From: Planctomycetota bacterium
Lineage (GTDB): Bacteria; Planctomycetota; MHYJ01; WSZJ01
DNA length: 64,000 nt
NCBI GenBank assembly: GCA_038060895.1
Contig: JBBTCT010000022.1
Span: 192,001 to 256,000, forward strand
Direction of reading: 5' to 3'
Shown: piece after piece, positions 1 through 64,000 of the stretch
How the letters are laid out: each line of letters starts with the position of its first letter
How positions within the stretch are numbered: the stretch's first letter is position 1
The notes under the pieces: generated by a model
The model's database searches: none
What the model saw: only the letters and a program-made list of their open reading frames with translations
Told to the model about the DNA's origin: nothing
Made by a program: the position numbers and the translations under genes

Positions 1-34
1 GGATTCGAAGCGCTTCGCGACGGCGGTCGAGCAA

Positions 35-2746
35 ATGTGTGCGGGCGAAGGCTCATTGGCGGAGACGCCCGTTCCCACGACCCGCACTCCGGCGCCGCGC
101 CCTTCGCAGGCCGGAAATCCAACGATTCTCGTCGCGCTGAAGCAGAAGCTGGGAGTTGCCGGGACCACTCCTGAAGTCCCCCACAGCGAAACGGGGGCCG
201 ATCGCTTTTCACTGCGCGCGGACTCGCCCTTAGGACCCGAACACGAAAAGCTCAACGCCGTGATGACCGAGGTCGTTGGCACGACGAACTACTACAGCCC
301 GGATTTCAGGAAGCTCGCGTCAGGACGCGCCGTGCTCGACACCAGTCGACCCGAACGCGGCCGGATGCTCTTGGCTGGAGCCGAGCGTCGCATCGGCGTC
401 CTCCTTGCTCCGGCGGCCGCGTTGAACGAGCCTGCCGTCTGGCAATCGCGCTATGCGGCCGCCGCCACAGTTTCTGCCCTGCGGCACTCTCCCGTGGACC
501 TCGATCGCGCGCAGCTGTTCGATTTTCTTCTCTACCTGTCCGCGCTTCAGGGACGCGAGATTCTGAACTGGGCGGAAGACTTCCCACGATTCCTGACGCA
601 GTTGGAGAGCGAGTCGGCGAGGGATCCGCTGACCGAGGGCGAAAGATACGTGCTCTTCCTCTGGCGTGCATGCCTCATGTCGGGGCCCCCGCTCGGGACG
701 TCGTCTCAGGAAATTGCGAAGCTCACGGCCCTCATTGGCGATGGCGCGATGTTCTTTCTCGTTCCGGGCGAAGCCTGGAGCGACGCTTTGAACACCTCGC
801 TGACGGAATTGCCGGCGCGTGGACGCGCCGCATGGAAGGATCTCCTCGTGCACGCTTTGACGGCCACCGCGTCCAGACCTTCCGAAAAGTGGTTGAAGAC
901 GGGGCGAAAGCTGATCGAAGGGGTCGGAGCCGAAACTGCGCGCGACTTTCTCTCAGCCTGGCTCGCACTCGTCCAGAAGGGCCAGACTATCAGGAAGCCG
1001 GGCGCGGGAGACGTCATCCACGAAGAGAACGCGACCTGCCTGCGCGGCTTGCTGTGGCTTGTCCCGCTTCTTCTTCGCCGGGACGACCTGGCGCGGACTG
1101 TCTCCTCCGTCGCGCTTTCCGCATATCGAAAGATCCCGGGCGTCGGTCCCCGCGCAGTAAAAGTGGGAAACGCCGCTGTTTACGCCCTTTCCGAGCTCGG
1201 CTCGACGGACGCCGTCGGGCAGCTCGCCATGCTAAAGGTGCGTGTGAAGTTCGGAACCGCACAAAAGGAGATCGAGAAAGCCTTCGATGCTTCGGCACAA
1301 GCGCTCGGCTTGCCACGTGATCAGATTGAAGAAATGGGAGTTCCGTCCTACGGGCTTGAAGAAGTGGGGCGGCTCAAGGAATCGATCGGGCAGTACCAGG
1401 CCGAGCTCCTGGTGACGGGGAGCGACGCCGAGCTGAAGTGGTCGGACGCAGCTGGAAAGGCGCTCAAATCAGTGCCCGCTGCATTGAAGAAAGAGCACGG
1501 GGAAGAGTTAAAGGAACTTCAGCAGTCGCTGAAAGACATCCAGGCAATGCTGCCGGCTCAGCGCGACCGGATCGACGCTCTCTTTCTCTCGCAGAAATCA
1601 TGGCCGCTCGGGGCATGGCGCGAACGCTATCTGGACCACCCGCTGGTCGGCTCGATCTCGCGGCGCCTCATCTGGTGCGTCGACGGCGCGCCCGCACTGT
1701 TCCTGGACGGAACTGCATCCGATGTTCACGGGAAGTCATTCCGCGCTTCGGAAGGGGCGACGATCACCCTTTGGCACCCCGTCGGCCGGAGTGTCGTCGA
1801 GATAACGTCCTGGAGGCGCCGCCTCGAGTCGCTCGGAGTCACTCAGCCCTTCAAGCAGGCCCATCGCGAGATCTACCTGCTGACCGACGCGGAGCTGCGC
1901 ACGAGGACCTATTCCAATCGCTTCGCGGCCCACATCCTCCGGCAGCACCAGTTCAACGCTCTCTGTGCGGCTCGCGGCTGGAAGAACAAGCTGCGCCTCA
2001 TGGTGGACGACACTTACCCACCTGCGACTCGCGACCTGCCCCAGTGGGGGTTGCGAGTGGAGTTCTGGATCGAAGGCGTCGGCACCGAGTACGGCGGGGA
2101 CACGAACGAGTCCGGGGTCTACCTGCGCGTCGCCACGGATCAAGTGCGCTTCTACCGCAGAGAAACCGCCGAGAGCCGCGCCCATGCTGGCGGCGGCGGC
2201 TATGCAGCGAACGCCGGCGGGCCGGCGCACGGCAATGACATCGAACCACTGACTCTCGACCTCATTCCGCCGCTGGTCTTTTCAGAGAGCATGCGCGATG
2301 TTGACTTGTTTGTCGGCGTCGGCTCCGTCGGAAACGACCCCACCTGGCAGGATGGCGGTCCTCAGGGTGCCTTCCGCGCCTACTGGCAGAGTTACTCGTT
2401 TGGCGAGCTCTCCGCGAGCGCGGCGACGCGGCGGGAGGTGCTTCAGCGTCTCGTCCCGCGCCTCAAGATCGCCGACCGATGCTCCTTCGCGGACCGCTTC
2501 CTCATCGTGCGTGGTGAGAAGCGCACGTACAAAATCCACCTGGGCTCGGGAAACATCCTGATGGAACCGAATGACCAGTACCTCTGCATTGTTCCGGACC
2601 AGCGAGCTCGCTCGGCCGAAGAGAGCCTGTACCTCCCATTCGAGGGTGATTCCGTGCTCTCCATCATCATTAGCAAGGCGCTCCTTCTCGCCGCTGACTC
2701 GAAGATCAAGGATCCCACGATCGTGACGCAGATCGAGAAGGTCTGA
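35..2746 (+). CDS. DUF4132 domain-containing protein (probably 5'-truncated by the window edge)
   Basis: Motifs YLDHPLV, QPFKQAHREIY, FSESMRDVDLFV and YKIHLGSGNILM are typical of DUF4132 proteins; the frame is open back to position 2. Confidence 0.85.
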   Translation: MCAGEGSLAETPVPTTRTPAPRPSQAGNPTILVALKQKLGVAGTTPEVPHSETGADRFSLRADSPLGPEHEKLNAVMTEVVGTTNYYSPDFRKLASGRAVLDTSRPERGRMLLAGAERRIGVLLAPAAALNEPAVWQSRYAAAATVSALRHSPVDLDRAQLFDFLLYLSALQGREILNWAEDFPRFLTQLESESARDPLTEGERYVLFLWRACLMSGPPLGTSSQEIAKLTALIGDGAMFFLVPGEAWSDALNTSLTELPARGRAAWKDLLVHALTATASRPSEKWLKTGRKLIEGVGAETARDFLSAWLALVQKGQTIRKPGAGDVIHEENATCLRGLLWLVPLLLRRDDLARTVSSVALSAYRKIPGVGPRAVKVGNAAVYALSELGSTDAVGQLAMLKVRVKFGTAQKEIEKAFDASAQALGLPRDQIEEMGVPSYGLEEVGRLKESIGQYQAELLVTGSDAELKWSDAAGKALKSVPAALKKEHGEELKELQQSLKDIQAMLPAQRDRIDALFLSQKSWPLGAWRERYLDHPLVGSISRRLIWCVDGAPALFLDGTASDVHGKSFRASEGATITLWHPVGRSVVEITSWRRRLESLGVTQPFKQAHREIYLLTDAELRTRTYSNRFAAHILRQHQFNALCAARGWKNKLRLMVDDTYPPATRDLPQWGLRVEFWIEGVGTEYGGDTNESGVYLRVATDQVRFYRRETAESRAHAGGGGYAANAGGPAHGNDIEPLTLDLIPPLVFSESMRDVDLFVGVGSVGNDPTWQDGGPQGAFRAYWQSYSFGELSASAATRREVLQRLVPRLKIADRCSFADRFLIVRGEKRTYKIHLGSGNILMEPNDQYLCIVPDQRARSAEESLYLPFEGDSVLSIIISKALLLAADSKIKDPTIVTQIEKV

Positions 2747-3134
2747 GAGGCCCCGGACCCTGCGCGCTTAAGGCAGTCTCGGAATCTCGCCGTGCCGGAC
2801 GGAAGTAACTGCATCGGATAACCGAGCCCAGACCGGCGAGTTCTTCGTTGCTTGAAAAGGGCTCCCCGATCAGAACTCGAACTGATTGCGCGAGCATTTC
2901 GCGATGATGGCGCTTCATGCATCGAAGCTGTCAAGGCGCCGCGTCCACGGGACAGGGCCTACTCGTGCGCTCAGCGGAAAGTTCGGATTTCATCCAGACT
3001 GGTGACCAGACTGGATACGAATACGAACTATGGCCGAGATGGCGAAGGGCCTCCAGTTCAGCTAACTGAAGCCAGCGGCGGAAGTTGCATCAATTTCTGC
3101 CTGCGACAGCTGATAGTTCGTATTTCATCCAAAG

Positions 3135-3207
3135 TGCCCCCCGCAGGATTCGAACCTGCACAAGACCGGTTTTGAATCGGTCGCCTCTGCCGTTGGGCTA
3201 CGAGGGC
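3135..3207 (-). tRNA. trnL: tRNA-Leu(CAA), short variable loop
   Basis: Cloverleaf; anticodon loop TT-CAA-AA; T-loop TTCGAAT; A73. Confidence 0.85.
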
Positions 3208-3219
3208 CTGCGAATCAAA

Positions 3220-3290
3220 AGCTCCCGATGGGAATCGAACCCACACCCTCCTGCTTACGAGGCAGGTGCTCTCCTTTGAGCTACAAGAGC
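3220..3290 (-). tRNA. trnT: tRNA-Thr(CGT)
   Basis: Stem CCTGC/GCAGG, loop CT-CGT-AA; T-loop TTCGATT. Confidence 0.9.
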
Positions 3291-3293
3291 GGA

Positions 3294-3364
3294 TGCGCTC
3301 GTCAGGACTCGAACCTGCATCGGCCGGTTATCGACCGGCTGCTCTACCGCTGAGCTACGGGCGC
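3294..3364 (-). tRNA. trnI: tRNA-Ile(GAT), C33
   Basis: Stem GCCGG/CCGGC, loop TC-GAT-AA; single mismatches in the acceptor and T stems. Confidence 0.8.
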
Positions 3365-3367
3365 GCA

Positions 3368-3438
3368 AGCCTCTCGAGGGGGACGATCCCTCTTCTCCTG
3401 CCTGGGAAGCAGGCGTTCCACCGTTAAACCAGAGAGGC
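3368..3438 (-). tRNA. trnG: tRNA-Gly(CCC), atypical T-loop
   Basis: Perfect acceptor stem, loop TT-CCC-AG, U73; T-loop ATCGTCC. Confidence 0.75.
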
Positions 3439-3442
3439 GAAG

Positions 3443-3514
3443 TGCTCTCGGCAGGAATCGAACCTGCGGTCTTCAGCATGTCGGGCTGCCGCTCTTCCGC
3501 TGAGCTACGAGAGC
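3443..3514 (-). tRNA. trnV: tRNA-Val(GAC), C33
   Basis: Loop CC-GAC-AT; acceptor GCTCTCG/CGAGAGC; A73. Confidence 0.85.
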
Positions 3515-3581
3515 CGTTCGACTCGCTTCGCTCGCTCACGGCGGAGCAGACGAGTTCGGTCGAATCGCGGGCAAAACCAGA

Positions 3582-3652
3582 TGGTCCCAGGAGGAGTTGA
3601 ACCTCCGTCGCCGGTATGTGAGACCGGCATTCTCCCGTTGAACTACGGGACC
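3582..3652 (-). tRNA. trnV: tRNA-Val(CAC)
   Basis: Stem CCGGT/ACCGG, loop CT-CAC-AT. Confidence 0.9.
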
Positions 3653-3654
3653 GA

Positions 3655-3727
3655 TGCTCGGGGGAGGATTCGAACCTCCACTGACCAGCTTCTGAGACTG
3701 GTGCCTCTGCCGTTGGGCTACGCGAGC
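3655..3727 (-). tRNA. trnL: tRNA-Leu(CAG), short variable loop
   Basis: Loop CT-CAG-AA; 5-nt variable region TCAGT; A73. Confidence 0.85.
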
Positions 3728-3856
3728 GTTGTGGTTGTCGCTGGGGACGACTGGATGTGGGCGGCCGTGCGGCGGAGGCGAAGGGTGCCCCGGCGCGCGC
3801 CTGGTTCATCAGCACTCTTGCGCCCGCAGCCTCCGACGCCGGGCGCCCACGTCCAG

Positions 3857-3932
3857 TCGGGATGGCTGGATTTGAACCAGCGATCTCCTCGTCCCGAACG
3901 AGGCGTGTTGAGCCAGGCTTCACTACATCCCG
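3857..3932 (-). tRNA. trnP: tRNA-Pro(CGG)
   Basis: C1-G72, A73, loop TT-CGG-GA. Confidence 0.9.
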
Positions 3933-3934
3933 GA

Positions 3935-4006
3935 AGCGACTGGTGGGACTCGAACCCACGTCGACCACCATGGCAAGGTGGCGCTCAGCCTCTGAGCCAC
4001 AGCCGC
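3935..4006 (-). tRNA. trnG: tRNA-Gly(GCC)
   Basis: Loop TT-GCC-AT, U73. Confidence 0.9.
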
Positions 4007-4020
4007 GTTTTGATTCAAGA

Positions 4021-4093
4021 AGCCCTCGGCGGGGATCGAACCCGCATCAGCTTGTTTGGAAGACAGGCGCCTTCGCCGTTCGGCCACGAGAGC
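4021..4093 (-). tRNA. trnG: tRNA-Gly(TCC)
   Basis: Loop CT-TCC-AA, U73. Confidence 0.85.
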
Positions 4094-4109
4094 GGAATTG
4101 TTGTAAGTG

Positions 4110-4185
4110 GGCCCTCGACGGGAGTCGAACCCGTCGTCTCCCTTCCTCATACGGAAGGGTGTCTCGCCGCTCGACTACGAGGACC
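4110..4185 (-). tRNA. Atypical tRNA: 8-bp acceptor (G-1:C73, His-like) and 20-nt anticodon arm; anticodon undetermined (possibly ATG)
   Basis: Acceptor GGTCCTCG/CGAGGGCC; normal D and T arms (TTCGACT); anticodon arm CCCTTCC-GTATGA-GGAAGGG. Confidence 0.7.
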
Positions 4186-4189
4186 GTTA

Positions 4190-4273
4190 TGGGTGCGGCA
4201 GGAGTTGAACCTGCTGAGCCCGCGAGGGCTGCTGGGTTACGGCCAGCTCAGTTTTCCGATTCCGTACACACCC
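4190..4273 (-). tRNA. trnY: tRNA-Tyr(GTA), C33, long variable arm
   Basis: Loop CC-GTA-AC; variable hairpin AGCCC-TCGC-GGGCT. Confidence 0.85.
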
Positions 4274-4320
4274 TGAGTTCGCGCGACGGGTCGGCGAGTC
4301 GCGCAATTGACGGTGGGCGC

Positions 4321-4457
4321 TTCGACTCGTGTCCGGGCGCTTCGCGCCCGGCACTCGCTCAGGGCATTCGCCTCGCCAGAGCCACCGTTCGCGGTCGGCT
4401 CCGCCATGAGCGAGCCCCCGTGAGAGGCGCGGTGCGCCTCTCACGGTGCGAGTCGAA
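4321..4457. repeat. REP-like palindromic repeat pair (TTCGACTCG...CTCGCTCA core)
   Basis: Inverted copies at 4321-4365 and 4403-4457; related copies at 3517-3542 and 5284-5339. Confidence 0.7.
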
Positions 4458-4529
4458 TGGAAGCGGCAGGGTTCGCACCTGCGTCGGCTCGTTTAGGAAA
4501 CGAGGGCCTGTCTACTCGGCCACACTTCC
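4458..4529 (-). tRNA. trnR: tRNA-Arg(CCT), A18/G55
   Basis: Loop TT-CCT-AA; D-loop AGTAGAC; T-loop TGCGAAC. Confidence 0.85.
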
Positions 4530-4531
4530 GA

Positions 4532-4602
4532 TGGGGACGGAGGGAGTTGAACCCGCATCACGAGGTTCGTAGTCTCGTGTCCTTCCGTTGGACGACGTCC
4601 CC
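4532..4602 (-). tRNA. trnR: tRNA-Arg(ACG)
   Basis: Loop CT-ACG-AA; A20 present. Confidence 0.85.
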
Positions 4603-4608
4603 GACTCA

Positions 4609-4681
4609 TGGTGAAGGGTGGGATCGAACCACCACATCCTGGTCTTCAGCCAGGCGCTCAGACCCTCTGAGCTACTTCACC
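4609..4681 (-). tRNA. trnF: tRNA-Phe(GAA)
   Basis: Perfect stems; loop CT-GAA-GA. Confidence 0.9.
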
Positions 4682-4686
4682 GCAAA

Positions 4687-4757
4687 TAGGCGCGGCGGGA
4701 ATCGAACCCGCTCTTTCAGGTTGAAGGCCTGGGTGCCTGCCATTAGCTGACGCGCCC
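4687..4757 (-). tRNA. trnE: tRNA-Glu(TTC), C33
   Basis: Loop CC-TTC-AA; T-loop TTCGATT. Confidence 0.8.
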
Positions 4758-4768
4758 GCACGATTGGA

Positions 4769-4841
4769 TGGGAGCGGAGGGATTCGAACCCTTCCTCGTC
4801 CGGGTTAAAAATCCGGTGCTCAGCCACTGAGCGACGCGCCC
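4769..4841 (-). tRNA. trnK: tRNA-Lys(TTT)
   Basis: Loop TT-TTT-AA; a few stem mismatches. Confidence 0.8.
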
Positions 4842-4849
4842 TTGCGCAA

Positions 4850-4921
4850 TAGAGTCGGTGGGACTTGAACCCACATAGGCCTGCTTAAGAGGCAGGAGCT
4901 CGGCCGTTGAGCGACGACTCT
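4850..4921 (-). tRNA. trnK: tRNA-Lys(CTT)
   Basis: Perfect stems; loop CT-CTT-AA. Confidence 0.9.
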
Positions 4922-4925
4922 GTAA

Positions 4926-4998
4926 TAGGGATGGAGGGATTCGAACCCTCGTCTCCAGGCTGAGAACCTGGCCGCCTTGGCCACTGGCCGACATCCCC
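4926..4998 (-). tRNA. trnE: tRNA-Glu(CTC)
   Basis: Loop TT-CTC-AG. Confidence 0.85.
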
Positions 4999-5009
4999 GG
5001 GCGTAGAAA

Positions 5010-5080
5010 CAGGGGGGGCTGGATTCGAACCAGCAGAACGAGTGTCAGAGGCTCGGGGGTTACCGTTACCCGACCCCCCT
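5010..5080 (-). tRNA. trnQ: tRNA-Gln(CTG)
   Basis: Loop CT-CTG-AC; G73. Confidence 0.85.
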
Positions 5081-5087
5081 CTTTTGA

Positions 5088-5158
5088 CAGAGGCGGAAGG
5101 AATCGCACCCTCATCACCGGACTTGGAAACCGGAGTCCTGCTGTTGGACGACGCCTCT
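5088..5158 (-). tRNA. trnW: tRNA-Trp(CCA), A18/G55
   Basis: Loop TT-CCA-AG; A1-U72, G73; T-loop TGCGATT. Confidence 0.85.
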
Positions 5159-5163
5159 ACGAA

Positions 5164-5235
5164 TGGAAGTGGTGGGAATCGAACCCACAGTCTCCTGCTT
5201 GCGGAGCAGGCGCCTTCCCGTTGGGCTACACCCCC
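5164..5235 (-). tRNA. trnA: tRNA-Ala(CGC), C33
   Basis: G3:U70 identity pair; loop TC-CGC-AA. Confidence 0.9.
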
Positions 5236-5276
5236 GAATGCAAGTCCTTCAACTGGTCAAAGCCTCCGTCCCGTCT

Positions 5277-5339
5277 CGGCTCCGCCATGAGCGAGCCCCC
5301 GTGAGAGGCGCGAAGCGCCTCACATGGGGGCGAGTCGAA
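5277..5339. repeat. REP-like repeat, near-identical to 4396-4457
   Basis: cggctccgccatgagcgagcccccgtgagaggcgc...gcgagtcgaa is shared by both copies. Confidence 0.8.
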
Positions 5340-5411
5340 TGGAAGCGGCGGGAATCGAACCCGCATGGGCCTGTCTGCCGGACAGGTGCCTTCCCGTTAG
5401 GCAACGCCCCC
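5340..5411 (-). tRNA. trnA: tRNA-Ala(GGC), C33
   Basis: G3:U70; loop CC-GGC-AG. Confidence 0.9.
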
Positions 5412-5546
5412 GACGTTTTCGTCGTTTTCCATTCCCGTGCGCGAGGATGTCGTGCGGCGCAGCGAGGAGGTGCGTCGGGCCCGCGCCGGCCATTTGGCGC
5501 GGAGTCCGGCGCGCTTCCTCGCGAAGCCGCACGACATCCTCGCGCA

Positions 5547-5638
5547 CGGGGAGTGGGGTTTTCTACCCCCGGGGGCCGCCTTGAGGGCGGCCCGCCTCGT
5601 TAGCAATGAGGTGCTTTAAGCCGCTCAGCCACCTCCCC
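5547..5638 (-). tRNA. trnS: tRNA-Ser(GCT), degenerate T-arm (possible pseudogene)
   Basis: Loop TT-GCT-AA, long variable hairpin; T-loop reads TAGAAAA. Confidence 0.7.
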
Positions 5639-5666
5639 GGATTTGCGCGATGGGATCGCGCATTGA

Positions 5667-5755
5667 AGGAAGGTGAAGGATTCGAACCTTCGTCCCCCTC
5701 GCGGGGGCTCCTGTTTTCGAGACAGGCGCGATAAGCCGGACTCTGCCAACCTTCC
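5667..5755 (-). tRNA. trnS: tRNA-Ser(CGA)
   Basis: Loop CT-CGA-AA, long variable arm. Confidence 0.9.
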
Positions 5756-5760
5756 GTGGA

Positions 5761-5833
5761 CAGGGGCACCAGGATTCGAACCTGGATCAACCTCCTTAAC
5801 AGGGAGGTGACTTACCGGTTAGCCCACACCCCT
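5761..5833 (-). tRNA. trnN: tRNA-Asn(GTT)
   Basis: Loop CT-GTT-AA; G73. Confidence 0.9.
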
Positions 5834-5950
5834 AACTTGCACGGGCCTTTCCGCTCGTGCCGCGTGCGGCGGAGCGAATCTGGACGCCGCGCCCGCGCCG
5901 GACTTTCGGCGCGGCGTGCGGCGTCCGGATTCGCGGAGCCGCATGCGGCA

Positions 5951-6024
5951 CGAGGGCGACGGGATTTGAACCCGTGATCTCCGCCGTGACAGGGCGGTGT
6001 CTTGAGCCTCTGGACGACGCCCCC
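5951..6024 (-). tRNA. trnD: tRNA-Asp(GTC)
   Basis: Loop CT-GTC-AC; G73. Confidence 0.92.
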
Positions 6025-6028
6025 AGAA

Positions 6029-6100
6029 TCGCGCCTGCAGGAATCGAACCTGCCTGCTCCTGGTTCCAGGCCAGGCGCGCAGCCACTGCGCCAAGACGCG
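6029..6100 (-). tRNA. trnP: tRNA-Pro(TGG), C33/A37
   Basis: C1-G72, A73; loop CC-TGG-AA. Confidence 0.85.
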
Positions 6101-6216
6101 AGGAATTGCTTTTTTGCCGGGCCGTTCCATTTGCGGAGGGGTGGGAGTCGAAGGAACGCGGAGTCGCGCGGCCGTTCGTGCGACTCCGCGTTCCTTCGAC
6201 TCCCACCCCTCCGCAA

Positions 6217-6290
6217 AGCGCGGAAGTGGATTCGAACCACTGCGCACCGGTTTTGCGGACCGAGCCGTTGAGCCACTCCGGCATCCGCGC
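6217..6290 (-). tRNA. trnC: tRNA-Cys(GCA), C33
   Basis: Loop CC-GCA-AA; U73. Confidence 0.85.
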
Positions 6291-6296
6291 GCTTGA

Positions 6297-6367
6297 TAGC
6301 GGGAAGGGGAATCGCACCCCTGTGTGCGGCTTATGAGACCGCCGATCAGCTACTGATCCATCCCGCA
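6297..6367 (-). tRNA. trnM: tRNA-Met(CAT), unpaired 1x72, A18/G55
   Basis: Loop CT-CAT-AA; T1xT72 mismatch; T-loop TGCGATT. Confidence 0.8.
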
Positions 6368-6567
6368 GGGATTTGAGGTGGGAGGTTGTTGATTTGCGAG
6401 GCGAGACGAACGGCCGCCTCGCCTCGCACATCAACAACCTCCCACCTCAAATCCCCGGTACGGCAATGACCGCACGAACAGGGGAGAAAAGAACCGGCCC
6501 GGGCGCGTCGCCGTGAGGGGGGGAGGGGCGGACGTCGGGGGAGGGCCATTGTTGCCCGGGCCGGGGA

Positions 6568-6640
6568 TGTGTCCGGCAGGAGTCGCACCTGCAACCTCCA
6601 GATTCGGAGACTGGGGCTCTTCTGGTTGAGCTACAGACAC
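6568..6640 (-). tRNA. trnR: tRNA-Arg(CCG), A18/G55
   Basis: Loop CT-CCG-AA; T-loop TGCGACT. Confidence 0.85.
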
Positions 6641-6789
6641 AGGGAAGAAGGGTCGTTTTGCCGTTCGCCAATTCGCGCTTCGGGATGATGAAGCGACGGG
6701 GTCGGGGCGAGCGGCCACACTTGAAGGCAAGCTGACCAGAGATTGTGAGCGAGCTCCGACTCCGTCGCTTCATCATCCCGAGGCGCGAA

Positions 6790-6860
6790 TTGGGGCGGCA
6801 CGACTCGAACGTGCACGGCGAGGTTCAAGGGCTCGCGGCCTACCTTTAGCTGACGCCCCA
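6790..6860 (-). tRNA. trnQ: tRNA-Gln(TTG), C33
   Basis: U1-A72; loop CC-TTG-AA. Confidence 0.85.
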
Positions 6861-6994
6861 GAAGTTTCGTTGCCGTCCTGAATGCAGGGGTGTGATCGAT
6901 CGATTGGCTTGTCGTTCGGCCCGGGCGGAGCCGGCCGTATGGCGGAGGTCGGGACGAACGACGAGCCAATCGATCGATCACACCCCTGCATTCA

Positions 6995-7067
6995 TCGGGG
7001 TTGAAGGAGTTGAACCTTCATCTGCGCATTGAGGGGGCGCCGTCCTCAGCCATTAGACGAAACCCCA
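6995..7067 (-). tRNA. trnE: tRNA-Glu(CTC), second copy, C33
   Basis: Loop CC-CTC-AA; T-loop TTCAACT. Confidence 0.75.
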
Positions 7068-7089
7068 GGAAGGCGAGGGCAGCAGAGAT

Positions 7090-7230
7090 TCAGAAAAACC
7101 GGCTCCCGATTCCCGGGTTGGGAATGGGATGACATGGAACCGGAAGCCGGTTCGGGAAGATCCGCCGGTTATCAAAGATCACTTCGCGCTGCGTCGGTTG
7201 ACCGCAACTTGCGCTTCCATCTCCTGGCAT
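7090..7230 (-). CDS. Putative 46-aa leader peptide (MPGDGSASCGQ...GSRFF)
   Basis: AGGAGG 6 nt upstream of the ATG; the ORF runs through a terminator-like hairpin and stops just after its U-tract. Confidence 0.4.
   Translation of the reverse strand: MPGDGSASCGQPTQREVIFDNRRIFPNRLPVPCHPIPNPGIGSRFF
7094..7150 (-). terminator. Intrinsic terminator or attenuator hairpin inside the tRNA array
   Basis: 15-bp stem CCGGCTTCCGGTTCC/GGAATCGGGAGCCGG followed by TTTTT. Confidence 0.55.
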
Positions 7231-7245
7231 GACGTTCCTCCTGCA

Positions 7246-7316
7246 AGGGACCGGTCGGGGTTGCACCGACGTCTCCCGGGCCACAGCCGGGCGGTCTGCT
7301 GTTGAGCTACAGTCCC
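7246..7316 (-). tRNA. trnH: tRNA-His(GTG) without G-1:C73, A18/G55
   Basis: Loop CT-GTG-GC; position -1 is C and N73 is T; T-loop TGCAACC. Confidence 0.8.
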
Positions 7317-7375
7317 GTGGCGGCGCCGGTCTGGAAGGTTGATGAGTGAAGCGGCGAAAAGGTTCGCGCGTGTGG

Positions 7376-7409
7376 AAAACGAAAACGCCGCCGAGTGATC
7401 GGCGGCGTT
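7376..7409 (-). terminator. Intrinsic terminator downstream of the small secreted-peptide gene
   Basis: AACGCCGCCGA-TCAC-TCGGCGGCGTT followed by TTCGTTTT. Confidence 0.7.
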
Positions 7410-7435
7410 CTGTTTGATCCTGGTCTGGCCGGCGG

Positions 7436-7663
7436 CTACATGCACTCGTTGCCCATTCCGACGTCTTCCGAACCGGCGCCGGATTCCGAGTCCATGCCGC
7501 CTTCGGTCGCGTCGCCGCCGGAGTGATCGTCCGTGCCGGGGAGCGGGCCGTCGCCGGTGCCGCCACCGTCGTAACCCGGCGCGGGCGGGGGAGGGCAGGC
7601 GAACGTCAGGACCGGGCTGGACAGGACTGCGAGGGTCACGAGCGCGATGATGAAGAGTTTCAT
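7436..7663 (-). CDS. Small secreted acidic Gly/Asp/Pro-rich peptide (75 aa)
   Basis: RBS AAGGAG, signal peptide MKLFIIALVTLAVLSSPVLTFA, own terminator. Confidence 0.65.
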   Translation of the reverse strand: MKLFIIALVTLAVLSSPVLTFACPPPPAPGYDGGGTGDGPLPGTDDHSGGDATEGGMDSESGAGSEDVGMGNECM

Positions 7664-7919
7664 GGTTATCTCCTTGATTTCTTTGTTTGAAGGCGTTTGT
7701 TTGTTTCGTACGACGGAAGTATGTATAGCAACGGGGGTGCCACTCGTTCCGCCTGCCGCCAACATCGACATAAAGCGTGTATTAGTAGTGTCTTGCGAGC
7801 GAATCACGATTTCCATGGCGCTCGAATTGAGCCATTAGCGTACGAAAACAAGACGATAACGCCGTACGCGAGTATGGGATTCGATCCCAAGCGGGTGCCA
7901 GCCTCTGCCAGCCACGCGC

Positions 7920-7964
7920 TTGACAGTTGCCGCCTTATGTCATATATTTCTGTATAGACAGAAC
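7920..7964 (+). promoter_or_regulatory. Sigma70 promoter with overlapping palindromic operator
   Basis: TTGACA-17 nt-TATATT; inverted repeat TTCTGT-atag-ACAGAA; a related site lies at 8540-8557. Confidence 0.65.
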
Positions 7965-7987
7965 AATCAGAAACGGAGGTCTCCCCC

Positions 7988-8512
7988 ATGAATCTCACCA
8001 CCACCGAAAAGAAGTTCATCCTCCACTGGGGCGAAATGGGAACCCGCTGGGGGATCAACCGCACCGTCGCCCAGGTCCACGCCCTTCTCTACATCTCGGG
8101 CCGCCCCGTCCCCGCCGATGAAATCGCCGAGACGCTCTCCGTCGCGCGCTCCAACGTCTCCACCTCGCTCCGCGAACTCCAGGGCTGGGGCCTCGCCAAG
8201 GTGACCCACGTCCTCGGCGACCGCAGGGATCACTTCGAGACCTTCCAGGACGTCTGGGCCATGTTCAAGCTCGTGGCGCAGGAGCGGAAGCGCCGCGAGA
8301 TTGACCCGACGCTGGCGATGCTGAAAGAGGCGATCGAGCAGGCGAACAAGGATGGCGAGAAGGCGGCCAGGGAGAGACTCGAGCACATGCTGGAGTTCTT
8401 CGAGACGCTGACGGCCACCTTCGACGAGTTCGTGAAGATGTCGCCGGGGGCGCTTCGGAAGGTCGTGAAGTATGGCGGGAAGCTGCAGAAGCTGCTGGGG
8501 GTCGGGACTTAG
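7988..8512 (+). CDS. GbsR/MarR family transcriptional regulator
   Basis: FILHWGEMGTRWGINRTVAQVHALL...ARSNVSTSLRELQGWGL signature. Confidence 0.9.
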   Translation: MNLTTTEKKFILHWGEMGTRWGINRTVAQVHALLYISGRPVPADEIAETLSVARSNVSTSLRELQGWGLAKVTHVLGDRRDHFETFQDVWAMFKLVAQERKRREIDPTLAMLKEAIEQANKDGEKAARERLEHMLEFFETLTATFDEFVKMSPGALRKVVKYGGKLQKLLGVGT

Positions 8513-8564
8513 GCCGGTCTTTTTTTTCGCGCTGAACATTTCAAAACTTACAGAAAGAACGGTT

Positions 8565-9803
8565 ATGACAGCCCACAGGCGATCTGCGTGGTTCTTCACC
8601 GAAGCGGCTCCGGCCCCCAGGGCCTGGGTCTGCTACGACGCGGAGTGCGCCCTGTGCACCGCCGGCGCCCGCCGCTTCGCCCCCCTCCTCGCCCGCCGCG
8701 GCATCGAAACCGTGCCGCTTCAGGCCGAGTGGGTCCGCGCGCGCCTCGGCCTGCGCCCCGACCAGATGGCGTTCATTGCTGCCGACGGGCAGACGTTCGG
8801 CGGGGCGGAAGCCGTGGCGCGCGTCTGCCGCGAGATCGGGTGGGCGTGGCCCGCGTGGGCGGCGAGCCGCGTGCCCGGAGTCGGCGCCCTCATGCGCGCC
8901 GGGTATCGCTGGGTCTCCGCGCGCCGGCATTGCGCGGGCGGGGCGTGCCGGATCGAGAAGCGGTCCGACGCCGTGACGTGGGAGCCGCTGGTGGTCCTGC
9001 CCGCGGCGGTGTTCGCGCTTCGCGAAGCGCTTCCCGCGTGGCTGTGGATGTGGGCGCTGTGCGCGGCGTTCTTCGCGGGATTCAAGTGGGTGACGCTCCG
9101 GAAAGCGCCGCCCGCCCGGCTCGGTGCGAGTCTCGCGTACGTCTTCACGTGGCCCGGCATGGACGCGAAGCGCTTCCTCCACGGCCGCGCGAAATCCGCG
9201 CCACGCACTTCCGAGTGGGCCGCGGCCGCGGTCAAGGTCGCCGTCGGTGTGGCGCTGTTCTTCTGCGTCCCTCGCTTCGTCGCCGACCCGCTCCTCGCCG
9301 CGTGGATCGCCATGGCCGGCCTGATCTTCGCCGTCCACTGCGGCGCCTTTCACCTCGCCAGCTGCGCCTGGCGCGCCGCCGGCCGCGACGCCGACCCCGT
9401 CATGAACGCGCCGCTCCTCGCCACGTCCCCCTCCGGTTTCTGGAGCGGCCGCTGGAACCGCGGCTTCAGCGACCTCGCCCGCGACCTCGTCGTGCGGCCC
9501 CTCCGCCGCGCCCCCGGCCTCGCGCTCTTCACCGTCTTCGCCCTCAGCGGCCTCGTCCACGAACTCGTCATCAGCGTCCCCGCCCGCGGCGGCTGGGGCC
9601 TGCCCACCGCGTACTTCGTCCTGCAAGGCGCCGCCGTCGCGCTCGAGCGCAGCCGGCTGGGGAAGCGGCTCGGTCTCGATCGCGGCCTGACCGGAAGGCT
9701 CTTCGCGTGGACCGTCGTCGCAGGCCCCGCGTTCTTCCTCTTCCACCCCCCGTTCGTGCACGGCGTCGTGCTGCCGATGCTTCGAGCGGCGGGGGTGAAG
9801 TGA
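8565..9803 (+). CDS. DUF393 (DCC-type) thiol-disulfide domain fused to an MBOAT/wax-synthase-like acyltransferase
   Basis: YDAECALC motif; FWSGRWN and FALSGLVHE (catalytic His). Confidence 0.85.
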   Translation: MTAHRRSAWFFTEAAPAPRAWVCYDAECALCTAGARRFAPLLARRGIETVPLQAEWVRARLGLRPDQMAFIAADGQTFGGAEAVARVCREIGWAWPAWAASRVPGVGALMRAGYRWVSARRHCAGGACRIEKRSDAVTWEPLVVLPAAVFALREALPAWLWMWALCAAFFAGFKWVTLRKAPPARLGASLAYVFTWPGMDAKRFLHGRAKSAPRTSEWAAAAVKVAVGVALFFCVPRFVADPLLAAWIAMAGLIFAVHCGAFHLASCAWRAAGRDADPVMNAPLLATSPSGFWSGRWNRGFSDLARDLVVRPLRRAPGLALFTVFALSGLVHELVISVPARGGWGLPTAYFVLQGAAVALERSRLGKRLGLDRGLTGRLFAWTVVAGPAFFLFHPPFVHGVVLPMLRAAGVK

Positions 9804-9816
9804 AAGGGGGATCAAG

Positions 9817-10221
9817 GTGGAAGTACTTTTCGCTGCGTTCGCCGGGATGCTGCTGGCGCCGATGCTGTTTCAGCCTCTCGTGGTGCTGTGGTGTCTGAGC
9901 CGGGTGACCGGTCCCGTTCGGCCGGAACCCAGCGCGGACCTGAGACAGGGGCTGTTGGCCTTCTGGGTACTAGTGACCGTCGCCCAAGTCGGTGGATGCG
10001 CTCTCATGCTCTGGCTCATGAATCGCAGAGCTTTGTGCGACGTCCTGACGCCTCTCGCGGCCGCCTTCTTCGGCTGGGGACTTTGGCCCGCGCGCCCTGT
10101 CGTGCTGCTCCGAATTCTGCCGACCCTTAGTCGACCGATCCGCTTCGTGGTTGTCGCAGGAGAGACGCTGATGACTGCCATTTACGGGGCCTGCACTGTT
10201 GCCTTGATTCGCAATTGGTAG
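9817..10221 (+). CDS. Hypothetical membrane protein
   Basis: Hydrophobic ORF inside the operon. Confidence 0.55.
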   Translation: MEVLFAAFAGMLLAPMLFQPLVVLWCLSRVTGPVRPEPSADLRQGLLAFWVLVTVAQVGGCALMLWLMNRRALCDVLTPLAAAFFGWGLWPARPVVLLRILPTLSRPIRFVVVAGETLMTAIYGACTVALIRNW

Positions 10222-10232
10222 GAGGGACCACG

Positions 10233-10640
10233 ATGACTCTCATCACCGCTATCCGGCTGGCCGGCCTGCTCCAGCTCGCGCTCATCCCGGTGAACTTCGT
10301 CGCTCCCTACAAGCTCCGCTACGCCGCGAGCCTCGCCGGCGCGACGCCGGTCGTGCGCAACATCTTCTACGTGCACGCGGGCTACATCGTCTTCGTACTC
10401 GCCGGCCTCGGCGCGCTTTGCCTCGGCGCGGCGGACTTCCTGGGAAGCGGCGCCCCGCTCGCCCGCTGGACCTGCGGTTACCTCGCCGCGTTCTGGGGAA
10501 TCCGCGTCCTCGTGCAGATCTTCTACTACGACCGTGAAGAACGCCGGCGCAACCGCGCGCTCGACGTCGCGTTCCTCACGTTGTTTGGGTTCCTGGCGGC
10601 GGTGTTCGCCGCGGCGGCGAGCACAGGAGGCCTGCGATGA
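10233..10640 (+). CDS. Hypothetical 4-TM membrane protein
   Basis: RBS GGAGG; resembles 10765-11199 (FW..R..V..FYY/F). Confidence 0.75.
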   Translation: MTLITAIRLAGLLQLALIPVNFVAPYKLRYAASLAGATPVVRNIFYVHAGYIVFVLAGLGALCLGAADFLGSGAPLARWTCGYLAAFWGIRVLVQIFYYDREERRRNRALDVAFLTLFGFLAAVFAAAASTGGLR

Positions 10641-10762
10641 TCGTCTTCTTCTTGCACCCACTGACGCACGTGCTGGGCGTAACCCTGATAGCGATCTCAC
10701 TCGGAGCTCTCGCGATCCTCGTCGTGACGTACCACGCGCGGCGCTACGGGTACTGGAGGTGA
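10637..10762 (+). CDS. Small single-TM protein (41 aa), below the ORF-track cutoff
   Basis: ATGA overlap with the upstream stop; RBS GGAGG; MIVFFLHPLTHVLGVTLIAISLGALAILVVTYHARRYGYWR. Confidence 0.55.
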   Translation: MIVFFLHPLTHVLGVTLIAISLGALAILVVTYHARRYGYWR

Positions 10763-10764
10763 CC

Positions 10765-11199
10765 ATGCTTCCCGAACTCATGCCGAGGTGCCTTCTGATG
10801 GCCGGTCTTGGACACTTCCTCGTCCTCGCCGCAAGCTTCCAGGTCCCTGCGCGTCTGGGCTGGAAGGAAGAACTCGCGCGCCTCCGCCCCCTGAACCGCA
10901 AGCTGATGTGGATCTACGGCGGATTTACCGTCCTCACGATCGTCGCGTTCGGCTTCCTGACGCTCTTCCTCCGCGACGAAATGCTCCTCGGCGACAAGGC
11001 CGCGGTCGCGCTCGCGGCGTTCATCGGCGTGTACTGGGCCGCGCGCATCGGCGTCGACGTGTTCTATTTCAGTCACGACGACTGGCCGAAGGGGCGCCAG
11101 TTCGTGGTCGGGCATGCGCTGCTGATGATGCTGTTCGCGTTTCTGGCGGTGACGTACTTCGGGCTCGTCGTGTGGCAGCTCTCGGGGGGCGCGCGATGA
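10765..11199 (+). CDS. Hypothetical 4-TM membrane protein
   Basis: RBS GGAGG; VPARLGWKEELARLRPLNRKLMWIYGGF. Confidence 0.8.
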   Translation: MLPELMPRCLLMAGLGHFLVLAASFQVPARLGWKEELARLRPLNRKLMWIYGGFTVLTIVAFGFLTLFLRDEMLLGDKAAVALAAFIGVYWAARIGVDVFYFSHDDWPKGRQFVVGHALLMMLFAFLAVTYFGLVVWQLSGGAR

Positions 11200-12044
11200 G
11201 AACGGACTTCGATGAGCAGTGCACCGTCGGTTGCACCGCCTTCATCGGCCTGGGGATTCTCTGCATTTCGGGACTCGCCCTGGCGAGCTCGGCCATCGAA
11301 TTCAGCATCGTCGTGATCGCCGTCGCGGTCTTCGGGCTTTTCATTGGCCTTGCGATCACCTTGATCGCAGTGGACAGCCCGCGCCCGGCTATCAATTTCA
11401 GGTCGAAGCGAAACGCCTTGCCCGCGCCGGCAAGCCCGGCCTCCCTTCGCCTCGAGCCTGTCCCGCATGCGGAACCCATCTGGACCCGCGGAGGCCCGGC
11501 GATGCGCGCCCACGTCGAGGCCCGCACGCGAATCGAGACGATCTTCCTCGCACTCATGGCCTCCGTGGCCGTCCAGGCGATTGCAATGACTGCGCTCTTC
11601 GCGCGCAGCGACGAGAATCCCACGATGGCCGCTCTGGGCGCAGTCGCATTCCTTCCCGTCGCCCTGGCGACGCTGACCGCCTCGCGCCGCGATGGAGGCG
11701 ACTGCGCGGTGACCACCGCGACCCTGGTCGCCGTGCTCGGCGGCGGTTCCAACATCGGACTCTCCATCACCGTCTGGTTCGCCGCGCCCCCTTTCGGCCA
11801 GCTCGACCCCACGCTGTTCACGGAACATCCCGGCCGCGACTTCCTCTGGAGTCCCTTCGCAGGCGCCGGGGGACCCTGGTTCCTCTCCGGCCTCGCCACA
11901 CTTCTCGTCGCCCGCGCTTCACGCCCCGGTGGATGGCCGGGGAGTTCCATCCATTCGCGCGAAGCGGCGGCGTGGTGGATGAACGGCGTGCCGGTCATCA
12001 GCCTGCTGGCCTACGGATTCGCGATGCAGATGGCACGCCGCTGA
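11196..12044 (+). CDS. Hypothetical multi-pass membrane protein
   Basis: ATGA coupling; several hydrophobic segments. Confidence 0.55.
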   Translation: MRTDFDEQCTVGCTAFIGLGILCISGLALASSAIEFSIVVIAVAVFGLFIGLAITLIAVDSPRPAINFRSKRNALPAPASPASLRLEPVPHAEPIWTRGGPAMRAHVEARTRIETIFLALMASVAVQAIAMTALFARSDENPTMAALGAVAFLPVALATLTASRRDGGDCAVTTATLVAVLGGGSNIGLSITVWFAAPPFGQLDPTLFTEHPGRDFLWSPFAGAGGPWFLSGLATLLVARASRPGGWPGSSIHSREAAAWWMNGVPVISLLAYGFAMQMARR

Positions 12045-12100
12045 TCGTCGGCGCCCGGCGTTTCTGGTCCGACCCAATCGCTGCCCTTACGATCTCGACG

Positions 12101-13633
12101 ATGCACTCCGAGCTCGCCTACCTCTTTCGCCATGCCCTCCTGCGCGACGCGGCCTACCAGCTGCAGCTCCCCGGGGACCGCGCGCGGCTGCACGGGCTGG
12201 CGTTCGCGGTGATCGAGAAAGTGTGCGGCGGTCGCCCGCCGGAGCCGCCGGCTCTCGGGCACGCGGAGAGTCCGCCCGAACGTCCTCATCCGACGGACGG
12301 ATTTGCGGAAGCGCTCGCGGAGCATGCCGGGCTCTCCGACGGAAGCCTGAGTCCGGCGGGGATCCTGCGAGTGCGCCGGCTTTACCTGCGCCGCGCGGCG
12401 GAGTTCGCGGCGAAACGTTTCCGCCCAGGCGCGGCCGTCCGCCTGTGGGAGCAATTCGCAGGACTCTCGGAAGAGCGCGAGAAAGCGGCCGCGCTCCTGC
12501 AGGCGGGCCGGCTCGCGATCCAGGATGGCCGGACAGGGTCGGTGGAAGCGCACCTTTCGACGGCACTCGAGCTCTTTCGAAAGAGTGGCGAAGCGCGCGG
12601 CGAGGGCGCGGCGCTGGGTTACTTGTCGAGCGTCTTCGGCGAAAACGGCCAGGTCGAGAAGGCGGAGCGCATGGCGGAAGACGCGCTGCGCGTGCAGCGG
12701 GCGGCCGGGGACCGGAAGGCCGAAGGGTCCACGCTGGGGAACCTGGCGACGCTTCTGATGCGGACGGGCCGGACCGGGCCGGCGGAACGGGTGTATCGGG
12801 AGGCGCTGGACCTCCACCGTGAAACCGGGAATCGGCATCAGGAGGCGATCGCTCTGACGAACCTGGCCAGTCTCCAAAGGGACATGGGGCAATTCCGGGA
12901 AGCCGAGCCCGCATATCAGGAAGCGTTGAAGATCAATCGGAGTCTCGGCAATCGGCGCTCCGAGGGGATGGCACTTGCGAACCTGGCGATGCTCTTCGAC
13001 TTGACGGGAAGGCGCTCGCAGGCGCTGGACGGCTTCGAGCGCGCCCTCGCCATCGCCCGGGAGGTCGGGAGCAGGCTGCTGGAGGCCAGCGTCCTGGGCA
13101 ACCTCAGCAACATCTTCCTGGACACAGGCCCCCCAGGCCAGGCGGCGGACCTGCTGGCGCGCTCGCTGTCGATCGCTCGCGAGATCGGAAACAGGCACAC
13201 GGAAGCTCTTCTCCTCGCGAACCTCGCCCGTCTGCACCTGCGCGAGGGGCGGCTCGGCGAAGCCGGGCAGGGATTCGCGGAAGCGATGGCGATTCTTCGC
13301 GACATGGGAGACACGAGATCCGTGGGGATCATGGAAGCAAACCTGGCCGGCCTGCACGAGCGCGCGGGACGGATCGAGGAGGCCGAGGCCTCGCTCGGCA
13401 GGGCCCGGGAGCTGCTCCGGCAGGTCGGCGATCTGCAGACGGAGGCCAGCGTGCTGTGCGCGAGCGCCATTCTGCAGGTCCAGCGGGGGAGGCGCGACGC
13501 CGCGCTTCCCGACTGGCAGGAAGGTGCCCGCAGGCTGCGCGACTGCGGCGATGTCCAGGAACTGGAGCGCCAGATGTCCGCGATGAAGGAGGCATGCGGG
13601 AAGGCCGGCGTGCCTGCGCTTCCGGACGAATGA
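12101..13633 (+). CDS. TPR-repeat protein with a STAND-type N-terminal motif
   Basis: YLFRHALLRDAAYQ followed by about 8 TPRs (GNRR.EG..L.NLA). Confidence 0.85.
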   Translation: MHSELAYLFRHALLRDAAYQLQLPGDRARLHGLAFAVIEKVCGGRPPEPPALGHAESPPERPHPTDGFAEALAEHAGLSDGSLSPAGILRVRRLYLRRAAEFAAKRFRPGAAVRLWEQFAGLSEEREKAAALLQAGRLAIQDGRTGSVEAHLSTALELFRKSGEARGEGAALGYLSSVFGENGQVEKAERMAEDALRVQRAAGDRKAEGSTLGNLATLLMRTGRTGPAERVYREALDLHRETGNRHQEAIALTNLASLQRDMGQFREAEPAYQEALKINRSLGNRRSEGMALANLAMLFDLTGRRSQALDGFERALAIAREVGSRLLEASVLGNLSNIFLDTGPPGQAADLLARSLSIAREIGNRHTEALLLANLARLHLREGRLGEAGQGFAEAMAILRDMGDTRSVGIMEANLAGLHERAGRIEEAEASLGRARELLRQVGDLQTEASVLCASAILQVQRGRRDAALPDWQEGARRLRDCGDVQELERQMSAMKEACGKAGVPALPDE

Positions 13634-13772
13634 CAGGCGGCGTCCTTCGCTTCAGCGCTGCCTCGCGCGCGTGAGGAGCGCGCAAGGCATTTCAAACCGG
13701 CTGCGGCACGCCAGCGCGGGTAGGCCGCACCGCGCAGGAAGGCATGACGAAAGAGAGATGCGGAATCGGCGT

Positions 13773-15209
13773 TCACGCGGGGCTTGTCCGGAACTCGGAT
13801 ATCCCTGCCTTCGCGCACGCTTCCCGCATCCGCTCCAGCTCAGGCTCGAGCGCCGACGGTCCTTGGGGACCCATGAGGCGAAAGCCCTCGAGCCAGGTAC
13901 GCCGCGAGTCGTCGATTCGACCCTGCTGCAGCAGGAGCAGGCCCAGGTCGCAGAGGTGGGCGGCCTCGAAGTGCGCGTTGTGGACCTCGCGGTCGATCAC
14001 CAACGCCTCCATGAAGAGGCGCCCGGAAGAATCCAGACGACCCGTCAGCTGGTGGAGGGTTGCGAGATTTCCCAGTGTGATGCCTTCGGAACGCCGGTTC
14101 CCGGTCTCCTGATGAATTGCCAGTGCTTCCTCGCCCGTCCGTTCCGACTCGCCGAACCGGCCCAGCGTCGCCAGAAAGCTTCCGAAATTCGTCAGGATTC
14201 CGCCTTCGGATCGTCGGTCGCCTACTTCCCGGAGGATATGCAGGGCCTCAAGGAGCGAGCTCTCAGCGCGTCGCATCTCCCCGGTCTGCGCCAGGACGTT
14301 CGCATAATTCCCAAGCGTGAGCCCTTCAGAACTGCGGTTCCTGACTTCTCGGTGAATGGCGAGAGCCTCTTCCTGCAACGTCAGTGCTTCCTGAGTCCGT
14401 CCCCCCAGCCGCGCGATGGTGGCGAGATTGCTCAGCCCGACGCCCTCCGCGCGACGATCGCCGGCGGCGAGGTGAAGAGAGAGGGCGCGCCGGAAAAGGC
14501 GTTCCGCCTCCTCGAGTCGTCCTGTCTCGCGATAGAGCCGGCCGAGATTCGCCAGGGCGTTTCCCTCCAATCGCGGGTCAGGATTGTCGCCGAGGAGCTT
14601 GAGAATCTCCTGATGAAGCTGCTCAGCGTCGGTCACCCGACCCGACTCGTGCCGCACCATCGCGAGACCGCTCAGCGAGAGGATTTCACGACGCCGGTCC
14701 CCGTTCCGGCGGTGGATGAGAAGCGCCTGCTCATAGGACGGGGCGGCGCGAATGGGATGGCCTGCACGAAGGGCCACGTCGCCCGCCTTGCGGAACGACT
14801 CGCCTCTCTCGGCCCCGGTTGTCAGAGAAGCGTACTTGAGCCACTGGGCCTCCGCTTCGAGATACTGAAATCGTTTTTCGGCGAACCCTGCGGAGCGGCG
14901 CACGTATCGCCGCTCTTCTGCCCGCGCGTTTCGCCCGGGAGCCAGTTCGGGATCGGTGTCGCCTTCAGACTGTGCGAGACGGGCGTGCTCGGACAGCTCC
15001 GAAGCGAACTGGTCGGCTGGATGCGGCTCCGGAAGAGGCTCGGAACCGTCCAGCGACGGCAGGAGCGGGGGAGGTCCGCCGGCCAGGCCTTCGATCGCCG
15101 CGAATGCCAGCGCATGCAGCCTCGTGCGGTCGCCGGGGAGCTGGAGCTGGTACGCCGCATCGCGCAGCAATGCGTGACGAAACAGGTACGCAGTTTCTCC
15201 TGTGATCAC
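13773..15209 (-). CDS. TPR-repeat protein, paralog of 12101-13633
   Basis: Shares the N-terminus AYLFRHALLRDAAYQLQLPGDR and the C-terminus EACxKAG. Confidence 0.85.
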   Translation of the reverse strand: MITGETAYLFRHALLRDAAYQLQLPGDRTRLHALAFAAIEGLAGGPPPLLPSLDGSEPLPEPHPADQFASELSEHARLAQSEGDTDPELAPGRNARAEERRYVRRSAGFAEKRFQYLEAEAQWLKYASLTTGAERGESFRKAGDVALRAGHPIRAAPSYEQALLIHRRNGDRRREILSLSGLAMVRHESGRVTDAEQLHQEILKLLGDNPDPRLEGNALANLGRLYRETGRLEEAERLFRRALSLHLAAGDRRAEGVGLSNLATIARLGGRTQEALTLQEEALAIHREVRNRSSEGLTLGNYANVLAQTGEMRRAESSLLEALHILREVGDRRSEGGILTNFGSFLATLGRFGESERTGEEALAIHQETGNRRSEGITLGNLATLHQLTGRLDSSGRLFMEALVIDREVHNAHFEAAHLCDLGLLLLQQGRIDDSRRTWLEGFRLMGPQGPSALEPELERMREACAKAGISEFRTSPA

Positions 15210-15453
15210 GTCCGAATCCTAACAGGGCCCGGCGCGAAGATTGTCGAAGCGGCACCGGTTGTGAAAGCCGAGGCGGCGCCCGCCCACGGGTCGCATGGCC
15301 CGCTGCTGAAATCCGCTGACGCCTTGGCGGTTCGATAGTCTGCACCGGCGCGGCGGAATTCCTGGCGGGTGGGACGCCGCTCGCGCGGTGTAATCTGGGA
15401 GGCCCGAGGGACGGGCTTGCATCCCCATTGTCCGCGGAACCGAGGAGATCGAC

Positions 15454-15936
15454 ATGCTCCTGCCCCTGATCGTGCTCGGTCTCATCCTCATGGCGACGCC
15501 CCTGTTCCAGGTGGTGCTCGCGCTTGTCTGCGCGGCCATGTACTGGAACCCGGCCCAGCCCCAGAAGATCGGTGAGGCGCCCGCGAGAGAGCCGGGCCCG
15601 AGGAGCCCCTGGTACAAGGACACGACGGAGTGGGAAACCCGGCGAAGGATGCTCCTCTGGTGGGTGGTTACGTTCATCGTTTTCGGCGGCGCGGCGGCAA
15701 GCGTCCTGCGCATGGCCAACGATGGGAGCCTGAAGGAACCGTTGGACCTGGCCGCGTTCGTCGTGGGCCACGCATTCTGGTTCGCCCGGCCGCTCATTCT
15801 CTTCCGGCTGATGATGGCCCCCGACGCAGGCTTGCGGCGCCGCGTCCTCTCCCTGGAGCTGGCGTTCACCGCGCTCTACACGCCGGCATGCCTCTTCCCG
15901 CTGCTCGCCTTCTTCGACATCGGTCCCTGGAAATAG
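15454..15936 (+). CDS. Hypothetical membrane protein
   Basis: RBS GAGGAG; four hydrophobic segments. Confidence 0.6.
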   Translation: MLLPLIVLGLILMATPLFQVVLALVCAAMYWNPAQPQKIGEAPAREPGPRSPWYKDTTEWETRRRMLLWWVVTFIVFGGAAASVLRMANDGSLKEPLDLAAFVVGHAFWFARPLILFRLMMAPDAGLRRRVLSLELAFTALYTPACLFPLLAFFDIGPWK

Positions 15937-16065
15937 CCTCACGTCTGCAGGGTCAGCCAGCATCAAGCCAGGTCGAGGGACTTGGACGGCTCGACCGTTC
16001 CTACGGAACCTTGACCCCGACGTGCGTCCTGCGAAGCTCGCGGGCCGCTTCAAAGGAGGAACGAC

Positions 16066-17382
16066 ATGGCCGACACGCTGCCCGACCCGAATTCTGACCT
16101 CGCCGCCCTTCGCAACGTCCCGTACATGGGCGTGATCTACGTCGTGGCCGAAGCGGTGAAGCTCGGTTTCCGCAACGGCCACCCGGAGTGGTGCAACCTG
16201 GGGCAGGGGCAGCCTGAGATCGGGGAGATGGCGGGGGCGCCGAAGCGGATTTGCGACGTGCATCTTGAGCCGGCGGATCATGCCTATGGGCCGCTGGAGG
16301 GAACGCCCGAGCTTCGCGAAGCGGTCGCTTCGCACATCAACCGGCTGTACCGCAAAGGGAAGAAGCCGTACTCCGCGAAGAACATTGCGATCGCGCAGGG
16401 CGGGCGGCTGGCGCTGACGCGGGCGATGGCGGCGCTGGGAAGCGGCACGGTCGGGTATCAGCTTCCGGACTACACGGCGTACGAGGACATGTTCAACATG
16501 CACCTTGCGCGGCTGGGGCCGATTCCGATCCGGACGCGGGAAGCGGACGGGTTTGTGCTGACGGCGGAGACGCTGGAAAGGGAAGTCGCAGACCGGGATC
16601 TCGGCGCGGTCGTGATTTCAAACCCGTGCAACCCGACGGGGAACGTGATCCAGGGCGAAGAGCTGTCGCGGATGGTGGCGCTCGCGGGCGAGCGGCGGGT
16701 GACGCTGCTGATGGACGAGTTCTACTCGCACTTCATTTATACGGCAGACGGCAAGCCCGGCGCACGGCCCGTGAGTTCCGCAGCGTTCGTCGACGATCCC
16801 GACCGCGATCCCGTGCTGATCTTCGACGGCCTCACGAAATCGTTCCGCTACCCGGGCTGGCGCATCGGCTGGGTCGCCGGCCCGCCCGCGATGGTCGAGT
16901 CGATGGCCCGCACTGCGAGCGCCATCGACGGCGGCCCGTCGCGCATCGCCCAGCGCGCGGCCCTCATGGCGCTCGAGCCGAAGCGCGCCGACCAGGAGAC
17001 GACGGCGCTCCGGAAAGTGTTCTGCGAGAAGCGGAATCTCATGGTGAAGCGGCTCAAAGCGATGGGAGTGCGCTTCGCCGCGGAGCCGCGCGGGACGTTT
17101 TACTGCTGGTGCTCGCTCGACCGGCTCAAGCCTCCCTTCAACGACGCGATGACGTTTTTCCGCAAGGCTCTGGAGCGGAAAGTGATGACGGTGCCGGGGG
17201 AGTTCTTCGACGTGAACCCCGGCAAGTACCGGCGGAACCCGTCGCCGTACAAGCAGTGGATGAGATTCTCGTTTGGGCCGCCGATGGAGAACGTCGAGAT
17301 GGGATTGGGGCGGATAGAGGAGATGCTGGGCGCTCGCGGCAAGGAAGGGCGTGTTCGTGGGAAGAGGGCGTTGGCGAAGTGA
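16066..17382 (+). CDS. PLP-dependent aminotransferase class I/II
   Basis: SNPCNPTG, DEFY, GLTKSFRYPGWRIGW. Confidence 0.92.
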   Translation: MADTLPDPNSDLAALRNVPYMGVIYVVAEAVKLGFRNGHPEWCNLGQGQPEIGEMAGAPKRICDVHLEPADHAYGPLEGTPELREAVASHINRLYRKGKKPYSAKNIAIAQGGRLALTRAMAALGSGTVGYQLPDYTAYEDMFNMHLARLGPIPIRTREADGFVLTAETLEREVADRDLGAVVISNPCNPTGNVIQGEELSRMVALAGERRVTLLMDEFYSHFIYTADGKPGARPVSSAAFVDDPDRDPVLIFDGLTKSFRYPGWRIGWVAGPPAMVESMARTASAIDGGPSRIAQRAALMALEPKRADQETTALRKVFCEKRNLMVKRLKAMGVRFAAEPRGTFYCWCSLDRLKPPFNDAMTFFRKALERKVMTVPGEFFDVNPGKYRRNPSPYKQWMRFSFGPPMENVEMGLGRIEEMLGARGKEGRVRGKRALAK

Positions 17383-17406
17383 GAGTGCTGGTGCCCGGAA
17401 ACAGAT

Positions 17407-17548
17407 AACTTCAAATTTCAACATTCAATTTTCAAGCAACGGGAAAACTGCAAGACGACAACCGCAAGGCCCGCTCCGCCAGCGGTTCTTGAAGTTGAAA
17501 GTTGAAGTTCTCCGTTTGCTTGAAACTTGAAAGTTGAAGGTTGAAGTT
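17407..17548. repeat. Imperfect palindrome built of TTCAA/TTGAA heptamer units
   Basis: aacttcaaatttcaacattcaattttcaagcaa ... ttgcttgaaacttgaaagttgaaggttgaagtt. Confidence 0.7.
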
Positions 17549-17601
17549 CTCCCTTTCCCGCCGTCCCGCGCGCCCCGTCATTCCTGATACCCTTCGCTCC
17601 C

Positions 17602-19695
17602 ATGCCCCGCCTCTCCTTCCGCATCGCCGTCCTCTGCTTCCTCACCGCGGCCTTCCTGTTCGCGTGGGGCGTCCTCACCCACTCCTTCCCGCCGGTGCTC
17701 GGCCAGTCGCTCATGACCGCGATGGGCGCCGGCGTGGGCGCCGTGCTCCTCTGGATCTACGTTCGCCCTCCGCTGCCGAAGCCCGGCTTCGGCCCCGCCG
17801 CGATCGCGCTCATGGCCGCTTCACAGGTCGCCTACTACCTCCTCGTCTGGACGGACGCGAAGCAGCAGGGCGACCTCTGGCGGATCTGGTGGGGCGCGGC
17901 GGTGCCCTCGCTGGTCGCCGCGCACCTGCGGGTCATGCGGATGCTGGAAATCGACTGGACCACGCGCTTCGGCAAGATCACCGCGGCCGGGATCTGCCTG
18001 CACGGGCTGTCGTGGGTTTTGCTGGTGTTGCGGAAGGACATGATGGCGGATCCGCCGAAGTGGTACTTGGCGATCATGGCGGCGTTCGGGGGGACGTCGG
18101 TGGTCTGTTCGCTGATGGTGTATTACCGGTATCGCAAGGCGCACGCCGGGCTGCTCTCGGTTTTTCCTCTCTGGGCGCGGTGGACGGCGTTCGGGATCTC
18201 GCAGGTCGTGCTGGTGCTCGCGGGGTTTTACATCGGGCGGATCACGGGCGGGGACGAAGCAGTGTTCGAAGCGTTTCCCTCCGCGCTCGCGGGTATGTCG
18301 CCCGAGGAAATCGAATTGTCCGTCCGCGCCGACGCGGCGCGGCTCAAGACCGTGACGGCCGGCATCGACGAGGTCTCAGCGCGCTTCCCCGGCCTGCGCG
18401 CGAGACTCGAAGGCGCGATGAAGGCGGAACGGCGCGAGTACCTCAAGGCGCCCGAGGACGACGATCTGCGCGCGACGTACATGACGTTCCTCACGTACCG
18501 GTCGGCGCTTCTCCGGCACGTCGCGATCTACTCCGGCTTCGAGGCCGTGCGCGACCCGGCGCTGAAGGCACGCTGCTTCCTGGTCGCCTATGCGGCCGCG
18601 ACGGCGCTTTTCGAATCGTCGGGCCGGCTCGTCGTCACGTTCCAGACGTGGAGCATCGCTCGCAGCAAGCTGAACGAGCCCGACTCGCGCTGGGGGATTT
18701 CGTCGGGGATATTCGACCGGATTGCCGCGAGCGTCGGCTCCGACTCGAACGTGGAGCGCTTCGAGGAGATGGCGGCCTACTACGAAGGGCGCAAGTCGCT
18801 CTGGCGGGAGGACGGAGTCTTTCCGCCGGAGGAGATGGACTGGTTCGAGCAGCGGATTTCGAAGGGGATCGAGGCGGCCCGGGCGCTGGACGTGCACTCG
18901 CACCGGAACTGGCTGAGGCGGGTGGTTTCGAAAGTGAGGAGCGACGCGTATTCACCGGTGTACGTCGTGCAGTCGCAGCTGTCGCAGTGGATCGGGGACA
19001 CGCGCGTGGTCGCGCGGCCGCCGCTGATTCGCGCGAAGCAGATCGGTGAGTTGCGCGCGAAGATGCAGCCCGGGGACATCATCCTGGAGCGGCGGAACTT
19101 TTTCCTCTCGAACGCGTTCCTGCCGGGGTTCTGGCCGCACGCGGTCATGTATGTCGGGAACGAAGAGGAGCTGAAGGCGATGGGGCTGCTCGAGAATGCG
19201 GACGTGAAGGCGAAGCTCGAGGCGTGGCGCAAGCCGTGCGAGGACGGGAACCGCCATGCGGTGATCGAGGCGGTGAGCGAAGGCGTGATCTTCAATTCGC
19301 TCGAGCACTCGATGCATGCGGACTTCGTCGCCGTGCTGCGGCCGCGCGTCTCGAAGGAACTGAAGGCCGCGGCGATCGCGCGGGCGTTCGCGCACGAGGG
19401 AAAGCCGTACGACTACGAATTCGACTTCAAGACGACCGACAAGCTCGTCTGCACCGAGCTCGTCTATCGCTCCTACGAGGGCACGGTGCACTTCATGCTG
19501 CAGCACGTCATGGGGCGCGACACGCTTCCCGCCGTCGAGATCGCGCGCAAGTTCCGCGAGGAACGCGGCGCCTCAGGGCAGGAACTGGATTTTGTCGCGT
19601 TCCTCGACGGCCGGCCGTCCGAAGGCGAAGCGGTGTTCGCGAGTGAAGAGGAATTCTGTAAGTCTGTGGATCGACCGCGGGAGTTTCACGAATAG
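17602..19695 (+). CDS. Membrane protein with a C-terminal permuted papain-like (YiiX/YebB NlpC/P60) domain
   Basis: QPGDIIL, GFWPHA, IEAVSEGV, GKPYDYEFDF, LVCTELV. Confidence 0.85.
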   Translation: MPRLSFRIAVLCFLTAAFLFAWGVLTHSFPPVLGQSLMTAMGAGVGAVLLWIYVRPPLPKPGFGPAAIALMAASQVAYYLLVWTDAKQQGDLWRIWWGAAVPSLVAAHLRVMRMLEIDWTTRFGKITAAGICLHGLSWVLLVLRKDMMADPPKWYLAIMAAFGGTSVVCSLMVYYRYRKAHAGLLSVFPLWARWTAFGISQVVLVLAGFYIGRITGGDEAVFEAFPSALAGMSPEEIELSVRADAARLKTVTAGIDEVSARFPGLRARLEGAMKAERREYLKAPEDDDLRATYMTFLTYRSALLRHVAIYSGFEAVRDPALKARCFLVAYAAATALFESSGRLVVTFQTWSIARSKLNEPDSRWGISSGIFDRIAASVGSDSNVERFEEMAAYYEGRKSLWREDGVFPPEEMDWFEQRISKGIEAARALDVHSHRNWLRRVVSKVRSDAYSPVYVVQSQLSQWIGDTRVVARPPLIRAKQIGELRAKMQPGDIILERRNFFLSNAFLPGFWPHAVMYVGNEEELKAMGLLENADVKAKLEAWRKPCEDGNRHAVIEAVSEGVIFNSLEHSMHADFVAVLRPRVSKELKAAAIARAFAHEGKPYDYEFDFKTTDKLVCTELVYRSYEGTVHFMLQHVMGRDTLPAVEIARKFREERGASGQELDFVAFLDGRPSEGEAVFASEEEFCKSVDRPREFHE

Positions 19696-19737
19696 GCCCT
19701 TCGACCAGGACAGGCTCGCAGAGGCTTCGGTCGAAGA

Positions 19738-21372
19738 TCAGCGCTCGATGACACCACCGTCGTCGGCCTGTGTTTTCCCGGAGACACTGGTCCCCGTGAG
19801 CTTGACGTGTCCTGCTTCGACCGCCCGCACGTCTCCCGTCACGTCGCACTCGACGAGTTCGATCCGCGAACACGTTCGCGCCACGACGAGGCACGTGATT
19901 TTGCAGCGCACCAGCCGGATGACACTGTCGTCGTGCGCGCCGACGTAGCCGCCCTTGCCGTCCACCGTTGAATCCTCGAGCTCGATCCGCCCTTTGCCGA
20001 AGGTCATTGCTTCGCCGATCGTCGATTTGCGCAGTCGGACCACGGCGTCGTCGGAAGCGTAGATGTTCCAGGCTCCGACGGTGGCGTTGCGGAAGACGAG
20101 CGCGCGGTCCGGCGCAGGGACGCGCCACTCGGCCATCGCGCGGCCGTTCTGGAGGTCGTCGATCGTCAACGCCGTCTTGTGGCCGAAGAGCAGCCCCACG
20201 GCCATCGGGTTGCAGTCCTCGACGGAACCGGCCGCGTCAGGGAGCGACAGCAGCGTCCACTTCACTCCTTTGCTTCGCTCGACCGAAACGTTCAGCCCGT
20301 GGCCGCTCTTCCAATTGGCACCGACGTCGGGGCCGGGGAAGCGCATCGCGCCCGTGAGATTCGCGCCGAACGTGTGCCAGAGGATGACGTTCTCGCAGTC
20401 AGAGACTTCCACCGTGCCGCCCGGTGCGATCACGAACTCCCCGGGGTTCTTCGTCTTTGAGAGCAGGATCTTCGCCTTCGGAGGCACGTCGCCCGTGAAG
20501 CCGCCGATGCACTCGACGCCGGTCATTGCGACCGTCTGCGCACCGTCGAGTTTGAGACCGGCGGGGAAATGAGTGAAGACGAGCGCGTCGTGGAACGAAA
20601 GACGCGCTTCGCCGGAAAGCCGCACGTCGCGCTCGTGCTGAAAGCGCTGCAGGATGTCGACCACGCCGCCGCGGAACTCTGCGATGCCGCCCTGGAGGGA
20701 GATCTCGCCGCCCGCCACGAATCGTGGCGCGGTGACGGTGAGCTTGCCCGGCTTTTTCACGGTGATGCGGCCGGTGTGTTTCCGGCTGGTCGCGACCAGT
20801 TGCTCGGTCTCGACGACCCACTCGCCCGTGGTTTCGTCGATCGGTGCGCGCACGACGCGGACTTCGTCCACACGCAGTTCGTTCCGGCCTTTTGCATTCC
20901 CGACGATCGCCGCCGCGTCGAGCATGACCCACCCCGTGCCCAGCCGCGCGGAGTCGAGGCGTTCCTTCTTCACCGCCGAGTCCGCGTTCAACGCAAACTT
21001 CCCCGCCTCGAGCGTCACGTCCGTCCAGGCGCCGCCGACGAGGCGGAACGGCTGGTTCCACGTCGCGCCGTCGCGGTCCTTCAGGACCACCACCCACGTC
21101 CCCGTCTCGTCCGAGCGGATCCGGAGGCGCAGCTCCTTCAACTCCGTCAGCAGCGCGTAGTTCGCCAGCGGCGCCATCTTCGACCGCTCGTAGCCAAGGA
21201 CCAGGTGACCGCCCTCCGCCTTCAACTCGGCCTCGGCGGGCTTGTCGCCTCCCGGAAGCGCCGTCTGGAAGCCGTCCGCGGAGTCGCAGGCGAGGATTTC
21301 CTCGTCGTCCCCGGCGAAGGCCAGGCGGGACAGGAGCACCAGCGAGGCGACAAGGGAAGCGCGCATCATCAC
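19738..21372 (-). CDS. Secreted protein with a carbohydrate-binding-like N-domain and a beta-helix-like C-region
   Basis: Signal peptide; beta-rich repeats at the C-terminus. Confidence 0.6.
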   Translation of the reverse strand: MMMRASLVASLVLLSRLAFAGDDEEILACDSADGFQTALPGGDKPAEAELKAEGGHLVLGYERSKMAPLANYALLTELKELRLRIRSDETGTWVVVLKDRDGATWNQPFRLVGGAWTDVTLEAGKFALNADSAVKKERLDSARLGTGWVMLDAAAIVGNAKGRNELRVDEVRVVRAPIDETTGEWVVETEQLVATSRKHTGRITVKKPGKLTVTAPRFVAGGEISLQGGIAEFRGGVVDILQRFQHERDVRLSGEARLSFHDALVFTHFPAGLKLDGAQTVAMTGVECIGGFTGDVPPKAKILLSKTKNPGEFVIAPGGTVEVSDCENVILWHTFGANLTGAMRFPGPDVGANWKSGHGLNVSVERSKGVKWTLLSLPDAAGSVEDCNPMAVGLLFGHKTALTIDDLQNGRAMAEWRVPAPDRALVFRNATVGAWNIYASDDAVVRLRKSTIGEAMTFGKGRIELEDSTVDGKGGYVGAHDDSVIRLVRCKITCLVVARTCSRIELVECDVTGDVRAVEAGHVKLTGTSVSGKTQADDGGVIER

Positions 21373-21400
21373 CGCTTACAGCCGAATGAGGACCCGGGTT

Positions 21401-21742
21401 TCATGCCTTACGCCGCCCTTCCCACGCCGCAAGGACCTTCTTCGGCGCGATCGCTCGCCAGGCCTGCTCGAGCAGGTGCGCGTAGTGCGCCTTGCCGATT
21501 CTCGAGAACTGCACGATCAATGCGCTTCCGCCGAATGCGCTCTGGAAGGTCACCGGCTCCGAGTCGGCCAGCGTCGCGGTCCGGTCAGCGCCGAGGCGCA
21601 GAAGCGCGCCCTTCCGTCCTCCCGGATGGATCGTCGCAAAGATCTTCTTCCGTACGCGGAAGTCGGCAACCTCAAAGTGCGACGACTCGACTGCTTCCGG
21701 GAACGAAAGCGCGAGCTTGCGCACGGCGTCTTCGGTGATCAC
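21401..21742 (-). CDS. MmcQ/YjbR family protein
   Basis: LALSFPEAVE...DFRVRKKIFATI...LLEQAWR. Confidence 0.85.
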   Translation of the reverse strand: MITEDAVRKLALSFPEAVESSHFEVADFRVRKKIFATIHPGGRKGALLRLGADRTATLADSEPVTFQSAFGGSALIVQFSRIGKAHYAHLLEQAWRAIAPKKVLAAWEGRRKA

Positions 21743-21766
21743 GCGTCAAATGTACACTGGATCCGC

Positions 21767-21865
21767 ATGAGACAGATCATCACGCTCGGCGGCGGCGGCT
21801 TCAGCATGGAGCCGGACAACCCGCGGCTCGACGACTACATCCTCCGGAGCACGGGTCGCAAGCGC
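21767..21865 (+). pseudogene. N-terminal fragment of peptidase E (S51)
   Basis: MRQIITLGGGGFSMEPDNPRLDDYIL matches the PepE start; similarity ends after 33 codons. Confidence 0.7.
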
Positions 21866-22633
21866 GGTAGTCAGCCCGTCGCTCGAGAACAGCTGTCCGT
21901 CGACCTGGAGTTGCTTCAGCATCACGATTCCGAGCACTGCCGAGACGATGCCGAACACCGTTCCGCCGCCGCCGAAGAACATGACACTCCAAAATGAGGG
22001 AGCAGAATTGACGGCATGGGGCGCAGGCTGCCCGCGGAGCCTGACGGTTATTGCGAGAGTTACCATGACGACGCCGATCGCAAAGAGCGGCACCATCGTG
22101 CTGAGCAGGCACTTCAGCGCGTACTCAATCGGATCCATGACGAAGAATGGATTCCCCTCCAGGCTTGCGAGTCTCGCAACTAGAGCCTGGAAGAGCGTGG
22201 CGATCGACATGAACACGCCGACGCTGAGGCAGAGGGACGCCGGGACCCCCGAGCCGCAGGACAGAACGACTGGGATCCATGCGAGTGACGTCAGAGTGCC
22301 CACCAGCATGGGACCGAAGAGAAGGGAATAAGCGACCAGGTAACGAACGATTCCGCGCGGCTGCCACTTCATGATGTCAATGTCCCGCCAGAGCTTCTCG
22401 GCATCCTCGAGGTCCCCGTTGGCAATAAGCACCGAATTCAGAGCGCCGACGGACGTGCCTGCGATGTACCGGAAATCTGACAGTCCCCTTTCACGGAGAG
22501 CTTTCCAGGCGCCGATCTGGTATCCGCCTTTGAATCCTCCGCCGCAGAGAACGAGTCCGATTCTTCGGCCGGCAAACTTCCCATGGGCATCGACAGCCAC
22601 AACGTAACCCTCCCACGAAGTATCCTTCCCCAT
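21866..22633 (-). pseudogene. Patatin-like phospholipase with TM insert, 3'-truncated
   Basis: GLVLCGGGFKG and AGTSVGA present; catalytic DGG motif absent; the frame runs into the antisense pepE fragment. Confidence 0.65.
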
Positions 22634-22742
22634 TCTCGCATCGGTGGGGGGGGCGGGCGAAGGATCCCGCCTGGACACTACGGGCCGAGAACGACCTTCG
22701 GCCTTGCGACCACCCCCGCACCAGCGTAAGCTCTTCCCCCCC

Positions 22743-24110
22743 ATGCCCACCGGCAACGTTCACTTCATTTCGCTCGGCTGCCCGAAAAACCTCGTGGACA
22801 GCGAGGTGCTCCTCGGCCGGCTCGTCCTAGACGACTTCGCCGTGTGCGAGAAGGCGGAGGACGCGGACATCATCGTCGTGAACACCTGCGGTTTCCTCGA
22901 GGCGTCGCGGCAGGAGTCGATCGGGGTGATCCGGGAAGCGTGCGAGCACAAGAAGAGCGGCGGCGCTTCGGGCGTGGTCGTCGCGGGGTGCCTGGCGCAG
23001 CGGGACAAGGACTCGCTCGTCGCGCTTCTGCCGGATGTGGACGCGTTCCTGGGGATCATGGGCGAGGACAAGATCGCTGAGCTCTGCGAGCAATTGACGC
23101 AGCGCGTCAAGTCGAAGCGGAAGAGGTCGCCTGCGAAGTACCAGGTCGAGCGCAACGACCGCGAGTGCCAGGCGGACGTCGGGCGGCTGCGCCTCACGCC
23201 GCGGCACACGGCGTACGTGAAGATCAGCGAGGGGTGCGACAACGTGTGCACCTTCTGCATCATCCCGAAGATCCGCGGGCGGCACCGTTCAAAGCCGGTG
23301 GAGATGGTCGTCAAGGAGGTCCGCGAGCTTGCGGCGGACGGTGCGAAGGAGATCAACCTGATCGCGCAGGACACGACGAGCTACGGCAAGGATCTCTACG
23401 AGAGTTTCGAGCTGCCCCGGCTCCTGCGCGAGGTCGCCGCGGTCCCGGGCGTGCGCTGGGTGCGCCTCATGTACGCGTACCCGTCGTATTTCACCGACGA
23501 GATGATCGACGCGCTCGCCAGCACGCCCAACGTCGTCCGTTACGTCGATATGCCGCTTCAGCACATCTCCGACCCGATGCTGAAAGCGATGAAGCGCAAC
23601 ATCACGAAGGCCGAGACGCTCGACCTGATCCGCCGCCTGCGCGAGCGCGTTCCCGGCCTCGTGCTGCGGACGACGTTCATCGTCGGGTTTCCCGGCGAGA
23701 CGGACGGGGACTTCGAGGAACTGCTGGCGTTTGTGAAAGAAGCGAAGTTCGACCGGGCGGGGGCGTTCAAGTACTCGCCGGAGAAGGGGACGCCGGCCGG
23801 GCGGTATGAGGACCAGGTCGCCGAGGACGTGAAGGAGAAGCGCTTCGACCGCCTCATGCGCGCGCAGCAGGCGGTTGCGTTCGACCGGCAGAGGAATTGG
23901 CTGGGGAAAGAGATCGAGGTGATCGTCGAGTCGCGCCAGGGCCGGCGCACGGTCGGGAGGACGGCGGGGGACGCGCCCGACATCGACGGCGTGATCTACC
24001 TGACGGGGAAGGATCTGCCGATCGGGGAGATCATCACGGTGAAAGTCACTCGCGCGGAGGGCTACGACCTCCACGGGACGGCAAGCGTCGCCGAGAGCGC
24101 GTTGCGATAG
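22743..24110 (+). CDS. rimO: Ribosomal protein S12 methylthiotransferase
   Basis: SLGCPKNLVDSE, VNTCGF, CDNVCTFC, TRAM domain with APDIDG. Confidence 0.95.
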   Translation: MPTGNVHFISLGCPKNLVDSEVLLGRLVLDDFAVCEKAEDADIIVVNTCGFLEASRQESIGVIREACEHKKSGGASGVVVAGCLAQRDKDSLVALLPDVDAFLGIMGEDKIAELCEQLTQRVKSKRKRSPAKYQVERNDRECQADVGRLRLTPRHTAYVKISEGCDNVCTFCIIPKIRGRHRSKPVEMVVKEVRELAADGAKEINLIAQDTTSYGKDLYESFELPRLLREVAAVPGVRWVRLMYAYPSYFTDEMIDALASTPNVVRYVDMPLQHISDPMLKAMKRNITKAETLDLIRRLRERVPGLVLRTTFIVGFPGETDGDFEELLAFVKEAKFDRAGAFKYSPEKGTPAGRYEDQVAEDVKEKRFDRLMRAQQAVAFDRQRNWLGKEIEVIVESRQGRRTVGRTAGDAPDIDGVIYLTGKDLPIGEIITVKVTRAEGYDLHGTASVAESALR

Positions 24111-24161
24111 AACAGACGGCGCCGGGGTCTTCACGGAAGTCCTCCCACGAAAGGAACGCCC

Positions 24162-24809
24162 ATGTCCCTGCCACGCATGCTGCTGACCCTCCTGGCGCTC
24201 TTCGCTTTCTCCGCGGTTTGCCGAGCCGAGGATGCGGCCGCGGAGAAGAAAAAGGCCGAAGCGGCCGCGAAGGAGAAGAAGAAAAACGACGCGGAGCTCG
24301 CGAAGCTCGACGCGCAGATCAAGAAGACGCCGGACGATCCGGCCCCCCACACCCGGCGCGCTCAGCTGCTCATGAAGATGGAGCGCTGGAACGACGGATA
24401 CGACGCCGCGCAGAAATCGATGCAGTGCTCCATCAAGGCCGGGGACAACCTCGCTTCGATTGCGCTGGAGAGCATCGAGCTCGAAGGCGGATTCCGCGTC
24501 GACGTGGTCTTCAACATGGGCTCGAGGGAGCGCAAGCCGCCCGAGATGGGAATCGTCCGGCCGCTGACGTTCCGGGTCATCCAGAAGGCGGAGCCGGCCA
24601 TGAAGGAGTCCAAGGACATGCTTCTGGAGTCGATCGACTTCGAGCTCGGCTACATGGGCACGAAGGCCGAGACCGCGGCGTTCGGGATCACCGATGGGAG
24701 GGAGCACAAGAACCTCGGCATGCAGAAGGTCGACATGTCGTACGGGGAGATCCGCACGGGCCTCATCGACCTGGTCCGGCGGCGGCACCCGCCTGAAGAG
24801 ACGAAGTAG
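24162..24809 (+). CDS. Secreted protein with a TPR-like segment
   Basis: Signal peptide and a helical repeat. Confidence 0.7.
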   Translation: MSLPRMLLTLLALFAFSAVCRAEDAAAEKKKAEAAAKEKKKNDAELAKLDAQIKKTPDDPAPHTRRAQLLMKMERWNDGYDAAQKSMQCSIKAGDNLASIALESIELEGGFRVDVVFNMGSRERKPPEMGIVRPLTFRVIQKAEPAMKESKDMLLESIDFELGYMGTKAETAAFGITDGREHKNLGMQKVDMSYGEIRTGLIDLVRRRHPPEETK

Positions 24810-24835
24810 CCGCGCGACGGGAGTAGAATCAGGGC

Positions 24836-25162
24836 ATGAGTCCCGTTGCCATCCTGCGCCGGCGCTGTCCGCGGTGCCGCCGCGGAAAGATTTTCGCGGG
24901 CGTCCTCCGGATGCATGCGCGGTGCCCGGAATGCGACCTCGGGTACTTCCCGGAGCCGGGGTACTACCTCGGCGCGATCTATTTCAGCTACGCGCTGAGC
25001 ATTCTCATCGGCGCGCCCTTCGCGATAGGGCTCTTCCTGGCCGGCCTCACCTACTGGCAGGCCATCGCGGGAACCGGCGCGCTCTTCTGCCTTCTCTGGC
25101 TCCCGATCTTCCAGTACTCGCGCGTCCTCTGGCTCCACTTCGACAACGCGCTGACCGGGTAG
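24836..25162 (+). CDS. DUF983 family protein
   Basis: CPRC...CPEC, EPGYYLGAIYFSY, SRVLWL. Confidence 0.85.
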   Translation: MSPVAILRRRCPRCRRGKIFAGVLRMHARCPECDLGYFPEPGYYLGAIYFSYALSILIGAPFAIGLFLAGLTYWQAIAGTGALFCLLWLPIFQYSRVLWLHFDNALTG

Positions 25163-25339
25163 CGAGGATCCGTCCGGGCGCCCTGCGCGCGCTCTCTGGC
25201 ACAGCGGTTGCAATCCGTCCCGAGTGAAACGCGGAAACCGCAAAACACCGGTGGTTCGCCGAGGGACAGGGGCACTTTTACCGGGGTGCGCCCTCGGCCC
25301 GGCAAGTCCTACCTGACTCATTTTGAAAAGGAGATCGCC

Positions 25340-25942
25340 ATGAAGCTGAGAATCGCATTGAGCGCCGCCGCCGTCGCGGCATTGACCGTCAGCATCCTCC
25401 TGCCGCTTCGGTCAGAGGACAAGGCCGCCGGATCGAGCCCGAAGACAGGGAAGGAAGCGCCCGAGTGGATGCAGACCGGGCCGGAACACGCGCAGCTCGT
25501 CTCGCGCGCGGGCACCTACGACGTCACGGTGCACTGCCTGGCGAGCGCGACAACGCCCGAGAGCGACAGCGTCGGCAATGCCGAGCTCGAAGTCATCCTG
25601 GACGGCCGCTTCCTGCAGCAGTCCTTCGAGGGCGAGTACAACGGCCAGAAGTTCAAGGGCCTCGAGATCAGCGGCTACGACCGCGTCTCGGGGAAGTACA
25701 CGAGTTTCTGGTTCGACTCGCTCGCCACGGCGAGCATGTCGTTCACCGGCGAGGGCAAGAACGACGGGAAATTCGTCGAGTACAAGGGCCAGGGGATCGA
25801 CCCTGAGACGAAAAAGGTCGTCCACACCCGGAGCGTGCTGAAAGAGAAGAGCGCCGACGAGTTCACGATCGAGATGTACTGCGACCGGGAAGGTTCCGAG
25901 AAGAAGACGATGGAAATGACCTACAAGCGCCACAAGCCGTAG
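25340..25942 (+). CDS. DUF1579 family secreted protein
   Basis: GPEH..L, ILDGRFLQQ, GYD...KY...WFDS. Confidence 0.85.
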   Translation: MKLRIALSAAAVAALTVSILLPLRSEDKAAGSSPKTGKEAPEWMQTGPEHAQLVSRAGTYDVTVHCLASATTPESDSVGNAELEVILDGRFLQQSFEGEYNGQKFKGLEISGYDRVSGKYTSFWFDSLATASMSFTGEGKNDGKFVEYKGQGIDPETKKVVHTRSVLKEKSADEFTIEMYCDREGSEKKTMEMTYKRHKP

Positions 25943-25958
25943 TCGATACCGATCCAGG

Positions 25959-27362
25959 TCAGGCCACGGGACCGCTCCCGTGGCCTGGCCGCGTTTCCAC
26001 GGCGCCGTTGCGGTTCGCGAGGTCTTTGAGCGACACCGCCGCCAGCGCATCGGTCGCGCGCGCTTCGGCCTGGTCCACCAGCTGGTAAACGGCGGCCGCT
26101 TCCGTCCCGTTCGGAAGCGTGTACGCGTCGCCGGCGGTCCTCATCGCGTGCAGGACGTCGCGCGCCGAGAGCTTTGAGGGGTCGCGCGCCGGCATGTACC
26201 CCGGGTCCTTGTTCCCGCCCAGGCCGACTTCACGGAGTATCCCCTTCTCTGCAAGCTGATAGAGGATGTCGTGCACGACGCGCACGGGCGCGTTCATGCC
26301 GGCCGCGATGACTTCGGCCGTGGGCGGCGGCGCGCCGATTTCGAAGGGCCTGACGGTCTGGATCGCGATCACGAGGGACAGCCTGTCGCGGTCGGCGGTG
26401 CTGATCTTCACGGCATCGATCTCGCGCTTGTACGTGTCCACGTGCTGCGCGGCGAAGGCGACTTCGGCGCCGAAGAGGACGACGACCCAGGAGAGGTAAA
26501 TCCAGAGAAGAAAGACCGGAACCGAGCCGAGCGACCCGTAAAACGCGTACGACGTCACGATCTTCGTGTTGTACCAGACGTAGGCGCTCTTCATGCCTTC
26601 CCAGCACGTCCCCGCCACCAGCGCGCCCGTCAGCGCCGCCCGGAACTGGACCTTGGTGTTGGGCATGATGAGGTAGATGCCCGTGAAGAGTCCCCAGGCG
26701 AAGAGGAACGGCGCGAGGGTCAGCGTGAAGACGCCGAAGAACGGGACGTGTTCGGTCAGCCAGGTATAGAGACCGTTGCTCTGCACGAACGTCGTCGCGG
26801 CGACGGAAGCGACGAGGAGGATCGGGCTCAGGGTGAGGATCGTCCAGTACACCATGAAGCGCCGGAGGAACGGCCGGTGAGTCTTGACGCCCCAGATCTT
26901 GTTGAAGGTCTTCTCGATCGTCTGCATGAGCGAGAGGGCGGTGTAGAGCAGCGCGAGGAACCCGACGACGCCGATGGCGGCCGCGTTGATGTTCGCGACG
27001 AAGGAGTCGATCGTAGTGACGACCTTGTCGCCGACCTCAGGAGTGATGTAGCGGAGCAGGTAGTCTTTCGCCTTGCCTGAAACTCCCGACAGCCCCCCGA
27101 ATCCCTTGAACATCGAGAGCACGACGGCGAGAAGGGGCACGAGTGCGAAGATCAGCTGGTAGGTCAGCGCCGCGGAGAGGAGGAAGACGTCGCTTCGCAT
27201 CGAGCCTTCGACCGTGAGCGTGCCCATCCGCAGCATGTGGTACCCGAAGCGGCGGATGCGGCTCTCGGGTTTGTGGAGCCAGATGTCGCGCTTGAAGAAG
27301 TCCTCGATCTGCTTCCAGCGCAGGGCCAGTCGCTCGCCGAGGCTCGCGGTTTCGTTGGGCAC
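25959..27362 (-). CDS. YihY/BrkB family membrane protein with an Rrf2-like C-terminus
   Basis: SAALTY..IFALVPLL, YGSLGSVPVFLLWIYLSW..VLFGAE; GTG start inferred. Confidence 0.88.
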   Translation of the reverse strand: MPNETASLGERLALRWKQIEDFFKRDIWLHKPESRIRRFGYHMLRMGTLTVEGSMRSDVFLLSAALTYQLIFALVPLLAVVLSMFKGFGGLSGVSGKAKDYLLRYITPEVGDKVVTTIDSFVANINAAAIGVVGFLALLYTALSLMQTIEKTFNKIWGVKTHRPFLRRFMVYWTILTLSPILLVASVAATTFVQSNGLYTWLTEHVPFFGVFTLTLAPFLFAWGLFTGIYLIMPNTKVQFRAALTGALVAGTCWEGMKSAYVWYNTKIVTSYAFYGSLGSVPVFLLWIYLSWVVVLFGAEVAFAAQHVDTYKREIDAVKISTADRDRLSLVIAIQTVRPFEIGAPPPTAEVIAAGMNAPVRVVHDILYQLAEKGILREVGLGGNKDPGYMPARDPSKLSARDVLHAMRTAGDAYTLPNGTEAAAVYQLVDQAEARATDALAAVSLKDLANRNGAVETRPGHGSGPVA

Positions 27363-27457
27363 GGGCGGGAGTCTATCACGGGGAACCCGGGTCCTCTTCG
27401 ACGGGCCGGGCCGGCGGTGGTAGCGTCTGGCGACCCCGAGTGAGGAGGACTTTCGCC

Positions 27458-28633
27458 ATGGCAGCCGCTGCGCGAGGGGTCGTGGGCCTGAGGATCGGGA
27501 TCCCGCTGGAGACATCGCCCGACGAGCGCCGGGTGGCGATCGTCCCGGAGACGGTGCGCAAGCTTGCGGCGAAGAAGCTGGAGTTCGTCGTGCAGGCGGG
27601 GGCGGGGGAGGGGTCGTTCCTGCCGGACGCGGAGTATGTGACGGCGGGGGCGAAGATCGCTGCGACCGCGGAAGAGCTGTATGGCGCTGTTGATGCCGTC
27701 GCGAAGGTCAACGAACCTTCAGTCGAAGAAGTCGCGAAGCTGCGCGAAGGGACGGCGCTGGTGTCGCTGCTCTACCCGCTCTCCAATCTCCCGCTCGTGA
27801 AGCTCCTGAACGACCGGAAGATCACGGCGATCTCGCTCGACATGATTCCGCGGACGACGCTCGCGCAGTCGATGGACGTGCTGAGCTCGCAGGCGAACAT
27901 CGCGGGGTACTGGGCGGTGGTCGCCGCGGCGACGCGGCTGCCGAAGTACTTCCCGATGCTGATGACGGCGGCGGGGACGCTGATGCCCGCCAAGGTGCTG
28001 GTCATGGGCGTGGGCGTCGCGGGGCTTCAGGCGATCGGGACGGCGCGGCGGCTGGGCGCGGTCGTTGAAGCGACGGACGTGCGGCCCGAGACGAAGGAGC
28101 AGGTCGAGTCGCTGGGAGGGAAGTTCCTGCAGGTGCAGGGTGTCGAGGTGAAGCAGGCGCAGGGCGGTTACGCGCAGGAGCAGTCGGAGGAGTTCAAGAA
28201 GAAGCAGGCGGAACTCATCAGCGCGGCGATCGGGAAGGCGGACGTCGTCATCACCACGGCGCTCATCCCCGGCCGCAAGGCGCCGATCCTCGTCACGGAG
28301 GAACACGTCCGCTCGATGAAGCCGGGGTCCGTCATCGTCGACCTGGCCGCGAGGCAGGGTGGAAACGTCGCCGGCTGCGAACCCGGGCGGGACGTCGTGA
28401 AAAACGGCGTGCTCATCATGGGCCCCACGAACGCCCCTTCCAATCTCGCCCAGCACGCGAGCCTTACGTTCTCGCGCAACATCGAGAAGCTGCTGCTGCA
28501 CATCACGGCGGACGGGGCGTGGAAGCTGAACCTGAACGAGGAAATCACGAAGGGATGCGTCATCACACGGGAGGGACAGGTGGCCAACGCGAAGGTGCTG
28601 GAGGCCGTTACGAAAGCGGGAGGCGCGCCATGA
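27458..28633 (+). CDS. pntA: NAD(P) transhydrogenase subunit alpha, part 1
   Basis: ERRVAIVP, AQSMDVLSSQANIAGY, GVGVAGLQAI. Confidence 0.95.
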   Translation: MAAAARGVVGLRIGIPLETSPDERRVAIVPETVRKLAAKKLEFVVQAGAGEGSFLPDAEYVTAGAKIAATAEELYGAVDAVAKVNEPSVEEVAKLREGTALVSLLYPLSNLPLVKLLNDRKITAISLDMIPRTTLAQSMDVLSSQANIAGYWAVVAAATRLPKYFPMLMTAAGTLMPAKVLVMGVGVAGLQAIGTARRLGAVVEATDVRPETKEQVESLGGKFLQVQGVEVKQAQGGYAQEQSEEFKKKQAELISAAIGKADVVITTALIPGRKAPILVTEEHVRSMKPGSVIVDLAARQGGNVAGCEPGRDVVKNGVLIMGPTNAPSNLAQHASLTFSRNIEKLLLHITADGAWKLNLNEEITKGCVITREGQVANAKVLEAVTKAGGAP

Positions 28634-28923
28634 CCGAGCCGATCCTGTCGGGGCTGTTCGTGTTTATGCTCGCGGCCTTCATGGGGTACGCGGTGATCTC
28701 GAAGGTCCCCGCGCTTCTTCACACGCCGCTCATGTCGTTCACCAACGCGATCTCCGGCATCTCGCTCGTGGCGTCGCTCGTCGCGGCGGGAAGCGACTGG
28801 GGCCTGGCCGCGCGCATCCTCGGCGTCGTCGCCGTCACGGCCGCGACGATCAACGTCGTCGGCGGCTTCTTGATCACCGACCGGATGCTGAAAATGTTCC
28901 GCAAGAAGCCGGGGGCGAAGTGA
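28630..28923 (+). CDS. pntA: NAD(P) transhydrogenase subunit alpha, part 2
   Basis: VPALLHTPLMSFTNAISG, NVVGGFLITDRML. Confidence 0.95.
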   Translation: MTEPILSGLFVFMLAAFMGYAVISKVPALLHTPLMSFTNAISGISLVASLVAAGSDWGLAARILGVVAVTAATINVVGGFLITDRMLKMFRKKPGAK

Positions 28924-30383
28924 CGCCAGCTCTTCTCGCGGCGGGAACGGCCGGCATGGAAGGGCGGCAGCTCTTCACGGCCGCGGCGTACCTCGCGGCG
29001 AGCTTCCTCTTCATTTACGGCATCGTCTGCCTGACGCATCCCGACCGCGCGCGCCGCGGGAACACGATGGCGGCGTTGGGGATGCTGCTGGCGGTCGCGG
29101 GGACGCTGGTGGTGCAGGGCCTCAGCTACGAATGGATCGCCGGCGGGATCCTGCTCGGCTCGGCCATCGGGGTGCCGATGGGGCTGAAGATCCCGATGAC
29201 GAAGATGCCGGAGCGGATCGCGCTTTCGCACGCGTTCGGCGGGCTCGCGGTCGCCCTGGTGGGCGTCATCTACTACATCCACGAAAGCGGATTCGCGGCG
29301 CACGGCCGTGTGGACAGGTTTCACATGGGCGCGGTCGGCTTCGAAGTGCTGATGGGGGCGATCACCTTTACGGGGTCGCTGATGGCGTTCGGGAAGCTGC
29401 AGGGTTTTCTCCCCGGCAAGCCGACCGTGTTCCCGATGCAGAACGCGATCACCGTCGGGGCGCTTCTCGCAGCTGCGGGAATGGTCGTGTTCCTCGTCGC
29501 GCGGCCCGCCTCGATCTCCATCGGCGCCGCCGACGCCGTCTTCTACCTCACGCTCGGCGTCGCCTTCCTCCTCGGCGTGCTTCTCGTTCTCCCCATCGGC
29601 GGCGCCGACATGCCCGTCGTCATCTGTCTCCTGAATTCCTACGCAGGGCTCGCCGCTTCCGCCTCCGGCTTCGCCCTCGACAACAAGGTCCTCATCATCT
29701 GCGGCGCCCTCGACGGCGGCTCCGGCTTCATTCTCGCCATGGTCATGAGCAATGCGATGAACCGCTCGTTCGCCAACGTGCTGTTCGGGGCGTTCGGAAG
29801 CGACGCGGGCCCCGCGAAGTCTTCGGCGGGCGGAACAGCGGCGAACGTCAACGAGGCGTCCGTCGAGGAAGCGTCGGAGCTGCTCAGGAGCGCGGGGTCG
29901 CTCATCATCGTCCCCGGCTACGGCATGGCCGTCGCGCAGGCCCAGCACGCGGTCCGCGAAATCGCTTCGCTCCTCGAGAAAACCGGCGCGCGCGTCCGCT
30001 ACGCGATCCACCCGGTCGCAGGCCGCATGCCGGGCCACATGAACGTCCTCCTCGCCGAAGCGAACGTCCCCTACGACCAGCTCTACGACCTCGACCAGAT
30101 CAACGACGATTTCGTGAACACCGACGTCGTCCTCGTCGTCGGCGCCAACGACGTCGTCAATCCCGCCGCGAAAACGTCGCCGGGCAGCCCGATCTTCGGC
30201 ATGCCCGTCTTCAACTGCGAGCAGTCGAAAGCCGTCATCGTCCTCAAGCGTTCCATGAACCCGGGCTTCGCCGGCATCGAGAACGAACTCTTCATCCACC
30301 CGCGCACGGTCATGGTCTTCGGCGACGCCAAACAGACGCTCCAGAAAGTGGCCACCGAGCTGAAATCCACGGCGGGGCATTGA
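28920..30383 (+). CDS. pntB: NAD(P) transhydrogenase subunit beta
   Basis: PIGGADMPVV, HPVAGRMPGHMNVLLAEA. Confidence 0.96.
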   Translation: MTPALLAAGTAGMEGRQLFTAAAYLAASFLFIYGIVCLTHPDRARRGNTMAALGMLLAVAGTLVVQGLSYEWIAGGILLGSAIGVPMGLKIPMTKMPERIALSHAFGGLAVALVGVIYYIHESGFAAHGRVDRFHMGAVGFEVLMGAITFTGSLMAFGKLQGFLPGKPTVFPMQNAITVGALLAAAGMVVFLVARPASISIGAADAVFYLTLGVAFLLGVLLVLPIGGADMPVVICLLNSYAGLAASASGFALDNKVLIICGALDGGSGFILAMVMSNAMNRSFANVLFGAFGSDAGPAKSSAGGTAANVNEASVEEASELLRSAGSLIIVPGYGMAVAQAQHAVREIASLLEKTGARVRYAIHPVAGRMPGHMNVLLAEANVPYDQLYDLDQINDDFVNTDVVLVVGANDVVNPAAKTSPGSPIFGMPVFNCEQSKAVIVLKRSMNPGFAGIENELFIHPRTVMVFGDAKQTLQKVATELKSTAGH

Positions 30384-30502
30384 GAGCGCGAGAAACAATC
30401 GAGCGCCGTCGGCAGTCGGACCTCGCTGCCCGGCGTCGGTACTGCTCGACTCCGCGCAGCGAGCCCCGACCGCGCGCCATCGCTCGCTTGTTTCTCACGC
30501 TC
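30384..30502. repeat. ~120-bp palindromic intergenic repeat, copy 1
   Basis: Terminal IR gagcgcgagaaaca/tgtttctcacgctc; similar to 50491-50615. Confidence 0.7.
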
Positions 30503-30522
30503 AGTGGGCCCCGTCGAGCCGC

Positions 30523-31389
30523 TTACGGCAGCCGCCACACGTCGAGCACGGTGAGGTCGTCCGAAGGTGGCGCGATCCCCCGGTGGTGCAGAACCGCGTT
30601 GACGACTTCCTGCGCCATCCCGCCGGCGTCCTTCCGGCCGCCGCGCATGATCGCCTTGAAGAGCTGGCCGTCGCCGAACTCGTTCGCGTTGACGTCCATG
30701 GCCTCGTTGACGCCGTCCGTGTGGAACAGAAGGTGCTCGCCCGGCGCGAGGGGAATCTCGCGCTCGACCAGCGCGCGTTCGAAGGCGCTTCCCCGCACGA
30801 GCCCGATCGCGGGGCCGTTGACCAGGACGGTTTCGACCAGCGGGCGCTTCTGGAGCGTCGTCCAGAGCAGGGGAGGATTGTGGCCGCAGTTGACGACGGA
30901 AACCGAACCCCGCTTCGGGTCGAGGATCCCGTAGGCCAGCGTCAGGAAGATCCCGGCCGGGAGGTCGGGAGCGATCCGCTCGCAGGCTTCGAGGACCGTC
31001 GCCCGCGGCGACGCCATCGCGGGCGCCAGCCCGTGAAACACCGTCCGGACCATGACCATGATCATCGCCGCCGAAACGCTCTTGCCGGAGACGTCGGCCA
31101 CGACGATTCCGAAGCGGCCGCCGCGGAGAGGCAGGACGTCGTAGTAGTCGCCGCCGACGTGGGTGGCGGGGAGGTACCGGGCGGCGAGGTCGAATCCGGG
31201 CACCGCGGGGAGCTGGCCCGGGAGGAGCCTGGACTGGATGAGGCGGGCGCGGTCGAGTTCGCTGGCCAGCATCGGGTCGGACTCGATCGGCTCCGCGAAC
31301 GTGCTCGGGAAGTCCGGGGGCGGCGTGAGGTCGCCGACGGCGCCGGAGTTGGAAGCGGCTCGGGAGGGGCGCTTTGGATCCTGTTTCAC
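30523..31389 (-). CDS. PP2C/SpoIIE-family protein phosphatase
   Basis: VGGDYYD, VADVSGK, HTDGVNE, DDLT. Confidence 0.92.
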   Translation of the reverse strand: MKQDPKRPSRAASNSGAVGDLTPPPDFPSTFAEPIESDPMLASELDRARLIQSRLLPGQLPAVPGFDLAARYLPATHVGGDYYDVLPLRGGRFGIVVADVSGKSVSAAMIMVMVRTVFHGLAPAMASPRATVLEACERIAPDLPAGIFLTLAYGILDPKRGSVSVVNCGHNPPLLWTTLQKRPLVETVLVNGPAIGLVRGSAFERALVEREIPLAPGEHLLFHTDGVNEAMDVNANEFGDGQLFKAIMRGGRKDAGGMAQEVVNAVLHHRGIAPPSDDLTVLDVWRLP

Positions 31390-31608
31390 GTGGAGAGGTC
31401 CGAAAGAGGCCTTCGGGCGGCAAGGCGCGCGAGGGGGAGGGGCCGGATGTTCAGGACTGGACGGGGAAGTGGGGGTGTTTTGTGATCAATAAGGATTTTA
31501 CTATTTTTAAGCATATCACAGGATGCTATTTGAAGGAATTGCCGGTGTTCCTGTTCCACCTCTTCTCGTGCCAAACCGACCCCCTGCCGCAGGTTATATT
31601 GTCTGCCC

Positions 31609-34600
31609 ATGCCCCCCCGTCCCGACGACCTGAAACAGGACCGCCTTGTCGCTTCCTTCCCCCGCGATAACAAGGGCCGCCCCGTCATCGGCGACGTCTC
31701 CCTCCTGCGCAGGATCGGCGTCGGCGGCATGGGAAGCGTCTACCTCGGCCGCCAGGGCGCCCTCCGGCGCGAAGTCGCCGTCAAAATCCTGCCCTTCACC
31801 CTCGTCGAGGCCGACCCCGGCCTTGCGCGCCGCTTCGCCTCCGAAGCGCGCCTCGCGGCCAAACTTGAAAGCGACCACGTGGTGCGCGTCTACGGCGCGG
31901 GCATCCAGCACCGGACGCACTTCTTCGTCATGCAGTACGTCCCCGGCGAGAGCGCGGGGCAGTACCTGAAGCGGTCGCTGGAGGAGGAGGAGTTCATTCC
32001 CGAGGACGTGGCGCTCGAGATCACGATTGCCGCGACGAAGGGGCTGGCGGCGGCGCACGACAAGGGGATCATTCACCGGGACGTGAAGCCGGACAACATC
32101 CTGATCCCGGAGGGAGACTTCGAGGGCGCGAAATTGGCGGATCTCGGGCTCGCGAAGCCCGAAGGCTCCATGCAGACGTTCGGGACGCTGTCGAACGTCG
32201 CGATGGGAACGCCGGGGTTCATGGCGCCGGAGCAGGCGGAGAACGCGAAGTCGGCGGGCCCCGCCGCGGACGTCTTCGCGATGGGCGCCACCTTTTACGC
32301 CCTCCTGATGGGCGGCCCGCCGTTCCGCGGATCGAGCCTCGTCGCCGTGATCCGAGCCGCCATGGAAGAAGACCATCCGCCGCTGCCGGACACCGTGAGC
32401 GGCGGCATCCGCTGGGTGATCGACCGCTGCCTCTGCAAGAACCCGAAGGACCGCTTCCGCGACGGCTCGGAACTGCTCGCGGCGCTTCTGCGCGTGCAGA
32501 AGAACCCGAATGCCACGATGGCGAAGCAGCGGAGCGTGGTGGAGCACATTCCGGAAAAGAAGCGGAGCAAGGCGCCGCTCTGGGCGGGGGCGACGTTGCT
32601 GGCCGCGGGGCTGCTGGTTGCGGGGTTCTGGTACCTGAGGCACCGCAGGGGCAACGAAGCGCCGCCGGAGCCGCCGCGGGACATGGCGGCAGAGAAGCTC
32701 GACGAGCTTTTCGCGCAGGCCGCGAAGCAGGAAACGGCGGGGAGGCACGAGGACGCGCTCTCGACGCTGACGCGGGTTGCGGCGTACGCGCCCGACGACC
32801 GGCGGCTGAGGGAGATGCGGGAGAGGATCGGCGAGAAGATCGTCGCGGCAAAGGCCGCTTCCGAAAAGTCCGCCTCTTACCGCTCGTACCTGCCGGCGGC
32901 CGATGCGACGCGGCTGGCGGCCGACGCGGCGGACACGGTCGAGCTGTGGGACAAGATGCTGGAGGCCTGCGCGAAGCTCGAGCCCTCGGCACAGACGGAT
33001 ACGGAAAAGCAGATGGTGGGGCAGATGAAGTCGGAAGCGACGCAGCGGCGTCACTGGGCGGCGGCGCGGGTGGCGGAAAAGGGAGGGGACCTGGCGGGGG
33101 CGCTTGAACTGGCGCGGAAGGCCGCGGCGTCGGGGGGCCCGAAGAACGATTTTCTCGACGCGTACATCGCTGCGATCGAACTGAAGGCGAAGGAGACGGA
33201 AGGGAAGCTCCGCAAGAAGAAGGAATTCGACGCGGCGGTGGCGGCGGCGGAGCGCGAGCCGGACGTCATGAAGGCGCGCGCGCTCTGGACGACCGCGGTC
33301 GGGCTCGCGGAGGATCCCGCGGACCTCAGCCGCGCCCAACTGAAACTGCGGGAGGTCACCGACCGGCTGCAGGGCGCCGAGCGCGACACGCTCTTCGACG
33401 CCGCGATGCGCGAAGGCAACGAGGCGCTCTCCTCCGGAAACCTTGACGCGGCCGCGAAGCGATTCCAGGACGCGCTGGATCTGAAGCCGGACGAACCGAA
33501 GGCGCTGGAGATGCAGCGTGCGGTGGCGGACCGGAGGGTGGCGAAGGAGTGGGAAGCGGTGCTGAAGGAGATCGAAGCGGCGAAAAAGGGCGGGGACCCG
33601 GCCGTATTGAAGCTGGCCTACCGGAAGGCACTGGCGTTGAAGGACGACCGGGACATCGCCCGGGCGCTGACGGAGCTCGAGAGCGAAGACACGGCCATCA
33701 AGCCGAAGGTCTCCGGCGACCGGATCGAGGCCGTCCTCGACGCCGGGAGCGGGGTGAAGATGGAGTTCGTAAAGGTCAAGCCGGGAACGTTCACGCTTGG
33801 GGCCTCCTCGGACGCCAGAAAGGTCATCCTGACGCGGGAATTCTTCATACAGTCCACCGAAGTGACGCAGGACCAGTGGGCCGCGATCATGGGGACCAAC
33901 CCTTCGTACTTCCGCGGGGGCAACCTCCCCGTCGAGCAGATCAGCTGGTACGACGCGATCGAATTCATCGAACGGCTCAATCTCCGCCTCGCCGGCTGGT
34001 CGGCAGCTCTTCCGTCAGTCGCGCAGTGGGAGTGCGCCTGCCGGGCGGGGTCAAAGTGGGACTGGGGCGCGGCCGAATCGCAGGAAGCGCTTGCCGAATT
34101 CGCGTGGCTCCCGAAGAACTCGGGCGAGAAGACGCATCCGGTGGGCGCGCTGAAGCCGAACGCCTGGGGGCTGTTCGACATGCAGGGGAACATCTGGGAA
34201 TTCTGCTGGGACTGGATGGCGCCCGTTCCGTCGACGCCGGAGCTGACCGATCCGGTCGGGCCTGCGTCGGGGACTCTCAAACACATCCGCGGCGGCTGCT
34301 ACAACGACGGAAACGCCGCCACCCCCGCGACGCGCAGCGAGGCCGATCCCCGCAAGCGCGTCGGGAGCGTCGGGTTCCGCATGATCCTGGTGCCTGGGAA
34401 GGAAGGCAATCCGCACCTGAAGCGGATGTCGGTGATGCTCGACGAATCGAAGAAGCTGCGGATGGACTTCGTCCACATCCGTTCCGGGAAGTTCGTGGCC
34501 GGCGCGCCCGGGAGCGTGAACCCCGACGCGGCCGCGCACTCCGTGACGATCACGGAGGACTACTGGATCTCCACGACGGAGACGACGCAGGCGCAGTGGG

Positions 34601-35109
34601 AGTCGATCGTCGGCCGGAAGACGTTTTCACGCCGGGCCGCGGACCTGCCCGCCGACACGCTGAGCTGGAACGATCTCCAGGATTTCACGAGGCGGCTCGC
34701 GTCGAAGACCGGCAAGCTCAAACCCGCTCTTCCGACGGAAGCCGAGTGGGAGTACGCCTGCCGGGGAGGCGCATCGAGCGTCTACCAGAGCGGCGACACG
34801 CTCGACCGCATTGGCGAGTTCGCGTGGCATGCGGCAAACGCGAAGGAAGCGCAGACGGTCGGGAAACTCCGGCCGAATTCCTGGGGCCTCTACGACATGG
34901 CCGGCAACGTCCGCGAGTGGTGCTCCGACTGGTACGCGCCGTACAGCGGCGACGCGACGGACCCGCACGGGCCGGACAAAGGGACCGAGCGGGTGATCCG
35001 CGGCGGCGCCTGGGACGAGCCGGCGTCGGCGACCGCTTCCGGCGCGCGCGCCCGGCTGGCGCCGGACAAGCGGATCCCGAACGTCGGGTTTCGCGTCGTG
35101 CTGCGGTAG
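31609..35109 (+). CDS. Ser/Thr protein kinase - TM - TPR - two FGE-sulfatase domains
   Basis: GVGGMG, VAVK, HRDVKPDN, GTPGFMAPEQ; two KPNxWGLxDMxGN..E...GFR domains. Confidence 0.92.
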   Translation: MPPRPDDLKQDRLVASFPRDNKGRPVIGDVSLLRRIGVGGMGSVYLGRQGALRREVAVKILPFTLVEADPGLARRFASEARLAAKLESDHVVRVYGAGIQHRTHFFVMQYVPGESAGQYLKRSLEEEEFIPEDVALEITIAATKGLAAAHDKGIIHRDVKPDNILIPEGDFEGAKLADLGLAKPEGSMQTFGTLSNVAMGTPGFMAPEQAENAKSAGPAADVFAMGATFYALLMGGPPFRGSSLVAVIRAAMEEDHPPLPDTVSGGIRWVIDRCLCKNPKDRFRDGSELLAALLRVQKNPNATMAKQRSVVEHIPEKKRSKAPLWAGATLLAAGLLVAGFWYLRHRRGNEAPPEPPRDMAAEKLDELFAQAAKQETAGRHEDALSTLTRVAAYAPDDRRLREMRERIGEKIVAAKAASEKSASYRSYLPAADATRLAADAADTVELWDKMLEACAKLEPSAQTDTEKQMVGQMKSEATQRRHWAAARVAEKGGDLAGALELARKAAASGGPKNDFLDAYIAAIELKAKETEGKLRKKKEFDAAVAAAEREPDVMKARALWTTAVGLAEDPADLSRAQLKLREVTDRLQGAERDTLFDAAMREGNEALSSGNLDAAAKRFQDALDLKPDEPKALEMQRAVADRRVAKEWEAVLKEIEAAKKGGDPAVLKLAYRKALALKDDRDIARALTELESEDTAIKPKVSGDRIEAVLDAGSGVKMEFVKVKPGTFTLGASSDARKVILTREFFIQSTEVTQDQWAAIMGTNPSYFRGGNLPVEQISWYDAIEFIERLNLRLAGWSAALPSVAQWECACRAGSKWDWGAAESQEALAEFAWLPKNSGEKTHPVGALKPNAWGLFDMQGNIWEFCWDWMAPVPSTPELTDPVGPASGTLKHIRGGCYNDGNAATPATRSEADPRKRVGSVGFRMILVPGKEGNPHLKRMSVMLDESKKLRMDFVHIRSGKFVAGAPGSVNPDAAAHSVTITEDYWISTTETTQAQWESIVGRKTFSRRAADLPADTLSWNDLQDFTRRLASKTGKLKPALPTEAEWEYACRGGASSVYQSGDTLDRIGEFAWHAANAKEAQTVGKLRPNSWGLYDMAGNVREWCSDWYAPYSGDATDPHGPDKGTERVIRGGAWDEPASATASGARARLAPDKRIPNVGFRVVLR

Positions 35110-35146
35110 GCTTGCATGACCGCCGCCCGCGCCGCTGAACTGCCGG

Positions 35147-35395
35147 GTGCAGCTCGAAACTTCTGCAGTGCGTCAGTTCGAGGCGCTCGAAGCGGCGGCG
35201 AAGGCGCGCATCAGCGACGCCATCGACGATCTTGCGGGGAATCCCAGGCCCGCGGGCGCGAAGAAGCTCGCGGGTACGACCGGGTACCGTGTCCGGACGG
35301 GGGATTGGCGCATTCTCTACACCGTGGACGATCCCGTCCGGCTGGTCCGCGTCTATCGCATCGGGAACCGACGGGACGCGCACAGAAACCTTTAA
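35147..35395 (+). CDS. relE: RelE/ParE family toxin, apparently orphan; start uncertain
   Basis: LAGNPRPAGAKKL, YRVRTGDWRILY. Confidence 0.8.
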   Translation: MQLETSAVRQFEALEAAAKARISDAIDDLAGNPRPAGAKKLAGTTGYRVRTGDWRILYTVDDPVRLVRVYRIGNRRDAHRNL

Positions 35396-35646
35396 GCCAC
35401 GTGCTCCACCATCCGCCGCGCCGCCGGCGCCGCGAGGTGCCGCGGGTAGCCGCCCTTCCGCAGAATCGCCCTCATGGCCACGTCGCACTCCCCGGGCAGC
35501 ATGACGCCCGAAACCGCGTCGCGAGCCGCTTCGGCGAGCCGCGCTGCGATGAGGCGAAGCAGGTCCTCGCCGAGCGTCGAAACTTCCGGCGCGAACGGGT
35601 CCAGCAGGTCGAAAATCGCGGACTCGAGTTCGGTCATCGCGGACAC
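35392..35646 (-). CDS. Hypothetical protein
   Basis: Short ORF convergent with relE. Confidence 0.4.
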   Translation of the reverse strand: MSAMTELESAIFDLLDPFAPEVSTLGEDLLRLIAARLAEAARDAVSGVMLPGECDVAMRAILRKGGYPRHLAAPAARRMVEHVA

Positions 35647-35721
35647 TCCGATGGATTGCGGCTGATCTCCTATCGGTTCAAATCCGCGCCAGCTTGAGGG
35701 GAAAAACCGGCTTGAGACGAC

Positions 35722-36201
35722 TCAGGCCATTCGAAGAGCCGACTCGAGCCGGTGAAGCCATCCCTTCAGGTCAATGGAGACGCCTCGGGCCGCGAACTCC
35801 AGCAATGCCGCGATCCGGTCGAGCAGCACCGGGACGTGAAGCCGCGTCAGCGTCTCTTCGTCCTCGGATTCGCACATGAGCCACTCGTACCCGCGTTCGT
35901 AGACGTAACCCATCCCGCATCCCGGGCAGCGGATCTCCTCGTAACAGCGGCTGTTCCCGCGCAGCCCCGGCGGGATGATCCGGGAGCACCCGGCGGGCAG
36001 CGACCCGGGATTCGAACTCCTCGATAGCACCGCGCTCGAATCCGGGACGTCGCGGCAGACGGCACAGGTCGCGGAAACGGGCGCCGCCTCGATGCGGGAA
36101 GCGCGGAAGGCGACGAGCGCCGCGCGCGCTTCCTCGACGGCCGGCGGATCGGGTCTGCGGATGACAGCATGAAGGGCGTCCAGCAGGCGGATCTGAGTCA
36201 T
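35722..36201 (-). CDS. Hypothetical protein with CxxC pairs
   Basis: CAVC and CPGC, a possible zinc site. Confidence 0.5.
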   Translation of the reverse strand: MTQIRLLDALHAVIRRPDPPAVEEARAALVAFRASRIEAAPVSATCAVCRDVPDSSAVLSRSSNPGSLPAGCSRIIPPGLRGNSRCYEEIRCPGCGMGYVYERGYEWLMCESEDEETLTRLHVPVLLDRIAALLEFAARGVSIDLKGWLHRLESALRMA

Positions 36202-36285
36202 GGCGTGTCCGGTTCTCGCGCGTGGACCGCGCCGACGCCGGACATGCTGAAGCTGAGGATGGCAACGCGGGTCATGATCGCGGCT

Positions 36286-36531
36286 TCAGGCGGGCGGAAG
36301 CGACTTGTGCGACCCATCGCAGAGGTGGCCGTTCTTCGAGTGCTTGCACATACAGAGGGCGACGCGCTCCTTCGCCGTGATCGTGAACACCTTCGGCGTG
36401 AAGATCGAGCCCTTGTGGGACCCGTCGCAGTACGGCTGCTTCTGTGAGGACCCGCACGAGCACCACGCGTAGGTTCCGGGGTCGACTTCGGCCACGGCGG
36501 GACGGCGATCGGCGATTTTCGGGTCGGGCAT
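36286..36531 (-). CDS. CDGSH iron-sulfur domain protein (tandem CDGSH, MiNT-like)
   Basis: WCSCGSSQKQPYCDGSH and LCMCKHSKNGHLCDGSH. Confidence 0.93.
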   Translation of the reverse strand: MPDPKIADRRPAVAEVDPGTYAWCSCGSSQKQPYCDGSHKGSIFTPKVFTITAKERVALCMCKHSKNGHLCDGSHKSLPPA

Positions 36532-36705
36532 GGCGCGTTCTCCCGCAATTTGGGTTGCCGGAATCGTAGTGCCGGCGGGGTCGCTGCGATAGGGGGATGA
36601 AGCGGGCGCGGCAGGCCCGGCAATTTCGGCGCGTGGCCCGGTGCCGCGGCCGTAGTGCAGGGCGCCCGCTTGCCGGGCCCCCCTGGACGGACTATCGTTG
36701 GCCGC

Positions 36706-37185
36706 ATGACAAAGCGCGCCGTGCCGGTTCTTACCCTGATCTTCGCCGCCTGCATGCCGGCCACTCCGCCGCAGGCGAAGGTCACGATGGCGATTTCCGT
36801 GCGCGTTTCGGAGAACGCGGACGTCGCGGCCGTCTCCGTGAACGGCCAGCCGCGCGGGAAGACGCCGCTCGAGCTCGACGCACTGACGCTGCCGTTTGAC
36901 GCGGCGATCAAGCCCAGGTCCTGGCCTCCGCCCGGCGCGCAGGTCTTCTCGCCCACGAGCACAACCCACGGCAAACAGGAGTCGAGCTTCGCCCTCGCCA
37001 TCGCCGGCGACATCGTCTACGTCCGCACGCTCCTCCACGGCGCTGAGACGATCGGCGCCGTCCGTCTCTCGGTTGCCGGCGCCAACGGCGCTTCGCTCGA
37101 GTTCGACAGCGCCGAGAAGGAACTGAACTCCTCCATCGGCCGCGCGGAGCACAAAGTCCGGCTGTACTACAAGGCACGCAAGTAG
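36706..37185 (+). CDS. Putative lipoprotein with a PEGA-like segment
   Basis: Lipobox FAAC; VNGQPRGKTPL. Confidence 0.65.
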   Translation: MTKRAVPVLTLIFAACMPATPPQAKVTMAISVRVSENADVAAVSVNGQPRGKTPLELDALTLPFDAAIKPRSWPPPGAQVFSPTSTTHGKQESSFALAIAGDIVYVRTLLHGAETIGAVRLSVAGANGASLEFDSAEKELNSSIGRAEHKVRLYYKARK

Positions 37186-37211
37186 ATTCCGGAAACTCTC
37201 GGAGGCACTTC

Positions 37212-37586
37212 ATGAAGAAACTCGCGCTTCTTGTCCCCGTGGCCTTCCTCTCCCTCGCCTGCGGCGCAGCCCCCGGCTACCTCAACACCGACGTCATGGC
37301 CCCCGAAAACCTCGGCAACCCCGTCGCCGCCGGCGTCCGCGTCCAGGGAGAACTCATGACGGACGGGACGCTCACCTGCCAGGGCGCAGGCGAAGTCCAC
37401 AAGGCGTACACCGACTACGTGGAAGCGATGCGCGGCCAGGGCTGGGAGCCGCGCTCGGCCGACGGCGACGACGTCAGCAGCATGAAGTGTTCGCTGAAGA
37501 AGGACACGCGGCAGGTGGACGTCGCGATCACCGCCGAGGGGAACGGGGCGATCAAGGTGGTCGTCACGGTGGGGACGGCGAAGTAG
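37212..37586 (+). CDS. Putative lipoprotein
   Basis: RBS GGAGG; lipobox SLAC. Confidence 0.75.
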   Translation: MKKLALLVPVAFLSLACGAAPGYLNTDVMAPENLGNPVAAGVRVQGELMTDGTLTCQGAGEVHKAYTDYVEAMRGQGWEPRSADGDDVSSMKCSLKKDTRQVDVAITAEGNGAIKVVVTVGTAK

Positions 37587-37845
37587 GCTCGACCTTTGCC
37601 CTGAATCCTCGCCGCCCTCGCTATGGCCGCTTCGACCTGCTCCGCCGGCGAGTCTGAGAACGTGGTGCTCTGCGACTGCCAGTGGAAGAGCGAGGAGGTG
37701 CGCGCGTGTTGGCGGCAATTGGATTTCGGAGGGAAATCGAGCGCCGATTCCAGAGCGGCAGCAAGCTGCGGATCGGCAATTCCTGAGCAGTTGGCCGGAA
37801 GATGTTGGTCGCACTTCGATACTCGACCGATATCATCTAGAACTA

Positions 37846-39669
37846 ATGAGTTCTGCTTCCTGCGCTTGGCAAGGCTCTGTCTCTTCCTTCCTGGAAACTT
37901 CGGAGGAACGCGTCCTTTCCGATCTCACCGCGTTTCTGCGCGAAACCGGCGCGCCTCAGATCCTCGCCTGGGATCGCTCTCTCCGCGTCTTGCGAGACCA
38001 GCTCCATACGTGTATGCCCGACGCCTCGAACTTCGCACTCGTCCTCGAATTCGAACTTCCGCGAAGCGGTGGCAGGCGCCCGGACTTGATCGTTCTGGAG
38101 AACGGCCTCGTCCTCGTCATCGAATTCAAGAATCGCGTAACTGCGGAAGCGGCGGACCTCGCCCAGGTGAAGGGGTACGTGCGCGACCTCGAGGACTACC
38201 ACGCCGCTTGCCGCGGCAAGACGCTCGTTCCGATCCTCGTGCCGATCGGGATGGAAGGGGAGCCCGAGGAGCGTGACGGCGTGCGCGTCGTCCCGTCGCG
38301 TCTGTTAGGCAGGGTGATTCGCGAGATCTCCAAAGGCGGCGAGGGGAAGCGCGGCGACGGGGAAGCGTTCGTTCTGGCACCATTTGAGCCTCTCCCCGCT
38401 CTTGTCGACGCCGCACGCCTACTATTCGAGCGCAAGCCTCTCCCTCGTATCAGAGCTGCCGAATCGGCACGCATCCCGGCGACGGTGGCCCGCCTCGAGC
38501 GGCTCGCTCGAGAAGTGCGCGGCACCGGAAGGCGGTCGCTCGCGCTTGTCTCGGGAGTGCCGGGAAGTGGCAAGACGCTTGTGGGTCTTCAACTGGTGCA
38601 CTCGCGCGACCTCGGTGTCCCGGCGGTGTTCCTCTCCGGAAACGGGCCGCTCGTCAACGTTCTCCAGTACGTCCTGGAGAACAAAGAGTTCGTGCGCGAC
38701 ATGAAGAAATTCATTCACGACCACCTCGTGCGTACGACCTCGGCGCCGCGGGAACACGTCGTTGTGTTCGACGAAGCGCAGCGAGCGTGGGACCGAGACC
38801 GTGTGCTCAAGAAGCATCGCGGGGCACTGGCGGACGGCGAGCCGGCTCTTCTCGCGAGGATTGCGACCAAGGTGAGCGACGGATTTGTGCTTGTCGCCCT
38901 GATCGGGACAGGGCAGGAGATCCATGAGGGAGAAGAAGGCGGGATTGCCCAGTGGGTGGGCGCGCTGAAAGAGGTCGGCGGGTGGGATGTGCTTGGACCC
39001 CCCGGGTACCGGGAGGAATTCGTGAAGGCCGGAATCGAATACACGGCGGATGACCTGCTTCATCTCACGGTAGCGCTTCGGAGTCACAGGGCGTCCGACA
39101 CGGCTCTGTGGGCCGGGCTCCTTCTTGAAGGTCGCCTGACCGAAGCGGCGAGCGTCGCTGCCGGCATGCGCGACAACAATTTCGAGATTCTCGGTTCACG
39201 ATCGCTGAACGCTCTTCGCGACTATGCGCGTGAGCGATACAGCAATGAGTCCGGAAAGAGGTTTGGGCTGGTGACTTCGTCGAGATTCCGAAATATCGAC
39301 GAGTACGGAGTGCGAACGCCACCCGCGAAATTCTTTCCGCATGGGCCGTGGTATGAGAGCCATCGTGACGATCCGAAATCCTGTTGTCGCCTCGAGGTCG
39401 CCGAAACGGAATTTGGATGCCAAGGACTGGAGCTAGACTTTCCGATCGTCTGCTGGGGACCGGACCTTGTCTGGCGCGGAGCTCACTGGGAAGTGGTGAT
39501 CAAGCGACGGAATCCCGACGTAAGGAATCCGGCCAAGCTGAGGCTCAACGCATACCGAGTCCTCCTGACGCGCGGCCGAGACGGCATGGCCGTGTTTGTG
39601 CCTCCTGGCCAAGCCGGAGACGCAACCTGGAGTGCACTCTTGGCGGGCGGGATCCGCGAACTGGCTTAG
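37846..39669 (+). CDS. DUF2075 family (Schlafen group 3-like) helicase with an N-terminal nuclease-like domain
   Basis: RPDLIV..VIEFK, GVPGSGKT, FDEAQRAW, CQGLELD, NAYRVLLTRGR. Confidence 0.88.
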   Translation: MSSASCAWQGSVSSFLETSEERVLSDLTAFLRETGAPQILAWDRSLRVLRDQLHTCMPDASNFALVLEFELPRSGGRRPDLIVLENGLVLVIEFKNRVTAEAADLAQVKGYVRDLEDYHAACRGKTLVPILVPIGMEGEPEERDGVRVVPSRLLGRVIREISKGGEGKRGDGEAFVLAPFEPLPALVDAARLLFERKPLPRIRAAESARIPATVARLERLAREVRGTGRRSLALVSGVPGSGKTLVGLQLVHSRDLGVPAVFLSGNGPLVNVLQYVLENKEFVRDMKKFIHDHLVRTTSAPREHVVVFDEAQRAWDRDRVLKKHRGALADGEPALLARIATKVSDGFVLVALIGTGQEIHEGEEGGIAQWVGALKEVGGWDVLGPPGYREEFVKAGIEYTADDLLHLTVALRSHRASDTALWAGLLLEGRLTEAASVAAGMRDNNFEILGSRSLNALRDYARERYSNESGKRFGLVTSSRFRNIDEYGVRTPPAKFFPHGPWYESHRDDPKSCCRLEVAETEFGCQGLELDFPIVCWGPDLVWRGAHWEVVIKRRNPDVRNPAKLRLNAYRVLLTRGRDGMAVFVPPGQAGDATWSALLAGGIRELA

Positions 39670-39674
39670 CGTTT

Positions 39675-40049
39675 TCAACCACGTTTTACAGTTCTTGCCG
39701 TCCGGACCCTGTGGACGACGGGAGGGGGGTCCGTTTTCGTGGCGTCGACTTGCCTGAACCTGCGTCGATCTCCTTTCGATTTCCTAGCCCAACTTTCGTC
39801 GGTCACCGACCAGTCGCCGTAGTACATGCCGTCGTAGTAGAGCAGGCACTCGCACGTCACCTGCAGGTCGGCGCTTGCGCACTCGTCTGGCTGCCCCTCA
39901 CCGTCGAGAGGACAGCACTTCAGGTCGCCCGCGTATGTCGTGTGGACGTAAGAGAGCGGACCGAGAATCGGGCCCTGTTCGCCCCAATCGTTGAGTTCTG
40001 ACCGATCGGTGGTCTCGGTTCCATGGAAGAGTTCGAGGTAGACGGGCAT
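39675..40049 (-). CDS. Hypothetical protein
   Basis: RBS AAGGAGG; YLELFHG...DWGEQGPILGP...YYDGMYYGDWSV. Confidence 0.7.
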   Translation of the reverse strand: MPVYLELFHGTETTDRSELNDWGEQGPILGPLSYVHTTYAGDLKCCPLDGEGQPDECASADLQVTCECLLYYDGMYYGDWSVTDESWARKSKGDRRRFRQVDATKTDPPPVVHRVRTARTVKRG

Positions 40050-40313
40050 GGAACCTCCTTGATCCGTGTGAGTTCAGAATTCCAATCGTGTGACATTGAT
40101 ACGTCCCGATCGAAAAACTCCTGGAGGAATTCCCAGGAATTCGGACAAGGTTCCACCGCGCCTGCCACCTCCTAGAACTCCTCAATGTGATTCCCCGTCC
40201 TCTTCCGCTTCACCCGGTCGAACTCCTTCACCGTCTTCGGGGATGAGGTCGAGGAACGCTTCCGATGCCACGACCTCGCGAGGCCGGGAGGAGTGGCGGG
40301 TTATCCTGCAACT

Positions 40314-41111
40314 ATGCGAGCGCCGGCCCACTACGAATACACCGGCCTCATGGCCCAATCCTGGGACCTTCTCCGCGGCGACACTTCCGCCTGGCCCGAC
40401 CGTGCGTTCTACCTCGAGGTCATCCGCCGGCACGGGCAGCCGGTGCTGGATGTCGGGTGCGGGACGGGGCGGCTGCTGCTGGATTTTCTCGCGCAAGGGA
40501 TCGACGTGGACGGGGTGGACAACTCACCGGAGATGCTGGCGTTGTTGCGGGAGAAAGCTCGGGTGGCGGGACTGCAACCGCGCGTCTACGAGCAGCCGAT
40601 GGAAGCGCTCTCGCTGCCGCGGCGCTACCGGACGATTCTCATTCCGTCGAGCTCGCTTCAGCTGGTCACGGACGTCGCGGCGGCCGGAGCGGCGCTGCGC
40701 GGGATGCGGTCGCTTCTCCCGGAAGGCGGCGTCCTGGTCGCGCCGTTCATGACGCTCTGGCACGAAGGCCAGCCGCTGGAGTCGGGGCGCGAGACGAGGG
40801 CGGTGCGGCCGGCGGACGGGGCGGTTTTCCGGCGGATCGAGAAGTGCCGCTTCGACCCGGCGAATGGATGCGAGCACACGGAGGACCGGTATGAGGTGAT
40901 CGTGGACGGCCGCGTGGTCGGGGAGGAGACGCACCGGCGGTCGCCGGCGACGCGGTCGTACACGCAGGAGGAGGCGCGGCGGCTGTTTCTGGAAGCGGGG
41001 TTCGCGGAGGTGACGGTGACCAGCGGGTTCAGGTTGGTCGCCGCGAAGGCGGACGACCTGTTGTTCTGCGTGACCGCGCTGGATTCGAGGGCCCGTCCCG
41101 GGATAAGCTGA
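40314..41111 (+). CDS. Class I SAM-dependent methyltransferase
   Basis: VLDVGCGTGR, GVDNSPEML. Confidence 0.9.
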   Translation: MRAPAHYEYTGLMAQSWDLLRGDTSAWPDRAFYLEVIRRHGQPVLDVGCGTGRLLLDFLAQGIDVDGVDNSPEMLALLREKARVAGLQPRVYEQPMEALSLPRRYRTILIPSSSLQLVTDVAAAGAALRGMRSLLPEGGVLVAPFMTLWHEGQPLESGRETRAVRPADGAVFRRIEKCRFDPANGCEHTEDRYEVIVDGRVVGEETHRRSPATRSYTQEEARRLFLEAGFAEVTVTSGFRLVAAKADDLLFCVTALDSRARPGIS

Positions 41112-41115
41112 ATCC

Positions 41116-41394
41116 ATGTCAACGCTTCCCGACCACGGCGACTTCTTCGTCAAAACCACGCTCAACGAAGACCTCAAGGCGATTCGCCAGGCCACCGAGA
41201 TGGCGAAGCAGAACCCCTCGAAGCCGGGGCACTACTGGCTGCGGGCGGTGATCAAGGGGGACGGGCCGGAAGGGAAGTTCGAGGTGATCAAGATGTATCA
41301 CGTGGACCTGAACGCGGGGATCGTGGAGATCACGGAGACGATGGAAGGCGAAGAGCGGGCGCGGCGGACGCGCAAGCTGGACGATCTGGGGTAG
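41116..41394 (+). CDS. Hypothetical protein
   Basis: GC3-biased ORF following the methyltransferase. Confidence 0.6.
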   Translation: MSTLPDHGDFFVKTTLNEDLKAIRQATEMAKQNPSKPGHYWLRAVIKGDGPEGKFEVIKMYHVDLNAGIVEITETMEGEERARRTRKLDDLG

Positions 41395-41420
41395 GCTCGT
41401 TTGCGGCGAGGGTCGAAACG

Positions 41421-41489
41421 ATGGGCTATGACGAAAAGCTGGCCGGCCGGATTGCCGGGAAGCTCGACGGGAAGAAGCCTCGGAAGTGA
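41421..41489 (+). pseudogene. Possible TfoX-N family start remnant
   Basis: MGYDEKLAGRI resembles the TfoX_N start MAYDE.LA.RI; stop after 22 codons. Confidence 0.4.
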
Positions 41490-41542
41490 GCGGCCCGCGG
41501 AACCGATCAGGCTTTCGCCGCACGAGCCGCTAACATGAGGGC

Positions 41543-42514
41543 ATGATCCGACTTGCCGCTCTCCTTCTGCCGTTCCTGGCCGGCGTTTCCGCGGCCCAGT
41601 CGCCGGCGACGCAGGTCACTTTCGAGCTGAACGACGCGTTCGTGAAAGGAAAGGCGCTGGAAGGGGTGGAGGTTTCGCTTCAGCGAAGCCCTGAAGGTCC
41701 TGTCGAGCACTCGGGGTTCACGGGCGCGGGCGGTCGCCTGGTGATCATCGTGGAGCCTGGGAAGTGGCTCGTGTCGTACCGGCTGCGCGGATACGTGCCG
41801 GTCGTGCGGAGCGAGACGGACTTTGTCCGCGGTGCGGCGATCGTGACGACGAGCCTGTCGATGAACCTTGAGAGCGAAGGGAGCGACGGCGGCCGCCGGG
41901 TCCGGATGATCCTGAACTGGGGATCCGGCGCTGACCAGGTCCGCGACCTGGATGCGCACGCGCTGTGTGTGTGCGTGCCGGCCAATCCGCACATCTACTA
42001 CCAGGCGAGGATGCACGAGGCCGGTGCGCACGAGGTGTCGCTGGATGTCGACGACCGGGACGGGGGCGGGCCGGAGACGATCACGCTACGGGATCCCACG
42101 CCGGGACAATATCGGTACTTCGTGCACAACTTCAGCGGCGCGCCGGCGCGGCTCGGCGCTTCGGACGCCGTCGTGCGCGTCCTCTCGGGGGACGAACTGA
42201 TCGGGGAATTCCGCGTGCCGCCCGACGTCGCGGAGCGGGTGTGGCGGCCGTTCAAGGCGATCGAAGTGACGCCCGAGGGAAAAGTCTGGATCGTGCCGTT
42301 CGCGGAGTCCGAACTGAAGCGCGCCGAGGACCGGCGGGCACCTGTCGGGACGTCGACGTTCCGGGAACCGGCGGATGAGGAAGGGGCGCCGGTGCGTGCC
42401 GCCGCGCCGGCGAAGAAGGACAACTCCTCTTCCTTCGGGGTCCCGATCGCCGTACTGGTTGTCGTCCTCATCATCCTGGCCGAATTGTTTTTGCGCCGCA
42501 GGCGCGCTTCCTGA
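41543..42514 (+). CDS. Exported protein with a DUF2135/YfaP-like domain and a C-terminal membrane anchor
   Basis: Signal peptide; LNWG...DLDAH, LDVDD.DGGGPETIT, YFVHNF. Confidence 0.7.
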   Translation: MIRLAALLLPFLAGVSAAQSPATQVTFELNDAFVKGKALEGVEVSLQRSPEGPVEHSGFTGAGGRLVIIVEPGKWLVSYRLRGYVPVVRSETDFVRGAAIVTTSLSMNLESEGSDGGRRVRMILNWGSGADQVRDLDAHALCVCVPANPHIYYQARMHEAGAHEVSLDVDDRDGGGPETITLRDPTPGQYRYFVHNFSGAPARLGASDAVVRVLSGDELIGEFRVPPDVAERVWRPFKAIEVTPEGKVWIVPFAESELKRAEDRRAPVGTSTFREPADEEGAPVRAAAPAKKDNSSSFGVPIAVLVVVLIILAELFLRRRRAS

Positions 42515-42619
42515 CCGGCGACGAGGTTTCCCGGGACCTTCCGGCGGCCTCCCGGCGCCGACGCGTCGCAGGTGAGCGTGCTGCTCACGCTCGGCGGCGT
42601 GGTCGACGAGGTCCTGAAG

Positions 42620-43032
42620 TAGCCGCGCGCCGACTTCAGGCGCGCACCACGCTTCGAGTACCTGCGAGCCGAGTTCCTTCTGGTCACGGCCGATTTTCTC
42701 CAGCGTCGTCGAGCGCAGCCGCCGGCGAGTGCGTGGCCGTTGATGGCGGCGACGAGGGGTTTGGGGAACGTGAAAGCGGCGCGGAGCGCGTCGTGAAGTG
42801 CCGGGATCAGATCGCGGATGTACGTGGGCCCGCCGTCGGCGAGTTGTTTGATGTCGAGCCCGGCGGAGAATATCGGGCCGTCTGCGGCGAGGACCACGGC
42901 GCGCGACCCGGATTTCGCCTCGCTCGCGAACGCCGCTTCCAGCTCGCGCAGCAGTCCGACGTCCATCGCGTTCGCCTTGCCCTGTCGGAGGCGCAGGATC
43001 GTGATCGCACTGCGGGATTCGGTGGCGAGCAT
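42620..43032 (-). pseudogene. Enoyl-CoA hydratase with an internal deletion
   Basis: KANAMD, FSAGLD and AAINGHALAGGC, then a frame switch to C-terminal-like LRSTTLEKI...EAW. Confidence 0.75.
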
Positions 43033-43096
43033 GGAGGTCCATGGAACCATGCCCGCGGCCGGGGCGCACGCCGTTCGGAATTCTGCGAAATTCCGC

Positions 43097-43150
43097 TTGA
43101 CATGAAATGAATTATAATGGATCATAATGACATGAAACGATATGAGACGG
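43097..43150 (+). promoter_or_regulatory. Promoter with five phased 10-bp imperfect direct repeats
   Basis: TTGACA, then catgaaatga/attataatgg/atcataatga/catgaaacga/tatgagacgg. Confidence 0.55.
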
Positions 43151-44265
43151 ACTTCGACGCCGCCCTGGCGTTCCTCCAGGTCAGCCGCTCCACCCTGAAC
43201 CGCTGGGTCCACGACGGCAAACTCCCCGCCCGAAAGGTCGGCGGCCAGTGGCGCTTCTCCGAAGAAGACCTCACCAGACTCCGCGACGGATCCGGGGAGC
43301 CCGCCCCGCTCGTCCGCGCTCGAGAAGAGCTGAAGACTTTCCTCGAATCCTCACGGGCCAACCGAAAGGGACCGAAAAACATGAACGCCATCGACACGAA
43401 ATCGCAGCCGCTCGCCGAAGCCCTGGTCTGGGAAGCGCACGACCGCAAGGCCTCCGAGCTGCACCTCCAGCCGAGGAAGGACGGCGTCCACATCTCCGTG
43501 GGCAAAGAAGCGCGGCTCGAGACGATCCGCGTCATTCCGGCGGACCTCGCGCGCGAACTCGAGCAGGCATGGGAAGAAATCGGGCTGCCGTTCGGCGACT
43601 CGGGCATCCGCCGGATCTTCCTCAGTCGCGCCGGGGACCAGGCCGTGAACGAAGTCTCCGTGCTACTCCAGGCCATCGACACCCTCCAGGGGCGCCGCGT
43701 CACGCTACGCTTCATGGGCGGCGGCCGCATCGCCGACCTCGATACCGTCGCGCCGAAAGCCGACGACCGCGCCGTCTTCGAGCGCTGGCTCAAGCGCCCC
43801 AACGGGATCATTCTCTTCTCGGGCCCGACCGGCTCCGGCAAGACGACGACGCTCCTCTCCTGCCTTCAGCATCTCGCGAAGGACGCCGGGCTGGCCGTCT
43901 TCAGCCTCGAGTACCCCGCTTATGTCCGCGTCGATGGCGTCGACCAGGTTGAGGTTCCGAGCGAAGACGGCCCGGTCGTCAAGGCCGCGCTCGAGCGCAT
44001 CATGAGGATGTATCCCAACGCGATCGGAATCTGCGTCGAGACCGAAGAAGCCGCCGCGGCCGCGCTGAACATGGCGATCACGGGGCATCTCGTGCTGATG
44101 CAGGTGCATGCAGAAGAGCACGAGGCGGCGGTGAAGCGCCTCGAGCAGCTCGCAGGCAGGCCGGTCGCGCCGTCCGTGATCGGGGTGATCTCGCAGCGGC
44201 TCAAGCGCGGCGACGCGGGCGGGAAGGTGGCTGAGTACCGCTTCTGGGAGCCTGGCGGGAGATAG
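43132..44265 (+). CDS. Excisionase-type HTH (HTH_17) fused to a GspE/PilB-like ATPase
   Basis: LQVSRSTLNRWV..GKLPARKVGGQWRF; ASELHLQP; GPTGSGKTTT; AITGHLVL. Confidence 0.85.
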   Translation: MKRYETDFDAALAFLQVSRSTLNRWVHDGKLPARKVGGQWRFSEEDLTRLRDGSGEPAPLVRAREELKTFLESSRANRKGPKNMNAIDTKSQPLAEALVWEAHDRKASELHLQPRKDGVHISVGKEARLETIRVIPADLARELEQAWEEIGLPFGDSGIRRIFLSRAGDQAVNEVSVLLQAIDTLQGRRVTLRFMGGGRIADLDTVAPKADDRAVFERWLKRPNGIILFSGPTGSGKTTTLLSCLQHLAKDAGLAVFSLEYPAYVRVDGVDQVEVPSEDGPVVKAALERIMRMYPNAIGICVETEEAAAAALNMAITGHLVLMQVHAEEHEAAVKRLEQLAGRPVAPSVIGVISQRLKRGDAGGKVAEYRFWEPGGR

Positions 44266-44296
44266 GCTCCCGCGCGACGGCGGCCCGTTGCGTAAG

Positions 44297-45613
44297 ATGC
44301 CGGGGATGCCTCTGCTTCGCCGCCCGGGCTGGATCTGCGCCGCCGTCGCGCTCGCTTGCCTTGCCGGATGCGGGCAGAAAAAGCCGGCCGCATCCCGAAC
44401 TTCTTCGCCGGCGCCTCAGGAAATCACCGAACTCGACGCGGGGGAGCTCTTCACGAAGCTTCTTCCCGAAGGACTCCAGGCGCGCGTCACCCGCCGCGAG
44501 TACGCAGGCTACCGCGAGGGAGGCGTCTTCGTCATCGACGGCGACTACCAGTTCTTCCTCACCGTCATCAACAGCACGGCCGCGCCGGCGCGTGCGACGT
44601 GCCCGAAGTACCTGCTCGGCAAGGGCGAGGGGTGGAGGAACCCCAATCCGGGCGAAGGGCGGGAGCCGGAGTTCCTCTATTTCATGGTCGTCCGCGACCG
44701 GGAACTGCGGATCCCCGCGGGACAGGAGACGCGCGTTGAGCTCCGTGAAGCGCATTACCTGGGCAACGTAAACCGACCGCCCTATTTCGGGCCGGGGACG
44801 GAGCCGGAGCTGCGGATCTCGGTGCCGGCTGCGGATTCGCAGTATGTCAGAGCCGCTGAAGCGCTCGAAGCCCTGAAACCGTCGCTGGCGCCCTGGTTCC
44901 CGGGCCTCGCTTTCAGCCTCATTTCCGACGCGTCCCCCGACGAGATCCAGCGCAAGCGAATCCTGGCGTGGGAGTGGGTCGGGCTGAAGAGGCTTCGCGA
45001 GGCGCTGGAAGGGGCCGGTGTCCGGCCGCGGCAGGCATCGTCCTTCGAGGAGGCCGCGAAAAAGCGCGAGGGCATTCTCGGGAAGCTGCGCGCGGCCGTT
45101 GACGCCGCCGAGGCGATCCGCGCGGTGGACGAGCGATCGTGCGCCGGCGACGTCGAGGTCGCCGTCGCGGTCGCAGCTTTCCTCAAGCCGGAAGCCGACC
45201 GGACGGAGAAGTCACCGCTTCCCCTGGTCCTGGGCCGCCTCAAGGTCCGCGACCCCCGCATTCTCGACCGGCTCTTCGAATTCGCCCTGCGCGACGGCCA
45301 CGAATTCAGCCGCGTGCAGGCGGCCATGGAGGGAGCGAAGCTCGGCGACCCCCGGTGCATTCCGCTGCTCGTGCAGTACAGCCGGAACCCGGCCATGGCC
45401 GATGGCGACGTGGCGAAACTGGCCCAGGAATGCACCGGCACGCTGGTCGAGTTGTGGGAAGCGCAGGGAAAGTTCGCGCGGGGAGGGAAATGGAAAGAAG
45501 CCATCGACCGCTTCGGCGGCCTGGATGCCCCCGATCTGGCGGCCGTCCCGCAGGGGCAGCTCGCCGAGCTCAGGACCTTCCTCGAGTCCGGAAAAAACCT
45601 CCGCAGGAAATAG
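44297..45613 (+). CDS. Putative lipoprotein with HEAT-like repeats
   Basis: Lipobox LAGC; LGDPRCIPLL. Confidence 0.65.
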   Translation: MPGMPLLRRPGWICAAVALACLAGCGQKKPAASRTSSPAPQEITELDAGELFTKLLPEGLQARVTRREYAGYREGGVFVIDGDYQFFLTVINSTAAPARATCPKYLLGKGEGWRNPNPGEGREPEFLYFMVVRDRELRIPAGQETRVELREAHYLGNVNRPPYFGPGTEPELRISVPAADSQYVRAAEALEALKPSLAPWFPGLAFSLISDASPDEIQRKRILAWEWVGLKRLREALEGAGVRPRQASSFEEAAKKREGILGKLRAAVDAAEAIRAVDERSCAGDVEVAVAVAAFLKPEADRTEKSPLPLVLGRLKVRDPRILDRLFEFALRDGHEFSRVQAAMEGAKLGDPRCIPLLVQYSRNPAMADGDVAKLAQECTGTLVELWEAQGKFARGGKWKEAIDRFGGLDAPDLAAVPQGQLAELRTFLESGKNLRRK

Positions 45614-45685
45614 CCGCCCCGTCCGTGGCTACAATGCCCGTGTCCTTTCGCCGTTCCGTGGAATCGCGGTCGCAGGGGGTGCGGC

Positions 45686-47908
45686 GTGGGCAGGGAGCTC
45701 GAGATTCTCGCTGGACTCATGGCAGTCCAGCTGCGCCTCGTGCCGGGCCCCCGATTCATCCACGCCGGCGCGCAGACCGAATCGGACCCGACGAAACTCC
45801 TCACCCGGCGACTGGTCGAGGAACGGGACATCGGCGAAGCCGAAATGGCGTCGATTCTCATGCTGGCGTCGGGGCAGGTCCGGCAGCACGGCGGGGACGA
45901 GACCGCCGCCCTGGCCTCGGCGCCGATCGACCCGAAGCTCCTCGACGCGCTTCTGGAGTGCGGGCCGTCTCCGAAAATGAAAGGGTTGCTGCGGCTGCTG
46001 CGTCCCGCGGAAAAAGTCGGCACTTCGGTGCTGCCGGGGCACGCACCGAAGCTGTCGCTCATCGACACTTCGGAGCTGGACGACGTTCTCGGCGGCGGCG
46101 AAGTCGACCTGGAACAGGAGCTCCGCGGCGCGCGGCCGATGGGCGGCGGCCTGGCCATCCCCGCTTCCATTCCGGCGCCGACCGCGGAATCGGCCGAGGC
46201 GGACGACGTCCGCAGGGTTGAGCGCGCGCTGAAAACGTACGCGGATTCGCTGGCGGCGGCGCAGGGGCAGAAAGGGTTCCATGCCAGGGGGATGACGCGC
46301 GGCGTCTCGGAGTCGAACGTGACGGCGCTCGGGTCCGACCAGTCCGCGACCCGGGAAGCCAGGCAGAAAGCGGCGACCTTGTTCGAGGGATTGCGCAAGA
46401 CGATCGAGGAAGCGGTCGCGCGCCGGCCCGCGAACCGCGCCATCCGGCACGCCGCGGCGGAGTTCTACACGCGCGCGGCGAGCCAGCGCGAAATCGAGGG
46501 AGAGGCGGCGGCTTCTTCCGAACTCAAGGCCCGCGCCCGGCTGCTCGACACCTCCGTTCACTCCGCGGTCCGGCGCTCCGGGACGCTGGGCGTGCGGACC
46601 CGGGCGTTTTCCTGCGCGTGCGTGCGCGAGGGACGCGAGTTCGCGCCCGGCGCGCTGGCACTTCGCGGCCTGAGCCTGTTCACCGGCCTCCCCGCAGTCA
46701 AATCGCCCTCGAAAGTTCCGGGAGATTCCGGCGAATCGGATCGCCCCGTCCGGCTGAAGGCCCACGGGCCCGAGTGCGTTCCGGCGCCCCTTCCCGGAGC
46801 CGACGTCTGGCTCTTCCGGTACGACCTCGGCACGGATCACTCCACGCTCACGACGCCGAAGGACGTGGCCGGGCGCGGGACCGATCCGCTGCCGGTTCAT
46901 CTGCGCGAAGCGCTTTTTGCGAAGAACTCCCCGCACGCGCCGGAAGGGCCCGGCGTCCACCTCGGGAAGACGCCGGTGGAGGGCCTCGTCCTCCCCTCCG
47001 GTTCGTGGATGCTGCTGGTCTGGCAAGCCGGCCGCAATCCGGCGCGGGTGCCCGTGCGCACGGGCGTCAGCGGCGACACTTCCATCGACGTGACGCTGTC
47101 GCTCCCCACGGAAGTTCCGCCGAAGTTCGCTTCGATCGCCGAAGGAACGTTCCTGTACCAGGGGGACGTGAAGAACCCGCACTCGGAGCCCGGCCAGTCC
47201 GGATCGACGCACGAGTTCCTGCTGGCGAAGTACCCGGTCACCGCGAGGGAGTACGCCGAATTTCTGAACGCCCGCTGCCAGGCGGAACTCGACCTCGTCG
47301 TGCGCCGGAGCGCGCCGCGGGACGTGGAAAAGGCGACCACTCTCTGGCCCGGGCCTCCGTTTGCCGTGCCGACGGCGCAGGCCCTCGAGGCCGCGCCCGC
47401 GGAGTTCCGCGCCGCCGCGAAGAAACTCCCCGGCTGCACCGCCGACTGGAATGAACGGTGGCCGATCGTCTCGATTTCGTGGCGCGACGCGATGATGTTC
47501 TGCGAATGGAAGCGCGCCACCACGGGATGGCTCATGACGCTTCCCCACGAAATCGACTGGGAGAAAGCCGCCAGGGGAGTGGACGGGCGGACGTTTCCGT
47601 GGGGGCACGGCCTGAAGCAGGGCAACTGCAATACCGTCAGCGCGCGTCCCGACTCGGCCAGCCCCTCGGCCGTGGAGGAGTTCCCGGCCGACGAGTCGCC
47701 CTACGGCGTCTTCGGGCTCGGCGGGAACGCGCGCGACATGTGCCTCAACCAGCCCGGGCCGGAATTCGCCGGGCAGCGCGTCATGCGCGGCGGCTACTGG
47801 GCGAGCGACGGCCTCCGCTGCCACTCCAGCTACCGCACCTGCGCCAGGCAGGACCACGTTTCCGCGAACGGAGGCTTCCGGCTGATGTGCATCACACGGC
47901 TCTCCTGA
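45686..47908 (+). CDS. FGE-sulfatase (SUMF1) domain protein
   Basis: KYPVTAREY, WEKAARGVDGRTFPWG, SPYGV..LGGN, GFR. Confidence 0.85.
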   Translation: MGRELEILAGLMAVQLRLVPGPRFIHAGAQTESDPTKLLTRRLVEERDIGEAEMASILMLASGQVRQHGGDETAALASAPIDPKLLDALLECGPSPKMKGLLRLLRPAEKVGTSVLPGHAPKLSLIDTSELDDVLGGGEVDLEQELRGARPMGGGLAIPASIPAPTAESAEADDVRRVERALKTYADSLAAAQGQKGFHARGMTRGVSESNVTALGSDQSATREARQKAATLFEGLRKTIEEAVARRPANRAIRHAAAEFYTRAASQREIEGEAAASSELKARARLLDTSVHSAVRRSGTLGVRTRAFSCACVREGREFAPGALALRGLSLFTGLPAVKSPSKVPGDSGESDRPVRLKAHGPECVPAPLPGADVWLFRYDLGTDHSTLTTPKDVAGRGTDPLPVHLREALFAKNSPHAPEGPGVHLGKTPVEGLVLPSGSWMLLVWQAGRNPARVPVRTGVSGDTSIDVTLSLPTEVPPKFASIAEGTFLYQGDVKNPHSEPGQSGSTHEFLLAKYPVTAREYAEFLNARCQAELDLVVRRSAPRDVEKATTLWPGPPFAVPTAQALEAAPAEFRAAAKKLPGCTADWNERWPIVSISWRDAMMFCEWKRATTGWLMTLPHEIDWEKAARGVDGRTFPWGHGLKQGNCNTVSARPDSASPSAVEEFPADESPYGVFGLGGNARDMCLNQPGPEFAGQRVMRGGYWASDGLRCHSSYRTCARQDHVSANGGFRLMCITRLS

Positions 47909-48026
47909 TGGCCCGTCCGGCGGCGCCTCCCTTGTCCGGCGCCTGGAGCAGGAGGTACGCTTGCAGACATCCATCAGCGGGGAAGCCGGCGATCCGCGCC
48001 GGGCGCTGGATTCAGGGGAAGCGGCG

Positions 48027-49856
48027 GTGACAGAGCAAGAGAATCCGGGCCGGTGCCGGAACTTCGTGAACGCCTGCCGTGAACGGCGGTCGGTGAAGGT
48101 CCTCGCCGCGGGGGTGTTCCTCCTCGCGGCCGCGTGGGTCGTGCAGATCGCCTCACAGCCCGAGGGCCCGCGCTTCCGCGAAGGCCTCGCTCTCTACGCG
48201 ACTCGCTTCTGGCCGCTTCTGGGAAGCGCCGCCGTGCTCTTCGCCGTGTGGGTCGCGCTGTGGGCCGCGACGCACCGCGCGAAGCTCTCGGCGGTCCTGC
48301 TCCTCGTGCTGTGGCTGCCGCCTGCGATCGCCAACGCGGCGAAGCTGGCGAGCCTCGACCTCCCGCTGATGCCGCTGGACGCGTACCGCACGGGGGACAT
48401 GCTGTCGATTTTTCACGCGGACCTCGTGCGGCCGGGGGGGTGGCTGAAGCTGTCGCTCCTGGTCGCGCTCACGGCGCCGCTCGTCATGGCATTCGCGGTG
48501 ATGCCGTCGCCGAAGACGCGGCCGCGCGTCCGCATCGCCGCCGGCGTGGCGGCCCTCGCGTTCCTGGGCTCGCTCTTTCTCCCGGCGACGAACGTCTTCG
48601 CGCAGCTCTCGGGACCGTTCACGCGCTACAGCTGGGACAGCCGCGGCACCCACGACCAGAACGGATTCGTCGTGTTTTTCGCCATGAACTGCCGGTACGT
48701 GAGGGTCGAAGAGCCGCGCGGCTACTCGGAGGAAGCGGTCGCGCGCATCATCCGCGAGCTGCCGCCGTCCACTGCGAAGACGAGCGGCCTCCGCCCGAAC
48801 GTCATCGTCGTCCTGAGCGAGTCGTTCAGCGACGTGACGCGCATCCCGGGCGTCGAATTCGAAACCGACCCGCTCCCGACCCTCCACGAACTCCAGCGCG
48901 ACTTCGGCCGCCTCGACCTCGTCAGCCCCGTCTACGCCGGCATCACGTGCAACGCCGAGCTCGAGATCCTCACCGGATTCAACATGCGCTTCTTCCCCGA
49001 ACCCTCCGCCGCCTGGGTCGATTCGATCCGCCGCCCGGTGCCGTCTCTCGCTTCCATCCTCCGCGGCCACGGATATCGCGCGATCTCGCTTCACGCCGCC
49101 GGCGGGTTCCACAACGACGCGCAGGTGCAGCCGCTTCTCGGTTTCGAAAAGTGCATTCCCGGAAGCGACTGGGTCAACCGCGACGCGATCGGCTGGCTCG
49201 TGACGGACGAAGCGGTGACGAAGGAGGTCATCCGCGTTTCGCGCGAGCTGCCGCGGCCGTGGTTCGTGTGCGTGAACACCATCGAGGGGCACGCGCCCTA
49301 CGACGGCAAGTACCCGGACCCGAAGTGCGGGATTCGCTTTACGAGGCCGCTCTCGGAGAAGTCGCGTGAGATTCTCGAAGGGTACGCGTACGGACTGAAC
49401 CGAGCCGACCGCGCGCTGCGCGCGCTCATCGACGGGTACCGCGACTCGCCCGAGCCCACGCTCATCCTGTTCTACGGCGACCACCTTCCCGACCTCGGCG
49501 AGAACTTCCTCGCCTGGAGCGAAACCGGTTTCCTCCCGCCCGGACAGGGAAGCTCCTCCCTCGCCATGCGCACCGTCCCCGCCGCGATCTGGAACAACTA
49601 CGGGAAGCGGCTTCCCGTGCTCAACGGTCCCGTCGGCATGTCGCGAGTCCTGCCGCTTCTCCTCGACGCGCTCGAGTTGCCGAAGCCGGCGCACGTGCGC
49701 GTCGTCGAGCAGGTGGGCGCCCGCTGGCCGGTCGTGAGCACCGCGGGATGCTTTGACGCCAGCGGGACCGGCGCGGACGCGGATCTCGCCGATTACTCCC
49801 TCATGCAGTACGACCTGCTGTTCGGCAAGCAGCACTTCCTGCAGGGCGGGCGCTGA
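48027..49856 (+). CDS. LTA synthase family (sulfatase-like) membrane protein
   Basis: PNVIVVLSESF, GITCNAELE, GHAPY, FYGDHLP. Confidence 0.88.
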   Translation: MTEQENPGRCRNFVNACRERRSVKVLAAGVFLLAAAWVVQIASQPEGPRFREGLALYATRFWPLLGSAAVLFAVWVALWAATHRAKLSAVLLLVLWLPPAIANAAKLASLDLPLMPLDAYRTGDMLSIFHADLVRPGGWLKLSLLVALTAPLVMAFAVMPSPKTRPRVRIAAGVAALAFLGSLFLPATNVFAQLSGPFTRYSWDSRGTHDQNGFVVFFAMNCRYVRVEEPRGYSEEAVARIIRELPPSTAKTSGLRPNVIVVLSESFSDVTRIPGVEFETDPLPTLHELQRDFGRLDLVSPVYAGITCNAELEILTGFNMRFFPEPSAAWVDSIRRPVPSLASILRGHGYRAISLHAAGGFHNDAQVQPLLGFEKCIPGSDWVNRDAIGWLVTDEAVTKEVIRVSRELPRPWFVCVNTIEGHAPYDGKYPDPKCGIRFTRPLSEKSREILEGYAYGLNRADRALRALIDGYRDSPEPTLILFYGDHLPDLGENFLAWSETGFLPPGQGSSSLAMRTVPAAIWNNYGKRLPVLNGPVGMSRVLPLLLDALELPKPAHVRVVEQVGARWPVVSTAGCFDASGTGADADLADYSLMQYDLLFGKQHFLQGGR

Positions 49857-49859
49857 TGC

Positions 49860-50261
49860 CTAGGGCGGGCAAAGCAGCGGGATCGCTTCGCGTTTGTTCC
49901 TGCGATAGACATGAAAGTCGGTTCGGTCAGTCGTGATCACGATGTGGCGCGGGTACATCTCGCTCATGCGGATGAGGCAGAGATCGGCAAAATCGGGTTT
50001 CAAGTCGGCGTAACGCTTCGCCAGGGCTGCCAGCTGCGGAATATGCGCGCGGGATTCGAATGACGGAAGCACCAGGCCTTCCTCGATCATCGCCAGGACG
50101 ATGGCAGAGTCCTGTACGTGGAAGGCCGCTTCCGCAAGGACCGCATCGCAGGTGAGCAGCGGTTCCGTCATGCCTTCCGCCACGCTGACGGCCCAGTCGT
50201 GGTGCATGTCGTTCCGGCGGATGAAGGCGACGATGAAGCCGGTGTCGGCGATCCCCTTCAA
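49860..50261 (-). CDS. vapC: PIN-domain (VapC-like) toxin
   Basis: ADTGFIVA, VLAEA, DFADLCL, TTD.TDF. Confidence 0.88.
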   Translation of the reverse strand: MKGIADTGFIVAFIRRNDMHHDWAVSVAEGMTEPLLTCDAVLAEAAFHVQDSAIVLAMIEEGLVLPSFESRAHIPQLAALAKRYADLKPDFADLCLIRMSEMYPRHIVITTDRTDFHVYRRNKREAIPLLCPP

Positions 50262-50473
50262 TGCTTGCTGAAGCCCTTGCGCATCGAAAGGTCGCGAGGC
50301 CCTCCGCGGATGATGCCTGCGAGCCTCATGAATTTGCGTTGCTCGCCGGCCGCGCGAGCCTTCTCCAGCTGCTCGCGGACGAGACGGCCCTGTGAAATCC
50401 CGCTCCGGGCGGCGGCTTTTTCAAGCCAGTCGGCGAGGTCGGGGGTGAGGCGGATGGAGAGTGTACGACTCAT
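50258..50473 (-). CDS. vapB: CopG/RHH antitoxin
   Basis: TLSIRL...GISQGRLVRE; ATGA overlap with the toxin. Confidence 0.85.
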   Translation of the reverse strand: MSRTLSIRLTPDLADWLEKAAARSGISQGRLVREQLEKARAAGEQRKFMRLAGIIRGGPRDLSMRKGFSKH

Positions 50474-50490
50474 ATGGCAGAAGTGTACTC

Positions 50491-50615
50491 AGAGCGCGCG
50501 AAGAAGTCGAGTGCCGTCGGCGGTCGGACCTCGCTGCGCGACGCCGCCGAACGGCCGGCGTCGTCGCTTCGCTCGCCCCGACCGCTCGCCGTCACTCGAT
50601 TTCTTCGCGCGCTCT
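50491..50615. repeat. ~120-bp palindromic intergenic repeat, copy 2
   Basis: Shares gccgtcggc.gtcggacctcgctgc and gccccgaccgc.cgcc.tc.ctcg with 30384-30502. Confidence 0.7.
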
Positions 50616-50642
50616 CACCTGGCCCGCACCGGTCAATGCGCC

Positions 50643-52229
50643 CTACTTTTCCGCCTCCAGCCGGACGGTCACGTTTTGCACCGATCGATCGCGGACTCTC
50701 AATTCCGCGCTCAACTTCTCTCCGTCCACTTCCCCCCACGCCACCAGGTCCAGCCGGTCCACGTCCTCGGAATCGAAGAGCAGGCTGAACCGCCCGTCCG
50801 CCCCGACGACGACGATGCCGGAGTCGGGGCGCTTGATGAGGGTGCAGACGCTCGCTCCCGCGCAGGGTTCGCCGTCGGGCTTGAGGACGACCCCGGCGAT
50901 GCGGAAGCCGGCGCGGAGGCGGACGACGAGTTCTTGCCCCTGGGGCTCGACGTTGCGGACGAGTCCCTTGACCCAGTCGATCGCGGCGGGGTCGTCGTCG
51001 GGAGGAGAGACCTCGACGAGCAGTTTCACGGGAGGGAGGCCGGTGAACGCGGCGACGCCGAGCTGATCCGTGACGCGGGCGCTGGCCGGGCTCTCGTAGA
51101 CTTCATAGAGCCGCACGGCCGCCGCGGCGACAGGCCCGCCCGTCGGCGATTCGACCTTGACCCGCAGCGTCCGGTCGAGCGGCTGCACCTGGAGCTGCAG
51201 GACGAGGTCGCGCGCGCCGGCGCTCACGCCGGGCAGCGAGCCGGTGACGCGGACCGGCCACGTGTCTTCCGCTTCCTGAAGCGCCGGCGCCTTCTCGCCG
51301 AAGTCGATCGCGAGCGTGACGGTTTCGCCTTCGGGGACGGTGGCTTCGAAGCGGCCCTCGGCGTCGGTTTTGGCCGTCGAGACCGTGTCCTTCCCCCGGA
51401 GAGTGGCGACGACGCCGCCCTTGAAGGGTCGCCCGCGAGGAGTCAGGACGACGCCTGAGGCGATGCCCGCATCCTCGAGCACGAAGCGCACGTCGTTGCC
51501 GTCGTCCGGGTACAGCTGCGTCTGCATCGGCAGCACGTAGCGGCGTCCGAAGGCGGGGGTTTCGACGACCTCGACCACGGGAAAGTCCCCGTACGACGTC
51601 AGCCGGGCGACGCCGAGCTCGTTGGTGGGGACGCACCCCTGCTTCGGGTCGTCGTTCGCGCGCTCCGACGAAACCACGACCTGCGCGCCGGCGACCGCGG
51701 CGCCGCGGGCGTCGACGACGGTCACGGTGATGATCCGCGCCTGCGGAAGGCGCAGTTCGAGGCCGTCGCGACTTCTTCCATCGGACAGGTCGAAGGGAAG
51801 CGTCACCACGCTTGCGGGGAAACGCAACGCGTCACCCGCCGAGAGGATTCCTGTGCTGGCGGGCAGGCCGTCAAACCGGAAAGCCCCGTCGGACCCTGTC
51901 TCCACGCCATTCATGAAGATGTCCGCAACCGATCTCGTCGAGCGAACCTGCACCAGGCAGCCGGCCGCGGCCGTCCCGTCGTGATTCAGCACCCGACCCG
52001 CGATGAAGAGTTTCCCGGCGGGCGCCGGAGCCCGCAGGCCCGTCGAACTTTCCTTCGGCGGGCTGCCTTCGCCGCCCTCGCCTGCCGCCGGCCTCTCGGG
52101 GCCCCGCGCCAGGTCCGCGGACGAGTCTTCGACAACGGGGCGCTCCGCCCCACGGAACCGGAGCCAGAGCCCGGCCGCCCCTGCCATCAGCAGGCAAAAG
52201 ACGACGCCGATGACAACGCGGTTCCGCAC
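50643..52229 (-). CDS. Carboxypeptidase-regulatory-like repeat exported protein
   Basis: Repeated IxGxVxxxDGxPxAGAxV...TDxxGxF units. Confidence 0.8.
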   Translation of the reverse strand: MRNRVVIGVVFCLLMAGAAGLWLRFRGAERPVVEDSSADLARGPERPAAGEGGEGSPPKESSTGLRAPAPAGKLFIAGRVLNHDGTAAAGCLVQVRSTRSVADIFMNGVETGSDGAFRFDGLPASTGILSAGDALRFPASVVTLPFDLSDGRSRDGLELRLPQARIITVTVVDARGAAVAGAQVVVSSERANDDPKQGCVPTNELGVARLTSYGDFPVVEVVETPAFGRRYVLPMQTQLYPDDGNDVRFVLEDAGIASGVVLTPRGRPFKGGVVATLRGKDTVSTAKTDAEGRFEATVPEGETVTLAIDFGEKAPALQEAEDTWPVRVTGSLPGVSAGARDLVLQLQVQPLDRTLRVKVESPTGGPVAAAAVRLYEVYESPASARVTDQLGVAAFTGLPPVKLLVEVSPPDDDPAAIDWVKGLVRNVEPQGQELVVRLRAGFRIAGVVLKPDGEPCAGASVCTLIKRPDSGIVVVGADGRFSLLFDSEDVDRLDLVAWGEVDGEKLSAELRVRDRSVQNVTVRLEAEK

Positions 52230-52235
52230 GAAGGT

Positions 52236-52964
52236 CTATTTGTCCTCCGTTTCGTCCGGCTTCCCGTGTTTCACCAGCTTCGCCGGCCCGTCCTTGATCA
52301 GCCCGATCCCCTTCACGTAGTACTTGTACTCAATGTGCCCGGGCTCGAGCGGCGTCGATTCCTGGATCTTGAGCACGTCCTTGAACTTCCCGGCCGGCGT
52401 CGTGACCTTGCGGTCGAGGCCGACGATCTCCGCCCGGTCCATCGCGACCCCGGGGGCGACTTCCTGCATGTAGCGGGCGCCCAGAAGCGCCGTCCCCGGC
52501 ATGATCATTCCGAACTTCGCGCCGTCCTTGCCGGCGAGCCAGGAGCCGTCGTGCGAGACGACCTTCCCGCCCTTGTACATGTCCACGTCCTCGCCGAAGT
52601 AGTACACGGCGTTGGTGCGCTTCGAGATCACGAAGTAGTTGCGCGAGACCTCGATCAGTTCGTCTCCTTCCCACTCTTTCTCCTCGACGATGCGCGTGTT
52701 GATGTCGCCGACCTTCTTCGTCTCTTTGAGGACGGTGATCAGGAGCTTGAGCTTCTTTTTCCCCTCCATCCCTTCGTACTCGAGCACGTAACCGGGATCG
52801 AGAATGAAGTAAGGGTTCTTGCCGGATGTCTCGAAGTCCGCGGGGTCCTCGCCGAAATCCTGTGTGAACACGGGCTCGTCCGGCGGCGGCGCTTTCGGGT
52901 CTTCTGCGCAGACGGTCAGGACGAGAAAAAGGGCGGAGGCGGTGAAAAGGGAAGCGCGGATCAT
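52236..52964 (-). CDS. Conserved secreted hypothetical protein
   Basis: RBS AGGAG; signal peptide; NPYFIL.PG, YYFGE, GSWLAG, KYYVKGIG. Confidence 0.8.
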   Translation of the reverse strand: MIRASLFTASALFLVLTVCAEDPKAPPPDEPVFTQDFGEDPADFETSGKNPYFILDPGYVLEYEGMEGKKKLKLLITVLKETKKVGDINTRIVEEKEWEGDELIEVSRNYFVISKRTNAVYYFGEDVDMYKGGKVVSHDGSWLAGKDGAKFGMIMPGTALLGARYMQEVAPGVAMDRAEIVGLDRKVTTPAGKFKDVLKIQESTPLEPGHIEYKYYVKGIGLIKDGPAKLVKHGKPDETEDK

Positions 52965-53098
52965 GGGGGCTCCTGCGGGCAGGTAGAAGTGCCTTCGACC
53001 ATACGCCCCGGAGCGTGGGCGGTTCAAGGACCATATGCGGGCTCCGCGGGCCGAAGTCTCGAGCAGACGATTGCCTGCTCCATGATTTTCAGTCCAAG

Positions 53099-54109
53099 TC
53101 AGCCACCGAGGATCACGCACGAGTCCCCGAACTCGTGGCAGAGGTAACCTTCGGATTCGGCGTGCCGGTAAGACTCGCGCAGCAGTTCCTCCGCCGCGAA
53201 TGCGCACAGCAGCCGGTAGTGGCTGGTGCCGGGTTCGTGGATGCCGGTGAAGATCCCGTGGACGACGCGGGGCCGGGTGTCCGGGGTCACGAGGTGCGTC
53301 GTGCGGCCGGCGCCGGCGCGGATTTCGCCATCGTGCGAACAGGCGCTTCCTTCGAGCGCGCGCACAACGCTGGTGCCGACGGCGATCACGCGGCGCGCGA
53401 CGGCGATCGCATCCACCGTGGCCTGCGGAATCTCGAAGCTTTCCCCGAACGGCAGGCGCGCGTCGAGCGCGGCGTCGCCGGAAGAAGAGAGCCCCGCCGA
53501 GTGCGTGATCGACGCGACGCGCACGCCGGCGCGCGCGAGCCCGAGCAGCGTCGCCCACGACAGCGGGCGCCCCGCCGACGGCGCTTCCGCCGCCCACGGC
53601 CGTGCGGCCCAGCCGGTCTGGACGTCCCAGAGCGCGAGGGGGCGGTCGAGGTACGAGTACTGCACGGGACGGCCGGCGCGATAGAGCGCGGGCCAAAAGG
53701 CGTCGGGGGGTTCGTCGAAACGGAGGTGCACGAGGCGGGGCGAAACGGCGTCCACGGCGGTGACGATGGCGTGCAACTCCGCGCCGAAATCGAGGTGCGT
53801 GCCGGCCGGAAGAAGCGGCGGCGCCGGTCGGTCCTCGGTGCGCGCACGCCAGTCGCCGGCGCCGAAGGCGATCGCTTCCCAGGAATCTGCTGACGGTGCG
53901 CCGCACAGGCGAAGCTCGACGGGATGCGAGGTGGAATTGAGGGAAGCGGGGAGAGTCGCGGCGTCGTTGACGACGACGAGGTCGCGGGGACGAAGGAAGG
54001 AGGGGAGGTCGCGGACGCGTGAGTCGTGGAAAGCGCCGGTGGATGGGTCGATTCGGAGAAGGCGCTCGGCGTCGCGGTCCGTGCGGGGGTGGCGGGCGGG
54101 GCTGAGCAT
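53099..54109 (-). CDS. QueA-like S-adenosylmethionine:tRNA ribosyltransferase-isomerase family protein
   Basis: DLVVVNDAAT, EAPSAG, IAVGTSVVRALE, YLCHEFGDS. Confidence 0.88.
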   Translation of the reverse strand: MLSPARHPRTDRDAERLLRIDPSTGAFHDSRVRDLPSFLRPRDLVVVNDAATLPASLNSTSHPVELRLCGAPSADSWEAIAFGAGDWRARTEDRPAPPLLPAGTHLDFGAELHAIVTAVDAVSPRLVHLRFDEPPDAFWPALYRAGRPVQYSYLDRPLALWDVQTGWAARPWAAEAPSAGRPLSWATLLGLARAGVRVASITHSAGLSSSGDAALDARLPFGESFEIPQATVDAIAVARRVIAVGTSVVRALEGSACSHDGEIRAGAGRTTHLVTPDTRPRVVHGIFTGIHEPGTSHYRLLCAFAAEELLRESYRHAESEGYLCHEFGDSCVILGG

Positions 54110-54114
54110 GGTCT

Positions 54115-54885
54115 TTAGCCTCCGCCAGCTTTCGCCAGCCTCGGCCAGCCTTCGCCAGCCTCACCTTCCATTCCCGGCAAACCGCTGAGCCGCGTTCCGC
54201 TGGGGATTTCCTCAACCCCCTCGATGCACCGCACGATCCGCTTCGCCACTTCCGCCGGATCCGCCAGCGTCGCGGGGTCGGCCTCGGGCATTGCTTCGGC
54301 ATGCATGCGCGTGTTCATCTCGCCGGGGTCGATGCCGAGGAAGCGCACGCCGGTGCCTTCGAGTTCCGCGGCCCAGATGCGGGCGAGGTGATCGAGGGCT
54401 GCCTTGGAAGAGGAGTAGGCGCCCCAGCCGGGGTAGGCGCTTGTGGCGGCGTCGCTGGAGATGTGGAGGACGAGGCCGCGGCGGCGGAGGACCATGGAGC
54501 CGGCGAGGGCTTTGGTCAGGCGGAAGGGACCGACGAGGTTGACCTCGAGGACGCGGGAGAGGTCTTCGCACTCGGTGTCGAGGAGGAGGGGAAGGGGCGT
54601 TTTGCCGAGGGTGCTGGCGTTGTGGACGAGGAGGTCGATCGGGCCGACGAGGGCGGCCGCGGCGCCGGCGAGAGGGTAGATCGCGGACTTGTCGCCGATG
54701 TCGGCGGGGAGGGGGTGGGCTTCACCGCCTTCGGCGCGGATTTCGGCCGCGACGCGATCGAGATCCGTTCTTGAGCGGGCGACGAGGACGACGCGGGCGC
54801 CGCGGCGGGCGAGTTCCTTCGCGAGCGAGGCGCCGAGGCCGCGGCCGGCGCCGGTGACGAGAGCGGAAAGACGGTTGAGATTCAT
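54115..54885 (-). CDS. SDR family oxidoreductase
   Basis: TGAGRGLG, HNAS, YSSSK; the 3' end includes a 10-bp tandem repeat (54118-54161). Confidence 0.92.
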   Translation of the reverse strand: MNLNRLSALVTGAGRGLGASLAKELARRGARVVLVARSRTDLDRVAAEIRAEGGEAHPLPADIGDKSAIYPLAGAAAALVGPIDLLVHNASTLGKTPLPLLLDTECEDLSRVLEVNLVGPFRLTKALAGSMVLRRRGLVLHISSDAATSAYPGWGAYSSSKAALDHLARIWAAELEGTGVRFLGIDPGEMNTRMHAEAMPEADPATLADPAEVAKRIVRCIEGVEEIPSGTRLSGLPGMEGEAGEGWPRLAKAGGG

Positions 54886-54911
54886 TGAGAGCCCTCCGGA
54901 TTGTGTTCCCT

Positions 54912-54946
54912 ACTTAATAAAGTAACTCCTTTACTAAGTTTGTCAA
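54912..54946 (-). promoter_or_regulatory. Promoter and palindromic operator of the SDR-QueA-like operon
   Basis: TTGACA-16 nt-TACTTT on the minus strand, overlapped by the IR ACTTAATAAAG-N6-CTTTACTAAGT. Confidence 0.6.
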
Positions 54947-55093
54947 GCGGGTTGGGTAGAAAGGCGGGAGAGAACGGAACCTGGCCCTTGCCCAGGGGAC
55001 GGAATGGGAGCGCCTGGGATTGAAGTTTGGTGGGCAAGGGCAAGGGCGAGGGCAACGACTGCGCTGTGACCGAATTCCGGTAACATTCCGGCG

Positions 55094-56458
55094 ATGCGCA
55101 TCACACTGCTGCTCCTGTTCCTGACCTCCACCGCGTTCGCCGATCGCTGGGGGGCATACGTGGAAAACCGCACGGTGTCCCCCAACGGAAAACACTACGT
55201 CGTCGCCAGAAGCCCCGAGTTCATGAAGCTCTCCTTCCAGATCTGCCGCCGCCGCGACGGTGTCGCGCCCCTTCTCCCGGCCGAGAATCCCGATCCCATC
55301 GATCGCGATTCCGAGGACAAGCTGCTGGCGGAAGGGCAGCTCGACTGGTGCCCGATTGCGATCCGGGTGCTGGACTCGGAGCCCTCGGCGGTGCTGTTCG
55401 AGAAGCACGGCGGAGTCGGGCGCGGAAACTCGCTGGCGCTGGTGGACGAGAAGGGACAGACGCGGTGGACGGTGCAGCTGGACGACCTCTTCACGGCGCA
55501 GGAGATCGAAAAGTTCATGCGCACGGTGTCGTCGATCTGGTGGTCGCAGGGGTGGTGGATTGACGAAAAGCGCGGAAAGGTCGTGGTCGTCGCGACCGGG
55601 GACGCGCTTCGCGAGGTTGACCTCAAGGACGGCAAGGTTTCGACGCCGCCGGCGAAGGTGCTGCTCCTGCGCGTGGAGGAAGGACCGGTGGCGGACCGGT
55701 GCCTGGCGCTTGAGGTGATGTCGCGGATACTGCCGGAGGGGATGACGCCGTGGGTCACGACGGTGGCGCAGGATGAGAAACAGCCGGTTGCGGTGCGGCT
55801 GCGCGCCGCGATTGCGTCGAAAAAGGCGGGTGAGGATCCGAGGGCGGGAGATCTTTTCCTGGCGGCGATCCCGAAGGGACAGCCGATCGACGAGCGGCGG
55901 TACGCAATCGGGCATCTCGGGGAGATTCTCGGTGAGAAGGCGATCCCTCACCTGCGTGAAGCGATGCGCGGGACTGCCGACGGGGCCTGGGGCTCGGCGC
56001 AGGAGGGTCTGGCGGCGTTCGGGGAGCACGCGGTGCCCGTGCTGATCGAGATGATGAAGGAAGTCAAGGAGACGCCGGACTACCGTGGAGGCGCGGCGCA
56101 CGTGCTGGCGAAGATCGGGGCGAGGTCGTCGGTGCCGGCGCTGGTCGAGACGATTTCGGACCCGGTTGAATACGTTGCGAATGCCGCGGCAAACGCGGCG
56201 ATCGCGATCGGGGCGCCGGATCTGGAGGAGAAGCTCGCCGCGATTCTGCTGAAGGGATCGACGCAGGACTCGCGCCTGGCCGGGTACTTCGAGGATCACC
56301 CGGGCGAGCGGGCGGTGGAAGCGCTCGTCGCGGCGCTAGGGCGGACGAAGCCGGATACGTACGACCGGCGGAGGGTGCTGCAAACGCTGAGGAAAATTAC
56401 GGGGAAGGATTTCGGTGAAGAGGCGGAGGATTGGAAGGCGGGGTTGAAAGGGAGGTAA
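55094..56458 (+). CDS. Secreted HEAT-repeat protein
   Basis: Signal peptide; AVP.L..., L..ITG.DFG...DW HEAT cap. Confidence 0.8.
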   Translation: MRITLLLLFLTSTAFADRWGAYVENRTVSPNGKHYVVARSPEFMKLSFQICRRRDGVAPLLPAENPDPIDRDSEDKLLAEGQLDWCPIAIRVLDSEPSAVLFEKHGGVGRGNSLALVDEKGQTRWTVQLDDLFTAQEIEKFMRTVSSIWWSQGWWIDEKRGKVVVVATGDALREVDLKDGKVSTPPAKVLLLRVEEGPVADRCLALEVMSRILPEGMTPWVTTVAQDEKQPVAVRLRAAIASKKAGEDPRAGDLFLAAIPKGQPIDERRYAIGHLGEILGEKAIPHLREAMRGTADGAWGSAQEGLAAFGEHAVPVLIEMMKEVKETPDYRGGAAHVLAKIGARSSVPALVETISDPVEYVANAAANAAIAIGAPDLEEKLAAILLKGSTQDSRLAGYFEDHPGERAVEALVAALGRTKPDTYDRRRVLQTLRKITGKDFGEEAEDWKAGLKGR

Positions 56459-56573
56459 CGACGGCGGAAGGAAGCTGTCCTCGCGGCGCCATTCCTCTCA
56501 GGGCGGTGCCATTTCCCATTCCCTCATGCCGGGTAGGAGGGAAAGGACAAGACGGGCGGCTGAATTGGCCTGG

Positions 56574-58391
56574 TTACTTCGCTCCCAACGTCCTCGCCCG
56601 AACAAGGTAAACCCAGACCTCCCGCCCCTTCGCCCCGTTCCTTGTGACCGCCGAGGCCACGAACGCTCTCCCGTCCTGCAGATGCGCGTCGCATCCCAGC
56701 GACACGACCTCGCAGGTCGGCGTCTGCACGGCGCCCCCTGTCTCGGACTCGGTCTCCAGTGCCTCCGCCATCGAGGCTTCGGCCAGACCCGACTGAAGCT
56801 TCACCTGCAGCCGTCCCTCGGTGGCCTGGAGGACGCCGGCGTGGAGAAGGAAGCCGTCGTTCAGCGAATCGATGACGGGATCCCAGGCCTTGGCGCCCCA
56901 GGCGATTTCCACGTCGTGCTCCGCGACGAAATCGGCGTGGCGGCCGCGAAGCGAATGGAAAGGACTCCCGGTGCGGCCGAGCGCGGACGACTGGGCGACG
57001 AGGCGCGCGGTCCCTTTCTGCACGAGCCCGAGGATGTCGCCGAAAAGCGCGTCGGGGAGCCCGCCCGCCCGCTCCAGGACGTCGCGGCGGGCGAGCCACT
57101 CGGACTCGGGGAACGCGAGAAGCCACGACTCGGCCGCGAGGTTCGCGCCAAGGCGCAACTCCAGGTCGGTCAGCGTGCGCCGGATCTTGTCCTGCACTTC
57201 CGGCGGCGCGTGCACGACGAGGTCGTCGCCGATGATGGCGTAGCGGCAGCCGTCTTCGCTCCAGGTTTCTTCGCCGGTGCCGGCCTTGATCCGCTCGTCC
57301 AGTTCGTCGAGGTCCAGGCAGGTCGGATCGGGACCCGGGCCACATCGGATTCCCCCTCCGTTCTCGGGCGGATCGTTCAGCCCCAGATGGGGGGGCCTGC
57401 GATCGAACCAGGGGAGGCGCAGCAGAGCGCCGATGCTGTAGGCACGGAAGACCTCCGCGTTTCCCGCCCGCTCGGCGACGGCGTCGGAAGCGCCCTCGAC
57501 GCGTGCGCGCAGGAGGACGGCCGTGGTCCAGCCCGGAGTGAAGGGGCGGTAATCGGTCGCAGCGAGGAGGAGGGTCCGGCCCGGCTGAAGCGCGACGTAG
57601 GTGCGGATTTCCGTGGAATCCATGCGCGGAAGTTCGAGGCGTCCGCCGGACGCCGCCGGGAGTTTGAAATCGGCCAGCTCGGCCAGGCGCGCGGTCTGGA
57701 TCAGGAGCTCGAGGTGCAACAGGTCCTCGCCCGCCGAAAAATGCGGCCGCATCTCCAGGACCGCACCTTCCTGAAGTTCGTCCATGATCGGGTCGGCGAT
57801 CGCAGACTGCTGCGCAATCTCGATGTCGAAATCTCTCACATAGGTCTTCCGCCGGAGCGACGACGCAACCGCGTAGCGCCCCCCGCCCCCGCGGGCGACC
57901 AGCCGGTGCGCCACCCGGCCGCGCGCCTTGTCAGCCGCCGCGGCCCGAAGCCCCGCCGCCGCCGCTTCGTCCAGCAATCCCGGCGCAAGCCCGTCCGCAA
58001 CCCCGGGCGCCAATTCCACCATCTCCATCTCCACCACGATCGTCCGCGCCGCCCGCTTTTCGAGCAGCTCGAGCGCTGCGGCAATCGACTGAAGCACTTC
58101 CGGCCCCGCCGTCACGCGCAGCGTCCCGTTGGCGTACTCGAGCGTGTCCACGCCGCTGTCCCACGCGCCGGCATTCACGGTCTGGCCGAGGAGAAGCGCG
58201 ATGCTGTCTCCGGTGCCCTCCGTCTCGGGGGCCGCGCCCACCGGGGGCTCGTAAACGACAAAGCCGATCCGCGGCCCGCGCTTTTCGGGACGAGGGTCCG
58301 TCAGGGAGCGCAGATCCCACGTGCGGCGCTCCTGCGCGGAAGCGGCCGTTGCGAAGGCGAGGACGGCGAGGATGGCGATTGAGACCCGCAT
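56574..58391 (-). CDS. Secretin-like (type II/III secretion D-type) protein with two repeats
   Basis: Signal peptide; two D.DIEIA....DP.....EG..L..R units. Confidence 0.6.
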   Translation of the reverse strand: MRVSIAILAVLAFATAASAQERRTWDLRSLTDPRPEKRGPRIGFVVYEPPVGAAPETEGTGDSIALLLGQTVNAGAWDSGVDTLEYANGTLRVTAGPEVLQSIAAALELLEKRAARTIVVEMEMVELAPGVADGLAPGLLDEAAAAGLRAAAADKARGRVAHRLVARGGGGRYAVASSLRRKTYVRDFDIEIAQQSAIADPIMDELQEGAVLEMRPHFSAGEDLLHLELLIQTARLAELADFKLPAASGGRLELPRMDSTEIRTYVALQPGRTLLLAATDYRPFTPGWTTAVLLRARVEGASDAVAERAGNAEVFRAYSIGALLRLPWFDRRPPHLGLNDPPENGGGIRCGPGPDPTCLDLDELDERIKAGTGEETWSEDGCRYAIIGDDLVVHAPPEVQDKIRRTLTDLELRLGANLAAESWLLAFPESEWLARRDVLERAGGLPDALFGDILGLVQKGTARLVAQSSALGRTGSPFHSLRGRHADFVAEHDVEIAWGAKAWDPVIDSLNDGFLLHAGVLQATEGRLQVKLQSGLAEASMAEALETESETGGAVQTPTCEVVSLGCDAHLQDGRAFVASAVTRNGAKGREVWVYLVRARTLGAK

Positions 58392-60199
58392 CAGCGCACC
58401 TCCGGAAAGCGGACCCGGATGAGGAGAAGGAGCGTTTCGGCGGGGCCTTCGCGTCGCGCCTCCGTCACCGCCGTCCACTCGCCGGCCTTGACGGTCGAGT
58501 CCGTCCGGATTTCGAGCAGGTCGATCGTGGTCCGGTGGATGTCGCCGCCGTGCTCCGCCCCGGTTCCAAATGCTGCGATTTCCGAACGCCACCCGAACTG
58601 GCCCTGGAGTTCCACCCGCGCGCGCCCGCCAGCGTCGGCCGCAAAGGGCCTCACGTCAAGCAGGAGCCCTTCGCGCAGGACGTCGTTGACCGGGTCCGTC
58701 GCCGCCGCTTCCTGCGCAATCTCGACGTCGCGGTCGCGCACGAAGAGCGACTCGGCGCCCGCGAACGCGTGGACGCGCTGGCCGGTGAGCCCGAGAGCCG
58801 TCGCGCCTGCGACCACGCGCGCACGGTCGCCCTTGCGCGCCGCCGCGAGAACGTCCGCCGCCGGGAGGTCGCCGCGCTCCCTGCCCTCGAGGGCCACCAC
58901 GACCGCGTCCACCGCGACCCGCTTCAGCCGGAGTTCGGCCATTCCCTTGAGCGCCGCTTCCGTCGCTTCCAGGATCCCCTGCGGTGCGACGGCCATGATG
59001 CGGTCGTGCCTGAAGCGCAGTTCGCGGCCTTCCACCGACCAGGCGTCCTCCCCGCCGGCCGACTGGCGGAGCAGCGCCCCGAGAGTGTCGTCGTCGAGCC
59101 CGGGATTGCGCGGGTCTTCGATGAAGATGACGCCGCCCTGCTGTTCGTCCCAGTCCGAGAGGTCCAGCCGCTGCCCGGGGAAATCCGTCACGTTCCATTG
59201 GAGGGTGCCGGCCTCGAGGAAGCGCATCTTGAGATCGTCGAGGCCCGCCGCGAGATCGCCGAGGGGCTCTTCGACGCGCTTGGCGCGGACCAGCGCCACG
59301 AGCGTCCAGCCGTTCTCGATGCCTTCGACGCCGCCGGGGACGAGCAGGACGGTGCGCCCCGAAGGGCACGGCCACGTCCCGGCCGCGAACCAGGCCGCGC
59401 GCGAGGGGAGCTGGATCTTTCCCTCGGGTTTCGCCTTCGCGTCGAATTCGAGCACCGTGCCCGGGCGGGCGCACTGGAAGCGGTACTCCAGGAGGACCGT
59501 CGCGCCGTCGGGGGCGAGCACCGGCCGCACGTCGAGCACGGTCCCATCCAGCACTTTCTGCACGAACGGGTCGGCGACCGTGGCCGCCTGCGCAATTTCG
59601 ATGTCGTAGTCCACCACCAGTTGCCGCTCGCGCACGTCGGCCGCGTGAAACCGAAGCCCCGGCGCGCCGCCCGATCGCAGCACCGCCACTGTCCGCCCGC
59701 GCGTCCCGCCCGCCGCCGCTTCCCGCAACGACTGCTCCTGCGCATCCGTCACGACGCCCGCTTCGAGCCCGGCCGTTTCAAGCACCCCCGGCGCCAGCAG
59801 CATGACCTCCGCATCCACCACCACCCGGCGCGCGCCGATCCGCGCGAGCACGTTCAGGGCCGCGACGATCTTCTCCTGGGCCTGCTTCGTCTGCTTGACC
59901 GTCATCCACCCGTCGCCGGCGATGTCGAGCGACGCGTCCCCCGCTTCCCACGACTCCGGCTCGACCATCCGCTGGATCGCCCAGGTCAGCGTCTCGGCGT
60001 CGAAGGCGGCCACTTCCTCGTACTCCTCGCCGTTCTCAACGGCCGAAGTATCCGGAATGGTTTTCAGGCTCAGCCTCGGTCCCGGCTTCGAACTGCCCGT
60101 AGCCCGGAGCGCGCGGACGTCGTGCGTGCGCGTCACAAAGCCAGAGTCCTCGGCCCAGGCAAGTCCCGCGGCGAGGAAGAGGACGGCGATCGGTCGCAT
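58391..60199 (-). CDS. Secretin-like protein with two repeats, paralog of 56574-58391
   Basis: VVDYDIEIAQAATVADP and VRDRDVEIAQEAAATDP; TGATG coupling. Confidence 0.6.
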   Translation of the reverse strand: MRPIAVLFLAAGLAWAEDSGFVTRTHDVRALRATGSSKPGPRLSLKTIPDTSAVENGEEYEEVAAFDAETLTWAIQRMVEPESWEAGDASLDIAGDGWMTVKQTKQAQEKIVAALNVLARIGARRVVVDAEVMLLAPGVLETAGLEAGVVTDAQEQSLREAAAGGTRGRTVAVLRSGGAPGLRFHAADVRERQLVVDYDIEIAQAATVADPFVQKVLDGTVLDVRPVLAPDGATVLLEYRFQCARPGTVLEFDAKAKPEGKIQLPSRAAWFAAGTWPCPSGRTVLLVPGGVEGIENGWTLVALVRAKRVEEPLGDLAAGLDDLKMRFLEAGTLQWNVTDFPGQRLDLSDWDEQQGGVIFIEDPRNPGLDDDTLGALLRQSAGGEDAWSVEGRELRFRHDRIMAVAPQGILEATEAALKGMAELRLKRVAVDAVVVALEGRERGDLPAADVLAAARKGDRARVVAGATALGLTGQRVHAFAGAESLFVRDRDVEIAQEAAATDPVNDVLREGLLLDVRPFAADAGGRARVELQGQFGWRSEIAAFGTGAEHGGDIHRTTIDLLEIRTDSTVKAGEWTAVTEARREGPAETLLLLIRVRFPEVR

Positions 60200-60528
60200 G
60201 AAGCGGTCTCCCGGGTGAATTGGCAGGGCGTCCCCCGGTGCATGAGACGGCCCGACGGGGGTGCGGGTCAAGCGCATTTCTGAAGTTCTGGGCTGGCATG
60301 GGCCGGCATGAGCTGGCGTTGGCTTAGTTCAGCAGGAAGACCAAGACCCGTACAGAGGGTGGGCTGAAACGCCAGTGACTCGGGGCCGGCCAGGGGACTA
60401 TACTCTGGTCGGGGGAGATTTTTCCGAGTGGACCGCTGCTTTGCGCTGAGATCGCTGGTGCGGGAGGGAGAAGTAATGAGCGACCTGCTCTGCGTTGGAC
60501 TTTCGAAACGCTCCGCCCCCTCTCGTGT

Positions 60529-60552
60529 GCAAGCAAGCAAGCAAGCAAGCAA
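60529..60552 (+). repeat. (GCAA)6 simple sequence repeat
   Basis: Six perfect tetranucleotide units. Confidence 0.9.
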
Positions 60553-60694
60553 GGTAACCCACCTCTCAGCGCTGTTTGCGCGCCGCCGAAAGTCGAGATG
60601 CGGAAGACCGCATGGACGCCAGATGTCGCTGTGCCTCCCAGTCTGAAGGTTTCAATGCCAAGTTTTGCCTGGTGCCTACGAGAGGAAATCGCCC

Positions 60695-62224
60695 ATGGAA
60701 CGATTTGAGGCCGCACGTCGCGCACGCGCAGTTCTGCAAAATCTGGTCATCGCGGCGGCTCCGGCTGGTCAAATCCTGAATGCCACGCTTCGCGAGTGCC
60801 TCCTCCTGACTGGGGCGCGAACCGCGCTCTTCATTGGCGCCGCCGAGGTCCCAGAGCACCTTCGAAGCGTTCCCATGACCTTCGATGGACCGGGAAAGTG
60901 GCCGCCGCTTTCACCGAAACTGCTCGAAACGGTCATGCGTACGGCGAAGCCCTGGGTTCCCGTGGCAACGCCCGCGGATGGAAATGGCACTCCACCCCAC
61001 GTCTCCGAAGTGCTGTGCCTGGGCGATCGTTTCATGGGGGTCGCAGGGTTCATGCCCTGCTCGTTGGAAACTCTCGGTGAAGCGGGGCGTGAACTGCTCA
61101 CAGAGCTCCTACAGTCCATCGCCGAAGCTCTCTCCGCGGCCGTGTACCAGACGGCAATCGCCCGATTGGAGTCGGACCTGCGGCTTGCGAGAGTTGGCAA
61201 TGCCCTCACGCCGCTACCTCTCGTCGGCGGACCGACGAAGCTGCAGTCAAAGCGGCTGGTCGGCAATTCATCCCAGATGCGCGATTTGGACGGACGGATC
61301 GATCGTGCAGCCGCCACCGATGCAACGGTCCTGATCCAGGGGGAAACAGGAACGGGGAAGGAACTTGTCGCCCAGGAAATTCACGCCCGTTCGCCGCGGC
61401 GGCGGGGCCCGTTCGTCGATCAGCACATGGGAGCCTTGCCCGACGACCTGATCGAAGCGGTCATCATGGGGTACGTCAAGGACATCCACTCGCAAGCCCA
61501 CAAAGACAAGCCCGGCCAGTTCGAGCTAGCCGACAAGGGCACCTACTTCATGGACGAGGTCGGGCTGACCACCCTGATCGTGCAGGAGAAATTTCTGCGT
61601 GTTCTCCAGGAGCGAAAGGTCCGCCGCATCGGGTCGGAAGTGTCGTTCGATTTCGACACGCGCATCATTGCGGCGAGCAATCGCGATCTGCAGGAACTCG
61701 TCCGTGAAGGAAAAATGCGTGAGGACTTTTTCTACCGGCTCAAGGTCGTGACCATTCCCATCCCCCCGCTGCGTCACCATCTCGAGGACTTGCCGGCACT
61801 GTTCGAGTATTTCACCGAGCGCCTCGCCTGCAAGTGGAGCCTGCCCGCGCTTCGCGACCACAAATTCGATTCCGCCTGGGCCGCTCTCCTCGGGGGATGG
61901 TCGTGGCCCGGAAACGTTCGGGAACTTGAAAACACCGTTGAGGAGGTCGTAACGAATTCGGGAGGCGCGCCAAAGCTCGAGGAACTGGAAAAGATCATGG
62001 ACGCGAAGCGGAATGCGGCCGGGATCGAGGAGGCAGCGTCCGGCGAGCGGATTTCGCACGCCAAGCGGATGGAGAATGCCGAAGCGAACTTCCTGCGAAG
62101 CGACCTGCGCGAGAGCAACGGCAGCGTCCGCAAGGCGGCAGAGAAGAACGGCCTCTCGGAGCCGACCATGCGAAGGAAGGCAACCCGGTATCACCTCTCG
62201 ACTTCGTCAGGCGCTCAGAAATGA
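60695..62224 (+). CDS. Sigma54-type enhancer-binding protein (GAF-like - AAA+ - Fis HTH) with a degenerate GAFTGA loop
   Basis: GETGTGKE, FMDEV, DFFYRL, WPGNVREL; the GAFTGA position reads DIHSQA. Confidence 0.88.
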   Translation: MERFEAARRARAVLQNLVIAAAPAGQILNATLRECLLLTGARTALFIGAAEVPEHLRSVPMTFDGPGKWPPLSPKLLETVMRTAKPWVPVATPADGNGTPPHVSEVLCLGDRFMGVAGFMPCSLETLGEAGRELLTELLQSIAEALSAAVYQTAIARLESDLRLARVGNALTPLPLVGGPTKLQSKRLVGNSSQMRDLDGRIDRAAATDATVLIQGETGTGKELVAQEIHARSPRRRGPFVDQHMGALPDDLIEAVIMGYVKDIHSQAHKDKPGQFELADKGTYFMDEVGLTTLIVQEKFLRVLQERKVRRIGSEVSFDFDTRIIAASNRDLQELVREGKMREDFFYRLKVVTIPIPPLRHHLEDLPALFEYFTERLACKWSLPALRDHKFDSAWAALLGGWSWPGNVRELENTVEEVVTNSGGAPKLEELEKIMDAKRNAAGIEEAASGERISHAKRMENAEANFLRSDLRESNGSVRKAAEKNGLSEPTMRRKATRYHLSTSSGAQK

Positions 62225-62381
62225 CGAAGCGCCGCTCATCTTTGACGAAACGCACTTCGTAAGTCGAAGCCCTGTGGTGCGCGAAACTTGTGTCGCGTGC
62301 CGCACCGGCCGGTTCCGTTGAATTCGTCAAGAGTGAGCGAGTGCCGGATCCTTTTCCGGATCCCGCCCCGGGGAATGTGAG

Positions 62382-62397
62382 TGGCCCGCGGCTTGCG
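62382..62397 (+). promoter_or_regulatory. Putative sigma54 -24/-12 promoter
   Basis: TGGCCCGCGGCTTGCG with exact GG-N10-GC spacing; predicted +1 near 62408. Confidence 0.65.
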
Positions 62398-62409
62398 ATA
62401 AAGATTCGC

Positions 62410-62937
62410 ATGGGAGCCTGCTGCGGCGGATGCGATGAGGGCGCGAGTTGCGCTGGCAAACAGCCTGCGGCGGTTTTGCTGCCTCCGGACCTGATCATCC
62501 CGGGACCCGACCCGGATCGCACGGGAGTGCTTGAGCTGGAAGAAGTTCCGGATGAGACGACGAGCGATGAATCGGTCCCGCTGATCACGAAGTCGCTCGG
62601 CCCCACCCGGCCAGTCGCACTTAACACCCGTCTCGTCCTCACGGACGGCGGAACGACTGTCAGCGAAGCGCTGCACGTCCGGGGTTGCAACTCGGGTAGC
62701 GTCGACCTTGTCGTCTTCCTTCTGAATTCGATCTCGACCATAGACGCGGTCCTGGAGGGCGGAATCGACGGAGAAAACTACCGCCGGATTTCCTCGACGC
62801 GATTCAGCGCAGCCGGGTTTGCGAGGTTCCGATTTCGCCGGGTGGGTTACCGCTTTCTCCGAGTGTATTACAGCGCTTCCGGCTCGGCCGGTGGCGTCGC
62901 TGTCCTGACCACAACGATCAACGGTTCATCCAACTGA
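62410..62937 (+). CDS. Hypothetical beta-rich, phage-like protein
   Basis: Cys-rich start; LEGGIDGENY motif. Confidence 0.6.
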   Translation: MGACCGGCDEGASCAGKQPAAVLLPPDLIIPGPDPDRTGVLELEEVPDETTSDESVPLITKSLGPTRPVALNTRLVLTDGGTTVSEALHVRGCNSGSVDLVVFLLNSISTIDAVLEGGIDGENYRRISSTRFSAAGFARFRFRRVGYRFLRVYYSASGSAGGVAVLTTTINGSSN

Positions 62938-62956
62938 CCCCCAAAGGAGGACGTTC

Positions 62957-63280
62957 ATGGCCTATGCCAAGCTCTTTACAAACTTGTCCGTCGTCAACGG
63001 AGTTTCGCAGTACTCGCAACCGTTCAGTATGGCGGGGAACAACGCGTTCCGGTTCGGAGTGACGGTCTTCAGCAACTCCGCGACGAGTCTGACCTGTACG
63101 CCCCAAGGTTCCATCGACGGACAAAACTGGCGGGACCTCACCGCCGCAACCGGGCTCGTCGTCGGGTGGGCCTCGTTCACGCAAGGGAGCATCACCGACC
63201 TGATGGTGAGACTCGTCTGCACGGTCGTAGGAACCGGGACGATCGTCCTGGCCGCTGATGTGTACACGAGCCAGCAGTAG
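62957..63280 (+). CDS. Hypothetical beta-rich, phage-like protein
   Basis: RBS AAGGAGG; QGSIDGQNW motif. Confidence 0.75.
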   Translation: MAYAKLFTNLSVVNGVSQYSQPFSMAGNNAFRFGVTVFSNSATSLTCTPQGSIDGQNWRDLTAATGLVVGWASFTQGSITDLMVRLVCTVVGTGTIVLAADVYTSQQ

Positions 63281-63400
63281 GAACACGAAGAGTCGGAGCA
63301 GTCGCAACCCTCGGACCAGTCGGGGCGGAGGAGAGCCGTCGTCCGGCTCTCTTCCGTCCGGCTTCCGAAATAAAAACATCGTCGTTACAAAGAGGTCGAA

Positions 63401-63967
63401 ATGCCCGAACTTCCGCTGACCTACGTCTACGAGCCGCCGAACTGGCTTGCGCGCGCGAACGCCTACGGCTCCTGCGTCGGCGGCCGGAGATTCTCCGTCG
63501 CGCATCAGACACCCGGGACGACCGTGACGGGGCAGACCTCCTTCGTGGCCACGACTCCCACGTTCCTGATCAACCAGGCGAGCGCCGCGCACCGCGTCGT
63601 GCTCTCGAACTTCGCGCTCTGCCAGATCGGGACGCCCGCGGGAGGGACGATCCACGTGGCGCTGGCGATCGACTCGTCGGATCGATACTCCTCAGGAGGG
63701 ACGTCGATCACCCCGCAGGCGACCGCGATGCCCAGTGCGCTCACCGCGGGCTTCAGTTTCCGGTTCAACCCGACCGCCGCCGCCGCCAGCGCCGTCCGGA
63801 TCCTGAACGAGTGGACCCAGCCCGCGTGGGCCGGTTCGATTTTCAATCCCGACCTGCATGACGGCGTCCTGATCGGATACACGGGTTCGATTCTGATCTA
63901 TACGTGGGCGGCCACGACGGCGCCGACGTGGATCATCGGCGGCTTCGACGTCCTGGAGGACGAGTAG
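63401..63967 (+). CDS. Hypothetical Thr/Ala-rich, phage-structural-like protein
   Basis: RBS AGAGG; beta-rich composition; the next ORF starts at 63969 and leaves the window. Confidence 0.7.
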   Translation: MPELPLTYVYEPPNWLARANAYGSCVGGRRFSVAHQTPGTTVTGQTSFVATTPTFLINQASAAHRVVLSNFALCQIGTPAGGTIHVALAIDSSDRYSSGGTSITPQATAMPSALTAGFSFRFNPTAAAASAVRILNEWTQPAWAGSIFNPDLHDGVLIGYTGSILIYTWAATTAPTWIIGGFDVLEDE

Positions 63968-64000
63968 GATGCCGACGATCCGAGACCTGAGCCAGGGCGG

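Follow-up and report, generated by a model that had tools for sequence, protein, structure and literature searches.

The window analysed here, a stretch of 64,000 nucleotides, harbors 34 co-oriented tRNA genes within 4,183 bases of its minus strand (3134-7316, ARAGORN), compared with some 42-44 credible ones in the remaining 5.4 Mb of the genome. This agrees with an earlier note on this DNA, which had described 34 co-oriented cloverleaves in 4.2 kb and had cited known cryptic tRNA arrays as a precedent. The locus is a long tRNA array ("L-array" or "tRNA array unit"), a type of element reported from seven phyla, Planctomycetes among them (PMC8421152). The gathering score of RF00005 was reached by 30/34 genes when the window was scanned with Rfam and by 32/34 in a scan of the organism's own genome. 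The gene for tRNA-Ser(GCU) scored below the 29-bit cut-off and is probably damaged in the source genome, judging from its T-loop, and element X gave no match to RF00005 at E≤1. Element X retains acceptor, D and T arms, but its "anticodon" arm is extended, with a loop of 6-8 nt depending on the genome; as this loop has 8 nt in the source genome, X is tRNA-like rather than an ordinary decoder. Leu(GAG), the 35th member, is found 13 kb past the left edge of the window, split from the array by an insertion of 12.9 kb immediately beyond that edge. The last gene of this insertion, which separates Leu(CAA) from Leu(GAG), is the DUF4132/DUF7737 gene. The features of the locus are listed in Table 1.

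Table 1. Features of the array and its flanks, from the array's 5' side to its 3' side. tRNA genes were called by ARAGORN; bits are Rfam scores; G numbers denote related genomes.
Feature	Position	Strand	Bits	Remarks
MarR-family regulator gene	7988..8512	+		divergent from array; Pfam MarR_2 8.8e-9
marR promoter	7920..7963	+		TTGACA-17-TATATT + conserved palindrome TTCTGTCTRTACAGAA
Terminator-like hairpin	7384..7409			GC-rich, then T-run; upstream of conserved block; also in G002, G005
Conserved block, candidate promoter or leader	7322..7375	-		just 5' of tRNA-His; invariant GAACC 7361-7365, CCGGCGCC 7322-7329; 7-genome alignment; same motif in G006
Whole tRNA array	3134..7316	-		34 genes (ARAGORN, Rfam); gene order shared with 7 related genomes
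tRNA-His(GUG)	7246..7316	-	48.3	first gene; T-loop TGCAA (G55), D-loop AACAGCA (A18); U73, no encoded G-1
tRNA-Glu(CUC) copy 2	6995..7067	-	46.8	C33
Long spacer hairpin	6879..6994	-		45-nt arms, 96% complementary
tRNA-Gln(UUG)	6790..6860	-	38.1	A73; C33 in source genome only (1/6 orthologs)
Long spacer hairpin	6668..6793	-		41-nt arms, 93% complementary
tRNA-Arg(CCG)	6568..6640	-	58.3	A18 + G55
Long spacer hairpin	6368..6455	-		41-nt arms, 95% complementary; touches tRNA-Met 5' end
tRNA-Met(CAU)	6297..6367	-	50.2	initiator-like: U1xU72 mismatch, A11:U24; A18 + G55
tRNA-Cys(GCA)	6217..6290	-	50.4	C33, U73
Long spacer hairpin	6130..6217	-		41-nt arms, 98% complementary; touches tRNA-Cys 3' end
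tRNA-Pro(UGG)	6029..6100	-	55	C33, C1-G72
tRNA-Asp(GUC)	5951..6024	-	58.7	G73
Long spacer hairpin, Asp/Asn	5854..5954	-		compensatory change in 14/37 predicted pairs, 5 genomes
tRNA-Asn(GUU)	5761..5833	-	58.4	G73; 92-97% identity across genus
tRNA-Ser(CGA)	5667..5755	-	48.7	U73, long variable arm
tRNA-Ser(GCU), probably damaged	5546..5639	-	25.2	below cut-off; T-loop TAGAAAA, TTCGA in orthologs
Long spacer hairpin, Ser(GCU)/Ala(GGC)	5434..5550	-		three relatives: hairpin of different sequence in same spacer
tRNA-Ala(GGC)	5340..5411	-	49.7	C33, G3:U70
3'-trailer repeat, second copy	5241..5327	-		after Ala(GGC)
tRNA-Ala(CGC)	5164..5235	-	60.9	C33, G3:U70
tRNA-Trp(CCA)	5088..5158	-	47.7	G73; A18 + G55
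tRNA-Gln(CUG)	5010..5080	-	50.1	G73
tRNA-Glu(CUC) copy 1	4926..4998	-	55.3	
tRNA-Lys(CUU)	4850..4921	-	57.8	
tRNA-Lys(UUU)	4769..4841	-	46	
tRNA-Glu(UUC)	4687..4757	-	43.6	C33
tRNA-Phe(GAA)	4609..4681	-	68.7	
tRNA-Arg(ACG)	4532..4602	-	53.9	
tRNA-Arg(CCU)	4458..4529	-	49.5	A18 + G55
3'-trailer repeat	4360..4446	-		after Arg(CCU)
tRNA-Tyr(GUA)	4190..4273	-	38.4	long variable arm; C33 in 7/7 genomes
tRNA-like element X	4109..4184	-		ARAGORN anticodon "tatg"; orthologs in 4 genomes
tRNA-Gly(UCC)	4021..4093	-	53.8	U73
tRNA-Gly(GCC)	3935..4006	-	59.7	U73
tRNA-Pro(CGG)	3857..3932	-	61.4	C1-G72
Spacer hairpin, Pro(CGG)/Leu(CAG)	3728..3855	-		29 predicted pairs, kept in 4 genomes
tRNA-Leu(CAG)	3655..3727	-	53.5	73 nt, short variable region, 3-bp D stem, A73
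tRNA-Val(CAC)	3582..3652	-	63.5	
tRNA-Val(GAC)	3443..3514	-	64.7	C33
tRNA-Gly(CCC)	3368..3438	-	49.2	U73; T-loop ATCGT (A54) in 4/5 genomes, ATCGA in G006
tRNA-Ile(GAU)	3294..3364	-	56.6	C33 in 8/8 genomes
tRNA-Thr(CGU)	3220..3290	-	68.4	
tRNA-Leu(CAA)	3135..3207	-	43.2	73 nt, short variable region, A73; last gene within window
DUF4132/DUF7737 protein gene, 3' part	1..2746	+		convergent on array; Pfam

On the 5' side, conservation marks the block preceding tRNA-His as a candidate non-sigma-70 promoter or leader of the array; near it, no sigma-70-like site was found on the array strand. The divergent marR gene is syntenic in 7/7 relatives (73-94% identity, tblastn), and the palindrome TTCTGTCTRTACAGAA in its promoter is likely the MarR operator. 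Many spacers harbor long hairpins, and palindromes are inserted between array genes at positions that differ from genome to genome. A third copy of the 3'-trailer repeat was found after the tmRNA gene on another contig (C19).

The array is a supernumerary tRNA set, distinct from the scattered housekeeping set. Identity to the housekeeping tRNAs for the corresponding amino acid is 48-78%, in line with the divergence described earlier, and the anticodon stems differ in every pair compared. Its anticodons name all 20 amino-acid classes (ARAGORN), read 47/61 sense codons by simple wobble, with 14 unread, and cover 93.2% of the 738,467 codons in 1,235 long ORFs. To call it a complete backup set, as had been proposed, is nevertheless too strong, since the sole Met tRNA is initiator-like and no elongator-type Met was found in the array, 14 codons are unread, X is not a decoder and Ser(GCU) looks damaged. 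The identity elements that had been named were all present: G3:U70 in 2/2 Ala, C1-G72 in 2/2 Pro, U73 in 3/3 Gly and in Cys, and G73 in Asp, Asn and Trp. Likewise, CCA is encoded at positions 74-76 in 0/35 array genes, including the detached Leu(GAG); however, this does not distinguish the array, because CCA is encoded in just 4/42 housekeeping tRNAs and absent from 38/42, so that its lack is the norm of the genome. A T at position 74 is frequent in both sets (29/35 array and 34/42 housekeeping tRNAs), which thus have a common 3' context.

Three departures from standard tRNA design are conserved in the array, and in this sense the consistent alternative architecture of the earlier note was borne out. 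C33 occurs in 11 families (11/34 seven-nucleotide anticodon loops, compared with 1/42 housekeeping tRNAs) and is kept in orthologs (Ile 8/8, Val(GAC) 7/7, Tyr 7/7, Ala(GGC) 5/5, Pro(UGG) 5/5). G55 is confined to exactly five families, His, Arg(CCG), Met, Trp and Arg(CCU), in which the D-loop carries AG instead of GG (5/5 vs 0/30 others), so that A18 and G55 covary perfectly; G55 was found in 0/42 housekeeping tRNAs. Third, three tRNA-Leu have a short variable arm. In two phage tRNA clusters, C33 was present in 1/29 and 0/10 tRNAs and G55 in 0/39. As C33 and G55 depart from near-universal nucleotides, they could lower the translation efficiency of several members. LeuRS is described to contact the variable arm of tRNA-Leu (PMC12360207), and charging of the short-arm Leu tRNAs is therefore uncertain.

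The host is a groundwater planctomycete. Its genus is an uncultured one of the Planctomycetota, in which the array occupies the identical chromosomal site in 8/8 genomes, gene order and both flanks being common to the source and all 7 others. Among 400 further genomes of the phylum, multi-gene matches (16-20) were obtained solely in 3 sampled members of the genus; the other 397 gave at most 3 matches each, and in 393 genomes of the phylum outside the genus no such array was found. Between 16 and 36 array genes were recovered per genome of the genus, the contig of G007 carrying 16, and in G006 ARAGORN detected no His, Trp, Gly(UCC) or Gln(UUG). Across the 8 species, anticodons and identity elements are kept. 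For Lys(UUU), the nearest genes are Lys(CUU) of four relatives, and the anticodon thus appears to have switched among paralogs.

The earlier note had counted substitutions that are random with respect to base pairing across related arrays as evidence against its reading. They are strongly non-random. Across 35 ortholog groups, 95.9% of 4,778 stem cells were paired, and 108/724 pairs had changed on both sides, compared with 41.5±4.8 (maximum 55) in 200 shuffles and 5-10 in a slid-partner control on the same groups. Where cells with a canonical reference pair had changed, pairing was kept in 316/370. With an independent tool (11 tRNAs in 6 genomes), 96.8% of cells were paired and 37 two-sided changes were found vs 12.8±2.7 in shuffled data (0/500 as high) and 0-5 in slid data. 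Compensatory change above both kinds of control indicates that the array genes are maintained, and that selection preserves their cloverleaf. Array tRNAs diverge by 5-19% within the genus, faster than housekeeping Tyr, Gly(UCC) and Glu(UUC) (0-5%), which is compatible with weaker constraint.

Taken as a whole, the best explanation, and in our view a reasonably probable one, is a chromosomal L-array forming a second, divergent tRNA set, which the common ancestor of the genus already had at this site and which has since been inherited vertically and kept functional. This differs from the picture of L-arrays as patchy and horizontally spread. One long precursor would be transcribed from the putative non-sigma-70 block some 45 nt ahead of tRNA-His, with the terminator-like hairpin shielding block and array from transcription that enters from upstream. 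Single tRNAs would be released by RNase P and a 3' endonuclease, while the long spacer hairpins probably punctuate processing or stabilize the RNA, for instance by serving as RNase III sites. The genome encodes RNase III and a CCA-adding family protein; for RNase Z, no match reached the family cut-off in the 86.5%-complete assembly. CCA would be added afterwards by the CCA-adding enzyme, as for nearly all host tRNAs, and since identity elements are retained, charging by the host's own synthetases is proposed. The array would then top up the housekeeping pool for the codons that it reads. If the Anabaena trn operon, reported to stay silent until translation is impaired (PMC8421152), is taken as a guide, its use is probably conditional, a reserve for times when the tRNA pool or translation is compromised. 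In one metatranscriptome run, contigs matched 3516-3820 (two tRNAs with spacers) and 4813-4974 with zero differences; at a density no higher than on the neighboring marR region, and as contigs that may stem from carried-over DNA and do not reveal RNA ends, they give a weak hint of transcription.

An alternative, which we consider unlikely, is that the array is maintained specifically for tRNAs able to evade enzymes that cleave or require standard tRNA features, for example the anticodon nucleases found in toxin-antitoxin, abortive-infection or competitor systems. The escape changes would be C33, the A18/G55 combination and the divergent anticodon stems. In favor of this are the rarity of C33 and G55 in housekeeping and phage tRNAs, the retention of C33 in orthologs, the confinement of G55 to the A18 families, the anticodon stems that differ in every pair, and the fast sequence change within a kept structure, which an arms race would give. 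The idea has been put forward for phage tRNAs (PMC10264068), and mycobacterial arrays have been termed a putative anti-defence system (PMC12803027). However, relaxed constraint would explain the faster evolution just as well, and in K. lactis gamma-toxin, the one toxin for which data were found, U33C is reported to have no effect on cleavage (PMC2275089). On the escape reading, the 3' end of the array would also draw in RNA-repair and defence cargo. That no RNA-repair gene lies beside the array is correct inside the window, but a Pnkp/Hen1 RNA-repair pair is located 5-13 kb past its left edge, flanked by Leu(CAA) and Leu(GAG), together with a PifA-like gene in the same insertion (PADLOC, 1e-84); the gene for RtcB is in another part of the genome. 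The 2/8 genomes of the genus with this cargo at the array's 3' end are the sole ones having the pair. The insertion is, however, absent from the other 6/8, and of 80 Pnkp loci in other bacteria, none but that of this genus is near a tRNA array (1/80). The association may reflect a single shared insertion at a position that varies.

Quite improbable, in our judgement, is a slowly decaying relic, acquired once, barely expressed, cheap and contributing little, with its structure left by weak selection or chance. Such a relic would account for the faster divergence, the variable gene content, damaged Ser(GCU) and non-decoding X, the departures from universal nucleotides and the differently placed palindromes, and L-arrays have long been described as cryptic (PMC8421152). 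Yet decay free of selection would break pairs rather than compensate them, and the paired stems with their 108 double changes, the conserved anticodons and identity elements, the perfect A18/G55 covariation and the conserved upstream block all speak against it.

That a prophage, integrative element or plasmid carries the array, or that its contig is misbinned, is extremely improbable: although large phages and integrative elements commonly have tRNA clusters (PMC4758250, PMC6409571), cargo varies at the 3' end of the array and ORFs with genome-typical third-position G+C are few between 1 and ~15 kb, no related array was found in phage and plasmid records (at most 3% of the array covered) or viral contigs (0 matches, pattern scan), 70 ORFs scanned in the window and ~20 kb upstream contained no integrase, phage or plasmid family, the contig spans 462 kb with a G+C equal to that of the genome, and the array is surrounded by FtsK, MiaB-like, PntAB and QueA genes, with both flanks syntenic in the other genomes of the genus.

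A real and maintained long tRNA array is encoded by this locus. ARAGORN placed 34 tRNA genes in 4,183 bases (8.1 genes per kb), with the minus strand used throughout, and the array of 34 co-oriented genes described in the earlier note was thus recovered in full. The gathering score of the Rfam tRNA model was reached by 30 of the 34 genes in a scan of the window and by 32 in a scan of the own genome (G000); the two failures were Ser(GCU), with 25.2 bits against a cut-off of 29 bits, and the tRNA-like element X, for which no Rfam tRNA match was obtained at E ≤ 1. Spacers between the genes measure 1-197 nt in G000, and within them no minus-strand terminator-like site was detected save a weak one. 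In each of the seven other genus members (G001-G007), Leu(CAA) and then Leu(GAG) close the array, G001 being locally rearranged there. In G000, Leu(GAG) lies outside the window, about 12.9 kb from Leu(CAA). The array therefore has 35 members, with an RNA-repair system inside it just beyond the window.

Coordinates of the array, its neighbours and related elements (plain numbers refer to the window; C numbers are contigs of the genome named, L numbers array stretches of relatives)
Feature	Coordinates	Remarks
tRNA array	3134-7316	34 genes, minus strand
Leu(GAG)	C22:182028-182102	75 nt, 35th member
PifA-like NTPase + Hen1 + Pnkp	G000:C22:182399-189729	left of window
KAP-family NTPase, PifA-like		insertion left of window; PADLOC PifA model 1e-84
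Hen1		insertion left of window; Hen1_L 4e-115, methyltransferase domain
Pnkp		insertion left of window; PNKP_ligase 2.6e-168, kinase and phosphatase domains
DUF4132/DUF7737 protein gene	1-2746	3' part
Ser(GCU)	5546-5639	below Rfam cut-off
Element X	4109-4184	minus strand, between Tyr and Gly(UCC)
Element X orthologs	L012:12903-12985, L014:4381-4462, L015:10303-10384, L019:534-615	
Lys(UUU)	4769-4841	
Housekeeping Val(GAC) with C33	G000:C7:152758-152831	loop TCGACAC
Long spacer hairpins	3728-3855, 5434-5550, 5854-5954, 6130-6217, 6368-6455, 6668-6793, 6879-6994	~100-130 nt, near-perfect
Trailers after Arg(CCU) and Ala(GGC)	4360-4446, 5241-5327	80-140 nt, short GC hairpin
Trailer copy 3' of tmRNA gene	G000:C19:25457-25600	75-84% identity
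Stretch matching the trailer copy	G002:C17:9325-9500	
Val(GAC)-Val(CAC) spacer	3515-3581	opens with 31-nt element
Weak terminator-like site	7078-7063	
Conserved block, CCGGCGCC	7322-7329	invariant
Conserved block, GAACC	7361-7365	invariant
GC-rich hairpin + T-run	7384-7409	G000, G002, G005
tRNA-His to marR stretch	7382-7742	360 nt
Similar stretch elsewhere	G000:C9:115949-116301	87% identity
marR promoter + palindrome TTCTGTCTRTACAGAA	7920-7963 (+)	TTGACA-17-TATATT
Fused DCC1-like/MBOAT_2 gene	8472-9803	overlapped by marR
GCCTTCGCCA-like tandem repeats	L012:8974-9070 (G004), L016:9559-9640 (G003)	absent from G000
Metatranscriptome contigs (X17)	3516-3820	Val-CAC, Leu-CAG, spacers
Metatranscriptome contigs (X17)	4813-4974	
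Metatranscriptome contigs (X17)		two marR operon pieces
Long tRNA-like Trp(CCA) + Pro(UGG)	G000:C22:273515-273721	adjacent, 94 and 97 nt

The window corresponds to C22:192001-256000. Outside the array, the draft genome (5.4 Mb, 47 contigs, 66% G+C, 86.5% completeness) encodes 42-44 credible tRNA genes in scattered positions, and the array is therefore an extra set. Among its 33 three-base anticodons, 29 recur elsewhere in G000, so that isodecoder redundancy exceeds the gain of new anticodons, as in the long tRNA arrays known as L-arrays. Only CAC, CCG, GGC and GUU are confined to the array in this assembly; their housekeeping copies may lie within the missing 13.5%, since six of the seven relatives possess a housekeeping Asn(GUU). 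The array Asn as sole tRNA-Asn was rejected for the same reason: a housekeeping-type Asn anticodon arm occurs in six of seven relatives and is absent solely from G000 and from G004 (82% complete).

The single orientation and a spacing close enough for co-transcription are likewise those of an L-array, and the gene number and density surpass the at least 20 tRNA genes at no fewer than 2 per kb by which Tran et al. 2016 define a tRNA array unit (PMC4758250). L-arrays are a kind already known and recorded by surveys in Planctomycetes: the phylum is listed among those with L-arrays in PMC8421152 and is said to hold a few arrays in PMC4758250. Their type case is the trn operon of Anabaena sp. PCC 7120 (PMC8421152) with its repressor TrcR (PMC10272220). 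The array shares with L-arrays and this operon the length, the common orientation, the close spacing, the supernumerary status beside scattered housekeeping genes, the prevalence of isodecoders with few new anticodons, some pseudogene-like members and, in some genomes, RNA repair nearby. With tRNA array units such as that on the Acidithiobacillus integrative element it shares the redundancy of core isoacceptors.

The earlier note had presented the array as a complete backup set without encoded CCA. All 20 amino acids are indeed named by its anticodons, and the identity elements cited were found again (G3:U70 in both Ala, U73 in Gly and Cys, G73 in Asp, Asn and Trp, C1-G72 in Pro). Completeness does not extend to decoding: with simple wobble the array reads 47 of the 61 sense codons, corresponding to 93.2% of the 738,467 codons counted over 1,235 long ORFs, the chief gaps being ACC, CCC and TCC. 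No elongator-type Met is present in the array; its tRNA-Met has a U1xU72 mismatch (also in 6/7 orthologs) and A11:U24, and an initiator-type tRNA is the nearest housekeeping relative. As for CCA, none of the 35 array genes encodes it, but neither do most housekeeping tRNAs (only 4/42 do), so its absence is no trait of the array; T at position 74 is found in 29/35 array and 34/42 housekeeping tRNAs. Separately, Lys(UUU) of G000 is nearest (89-95%) to Lys(CUU) of G003, G004, G005 and G006, and the alignment suggests an anticodon switch from C34 to U34 among array Lys paralogs.

The near-universal U33, G18 and U55 of functional tRNAs are not retained throughout the array, and the departures are conserved, not random. 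C33 was found in 11 of 34 seven-nucleotide anticodon loops (Leu-GAG, Ile, Val-GAC, Tyr, Glu-UUC, Ala-CGC, Ala-GGC, Pro-UGG, Cys, Gln-UUG and Glu-CUC copy 2) versus 1 of 42 housekeeping tRNAs. It is present in every ortholog of Ile (8/8), Val-GAC (7/7), Tyr (7/7), Ala-GGC (5/5) and Pro-UGG (5/5), and in most of those of Glu-UUC (6/7), Ala-CGC (6/7), Leu-GAG (6/8) and Cys (5/7). The sole housekeeping tRNA with C33 is a Val(GAC), as is the only C33 tRNA in the cluster of phage Myrna (L124), whose loop CCGACAT is that of the array copy; this isoacceptor may be more generally inclined to C33.

A second departure concerns the elbow. The T-loop starts with TGC, and thus carries G55, in exactly five families (Arg-CCU, Trp, Met, Arg-CCG and His), and the same five have AG in place of GG in the D-loop (5/5 versus 0/30 others in G000), a coupling that persists in nearly all orthologs. 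G55 occurs in none of the 42 housekeeping tRNAs. Since G18 contacts U55 in a standard tRNA, the change to A18-G55 would represent a tertiary covariation and, if true, a ready-made case of it in tRNA. Further, the three array Leu tRNAs all measure 73-75 nt; their variable region has 4-5 nt, A73 is present, and the D arm is of the usual tRNA-Leu type, with a 3-bp stem and a large loop. This short-arm design was found in every genome possessing these genes. According to PMC12360207, LeuRS contacts the variable arm, A73, the 15-48 pair and G19-C56.

This conserved design of C33, A18-G55 and short-arm Leu marks the array as a variant within its kind. None of the three is mentioned in the searched main-text passages of the L-array paper PMC8421152, where 'U33' and 'G18' occur 0 times, or in those of the Mycobacterium array paper, and a literature search on short-arm bacterial tRNA-Leu returned nothing on arrays. 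It is further marked out by the hairpin-punctuated spacers, the apparent genus-wide vertical inheritance and the Pnkp/Hen1 and PifA-like cargo at the end.

Long tRNA arrays are widespread, and a function has been shown for one only, that of Anabaena; silence under standard conditions and induction by translational stress are described for this array alone (Santamaria-Gomez et al. 2021, PMC8421152). By analogy, the array studied here probably serves as a reserve tRNA set that is used conditionally. Its shaping specifically for escape from tRNA-targeting enzymes is unlikely. Positions commonly taken as invariant (U33, G18, U55) have changed here in a conserved and coordinated manner, and so has the variable arm of tRNA-Leu. 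The dense tRNA clusters of mycobacteria and of large actinobacteriophages (PMC5966550, PMC10264068) also cover most amino acids, and differences of their anticodon loops from host tRNAs have been proposed as nuclease escape. The Myrna cluster even contains, in the depositors' annotation, a short (68-nt) tRNA-Leu. In two phage clusters taken for comparison, unlike in the array, C33 was seen in only 1/29 and 0/10 tRNAs and G55 in 0/39.

An extended form of the escape explanation, which we regard as equally doubtful, is that of a re-engineered 'shadow' tRNA pool. Here, about a third of the members with C for U33, five A18-G55 elbows and three Leu without a long arm would have been selected to remain chargeable and decodable yet invisible to enzymes that recognise standard tRNAs; the enzymes evaded would be, for example, anticodon nucleases, other tRNA-directed toxins or modification-dependent effectors. 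The hairpin-punctuated operon and the 3' RNA-repair and abortive-infection cargo would then form one translation-rescue locus. Should the changes affect how tRNA-targeting nucleases or modification enzymes act on these tRNAs, the array would exemplify in nature an alternative tRNA design that a cell keeps as insurance; otherwise it would be an ordinary L-array, well documented, from a phylum that has received little study. The conditionally used reserve set remains our preferred reading.

The locus provides eight diverged natural copies of one array, and covariation among them shows functional upkeep over the lifetime of the genus. Orthologs of the eight genomes were sorted into 35 groups, a misassigned Phe of G007 (placed with Glu) being left out, and the G000 cloverleaf of each gene was mapped onto the ortholog alignment. 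Of 4,778 cells, 95.9% were paired. Where the reference pair was canonical and the cell had changed, pairing was kept in 316 of 370 cells (206 two-sided and 110 one-sided changes). Two-sided changes affected 108 of 724 pairs, versus 41.5±4.8 (maximum 55) in 200 shuffles and 5-10 when the 3' partners were slid by 1-3 columns. An independent tool was applied to the natural alignment from Tyr to Leu(CAA), which comprises 11 tRNAs of six genomes without element X. It found 96.8% of cells paired and two-sided changes in 37 pairs, versus 12.8±2.7 after shuffling (0/500 as high as 37) and 0-5 after sliding. Cells are counts of sequences from related genomes and not independent events; despite this kinship, both counts of pairs lie far above both controls. 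Substitutions that are random with respect to pairing, named in the earlier note as the contrary outcome, were therefore not observed, and the cloverleaf is kept by compensatory change in all members except element X and the Ser(GCU) of G000. Identity between orthologs is 81-95% for array Tyr, Gly(UCC), Glu(UUC) and Lys(UUU), and 95-100% for housekeeping Tyr, Gly(UCC) and Glu(UUC) of the same genomes; the array evolves faster than the housekeeping set. A weakly selected relic might be read from this faster change and is, in view of the compensated pairs, improbable.

In element X itself the acceptor, D and T arms are conserved, and compensatory changes in them are numerous. The 'anticodon' arm, in contrast, is lengthened and bulged, with a loop of 6-8 nt that differs in length and sequence in every genome, and the ARAGORN label varies among genomes ('???', Asn, Gln or Gly|Arg). 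G002 and G006 lack the element.

The array occupies all eight genomes of the genus. A DNA search recovered collinear pieces with 67-97% identity in each of the seven others, one of the members being a MAG from groundwater. Outside the genus, 4 genomes of the order and 29 of the class (33 in total) yielded single-tRNA matches only and no array. Among 400 further genomes of the phylum, 16-20 matches were found in each of three genus members and at most three elsewhere. Gene order was matched within the genus only among the collections searched, and no donor was found. L-arrays are described as patchily distributed, which points to horizontal acquisition (Santamaria-Gomez et al. 2021). Here, presence throughout the genus and absence from the other order, class and phylum genomes searched fit a single gain by the ancestor of the genus with vertical descent thereafter, which is the simplest history. 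Elsewhere in the window the genes are of ordinary chromosomal types (MiaB-like, PntAB, kinases, sulfatases, QueA), 7/7 relatives have a MarR-family gene divergent from tRNA-His (73-94% protein identity), and the far flank is common to G000 and G001, G002, G003 and G004. Unlike the megaplasmid-borne trn operon of Anabaena, the array is chromosomal and apparently inherited vertically through a whole genus. Carriage as mobile-element cargo, the state of the Acidithiobacillus array unit, is very improbable, as the array sits on no recognisable mobile element, the 70 Pfam-scanned ORFs include no phage family among which it could be embedded like a phage tRNA cluster, megablast against phage and plasmid collections gave no close match to it, a distant search there gave single tRNAs only (at most 3% of the array covered, 2-3% for the phage clusters), and a 30-nt pattern from its Asn tRNA had 0 matches in viral contigs.

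The 3' end of the array is variable. Apart from the G000 insertion, its distance to the conserved flank ranges from 63 nt to 3.8 kb among the genomes, and the end is therefore a variable cargo site. In G000, four genes occupy the 12.9-kb insertion between Leu(CAA) and Leu(GAG). Their Pnkp and Hen1 carry the full domain sets of the bacterial RNA repair system. The earlier note had recognised no RtcB, Ro60 or HNH gene beside the array; no HNH gene was present among the scanned ORFs, which differs from Anabaena, but RNA repair does adjoin the array just beyond the window. Pnkp was found in two of the eight genomes (G000 and G006), both times at the array 3' end and transcribed towards the array; it lies 5.4 kb away from Leu(CAA) in G000 and, with Hen1, directly after Leu(GAG) in G006 (~0.1-0.2 kb). 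The two proteins are 93% identical, and the association may reflect one shared insertion. A general link between Pnkp/Hen1 and tRNA arrays was rejected: of 80 Pnkp loci from other bacteria, only one, this genus's own, has an array within 10 kb, and the other 79 have at most one tRNA gene in that range. Usual Pnkp/Hen1 loci are thus not located beside tRNA arrays, and a functional link here is conjectural. In Anabaena the array is co-regulated with rtcB (PMC8421152, PMC10272220), a parallel that is at most suggestive; the repair neighbour here is Pnkp/Hen1 in place of RtcB, and RtcB is encoded elsewhere in G000. The same contig carries, apart from the array, adjacent long tRNA-like Trp(CCA) and Pro(UGG) genes with 48.8 and 55.5 Rfam bits, respectively.

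At the upstream end, about 55 nt before tRNA-His are conserved in all genomes. No sigma-70-type site was detected on the array strand upstream of tRNA-His, and we infer from the conservation that the block holds a promoter or leader, which an alternative sigma factor may serve. In G000, G002 and G005 it is directly preceded by a GC-rich hairpin with a T-run. The regulator next to the array belongs to the MarR family, unlike TrcR of Anabaena, an RHH protein. The marR gene has its own promoter with a palindrome, nearly invariant in the eight genomes, which is likely its autoregulatory operator. The distance from marR to the block ranges between nearly zero and some hundreds of bases (128-759 nt for the whole intergenic region), so that a direct regulatory link is doubtful; since the palindrome also sits on marR's own promoter, MarR is unlikely to repress the array. 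The stretch between tRNA-His and marR, which includes the terminator-like hairpin, has a near copy on another contig, and the ORFs overlapping it matched no Pfam family. Tandem repeats lie between marR and the block in two relatives.

The stretch is contained in DNA runs from groundwater. In the aquifer metatranscriptome run X17, contigs matched the window without mismatch on four stretches; they hint at transcription of the array, with the reservations that carried-over DNA is possible and that RNA ends, expression level and induction cannot be read from contigs. Uncovered parts and differences in cover between genes are uninformative either way.

Spacer lengths are bimodal in 8/8 genomes, with 0-30 nt or ~100-330 nt. 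The long spacers are very stable hairpins, six of which in G000 have 37-45-nt arms with 86-98% complementarity. Which spacers they occupy varies among genomes, and in the Ser-Ala spacer the G000 hairpin is unlike that of three relatives. Stems of orthologous hairpins contain compensatory pairs (Asp-Asn 14/37, Pro-Leu 3/29), and RNase III is encoded in G000. We infer a role of the hairpins in processing or stability; selfish palindromic insertions are the alternative. A known RNA family was rejected, as the Rfam matches were all below threshold and to generic microRNA-hairpin models, and so was a dispersed mobile element, as no further hairpin copies were found in G000. The trailers behind Arg(CCU) and Ala(GGC), which recur 3' of the tmRNA gene, may be a shared 3'-processing or termination module. 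The 31-nt element that opens the Val(GAC)-Val(CAC) spacer has 16 other copies in the genome (85-97% identical) and looks like a REP-type repeat.

Follow-up and report, generated by a model that had tools for sequence, protein, structure and literature searches.

The window is a 64,000-nucleotide stretch of a planctomycete contig (contig C22), and near its left end it carries a long array of tRNA genes, flanked by an island and a regulatory gene. The features that concern us are listed below, in window coordinates unless contig C22 is named.

C22:182028-182102, before the window: tRNA-Leu(GAG), last gene of the array, with C33
C22:185462-187234, left of the window: Hen1 (NCBIfam equivalog, 729.7 bits; cut-off 340)
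C22:187099-189729, left of the window: Pnkp (NCBIfam equivalog, 1388.9 bits; cut-off 750)
1..3133, plus strand: right end of a 13-kb island, with a DUF4132/DUF7737 protein (Pfam)
3134-7316, minus strand: 34-gene tRNA array covering all 20 amino acids (ARAGORN and Rfam RF00005)
3294..3364, minus strand: tRNA-Ile(GAU), loop UCGAUAA, C33 at 3333; C33 in 7/7 orthologs
3442..3514, minus strand: tRNA-Val(GAC), loop CCGACAU, C33 at 3483; C33 in 6/6 orthologs
4190..4273, minus strand: tRNA-Tyr(GUA), class II, loop CCGUAAC, C33 at 4241; C33 in 6/6 orthologs
4687..4757, minus strand: tRNA-Glu(UUC), loop CCUUCAA, C33 at 4726; C33 in 5/6 orthologs
5164..5235, minus strand: tRNA-Ala(CGC), loop UCCGCAA, C33 at 5204, G3:U70; C33 in 5/6 orthologs
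5340..5411, minus strand: tRNA-Ala(GGC), loop CCGGCAG, C33 at 5380, G3:U70; C33 in 4/4 orthologs
6028..6101, minus strand: tRNA-Pro(UGG), loop CCUGGAA, C33 at 6069, A37 rather than G37; C33 in 4/4 orthologs
6217..6290, minus strand: tRNA-Cys(GCA), loop CCGCAAA, C33 at 6257; C33 in 4/6 orthologs
6790..6860, minus strand: tRNA-Gln(UUG), loop CCUUGAA, C33 at 6829; C33 in 0/5 orthologs
6995..7067, minus strand: second tRNA-Glu(CUC), loop CCCUCAA, C33 at 7034; C33 in 3/5 orthologs
7988..8512, plus strand: MarR-family regulator (Pfam MarR_2), transcribed away from the array

ARAGORN placed the 34 genes within 4.2 kb, a density of 8 genes per kb. The array is a supernumerary set of the L-array type, which duplicates isoacceptors that the host already possesses. 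Its last gene, tRNA-Leu(GAG), is separated from Leu(CAA) by the 13-kb island. The gathering score of the Rfam tRNA model was reached by 33 of the 34 genes, 30 in a first search and three in a sensitive search (Tyr, 38.4 bits; the gene with an 8-base loop, 36.7; Gln(TTG), 38.1), from which Ser(GCT), at window 5546-5639, was left out. Thirty-three genes have a seven-base anticodon loop and the thirty-fourth has eight bases. The array slot at 4109-4184 is unstable, with the 8-base loop in this genome and differing odd loops in four relatives, and several array tRNAs exhibit mismatches and unusual elbows (G55 combined with a D-loop that lacks GG).

Uridine is near-universal at position 33 of tRNAs, just 5' of the anticodon. 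The base preceding each anticodon was read by script across the array, and in the 33 seven-base loops it was T in 23 and C in 10, with nothing else. This reproduced exactly the ten C33 tRNAs named in an earlier sequence-only reading, and confirmed its statement that only U or C occurs there in loops of normal size. In covariance-model alignments, the C33 bases fall on the U33 column of the model. DNA-run contigs from two other studies span the array with no difference listed at any of the ten sites; C33 is therefore not a sequencing error.

C33 is far more frequent in the array (10/33) than among the housekeeping tRNAs of the same genome (1/42; Fisher p = 8e-4), a set of 42 good calls obtained after dropping eight poor or SeC calls, all with T33. 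C32 is likewise enriched (22/33 versus 12/42, p = 1.2e-3), as is C/(C+T) in the D-loop (0.66 versus 0.41), whereas stems, variable loops and T-loop positions 59-60 have the same composition as in housekeeping tRNAs. If GC mutational bias were the cause, C should be equally frequent at U8 and U54 and unconserved in orthologs. Instead, C is absent from U8, U54 and U55 throughout the array and C33 is largely kept in orthologous arrays, so that C33 stands against this objection. General GC drift does not have the power to explain C33, and the U-to-C shift is local to positions 32/33 and the D-loop.

With regard to conservation, the array was found in 8/8 genomes of the genus and in 0/33 other genomes of the class that were searched. 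In all 7 same-genus relatives it lies at the same locus, adjoining the MarR gene, whose products share 73-94% amino-acid identity; the MarR protein is a candidate regulator of the array. This single conserved chromosomal locus points to vertical descent. C33 was retained in 49/62 ortholog comparisons and U33 in 125/128. In Ile, Val(GAC), Tyr, Ala(GGC) and Pro(UGG), C33 was universal (27/27 comparisons), so some C33s are old; that of Ile(GAU) survives in two relatives (G006 and G007) despite complete replacement of the anticodon stem. All changes at position 33 among seven-base-loop orthologs are between C and U. The mean pairwise difference is 0.10 at this position and 0.01-0.02 at U8, U54, U55, C56 and A58, and position 33 is thus constrained to a pyrimidine only.

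These data also bear on near-neutral drift, in which the array tRNAs would be seldom used, selection for U33 would be weak and GC-biased mutation would supply functionless C33. This account is possible, almost as likely as the reading that we prefer below. Position 33 varies to about the same degree as a typical stem position, per-site gains and losses roughly offset each other (4 U-to-C versus 2 C-to-U among polarised changes, with 4 ambiguous), and C33 retention is close to the four-fold-site identity of the adjoining MarR gene (0.72-0.79). Array tRNAs change at several times the rate of housekeeping tRNAs (between-species identity for Val(GAC) of 78-82% and 93-100%, respectively), and relaxed constraint would also produce such rates. 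C33 in Gln(UUG), Leu(CAG), Lys(UUU) and Gln(CUG) is confined to a single species each, that of Gln(UUG) being unique to this genome and hence a recent U-to-C change, and another array at 68% GC has C33 in only 2/21 tRNAs. Drift does not readily account for the restriction of the U-to-C shift to 32, 33 and the D-loop, for the fixity of the remaining invariant positions or for the five tRNAs that always keep C33. Moreover, since third codon positions are ~88% GC, a neutral site should be dominated by C rather than 30% C. The earlier proposal that C33 is selected thus holds in part: C33 is real, heritable and not due to GC bias, but the balance of gains and losses and a retention near four-fold-site identity do not support strong positive selection for C.

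Phage tRNA clusters weigh against drift as well, as C33 recurs in clusters at 48-51% GC (4/20 in G133 and 2/24 in G134) and partly in the same isoacceptors: among C33 tRNAs not selected by the search, 7/13 fall within the 11 core anticodons of the genus, against a rough, uncomputed expectation of our own of ~3.6. Five phage contigs chosen irrespective of C33 gave 6/97. The array tRNAs show no greater similarity to the tRNAs of their host than to those of phages. Array Val(GAC) shares 84% identity and an identical loop with Val(GAC) of Mycobacterium phage Myrna, the only C33 tRNA among the 29 of that phage, versus 66% identity with its own housekeeping copy, and the 17-base anticodon arm of array Tyr is found unchanged in 3 phage tRNA-Tyr genes. 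The loop of array Ala(GGC) is identical in phage contig G136, whose Ala(CGC) has UCCGCAU; Pro(UGG) of phage G134 has CCUGGGA and Cys of phage fragment G133 has CCGCAAC. The loop of the second Glu(CUC) also occurs in an unrelated array adjoining a Pnkp gene (locus L328). Altogether, the loops shared with other clusters are Tyr CCGUAAC, Ala CCGGCAG, Glu CCCUCAA, Val and Cys.

C33 is not confined to supernumerary tRNAs. The housekeeping Val(GAC) has the loop UCGACAC in 28/28 genomes of the class and 13/16 others of the phylum, and its anticodon arm is identical in 46 tRNA-Val genes from several phyla. C33 therefore need not mean that a tRNA is switched off, and it is compatible with an essential role. 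The class-wide C33 of this tRNA was unexpected, as were the phage parallels and the embedded Pnkp-Hen1 genes.

The recurrence of C33 across phyla in housekeeping Val(GAC), and in Ala(GGC/CGC), Pro(UGG), Val(GAC), Cys(GCA) and Glu(CUC) of unrelated clusters, would also fit a tuning of decoding, in which C33 loosens the pre-formed loop so that G/C-rich anticodons avoid binding the ribosome too tightly. In E. coli, the 32-38 pair of tRNA-Ala(GGC) is reported to prevent over-tight ribosome binding, and C32 and G38 of array Ala(GGC) could form a Watson-Crick pair. Nevertheless, we regard this explanation as unlikely: the weak anticodons Ile GAU and Tyr GUA are among the most stable C33 tRNAs, the housekeeping versions of the same isoacceptors carry U33 within that cell, and many strong-anticodon C34 tRNAs keep U33 (of all C34 tRNAs, only 2/16 have C33).

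It had also been suggested that C33 is edited to U as an activation switch. In this account the genes would encode pro-tRNAs, in which an unrecognised enzyme would turn the transcribed C33 into U or modify it in some other way, and the conserved C33 of the essential tRNA-Val would fit constitutive editing. CDAT8 of Methanopyrus edits C8 to U8, a precedent in which, as here, C is encoded where U is universal. The same likeness is offered by mitochondrial trnW of Isoetes, whose C33 is edited to U (accessible part of PMC3074146). Unlike in these systems, neither a CDAT8-like deaminase-THUMP fusion nor a PPR-type factor was found in this genome. Its five CDA-fold genes are standard (TadA, Cdd, RibD, an anti-phage dCTP-deaminase-like protein and a small Cdd-like frame), and its two THUMP proteins are RlmL-like and ThiI. 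The small extra frame (C42:20952-21419) could be a candidate, but at 96.5 bits it lies under the 131-bit cut-off. No deaminase lies close to the array in the fetched flanks of any of the 8 genomes, C33 is also present in phage clusters of unrelated hosts, and C and U interchange freely between close species, as would hardly be expected with a mandatory editing step. This makes editing highly improbable, and the proposed switch is not supported, housekeeping Val(GAC) having C33 as well.

Equally improbable is that the C33 genes are decaying pseudogenes or have a non-translational role, as tRNase decoys or as donors for aminoacyl-tRNA-dependent pathways. The unstable slot, the odd elbows and the mismatches could be read in this way, and roles outside translation have been suggested for L-array tRNAs (accessible part of PMC8421152). 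However, the ten C33 tRNAs have intact cloverleaves that score 38-65 bits against a threshold of 29, and both Ala tRNAs retain the G3:U70 identity pair. Across the 8 genomes, 3695/3808 stem cells are paired, and 96/578 stem pairs show compensatory double changes as opposed to 21 that show nothing but mismatches; the array tRNAs are thus under purifying selection. Positions 34-36 differ by 0.00 within ortholog groups, partly by construction as the groups were built on the same anticodon.

The Hen1 and Pnkp genes lie within the end of the array in this genome (G000) and immediately after it in G006; Pnkp was found in only 2/8 genomes of the genus. An unrelated 20-gene array adjoins a Pnkp of 66% identity, and only 1/80 other Pnkp loci hold an array, many of those contigs being short. 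According to the accessible part of PMC4411300, Pnkp-Hen1 repairs tRNAs cut by ribotoxins and adds a protective methylation. PIN domains of VapC-like type occur in 10 reading frames of the genome. A search of this assembly, which is 86.5% complete, revealed no PrrC/RloC-type AAA_13 gene, and no nuclease reading U33 was identified in it. As reported in the accessible part of PMC2275089, the gamma-toxin anticodon nuclease cuts a U33C substrate as well as wild type. The idea that C33 evades anticodon nucleases gains indirect support from the anticodon loops of the array, which differ from the housekeeping ones in 21/29 comparisons.

The reading that we tentatively prefer, at somewhat less than even likelihood, is that the array provides working, unedited phage-type backup tRNAs whose U-poor anticodon loop aids escape from tRNA nucleases. 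The array would be a phage-type supernumerary tRNA operon, vertically inherited within one genus and supplying a full backup set of decoders, whose tRNAs adopt a normal fold and probably function without editing. The ribosome of this lineage would already handle a C33 tRNA, the housekeeping tRNA-Val(GAC), with position 33 held only to a pyrimidine. The depletion of uridine at 32/33 and in the D-loop may reflect selective pressure from enzymes that attack or mark the anticodon loop, for example tRNases acting as toxins, in defence or on behalf of competitors. The array would then supply tRNAs that are less easily cleaved, and the adjoining Pnkp-Hen1 would repair and 2'-O-methylate tRNAs that are cut. 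Expression, charging and decoding of the C33 tRNAs, their nuclease resistance and a working link with Pnkp-Hen1 are what this reading predicts. RNA-library contigs, possibly DNA carry-over, cover just 3516-3820 and 4813-4974 of the array and none of the ten sites.

Among known systems, the array resembles L-arrays (PMC4758250, PMC8421152) in that its tRNA genes form a long and dense run without periodicity, which duplicates host isoacceptors and has a patchy distribution. In the accessible part of PMC8421152, Planctomycetes are among the phyla with reported L-arrays, which are linked to translational stress and, as a concept only, to repair by RtcB. In contrast to L-arrays, the present array keeps to a single conserved place in the chromosome throughout a genus, and linkage to Pnkp-Hen1 is not described in the tRNA-array papers that were text-searched, the RtcB link being only an idea in the accessible text of PMC8421152. 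The terms U33, C33 and "position 33" are absent from the same papers. The Pnkp and Hen1 genes pass both equivalog models and are adjacent and co-oriented as in the bacterial operon (accessible part of PMC4411300), but here they lie in or next to a tRNA array, an arrangement not mentioned in that part of the source.

Phage tRNA clusters (PMC10264068, PMC11555353) likewise comprise a full set with anticodon loops unlike those of the host; the array's sequence affinity to phage tRNAs is at least that to host tRNAs, and C33 occurs in both. The array differs in being chromosomal, inherited in a bacterial genus and without adjoining phage genes. Loop mutations have been proposed to let phage tRNAs escape anticodon nucleases (accessible part of PMC10264068), and the examples in print involve the sites at which known targets of VapC, PrrC and colicins are cleaved (PMC11555353 and the same part of PMC10264068); the main text of neither of these two papers on tRNase-resistant phage tRNAs refers to position 33, as far as accessible for PMC10264068. 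One review (PMC5041475) names the C33 of eukaryotic initiator tRNAs and the G33 of Candida tRNA-Ser as the only exceptions to U33. Eukaryotic initiators are, like the array tRNAs, natural tRNAs with C in place of U33, and they are functional. They enter the P site directly, whereas the array tRNAs are bacterial elongators, and the bacterial C33 set includes a housekeeping tRNA, Val(GAC), that is kept across phyla.

The tRNA array of this stretch comprises 34 genes, all on the minus strand at window 3134-7316 (ARAGORN), and ten of them carry cytosine (C33) in place of U33, the base 5' of the anticodon. Textbooks treat both U33 and the U-turn as invariant features of the anticodon loop. The ten C33 tRNAs recovered were exactly those listed by the sequence-only reading, namely Ile(GAT), Val(GAC), Tyr, Glu(TTC), Ala(CGC), Ala(GGC), Pro(TGG), Cys, Gln(TTG) and the second Glu(CTC). 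Its statement that the 33 seven-base loops carry only U or C at this position also held, with 23 U and 10 C when the base before the anticodon was read. Covariance-model alignments place the array's cytosines on the model's U33 column, and contigs of DNA runs from two further studies contain the same array, none of the ten C33 sites being listed as different. Outside the array, ARAGORN made 50 calls, of which eight, all with U33, were dropped as poor or SeC; C33 was found in one of the 42 retained (Fisher p = 8e-4 versus the array).

The window (C22:192001-256000) is part of a 462-kb contig in a draft genome of 5.4 Mb, with 66% GC and 86.5% completeness. The Rfam RF00005 gathering score (29 bits) was reached by 33 of the 34 array genes, 30 of them in a standard scan and Tyr, Gln(UUG) and a gene with an eight-base anticodon loop with sensitive filters; the call of Ser(GCT), at 5546-5639, is that of ARAGORN alone. 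All ten C33 genes scored above the threshold (38.1-64.7 bits). Given their intact folds and compensatory stem changes, a pseudogene reading was rejected for these ten genes. A metatranscriptome run (X17) yielded two exact contigs, 3516-3820 and 4813-4974, which may reflect DNA carry-over and which cover no C33 site.

Several other features of the array were noted. The tRNA-like gene at 4109-4184 (minus) has an eight-base anticodon loop (CGUAUGAG) and scores 36.7 bits with Rfam. Its slot is filled differently among same-genus genomes: G001 has Gln(UUG) there, G005 a Gln(UUG)-like gene carrying A33, G003 a six-base loop, and G004 an Asn-like gene carrying G33. This slot evolves rapidly and may be decaying. 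The T-loop starts with UGC, with G for U55, in Arg CCU (4458-4529), Trp (5086-5159), Met (6297-6367), Arg CCG (6565-6641) and His (7246-7316), all on the minus strand. All five lack the D-loop GG, and the G55 state is kept in orthologs (variability 0.02), which suggests a co-varying, non-standard elbow. Bacterial tRNA-Leu normally has a long variable arm. The three tRNA-Leu of the array (3134-3207, 3655-3727 and, on the window's contig, C22:182028-182102) have 73-75 bases and no such arm; the housekeeping Leu genes have 82-87 bases, and Tyr and Ser of the array retain long arms. With regard to position 37, G (m1G) is usual for bacterial Pro(UGG), Leu(CAG) and Arg(CCG), and G37 in Phe(GAA) departs from habit. 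The array has A37 in Pro(UGG) (6028-6101), Leu(CAG) (3655-3727) and Arg(CCG) (6565-6641), and G37 in Phe(GAA) (4609-4681). The housekeeping set has G in Leu(CAG) and in one of three Pro(UGG), and A in Phe; no Arg(CCG) was found in it. An encoded G-1:C73 marks most bacterial tRNA-His genes. The array tRNA-His (7246-7316, minus) has C at -1 and a U discriminator in the ARAGORN fold, and thus lacks the encoded pair. A strong terminator-like hairpin with a T run lies at 7370-7409 (minus), approximately 55-95 bases upstream of this first array gene, so the array promoter is expected in the ~50 bases that precede 7316, a segment in which no site resembling a sigma-70 promoter was identified. Six long inverted repeats occupy spacers in the array's 5' half; their arms measure 37-45 bases and show 86-98% complementarity. 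One or more of these repeats is kept in relatives (both-strand matches), and they draw spurious microRNA-precursor matches.

Inverted repeats in the array spacers (window positions)
5434-5550, inverted repeat
5854-5954, inverted repeat
6130-6217, inverted repeat
6368-6455, inverted repeat
6668-6793, inverted repeat
6879-6994, inverted repeat

The frequency of C33 might have been explained by GC mutational bias equal to that at other invariant uridines, the outcome which the sequence-only reading had named as fatal to its proposal. This was not what we found, as C was seen at U8, U54 or U55 in none of the array tRNAs. The fraction of ortholog pairs that differ is 0.01-0.02 at U8, U54, U55, C56 and A58 and 0.10 at position 33. 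The array has no general excess of GC over housekeeping tRNAs, with which its stems, variable loops and T-loop positions 59-60 agree. An excess of C was observed at position 32 (22/33 in the array versus 12/42 in housekeeping tRNAs) and among D-loop pyrimidines (C fraction 0.66 versus 0.41). A general GC bias was rejected on the grounds that the shift is confined to positions 32 and 33 and the D-loop, that the invariants are fixed and that phage tRNAs show C33 at moderate GC. As for the wobble base, C33 occurs in 2 of 16 tRNAs with C34 and in 8 of 17 others, which is not significant (Fisher p = 0.057). A tuning of decoding by C33 is retained as a minor alternative.

When 41 related genomes were searched at the DNA level, all seven of the same genus proved to have the array (16-26 matching pieces each), and the 33 genomes of other genera in the class gave 0-7 scattered tRNA-sized matches each. 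In all seven relatives the array has the same neighbours, a MarR-family gene in divergent orientation and a DCC1-like/MBOAT gene, and therefore occupies one conserved chromosomal locus. MarR identities of 73-94% show that the species are well separated. The conserved locus indicates that the array descends vertically within the genus, and the resemblance of its tRNAs to those of phages suggests a foreign origin. Across orthologs, 97% of 3808 stem cells are paired, and compensatory double changes occur in 96 of 578 stem pairs, with mismatch-only variation in 21; the array tRNAs are evolving under purifying selection.

C precedes the anticodon in 55 of the 208 ARAGORN calls in the fetched orthologous arrays. 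With the split-off Leu(GAG) included, C33 tRNAs of the array type number 11 in this genome, and C33 was kept in 49 of 62 ortholog comparisons, so that conservation, on which the earlier proposal also depended, is largely borne out. Five of them, Ile, Val(GAC), Tyr, Ala(GGC) and Pro(UGG), have C33 in every comparison (27/27), Ile even though its anticodon stem is wholly different in the same-genus genomes G006 and G007. Glu(UUC), Ala(CGC), Cys, Leu(GAG) and the second Glu(CUC) retain it in some orthologs, and Gln(UUG) in none (0/5). Among U33 tRNAs, U was kept in 125 of 128 comparisons; C33 limited to a single species was seen in Leu(CAG) of G001, Lys(UUU) of G004 and Gln(CUG) of G006. On a concatenated-tRNA tree, which separates G006 and G007 from the other six genomes, the changes at position 33 comprise four U-to-C, two C-to-U and four of ambiguous direction, all of them transitions. 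The position thus behaves as though a pyrimidine were required and either one accepted, and it changes more slowly than four-fold sites, at which 21-28% of comparisons show a difference. This pyrimidine-only turnover speaks against strong directional selection for C. Near-neutral drift between C and U under relaxed constraint is the better account of such balanced gains and losses, and the poorer account of the local U-to-C shift described for the loop.

C33 is also found in accessory tRNA sets of phages. In Mycobacterium phage Myrna, whose array has ~60% GC, it occurs in 1 of 29 tRNAs, Val(GAC); the Val(GAC) of the array has the same loop and 84% identity to it, and only 66% identity to the host's own Val(GAC). 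Streptomyces phage Satis has C33 in none of ten tRNAs. In IMG/VR, the anticodon arm of the array Tyr was found in three phage tRNA-Tyr genes (14 pattern matches) and its U33 version in 23 (46 pattern matches). The clusters around two of the three C33 genes were analysed: one phage contig (48% GC) has C33 in 4 of 20 tRNAs (His, Thr, Tyr and Cys), and a complete 103-kb phage (51% GC) has it in 2 of 24 (Tyr and Pro(UGG)). Five phage contigs picked for U33 Tyr have C33 in 6 of 97 seven-base loops, five of them in one contig (Met, Asn, Ala(CGC), Ala(GGC) and Ala(UGC)) and the sixth, Val(GAC), in another; the phage Ala(GGC) loop CCGGCAG is identical to that of the array. These counts show that C33 recurs in accessory tRNA sets of moderate GC and that it falls, in part, on the same isoacceptors. 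Drift accounts less well for phage parallels at 50% GC and for the repeated isoacceptors.

The sole C33 tRNA outside the array is the following housekeeping gene.

C7:152758-152831 (contig C7, outside the window), housekeeping tRNA-Val(GAC), loop UCGACAC with C33, no stem mismatches

The loop UCGACAC is present in Val(GAC) of all 28 class genomes with a fetched locus; in the phylum's other classes, 13 of the 16 Val(GAC) genes have it too. An exact search with the 17-base Val anticodon arm (one genome per species, 185,579 species) found at least 46 tRNA-Val(GAC) genes; 74 of the 120 matches listed are not tRNAs, and the search shows occurrence in several phyla, not frequencies. Among the matches listed, those to tRNA-Val(GAC) come from Planctomycetota (several orders), Spirochaetota, Acidimicrobiia, other Actinomycetota, Lentisphaeria, Anaerolineales and others. 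In the portion consulted, a structural review lists as U33 exceptions only eukaryotic initiators (C33) and Candida tRNA-Ser (G33) (PMC5041475). In the main texts searched, no account was found of C33 in bacterial elongators or in the tRNAs of arrays or phages; the supplements of PMC10264068 may list loop positions. C33 is thus either compatible with an essential decoding role in these lineages or handled by an undescribed activity.

One such activity, a C-to-U editing step acting as a switch, had been proposed from the sequence. It is not an absurd idea, since C33-to-U editing occurs in a plant mitochondrion, according to the part of that report considered (PMC3074146). Five CDA-fold genes were identified in the genome (TadA, Cdd, RibD, an anti-phage dCTP-deaminase-like protein and a small Cdd-like reading frame), together with two THUMP proteins (RlmL-like and ThiI). 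Among these five CDA-fold and two THUMP frames of the 86.5%-complete genome, no CDAT8-type fusion of cytidine deaminase and THUMP was found, nor was any deaminase found beside the array. The search for orphan cytidine deaminases thus recovered only standard CDA-fold genes, and with neither an archaeal-type editor nor a deaminase by the array, editing gained no support and is kept as a minor alternative. The TadA gene directly adjoins tRNA-Arg(ACG) on contig C10, and the anti-phage dCTP deaminase-like frame, at C24:202223-203467, scores 360 bits against a cut-off of 400 bits.

The last two genes of the array in relatives are Leu(CAA) and then Leu(GAG). In this genome they are set apart by 13 kb of DNA that encodes an RNA repair cassette, a DUF4132 protein and unnamed reading frames.

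C22:185462-187234, plus strand, Hen1 (TIGR04074, 729.7 bits, cut-off 340)
C22:187099-189729, plus strand, Pnkp (TIGR04075, 1388.9 bits, cut-off 750)

The two genes are adjacent and co-oriented, ~2.3-6.5 kb before the window start, and qualify as a Pnkp-Hen1 system. As described in the part of the source consulted, Pnkp-Hen1 repairs tRNA cut by ribotoxins and methylates the junction against recutting (PMC4411300). The same cassette lies directly beyond Leu(GAG) in G006 (G006:C89:23753-27750), where Pnkp has one in-frame TGA; the cassettes of the two genomes share 88.6% DNA identity and the flanks ~77%. The remaining six genus genomes (81-94% complete) yielded no Pnkp. Among the best 80 metagenome loci with Pnkp relatives, one holds a tRNA array, and the other 79, many of them short, hold 0-1 tRNA genes.

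L328 (68%-GC metagenome contig), 5034-7039, unrelated 20-gene tRNA array
L328, 10001-12589, Pnkp (66% identical), 3 kb away from the array

C33 is present in 2 of 21 tRNAs of L328, Gly(GCC) and Glu(CUC), and a C33 loop of this locus, CCCUCAA, is that of the window's second Glu(CUC). With one array among 80 Pnkp loci, in addition to G006, the linkage of arrays to Pnkp is recurrent and not general. PADLOC found no defence-system matches in the unnamed reading frames of the island and identified an SspH/HerA-like ATPase in the conserved flank. The genome has ten PIN-domain reading frames; no PrrC/RloC-type nuclease (Pfam AAA_13) was found in its 86.5%-complete assembly.

The explanation that we tentatively place first is that the array is a working backup set of phage type, whose U-poor anticodon loops lessen recognition or cutting by tRNases, with a repair system adjacent. 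The lineage's tolerance of C33 would make U-poor loops possible, and the adjoining repair system would serve the same kind of damage, tRNA cutting. Drift is nearly as likely as this backup-set explanation, and roles outside translation are a minor alternative. A broader proposition, which we consider improbable, is that bacterial elongators do not universally require U33. A C-turn Val(GAC) would then be the normal decoder across entire phyla, the same tolerance would let phage and array tRNAs strip uridines from their anticodon loops, and these loops together with Pnkp-Hen1 would provide two-layer protection against ribotoxins. Candidate C-turn phyla would include Planctomycetota-like lineages, Spirochaetota, Acidimicrobiia and others. 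In its boldest form, an undiscovered modification of position 33, or C-to-U editing, would make C33 tRNAs work.

Three observations were absent from the literature searched: heritable C33 in arrays and phage clusters, C33 in a housekeeping Val across phyla, and the linkage of an array to Pnkp-Hen1. Within one bacterial genus, C33 persists in roughly a quarter to a third of a complete spare set of tRNAs; it is also found in the essential Val(GAC), both throughout the class and in many further lineages, and in phage clusters. The share of U-turn function that needs uridine, as opposed to any pyrimidine, is now testable. The findings also offer a concrete handle on the purpose of supernumerary tRNA arrays: a loop variant confined to accessory tRNAs, with a repair operon at the array, is what would be expected of a function that protects the tRNA pool. 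If C33 does block particular tRNases, it would represent a simple and portable route to resistant tRNAs.

With regard to known systems, a tRNA array unit is defined, in the part of the source consulted, by at least 20 tRNA genes and at least 2 genes per kb (Tran et al. 2016); the array has 34 in 4183 bases, or 8.1 genes per kb, and falls within this definition. A housekeeping gene with the same anticodon exists for 29 of 33 array tRNAs, the redundancy that characterizes L-arrays, a supernumerary type; some of the four missing counterparts may be unassembled, since the genome is only 86.5% complete. The array is a fresh member of this known kind (Santamaria-Gomez et al. 2021). L-arrays are also described as patchily distributed, as spreading by horizontal transfer and as silent until translational stress induces them. 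Public plasmids and phages gave matches to single tRNAs alone (1-3% coverage), and no homologous array was present among those searched. Finally, nuclease-resistant phage-type tRNAs (van den Berg et al. 2023) are marked by an anticodon loop unlike that of the host, with changes that fall where a known host tRNase recognizes or cleaves its target and that block cutting. The array shows the first of these features: its anticodon loop is unlike the host loop with the same anticodon in 21 of 29 comparisons, mostly at positions 32, 33, 37 and 38.

Follow-up and report, generated by a model that had tools for sequence, protein, structure and literature searches.

The window, a stretch of 64,000 nucleotides of planctomycete DNA, contains an array of tRNA genes whose spacers hold all seven of the long hairpins described here. 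The features of the array are:

3134..7316, minus strand: array of 34 tRNA genes, all 34 on this strand (ARAGORN)
3728..3859, minus strand: element at the 3' end of tRNA-Pro(cgg), an interrupted hairpin (3748-3859) with a distal tail (3728-3747); dG -72.2 kcal/mol, z -4.87
4274..4457, minus strand: less perfect fold-back spacer after tRNA-Arg(cct)
5412..5550, minus strand: element at the 3' end of tRNA-Ser(gct), hairpin 5434-5550 with a purine-rich tail (5412-5433); dG -99.5 kcal/mol, z -12.1
5835..5954, minus strand: element at the 3' end of tRNA-Asp, hairpin 5854-5954 with tail 5835-5853; z -11.4
6102..6217, minus strand: element at the 3' end of tRNA-Cys, 38-bp perfect hairpin (6130-6217) with tail 6102-6129; z -14.7
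6368..6480, plus strand: element at the 5' end of tRNA-Met, in the opposite orientation, hairpin 6368-6455 with a tail from 6456; z -17.4
6482..6564, minus strand: terminator-like 11-bp stem and large loop followed by a U-rich run, immediately downstream of tRNA-Arg(ccg), called from sequence
6642..6793, minus strand: element at the 3' end of tRNA-Gln(ttg), hairpin 6668-6793 with tail CGAACGGCAAAACGAC at 6642-6667; z -11.2
6861..6994, minus strand: element at the 3' end of tRNA-Glu(ctc), hairpin 6879-6994 with tail GGACGGCAACGAAAC at 6861-6878; z -13.4

ARAGORN called 85 tRNAs in the 5.42-Mb genome under study (G000), the 34-gene array being additional to the dispersed set; the tRNA ends used below are ARAGORN calls, with a possible error of one or two bases. 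The Rfam tRNA model placed 33 of the 34 array genes above its gathering score; tRNA-Ser(gct) reached 25.2, short of the required 29 bits; Rfam gives no row for 4109-4184 and has tRNA-Tyr under tRNA-Sec only. No trailer in G000 starts with CCA (0/85), so CCA is not encoded, and a T lies directly after the discriminator in 67 of the 85 tRNAs. We compared G000 with seven congeners (eight genomes of the genus), the genomes compared being MAGs that are 81-94% complete.

Folded at their exact coordinates, all seven of the hairpins reported in the initial annotation proved highly stable, at -72.2 to -99.5 kcal/mol with z scores of -4.87 to -17.35, and for none of them did any of 200 dinucleotide shuffles fold equally well. 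An inverted-repeat search recovered six of the seven, with arms of 37-45 nt that are 86-98% complementary, and omitted the more interrupted 3748-3859, for which folding gives a single hairpin. The 25- and 38-bp perfect matches described previously are present in the outer arm of 5434-5550 and in 6130-6217, respectively. The ARAGORN ends also bore out the placement of six hairpins at tRNA 3' ends and one at the tRNA-Met 5' end; contact with the genes stood, but the claimed overlap of 0-4 nt had to be widened to 0-5 nt (Pro(cgg) 4, Ser(gct) 5, Asp 5, Cys 1, Gln(ttg) 4 and Glu(ctc) 0), and hairpin 6368-6455 begins 1 nt past the tRNA-Met 5' end (gap 0). The same element type lies at tRNA-Cys (6130-6217) and tRNA-Met (6368-6455): the 12-nt loop ACGAACGGCCGC, on the minus strand at tRNA-Cys, is found identical on the plus strand at tRNA-Met, which matches their 3' versus 5' placement.

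A position after genes would suit intrinsic terminators, and unitig contigs that end inside the palindromes would suit assembly artefacts, but both explanations are already contradicted and we hold them to be very improbable. None of the seven hairpins was called terminator-like or is followed by a T run, terminators of the ordinary U-tract type occur after 5S rRNA in G000 and after RNase P RNA in congeners, and nine G000 hairpins sit at 5' ends. The fold-back artefact, a doubt raised in the initial annotation, was rejected on the strength of homologous hairpins in congeners and of independent-study contigs that match whole hairpins with 0 differences: contigs of two further DNA studies span three hairpins, two whole and one partly, and Logan contigs from the separate study X3 show 0 differences over 3743-4313 and over 5856-6145, and a single one over 6804-6975. 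As for released structured RNAs, another early suggestion, a single RNA-library contig of low depth (3516-3820) spans two tRNAs, tRNA-Val and tRNA-Leu, and half of hairpin 3748-3859.

Two further spacers differ from the seven. The terminator-like stem at 6482..6564 is conserved in G002, G003, G004 and G005 and lies outside the repeat family. The less perfect fold-back at 4274..4457 is partially repeated at 5236-5339 and, by BLAST within its own genome, C19:25457-25628 matches window positions 4315-4485 at 75% identity; the tmRNA gene is located at C19:25598-25981, and its 3' flank is a fold-back homologous to window positions 4315-4457.

The association of hairpins with stable-RNA gene ends is demonstrated genome-wide. 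Of the genome's 128 long hairpins, 23 are no more than 10 nt from a tRNA end, whereas 2000 trials of random placement put 0.067 there on average and never more than 2; this sets them apart from an ordinary high-copy REP with no tRNA-end preference, a counter-reading raised in the initial annotation. Only 25 hairpins fall within 300 nt of a tRNA end, and 23 of these are at most 10 nt away; 14 of the 23 are at 3' ends and nine at 5' ends. The 5' ends of RNase P RNA and SRP RNA are also adjoined by hairpins, and 26 of the 128 lie within 30 nt of a stable-RNA gene. A second family of the same architecture, with 17 copies in G000, is found mostly away from RNA genes, so the superfamily is not exclusive to stable-RNA sites.

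The seven hairpins are best read as diverged copies of a genus-specific palindromic repeat superfamily of ~90-135 bp; the earlier description of them as mutually dissimilar gave way to common motifs and repeat-family membership. The stem base is loosely conserved (about CGAATTCG or TTCGCG), a G-rich block is apparent by eye (not from a count), the stem is variable in sequence yet nearly perfectly paired, the core and loop are family-specific, and a T-poor tail of about CGGAACGGC is present on one side only. The polarity of the elements relative to the RNA gene is fixed: at 3' and 5' ends alike the hairpin directly adjoins the gene and the tail faces outward, so that elements following a 3' end are in forward orientation and those preceding a 5' end are inverted. 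We sampled 61 tRNA-adjacent hairpins, 35 at 3' and 26 at 5' ends, from the whole of G000 and the arrays of the seven congeners; read with the gene-proximal end first, 26 of the 61 showed the tail pattern versus 146 of 5000 random 18-mers, a circular count in that the motif was defined on these same 61 sequences, many of them orthologues.

Copies at different sites belong to common families. One family lies downstream of Arg(acg) in G004, upstream of Pro(cgg) in G003 and, in both G004 and G001, upstream of Arg(ccg), with 71-75% identity over the full length. Another family lies before Ala(ggc), Ala(cgc) and Ser(cga) with 78-95% identity, and its covariance model matched seven of the eight genus genomes and none of 23 genomes of other genera. 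Homologues of the tRNA-Pro(cgg) element 3728..3859 occur after Pro(cgg) in G003 and G001 and after Leu(cag) in G001. Within G000, BLAST showed the tRNA-adjacent hairpins to be nearly all single-copy. The clearest family is mostly confined to tRNA arrays, so local duplication or conversion could account for part of its spread.

The order of the tRNAs is kept in the seven congeners, but a junction that is short in one genome is often ~100-200 nt longer in another. Hairpins are present or absent at orthologous junctions, and paralogous copies occupy different junctions: 30 of the 40 junction types seen in at least two genomes measure at most 30 nt in some genomes and at least 80 nt in others. The empty sites that the initial annotation proposed to look for in orthologous arrays were indeed found. 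At the Gln-Arg junction the element is forward in G000 and G005, inverted and from a different family in G004 and G001, and missing from G002 and G003; the site of the tRNA-Cys element 6102..6217 is empty in G002 and G004 and holds a related element in G005; and the tRNA-Glu(ctc) junction, site of 6861..6994, is 14-66 nt long with no hairpin in G003, G004, G005 and G001. No target-site duplication was resolved at the element junctions, and the empty sites could equally reflect precise palindrome deletion, fitting loss as well as insertion.

The two arms of the hairpins co-evolve. In 21 pairwise orthologue comparisons, which are not independent, 106 aligned positions were changed on both arms versus 25 on one arm, and for the tRNA-Cys 3' hairpin of G000 and G003 there were 15 both-arm changes and 0 one-arm changes. 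Orthologues of the tRNA-Asp element in G002 and G003 are altered on both arms, and those of the tRNA-Met element in G002, G004 and G005 (79-89% identity) show compensated changes.

Such palindromes might have been generated in situ from, for example, a terminator or trailer, through fold-back or template-switch copying and growth up to the RNA gene. Congruently, the stems often take in the last 1-8 nt of the tRNA, so that the distal arm can pair with the tRNA terminus, the arms are perfect over 38-46 bp though orthologues differ on both, as template switching predicts, and SbcD scored above the cut-off in none of the eight genus genomes. However, homology between sites covers the base, arms, core and tail, the tail polarity is constant at both end types, and one junction holds different families in different genomes; SbcD above the cut-off is also missing in 19 of 23 other relatives, and G009, G012 and G019, with SbcD below it, have no hairpins at their sampled tRNAs. 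A local origin is therefore improbable.

The fold asymmetry tracks the element, not the tRNA strand. The strand that reads tail-complement then hairpin was the better folder in 44 of 59 elements, with 17 G.T and 4 A.C arm mismatches. At 3' sites the antisense strand folded better in 28 of 34 cases and the arm mismatches on the tRNA strand were A.C in 13 cases versus G.U in 8, a pattern with no visible RNA-level selection on the co-transcript. An rRNA-like processing stem was also rejected, as leader and trailer tails lacked complementarity in nine cases (z -1.1 to +1.0).

These data bear on whether the hairpins are host-selected processing or insulation modules bracketing stable-RNA precursors, perhaps domesticated repeat copies, that act as RNase III entry sites, as exonuclease blocks or as self-contained flanks that keep GC-rich leaders and trailers from pairing wrongly with the tRNA. 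Their exact position at the mature ends of four stable-RNA kinds argues for it, as do the hairpins on both sides of the housekeeping tRNA-Cys and at the 5' end of RNase P RNA, kept in 3-4 species with pairing maintained by compensated changes. A sigma-70-like site (10/12 matches) 22 nt upstream of the tRNA-Cys 5' hairpin places this hairpin within the leader, RNase III is encoded in the genome, and the 25-45 bp stems have the length of the duplexes that this enzyme cuts. The RNase III-type processing or stability signals of the initial annotation are thus a possible role, the stems being long duplexes, but one disfavoured by the lack of tolerance for wobble pairs in the tRNA strand of 3'-site hairpins, by hairpins at only 20 of the 85 tRNAs, about a quarter, and by the frequency of hairpin-free junctions. 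Host modules in any of these forms are likewise opposed by the 30 of 40 shared array junctions that are hairpin-free in some congeners, the better-folding antisense strand, the non-complementary leader and trailer tails, the lack of long hairpins at tRNA-Cys in G001 and G006, and their absence from all 43 tRNAs sampled in five other genera; taken together, we consider them rather unlikely.

We favor, with a probability of roughly 0.55, a MITE/REPIN-like fold-back superfamily, not RAYT-driven, whose members insert at the boundaries of stable-RNA genes and are cut from the precursors during normal end processing. Of the three readings in the initial annotation, the scars of a tRNA-end-targeted palindrome-generating process come nearest: the targeting of ends and the presence or absence at junctions are borne out, while the palindromes turned out to be diverged members of dispersed families and not unrelated de novo products. 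Copies would arrive via DNA-level insertion that treats both gene strands alike, its probable target being either a single strand in folded form or the gene's terminal helix. Co-transcribed within leaders, trailers and spacers, they would be trimmed off, those at 5' ends by RNase P and those at 3' ends by an endonuclease that cleaves behind the discriminator; being almost harmless in such places, they could persist. The absence of CCA from the trailers, the T behind most discriminators, the leader position of the tRNA-Cys 5' hairpin and the RNA-library contig 3516-3820 fit such harmless removal. The perfection of the arms may be upheld by template switching or conversion within the palindrome, or because the folded form is selected. 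Counting against insertion, no mobilizing enzyme was found (Y1 transposase of the RAYT/IS200 type in 0/8 genomes of the genus) and the tRNA-adjacent hairpins of G000 are almost all single-copy; the long retention at tRNA-Cys and RNase P RNA is also compatible with a host function.

As for known systems, the available text on mycobacteria describes a tRNA array additional to the housekeeping set (PMC12803027), which the 34-gene block resembles; here the array is a mere setting, however, and hairpins also flank dispersed housekeeping tRNAs. REPINs are likewise extragenic fold-backs of ~100 nt with vertically persistent, diverged copies and maintained arm pairing, but the genus lacks their Y1/RAYT gene (0/8), only one of the 61 elements has a GTAG or CGTC end tag, and copies in G000 are few and share little identity. 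The available parts of the REPIN literature listed describe no REPINs adjoining tRNA ends.

Bacterial MITEs (Correia, ERIC and RPE) are also small non-coding inverted-repeat elements co-transcribed with their neighbors, and the accessible part of one review reports Correia hairpins as RNase III substrates (PMC10969869); the word tRNA occurs 0 times in it. Those elements have a consensus sequence, target duplications and no known preference for stable-RNA ends, whereas ours have hypervariable stems, a polarity given by a one-sided tail and placement at RNA gene ends. Integron attC sites and class C group II introns show structure-guided insertion at stem-loops of diverse sequence and conserved structure, with one functional strand. 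Insertion by the foot of a folded stem is the resemblance, but our elements are far too small for introns.

In Neurospora, PstI palindromes flank tRNA genes. The GC-rich palindromic clusters and double-hairpin elements of fungal mitochondria are, in the available text, mobile, intergenic and often associated with tRNA genes and transcription-unit borders, with processing or termination roles proposed (PMC4618339). Mobile GC-rich hairpins between genes and the tRNA-gene association are thus shared, but the fungal elements are organellar, with an AT-rich background and short conserved cores, and a fixed hairpin-proximal polarity is not described in that text (PMC4618339); ours belong to a free-living bacterial genus and have stems of 25-46 bp. 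Within the literature searched, exact placement at stable-RNA gene ends in a fixed orientation has not been reported for bacterial repeats.

The genome that holds the window (G000) amounts to 5.42 Mb in 47 contigs and is 86.5% complete. ARAGORN called 85 tRNA genes in it, 34 of them within 4.2 kb (3134-7316) and on the minus strand throughout, while the other 51 are scattered over 22 contigs. The block is a tRNA array: a dense group of tRNA genes that supplements a full set dispersed elsewhere. Its spacers hold the seven long hairpins described in the initial annotation (3748-3859, 5434-5550, 5854-5954, 6130-6217, 6368-6455, 6668-6793 and 6879-6994), and folding confirmed all of them, with free energies of -72.2 to -99.5 kcal/mol, z-scores of -4.87 to -17.35 and 0 of 200 shuffles as good for each. 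An inverted-repeat scan listed all the fold-backs but one, their arms measuring 37-45 nt with 86-98% complementarity; the exception, at 3748-3859, is more interrupted than the other six and still forms a single hairpin on folding. The placement also stood, with six hairpins at the 3' ends of tRNA-Pro(cgg), Ser(gct), Asp, Cys, Gln(ttg) and Glu(ctc) and one exactly at the 5' end of tRNA-Met, except that the overlap of the six with their tRNAs is 0-5 nt and not 0-4 nt.

A fold-back assembly artefact, the doubt attached to that first description, is excluded because contigs from another study cover hairpins (3743-4313 and 5856-6145, with 0 differences) and homologues exist in congeneric genomes. 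An RNA-library contig spans 3516-3820, which includes tRNA-Val, tRNA-Leu and one half of the hairpin at 3748-3859. Unitigs end within the palindromes, as inverted repeats would predict. Sequencing runs gave no sign of empty-site alleles: none of the four joints listed skips a hairpin, and all four connect distant tRNAs. When the hairpins were searched against Rfam 15, only tRNA reached the gathering threshold; matches to microRNA-precursor models were sub-threshold (e.g., 54.2 bits vs. 89).

The array has further peculiarities. The tRNA at 4109-4184 (minus strand) has an 8-nt anticodon loop and was reported by ARAGORN as '???' (tatg); the same array position is Asn(gtt) in the congener G004, Gln(ttg) in G005 and G001, and '???' in G003. 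The array copies of tRNA-Leu(caa) (3134-3207) and tRNA-Leu(cag) (3655-3727) are 73-74 nt long and have no long variable arm, and the dispersed tRNA-Leu genes of this genome measure 75-87 nt. The His-Glu spacer (7068-7245, minus strand) is conserved in five genomes and ends in a terminator-like stem of ~18 bp followed by a U run; by eye it can also be read as a small ORF with AGGAGG upstream. The spacers at 4274-4457 and 5236-5339 have a repeat of ~60 nt in common.

We scanned all contigs of G000 for hairpins, requiring ungapped arms, scores of 22 or more and loops no longer than 80 nt, and obtained 128 non-overlapping long hairpins; the whole-genome statistics refer to this genome, and the other genomes are MAGs viewed through fetched loci. 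Of the 128, 23 come within 10 nt of a tRNA end, 14 on the 3' side and nine on the 5' side, compared with a mean of 0.067 and a maximum of 2 in 2000 random placements, which runs against the idea that these are ordinary REP sequences with no preference for tRNA ends. Only 25 hairpins lie within 300 nt of a tRNA end and 23 of these are within 10 nt, and the relation is therefore one of abutment and not of mere proximity. The hairpins touch 20 of the 85 tRNAs, mostly dispersed housekeeping genes. The genes for tRNA-Cys (contig C12), tRNA-Ser(gga) (C10) and tRNA-Ser(gct) (C22, the contig of the window) are flanked on both sides, and a lower-threshold scan adds tRNA-Leu(taa) (C1). When other stable-RNA genes are counted, 26 of the 128 hairpins are within 30 nt of one, and the following loci of G000 lie outside the tRNAs:

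C27:33966-34758, RNase P RNA, sole copy; a long hairpin overlaps the first bases of the Rfam match (5' side)
C10:55882-56146, SRP RNA gene; a hairpin lies 3 nt upstream
C19:25457-25628, 3' flank of tmRNA; a fold-back 75% identical to the array spacer 4274-4457, the homology spanning 4315-4457

The 5S rRNA is followed by an ordinary U-tract terminator. Intrinsic termination was rejected as an account of the seven hairpins: none of the eight terminator-like sites in 3000-7700 coincides with them, and their tails are T-poor. On the 3' side of RNase P RNA a short terminator-like stem is followed by a second hairpin, one case of placement at the foot of such a stem; the foot of any stem-loop was discarded as a general target, as the proximal flanks of nine other hairpins away from RNA genes showed no consistent stem. 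Nor did hidden RNA genes turn up beside other hairpins, since Rfam at E ≤ 0.001 returned two known tRNAs and sub-threshold microRNA models only at 20 further loci. At C18:73100-73219 the order is a promoter-like TTGACC...TAGGAT, a structured segment of 80 nt whose end looks like the T arm and acceptor strand of a tRNA, a long hairpin, tRNA-Tyr and tRNA-Gly; neither ARAGORN nor Rfam calls the structured segment a tRNA.

To compare the hairpins with one another, 61 tRNA-adjacent ones scoring 18 or higher, drawn from G000 and from the arrays of its seven congeners, were each written with the tRNA-proximal end first; 35 of them adjoin a 3' end and 26 a 5' end. The impression that the hairpins do not resemble each other did not survive this comparison: they share a base, cores and a tail, and homologous copies occur at different junctions. 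We use element for the long hairpin that touches an RNA-gene end together with its distal, T-poor tail, which points away from the gene. Elements measure 90-135 bp with arms of 19-46 bp. The stem bases look alike by eye, as variants of CGAATTCG, CCGATTTCG or TTCGCG, although position counts give a consensus at single positions only, and a G-rich block, GGGGTG, was noted by eye. The T-poor distal flank resembles CGGAACGGC; the tail pattern occurs in 26 of the 61 elements vs. 146 of 5000 random 18-mers, a comparison in which the pattern was derived from the same 61, many of them orthologues. A genome-wide excess of tail words was dismissed: GAAAACGGC occurs 159 times against 36 expected, yet 166 copies of the control word GAAAAGCGC were counted.

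The cores are few and delimit families. One has a 12-nt loop, ACGAACGGCCGC (16 nt in one copy), and perfect arms of 37-46 bp, with one copy of 59 bp that contains two mismatches; in G000 five of its six clustered members are at tRNA ends. The hairpins at 6130-6217 and 6368-6455 have this loop on opposite strands, which matches their 3' vs. 5' placement. Further core types have a 22-nt loop, or arms of ~20 bp around an imperfect interior of ~70 nt. BLAST in element orientation joined the copies after Arg(acg), before Pro(cgg) and before Arg(ccg) into one family (71-75% identity) and those before Ala(ggc), Ala(cgc) and Ser(cga) into another (78-95%), and paralogue alignments extend across base, arms, core and tail. 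A covariance model of the Ala(ggc)/Ala(cgc)/Ser(cga) family found matches in seven of eight genus genomes and in none of 23 genomes of 19 other genera, with 2-23 matches per matching genome (both strands counted) and the best ones inside tRNA arrays. Copy number is low: in BLAST searches the tRNA-adjacent hairpins of G000 match almost only themselves, and the 128 hairpins form clusters of 17, 16, 9, 6 and smaller, with 43 singletons. The elements are inverted between the two ends of the tRNAs, and insertion at the RNA level by ligation to processed ends, which predicts one orientation at both ends, was rejected.

This genome has further palindromes. A second class has arms of short tandem repeats (CAACTTCAA-, AAACGAAAA-, GTTCCGGG- and GGGATGGGG-like) and occurs on many contigs, e.g., at C2:104040-104196, C15:66095-66232 and C24:67717-67859; several clusters (sizes 16, 9, 6, 5, 5, 5, 3 and 3) are of this kind, and their outer ends are often GGAAAACGGC. 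The 17-hairpin family, with the core GGGCGGAGTCGGCCC...GGGCCGACGCAGCC (C1:418066-418203 and 16 others), has the same layout of base, variable arm and tail; none of the 17 is at a tRNA, and a related lower-scoring copy lies at the 3' end of tRNA-Met, with an orthologue in G002.

Seven genomes of the same genus carry the orthologous array with identical tRNA order. Beyond the genus, the closest protein relatives of one gene in the window come from planctomycete MAGs (60-64% identity), which makes the organism a probable member of the Planctomycetales. Among the 40 junction types present in at least two genomes, 30 are at most 30 nt long in some genomes and at least 80 nt in others, nine are never long and one is never short; these counts run over orthologues, which are not independent, and they do not separate gain from loss. 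The extra DNA at long junctions is a hairpin with its tail, flush against one of the two tRNAs, and a filled junction minus the element is about the short spacer of the empty genomes. The Gln-Arg junction illustrates this: G000 and G005 have a forward element against tRNA-Gln, G004 and G001 have an inverted element of another family against tRNA-Arg, and G002 and G003 have 5-8 nt only. At the housekeeping tRNA-Cys gene, G000 and G004 carry a hairpin on either side, whereas G003 shows the 3' one and a 5' flank truncated by the contig end. G001 and G006 lack the long hairpins at this gene, and none adjoins it in 10 genomes of other genera. In a control of 43 tRNAs at 30 loci (87 kb) from five other genera there was no long hairpin adjacent to a tRNA or anywhere else in the loci. 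Filled and empty junctions alike begin with T, TC or TT, so that a target duplication of 1-3 nt is indistinguishable from the conserved U after the discriminator.

Orthologous hairpins diverge with their arms in step. Across 21 pairs of orthologues, themselves not independent, both arms were altered at 106 positions and a single arm at 25. The 3' hairpin of tRNA-Cys shows 15 both-arm and no one-arm changes between G000 and G003, and the Thr-Leu hairpin 13 and one between G005 and G003. By inspection of folded sequences, the RNase P RNA 5' hairpin of G000, G002, G003 and G004 has likewise changed with compensation, and other hairpins take its place in G006 and G001. Pairing is near-purely Watson-Crick: of 1780 arm pairs, 32 are mismatched. 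The better-folding strand is the one that reads tail-complement and then hairpin in 44 of 59 elements (binomial p = 0.0002, uncorrected for relatedness), and on that strand the arm mismatches are G.T 17 times and A.C four times. This small asymmetry tracks the element and not the tRNA. In 28 of 34 elements at 3' sites, the strand transcribed together with the tRNA folds worse than its complement. The pattern argues for an intrinsic polarity of the element, and at 3' ends it speaks against selection on the hairpin as a part of the tRNA transcript. A host role in processing, a possibility considered at the outset, or in insulation may hold for long-retained copies; overall we regard it as less probable than the insertion of repeats.

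None of the 85 tRNA trailers starts with CCA and 67 of 85 have T after the discriminator; with no CCA encoded, 3' ends must therefore be made at the discriminator and CCA added later. The RNase Z equivalog model scores 69 bits in G000 against a cut-off of 293, and RNase III is present. A sigma-70-like site (TTGACA, 16 nt, TAGACT) lies 22 nt upstream of the tRNA-Cys 5' hairpin, and in six genomes a conserved GTTATCCT precedes the RNase P RNA hairpins by ~25 nt; these upstream sites suggest that the 5' hairpins are leader sequence. An rRNA-type outer stem for RNase III was rejected, as leader and trailer of nine doubly flanked tRNAs are not complementary (z -1.13 to +1.0) and the hairpins are local. 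The SbcD model exceeds its cut-off in none of the eight genus genomes and in four of 23 relatives; loss of SbcCD was not retained as a permissive cause, given that most relatives also fall below the cut-off and three of them have no hairpins at the sampled tRNAs.

We favor, with a probability of roughly 0.55, the reading that the hairpins are a superfamily of fold-back repeats that prefers the boundaries of stable-RNA genes and whose copies would be tolerated at such sites, since cells throw leaders, trailers and spacers away. An insertion at the DNA level that treats both strands of the RNA gene alike fits several features: 5' and 3' polarity are mirror images, homologous copies sit at unrelated junctions, different families occupy one junction and copies are present or absent among congeners. 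Template switching within quasi-palindromes is a known mutational process, and it could possibly keep the arms perfect.

The initial annotation had also proposed scars of a palindrome-generating process at tRNA ends. The tie to RNA-gene ends holds, but the palindromes are not made afresh at each site, their copies being homologous and polar. Stems often take in 1-8 nt of tRNA sequence, which growth of palindromes in situ may have contributed; as the origin of the hairpins it is very unlikely, for it fits poorly with homologous copies, constant polarity and several families at one junction.

Within the favored reading of inserted repeats, a more specific version is only tentative: a machinery other than Y1 might integrate the elements at the base of a stable RNA's terminal helix, the gene being read as a folded single strand from either DNA strand. 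Candidate target helices would be the tRNA acceptor stem, P1 of RNase P RNA and the terminal stems of SRP RNA and tmRNA. Such recognition on either DNA strand would account for the mirrored polarity of 5' and 3' copies, and some copies, those at tRNA-Cys and RNase P RNA among them, may later have been recruited as parts of the precursors. Should the placement stem from insertion, it would point to a recombination activity that reads nucleic-acid structure instead of sequence; a targeting principle of this kind, if it works as proposed, could conceivably be previously undescribed. If the placement reflects function, the precursors of tRNA, RNase P RNA, SRP RNA and tmRNA in a planctomycete genus would have gained long duplex modules, and RNA maturation a new layer. 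Under either reading, perfect arms that diverge jointly offer a natural system for the upkeep of long palindromes in a bacterial chromosome. For annotation, hairpins of ~100 nt account for odd long array spacers and for sub-threshold microRNA-like Rfam matches.

Finally, we compared the elements with known systems. REPIN/RAYT has a similar geometry, but three of its defining features fail here. The Y1 (RAYT) transposase (PF01797, E ≤ 0.001) was found in none of the eight genus genomes (81-94% complete) vs. 16 of 23 other relatives. REP palindromes carry a GTAG or CGTC tag at the end (PMC3733652), whereas only one of 61 elements has either tag within 8 nt of its end. REPIN populations are high-copy and near-identical, and the elements do not form such populations. 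In the full-text literature searched, which lay outside subscription journals, hairpins at bacterial tRNA ends are not described, nor are REP, REPIN, MITE or Correia sequences described as marking exact ends of stable-RNA genes; the word tRNA is absent from a review of prokaryotic MITEs (PMC10969869). The elements resemble MITEs in their small size, terminal inverted repeats and several copies (paralogues with 71-95% identity), and any likeness to integron attC would be one of analogy only. Neurospora mitochondrial palindromes at tRNA genes are reportedly a similar case. For the association with tRNA genes, the nearest analogy is offered by the GC-rich palindromes and double-hairpin elements of fungal mitochondria (PMC4618339).
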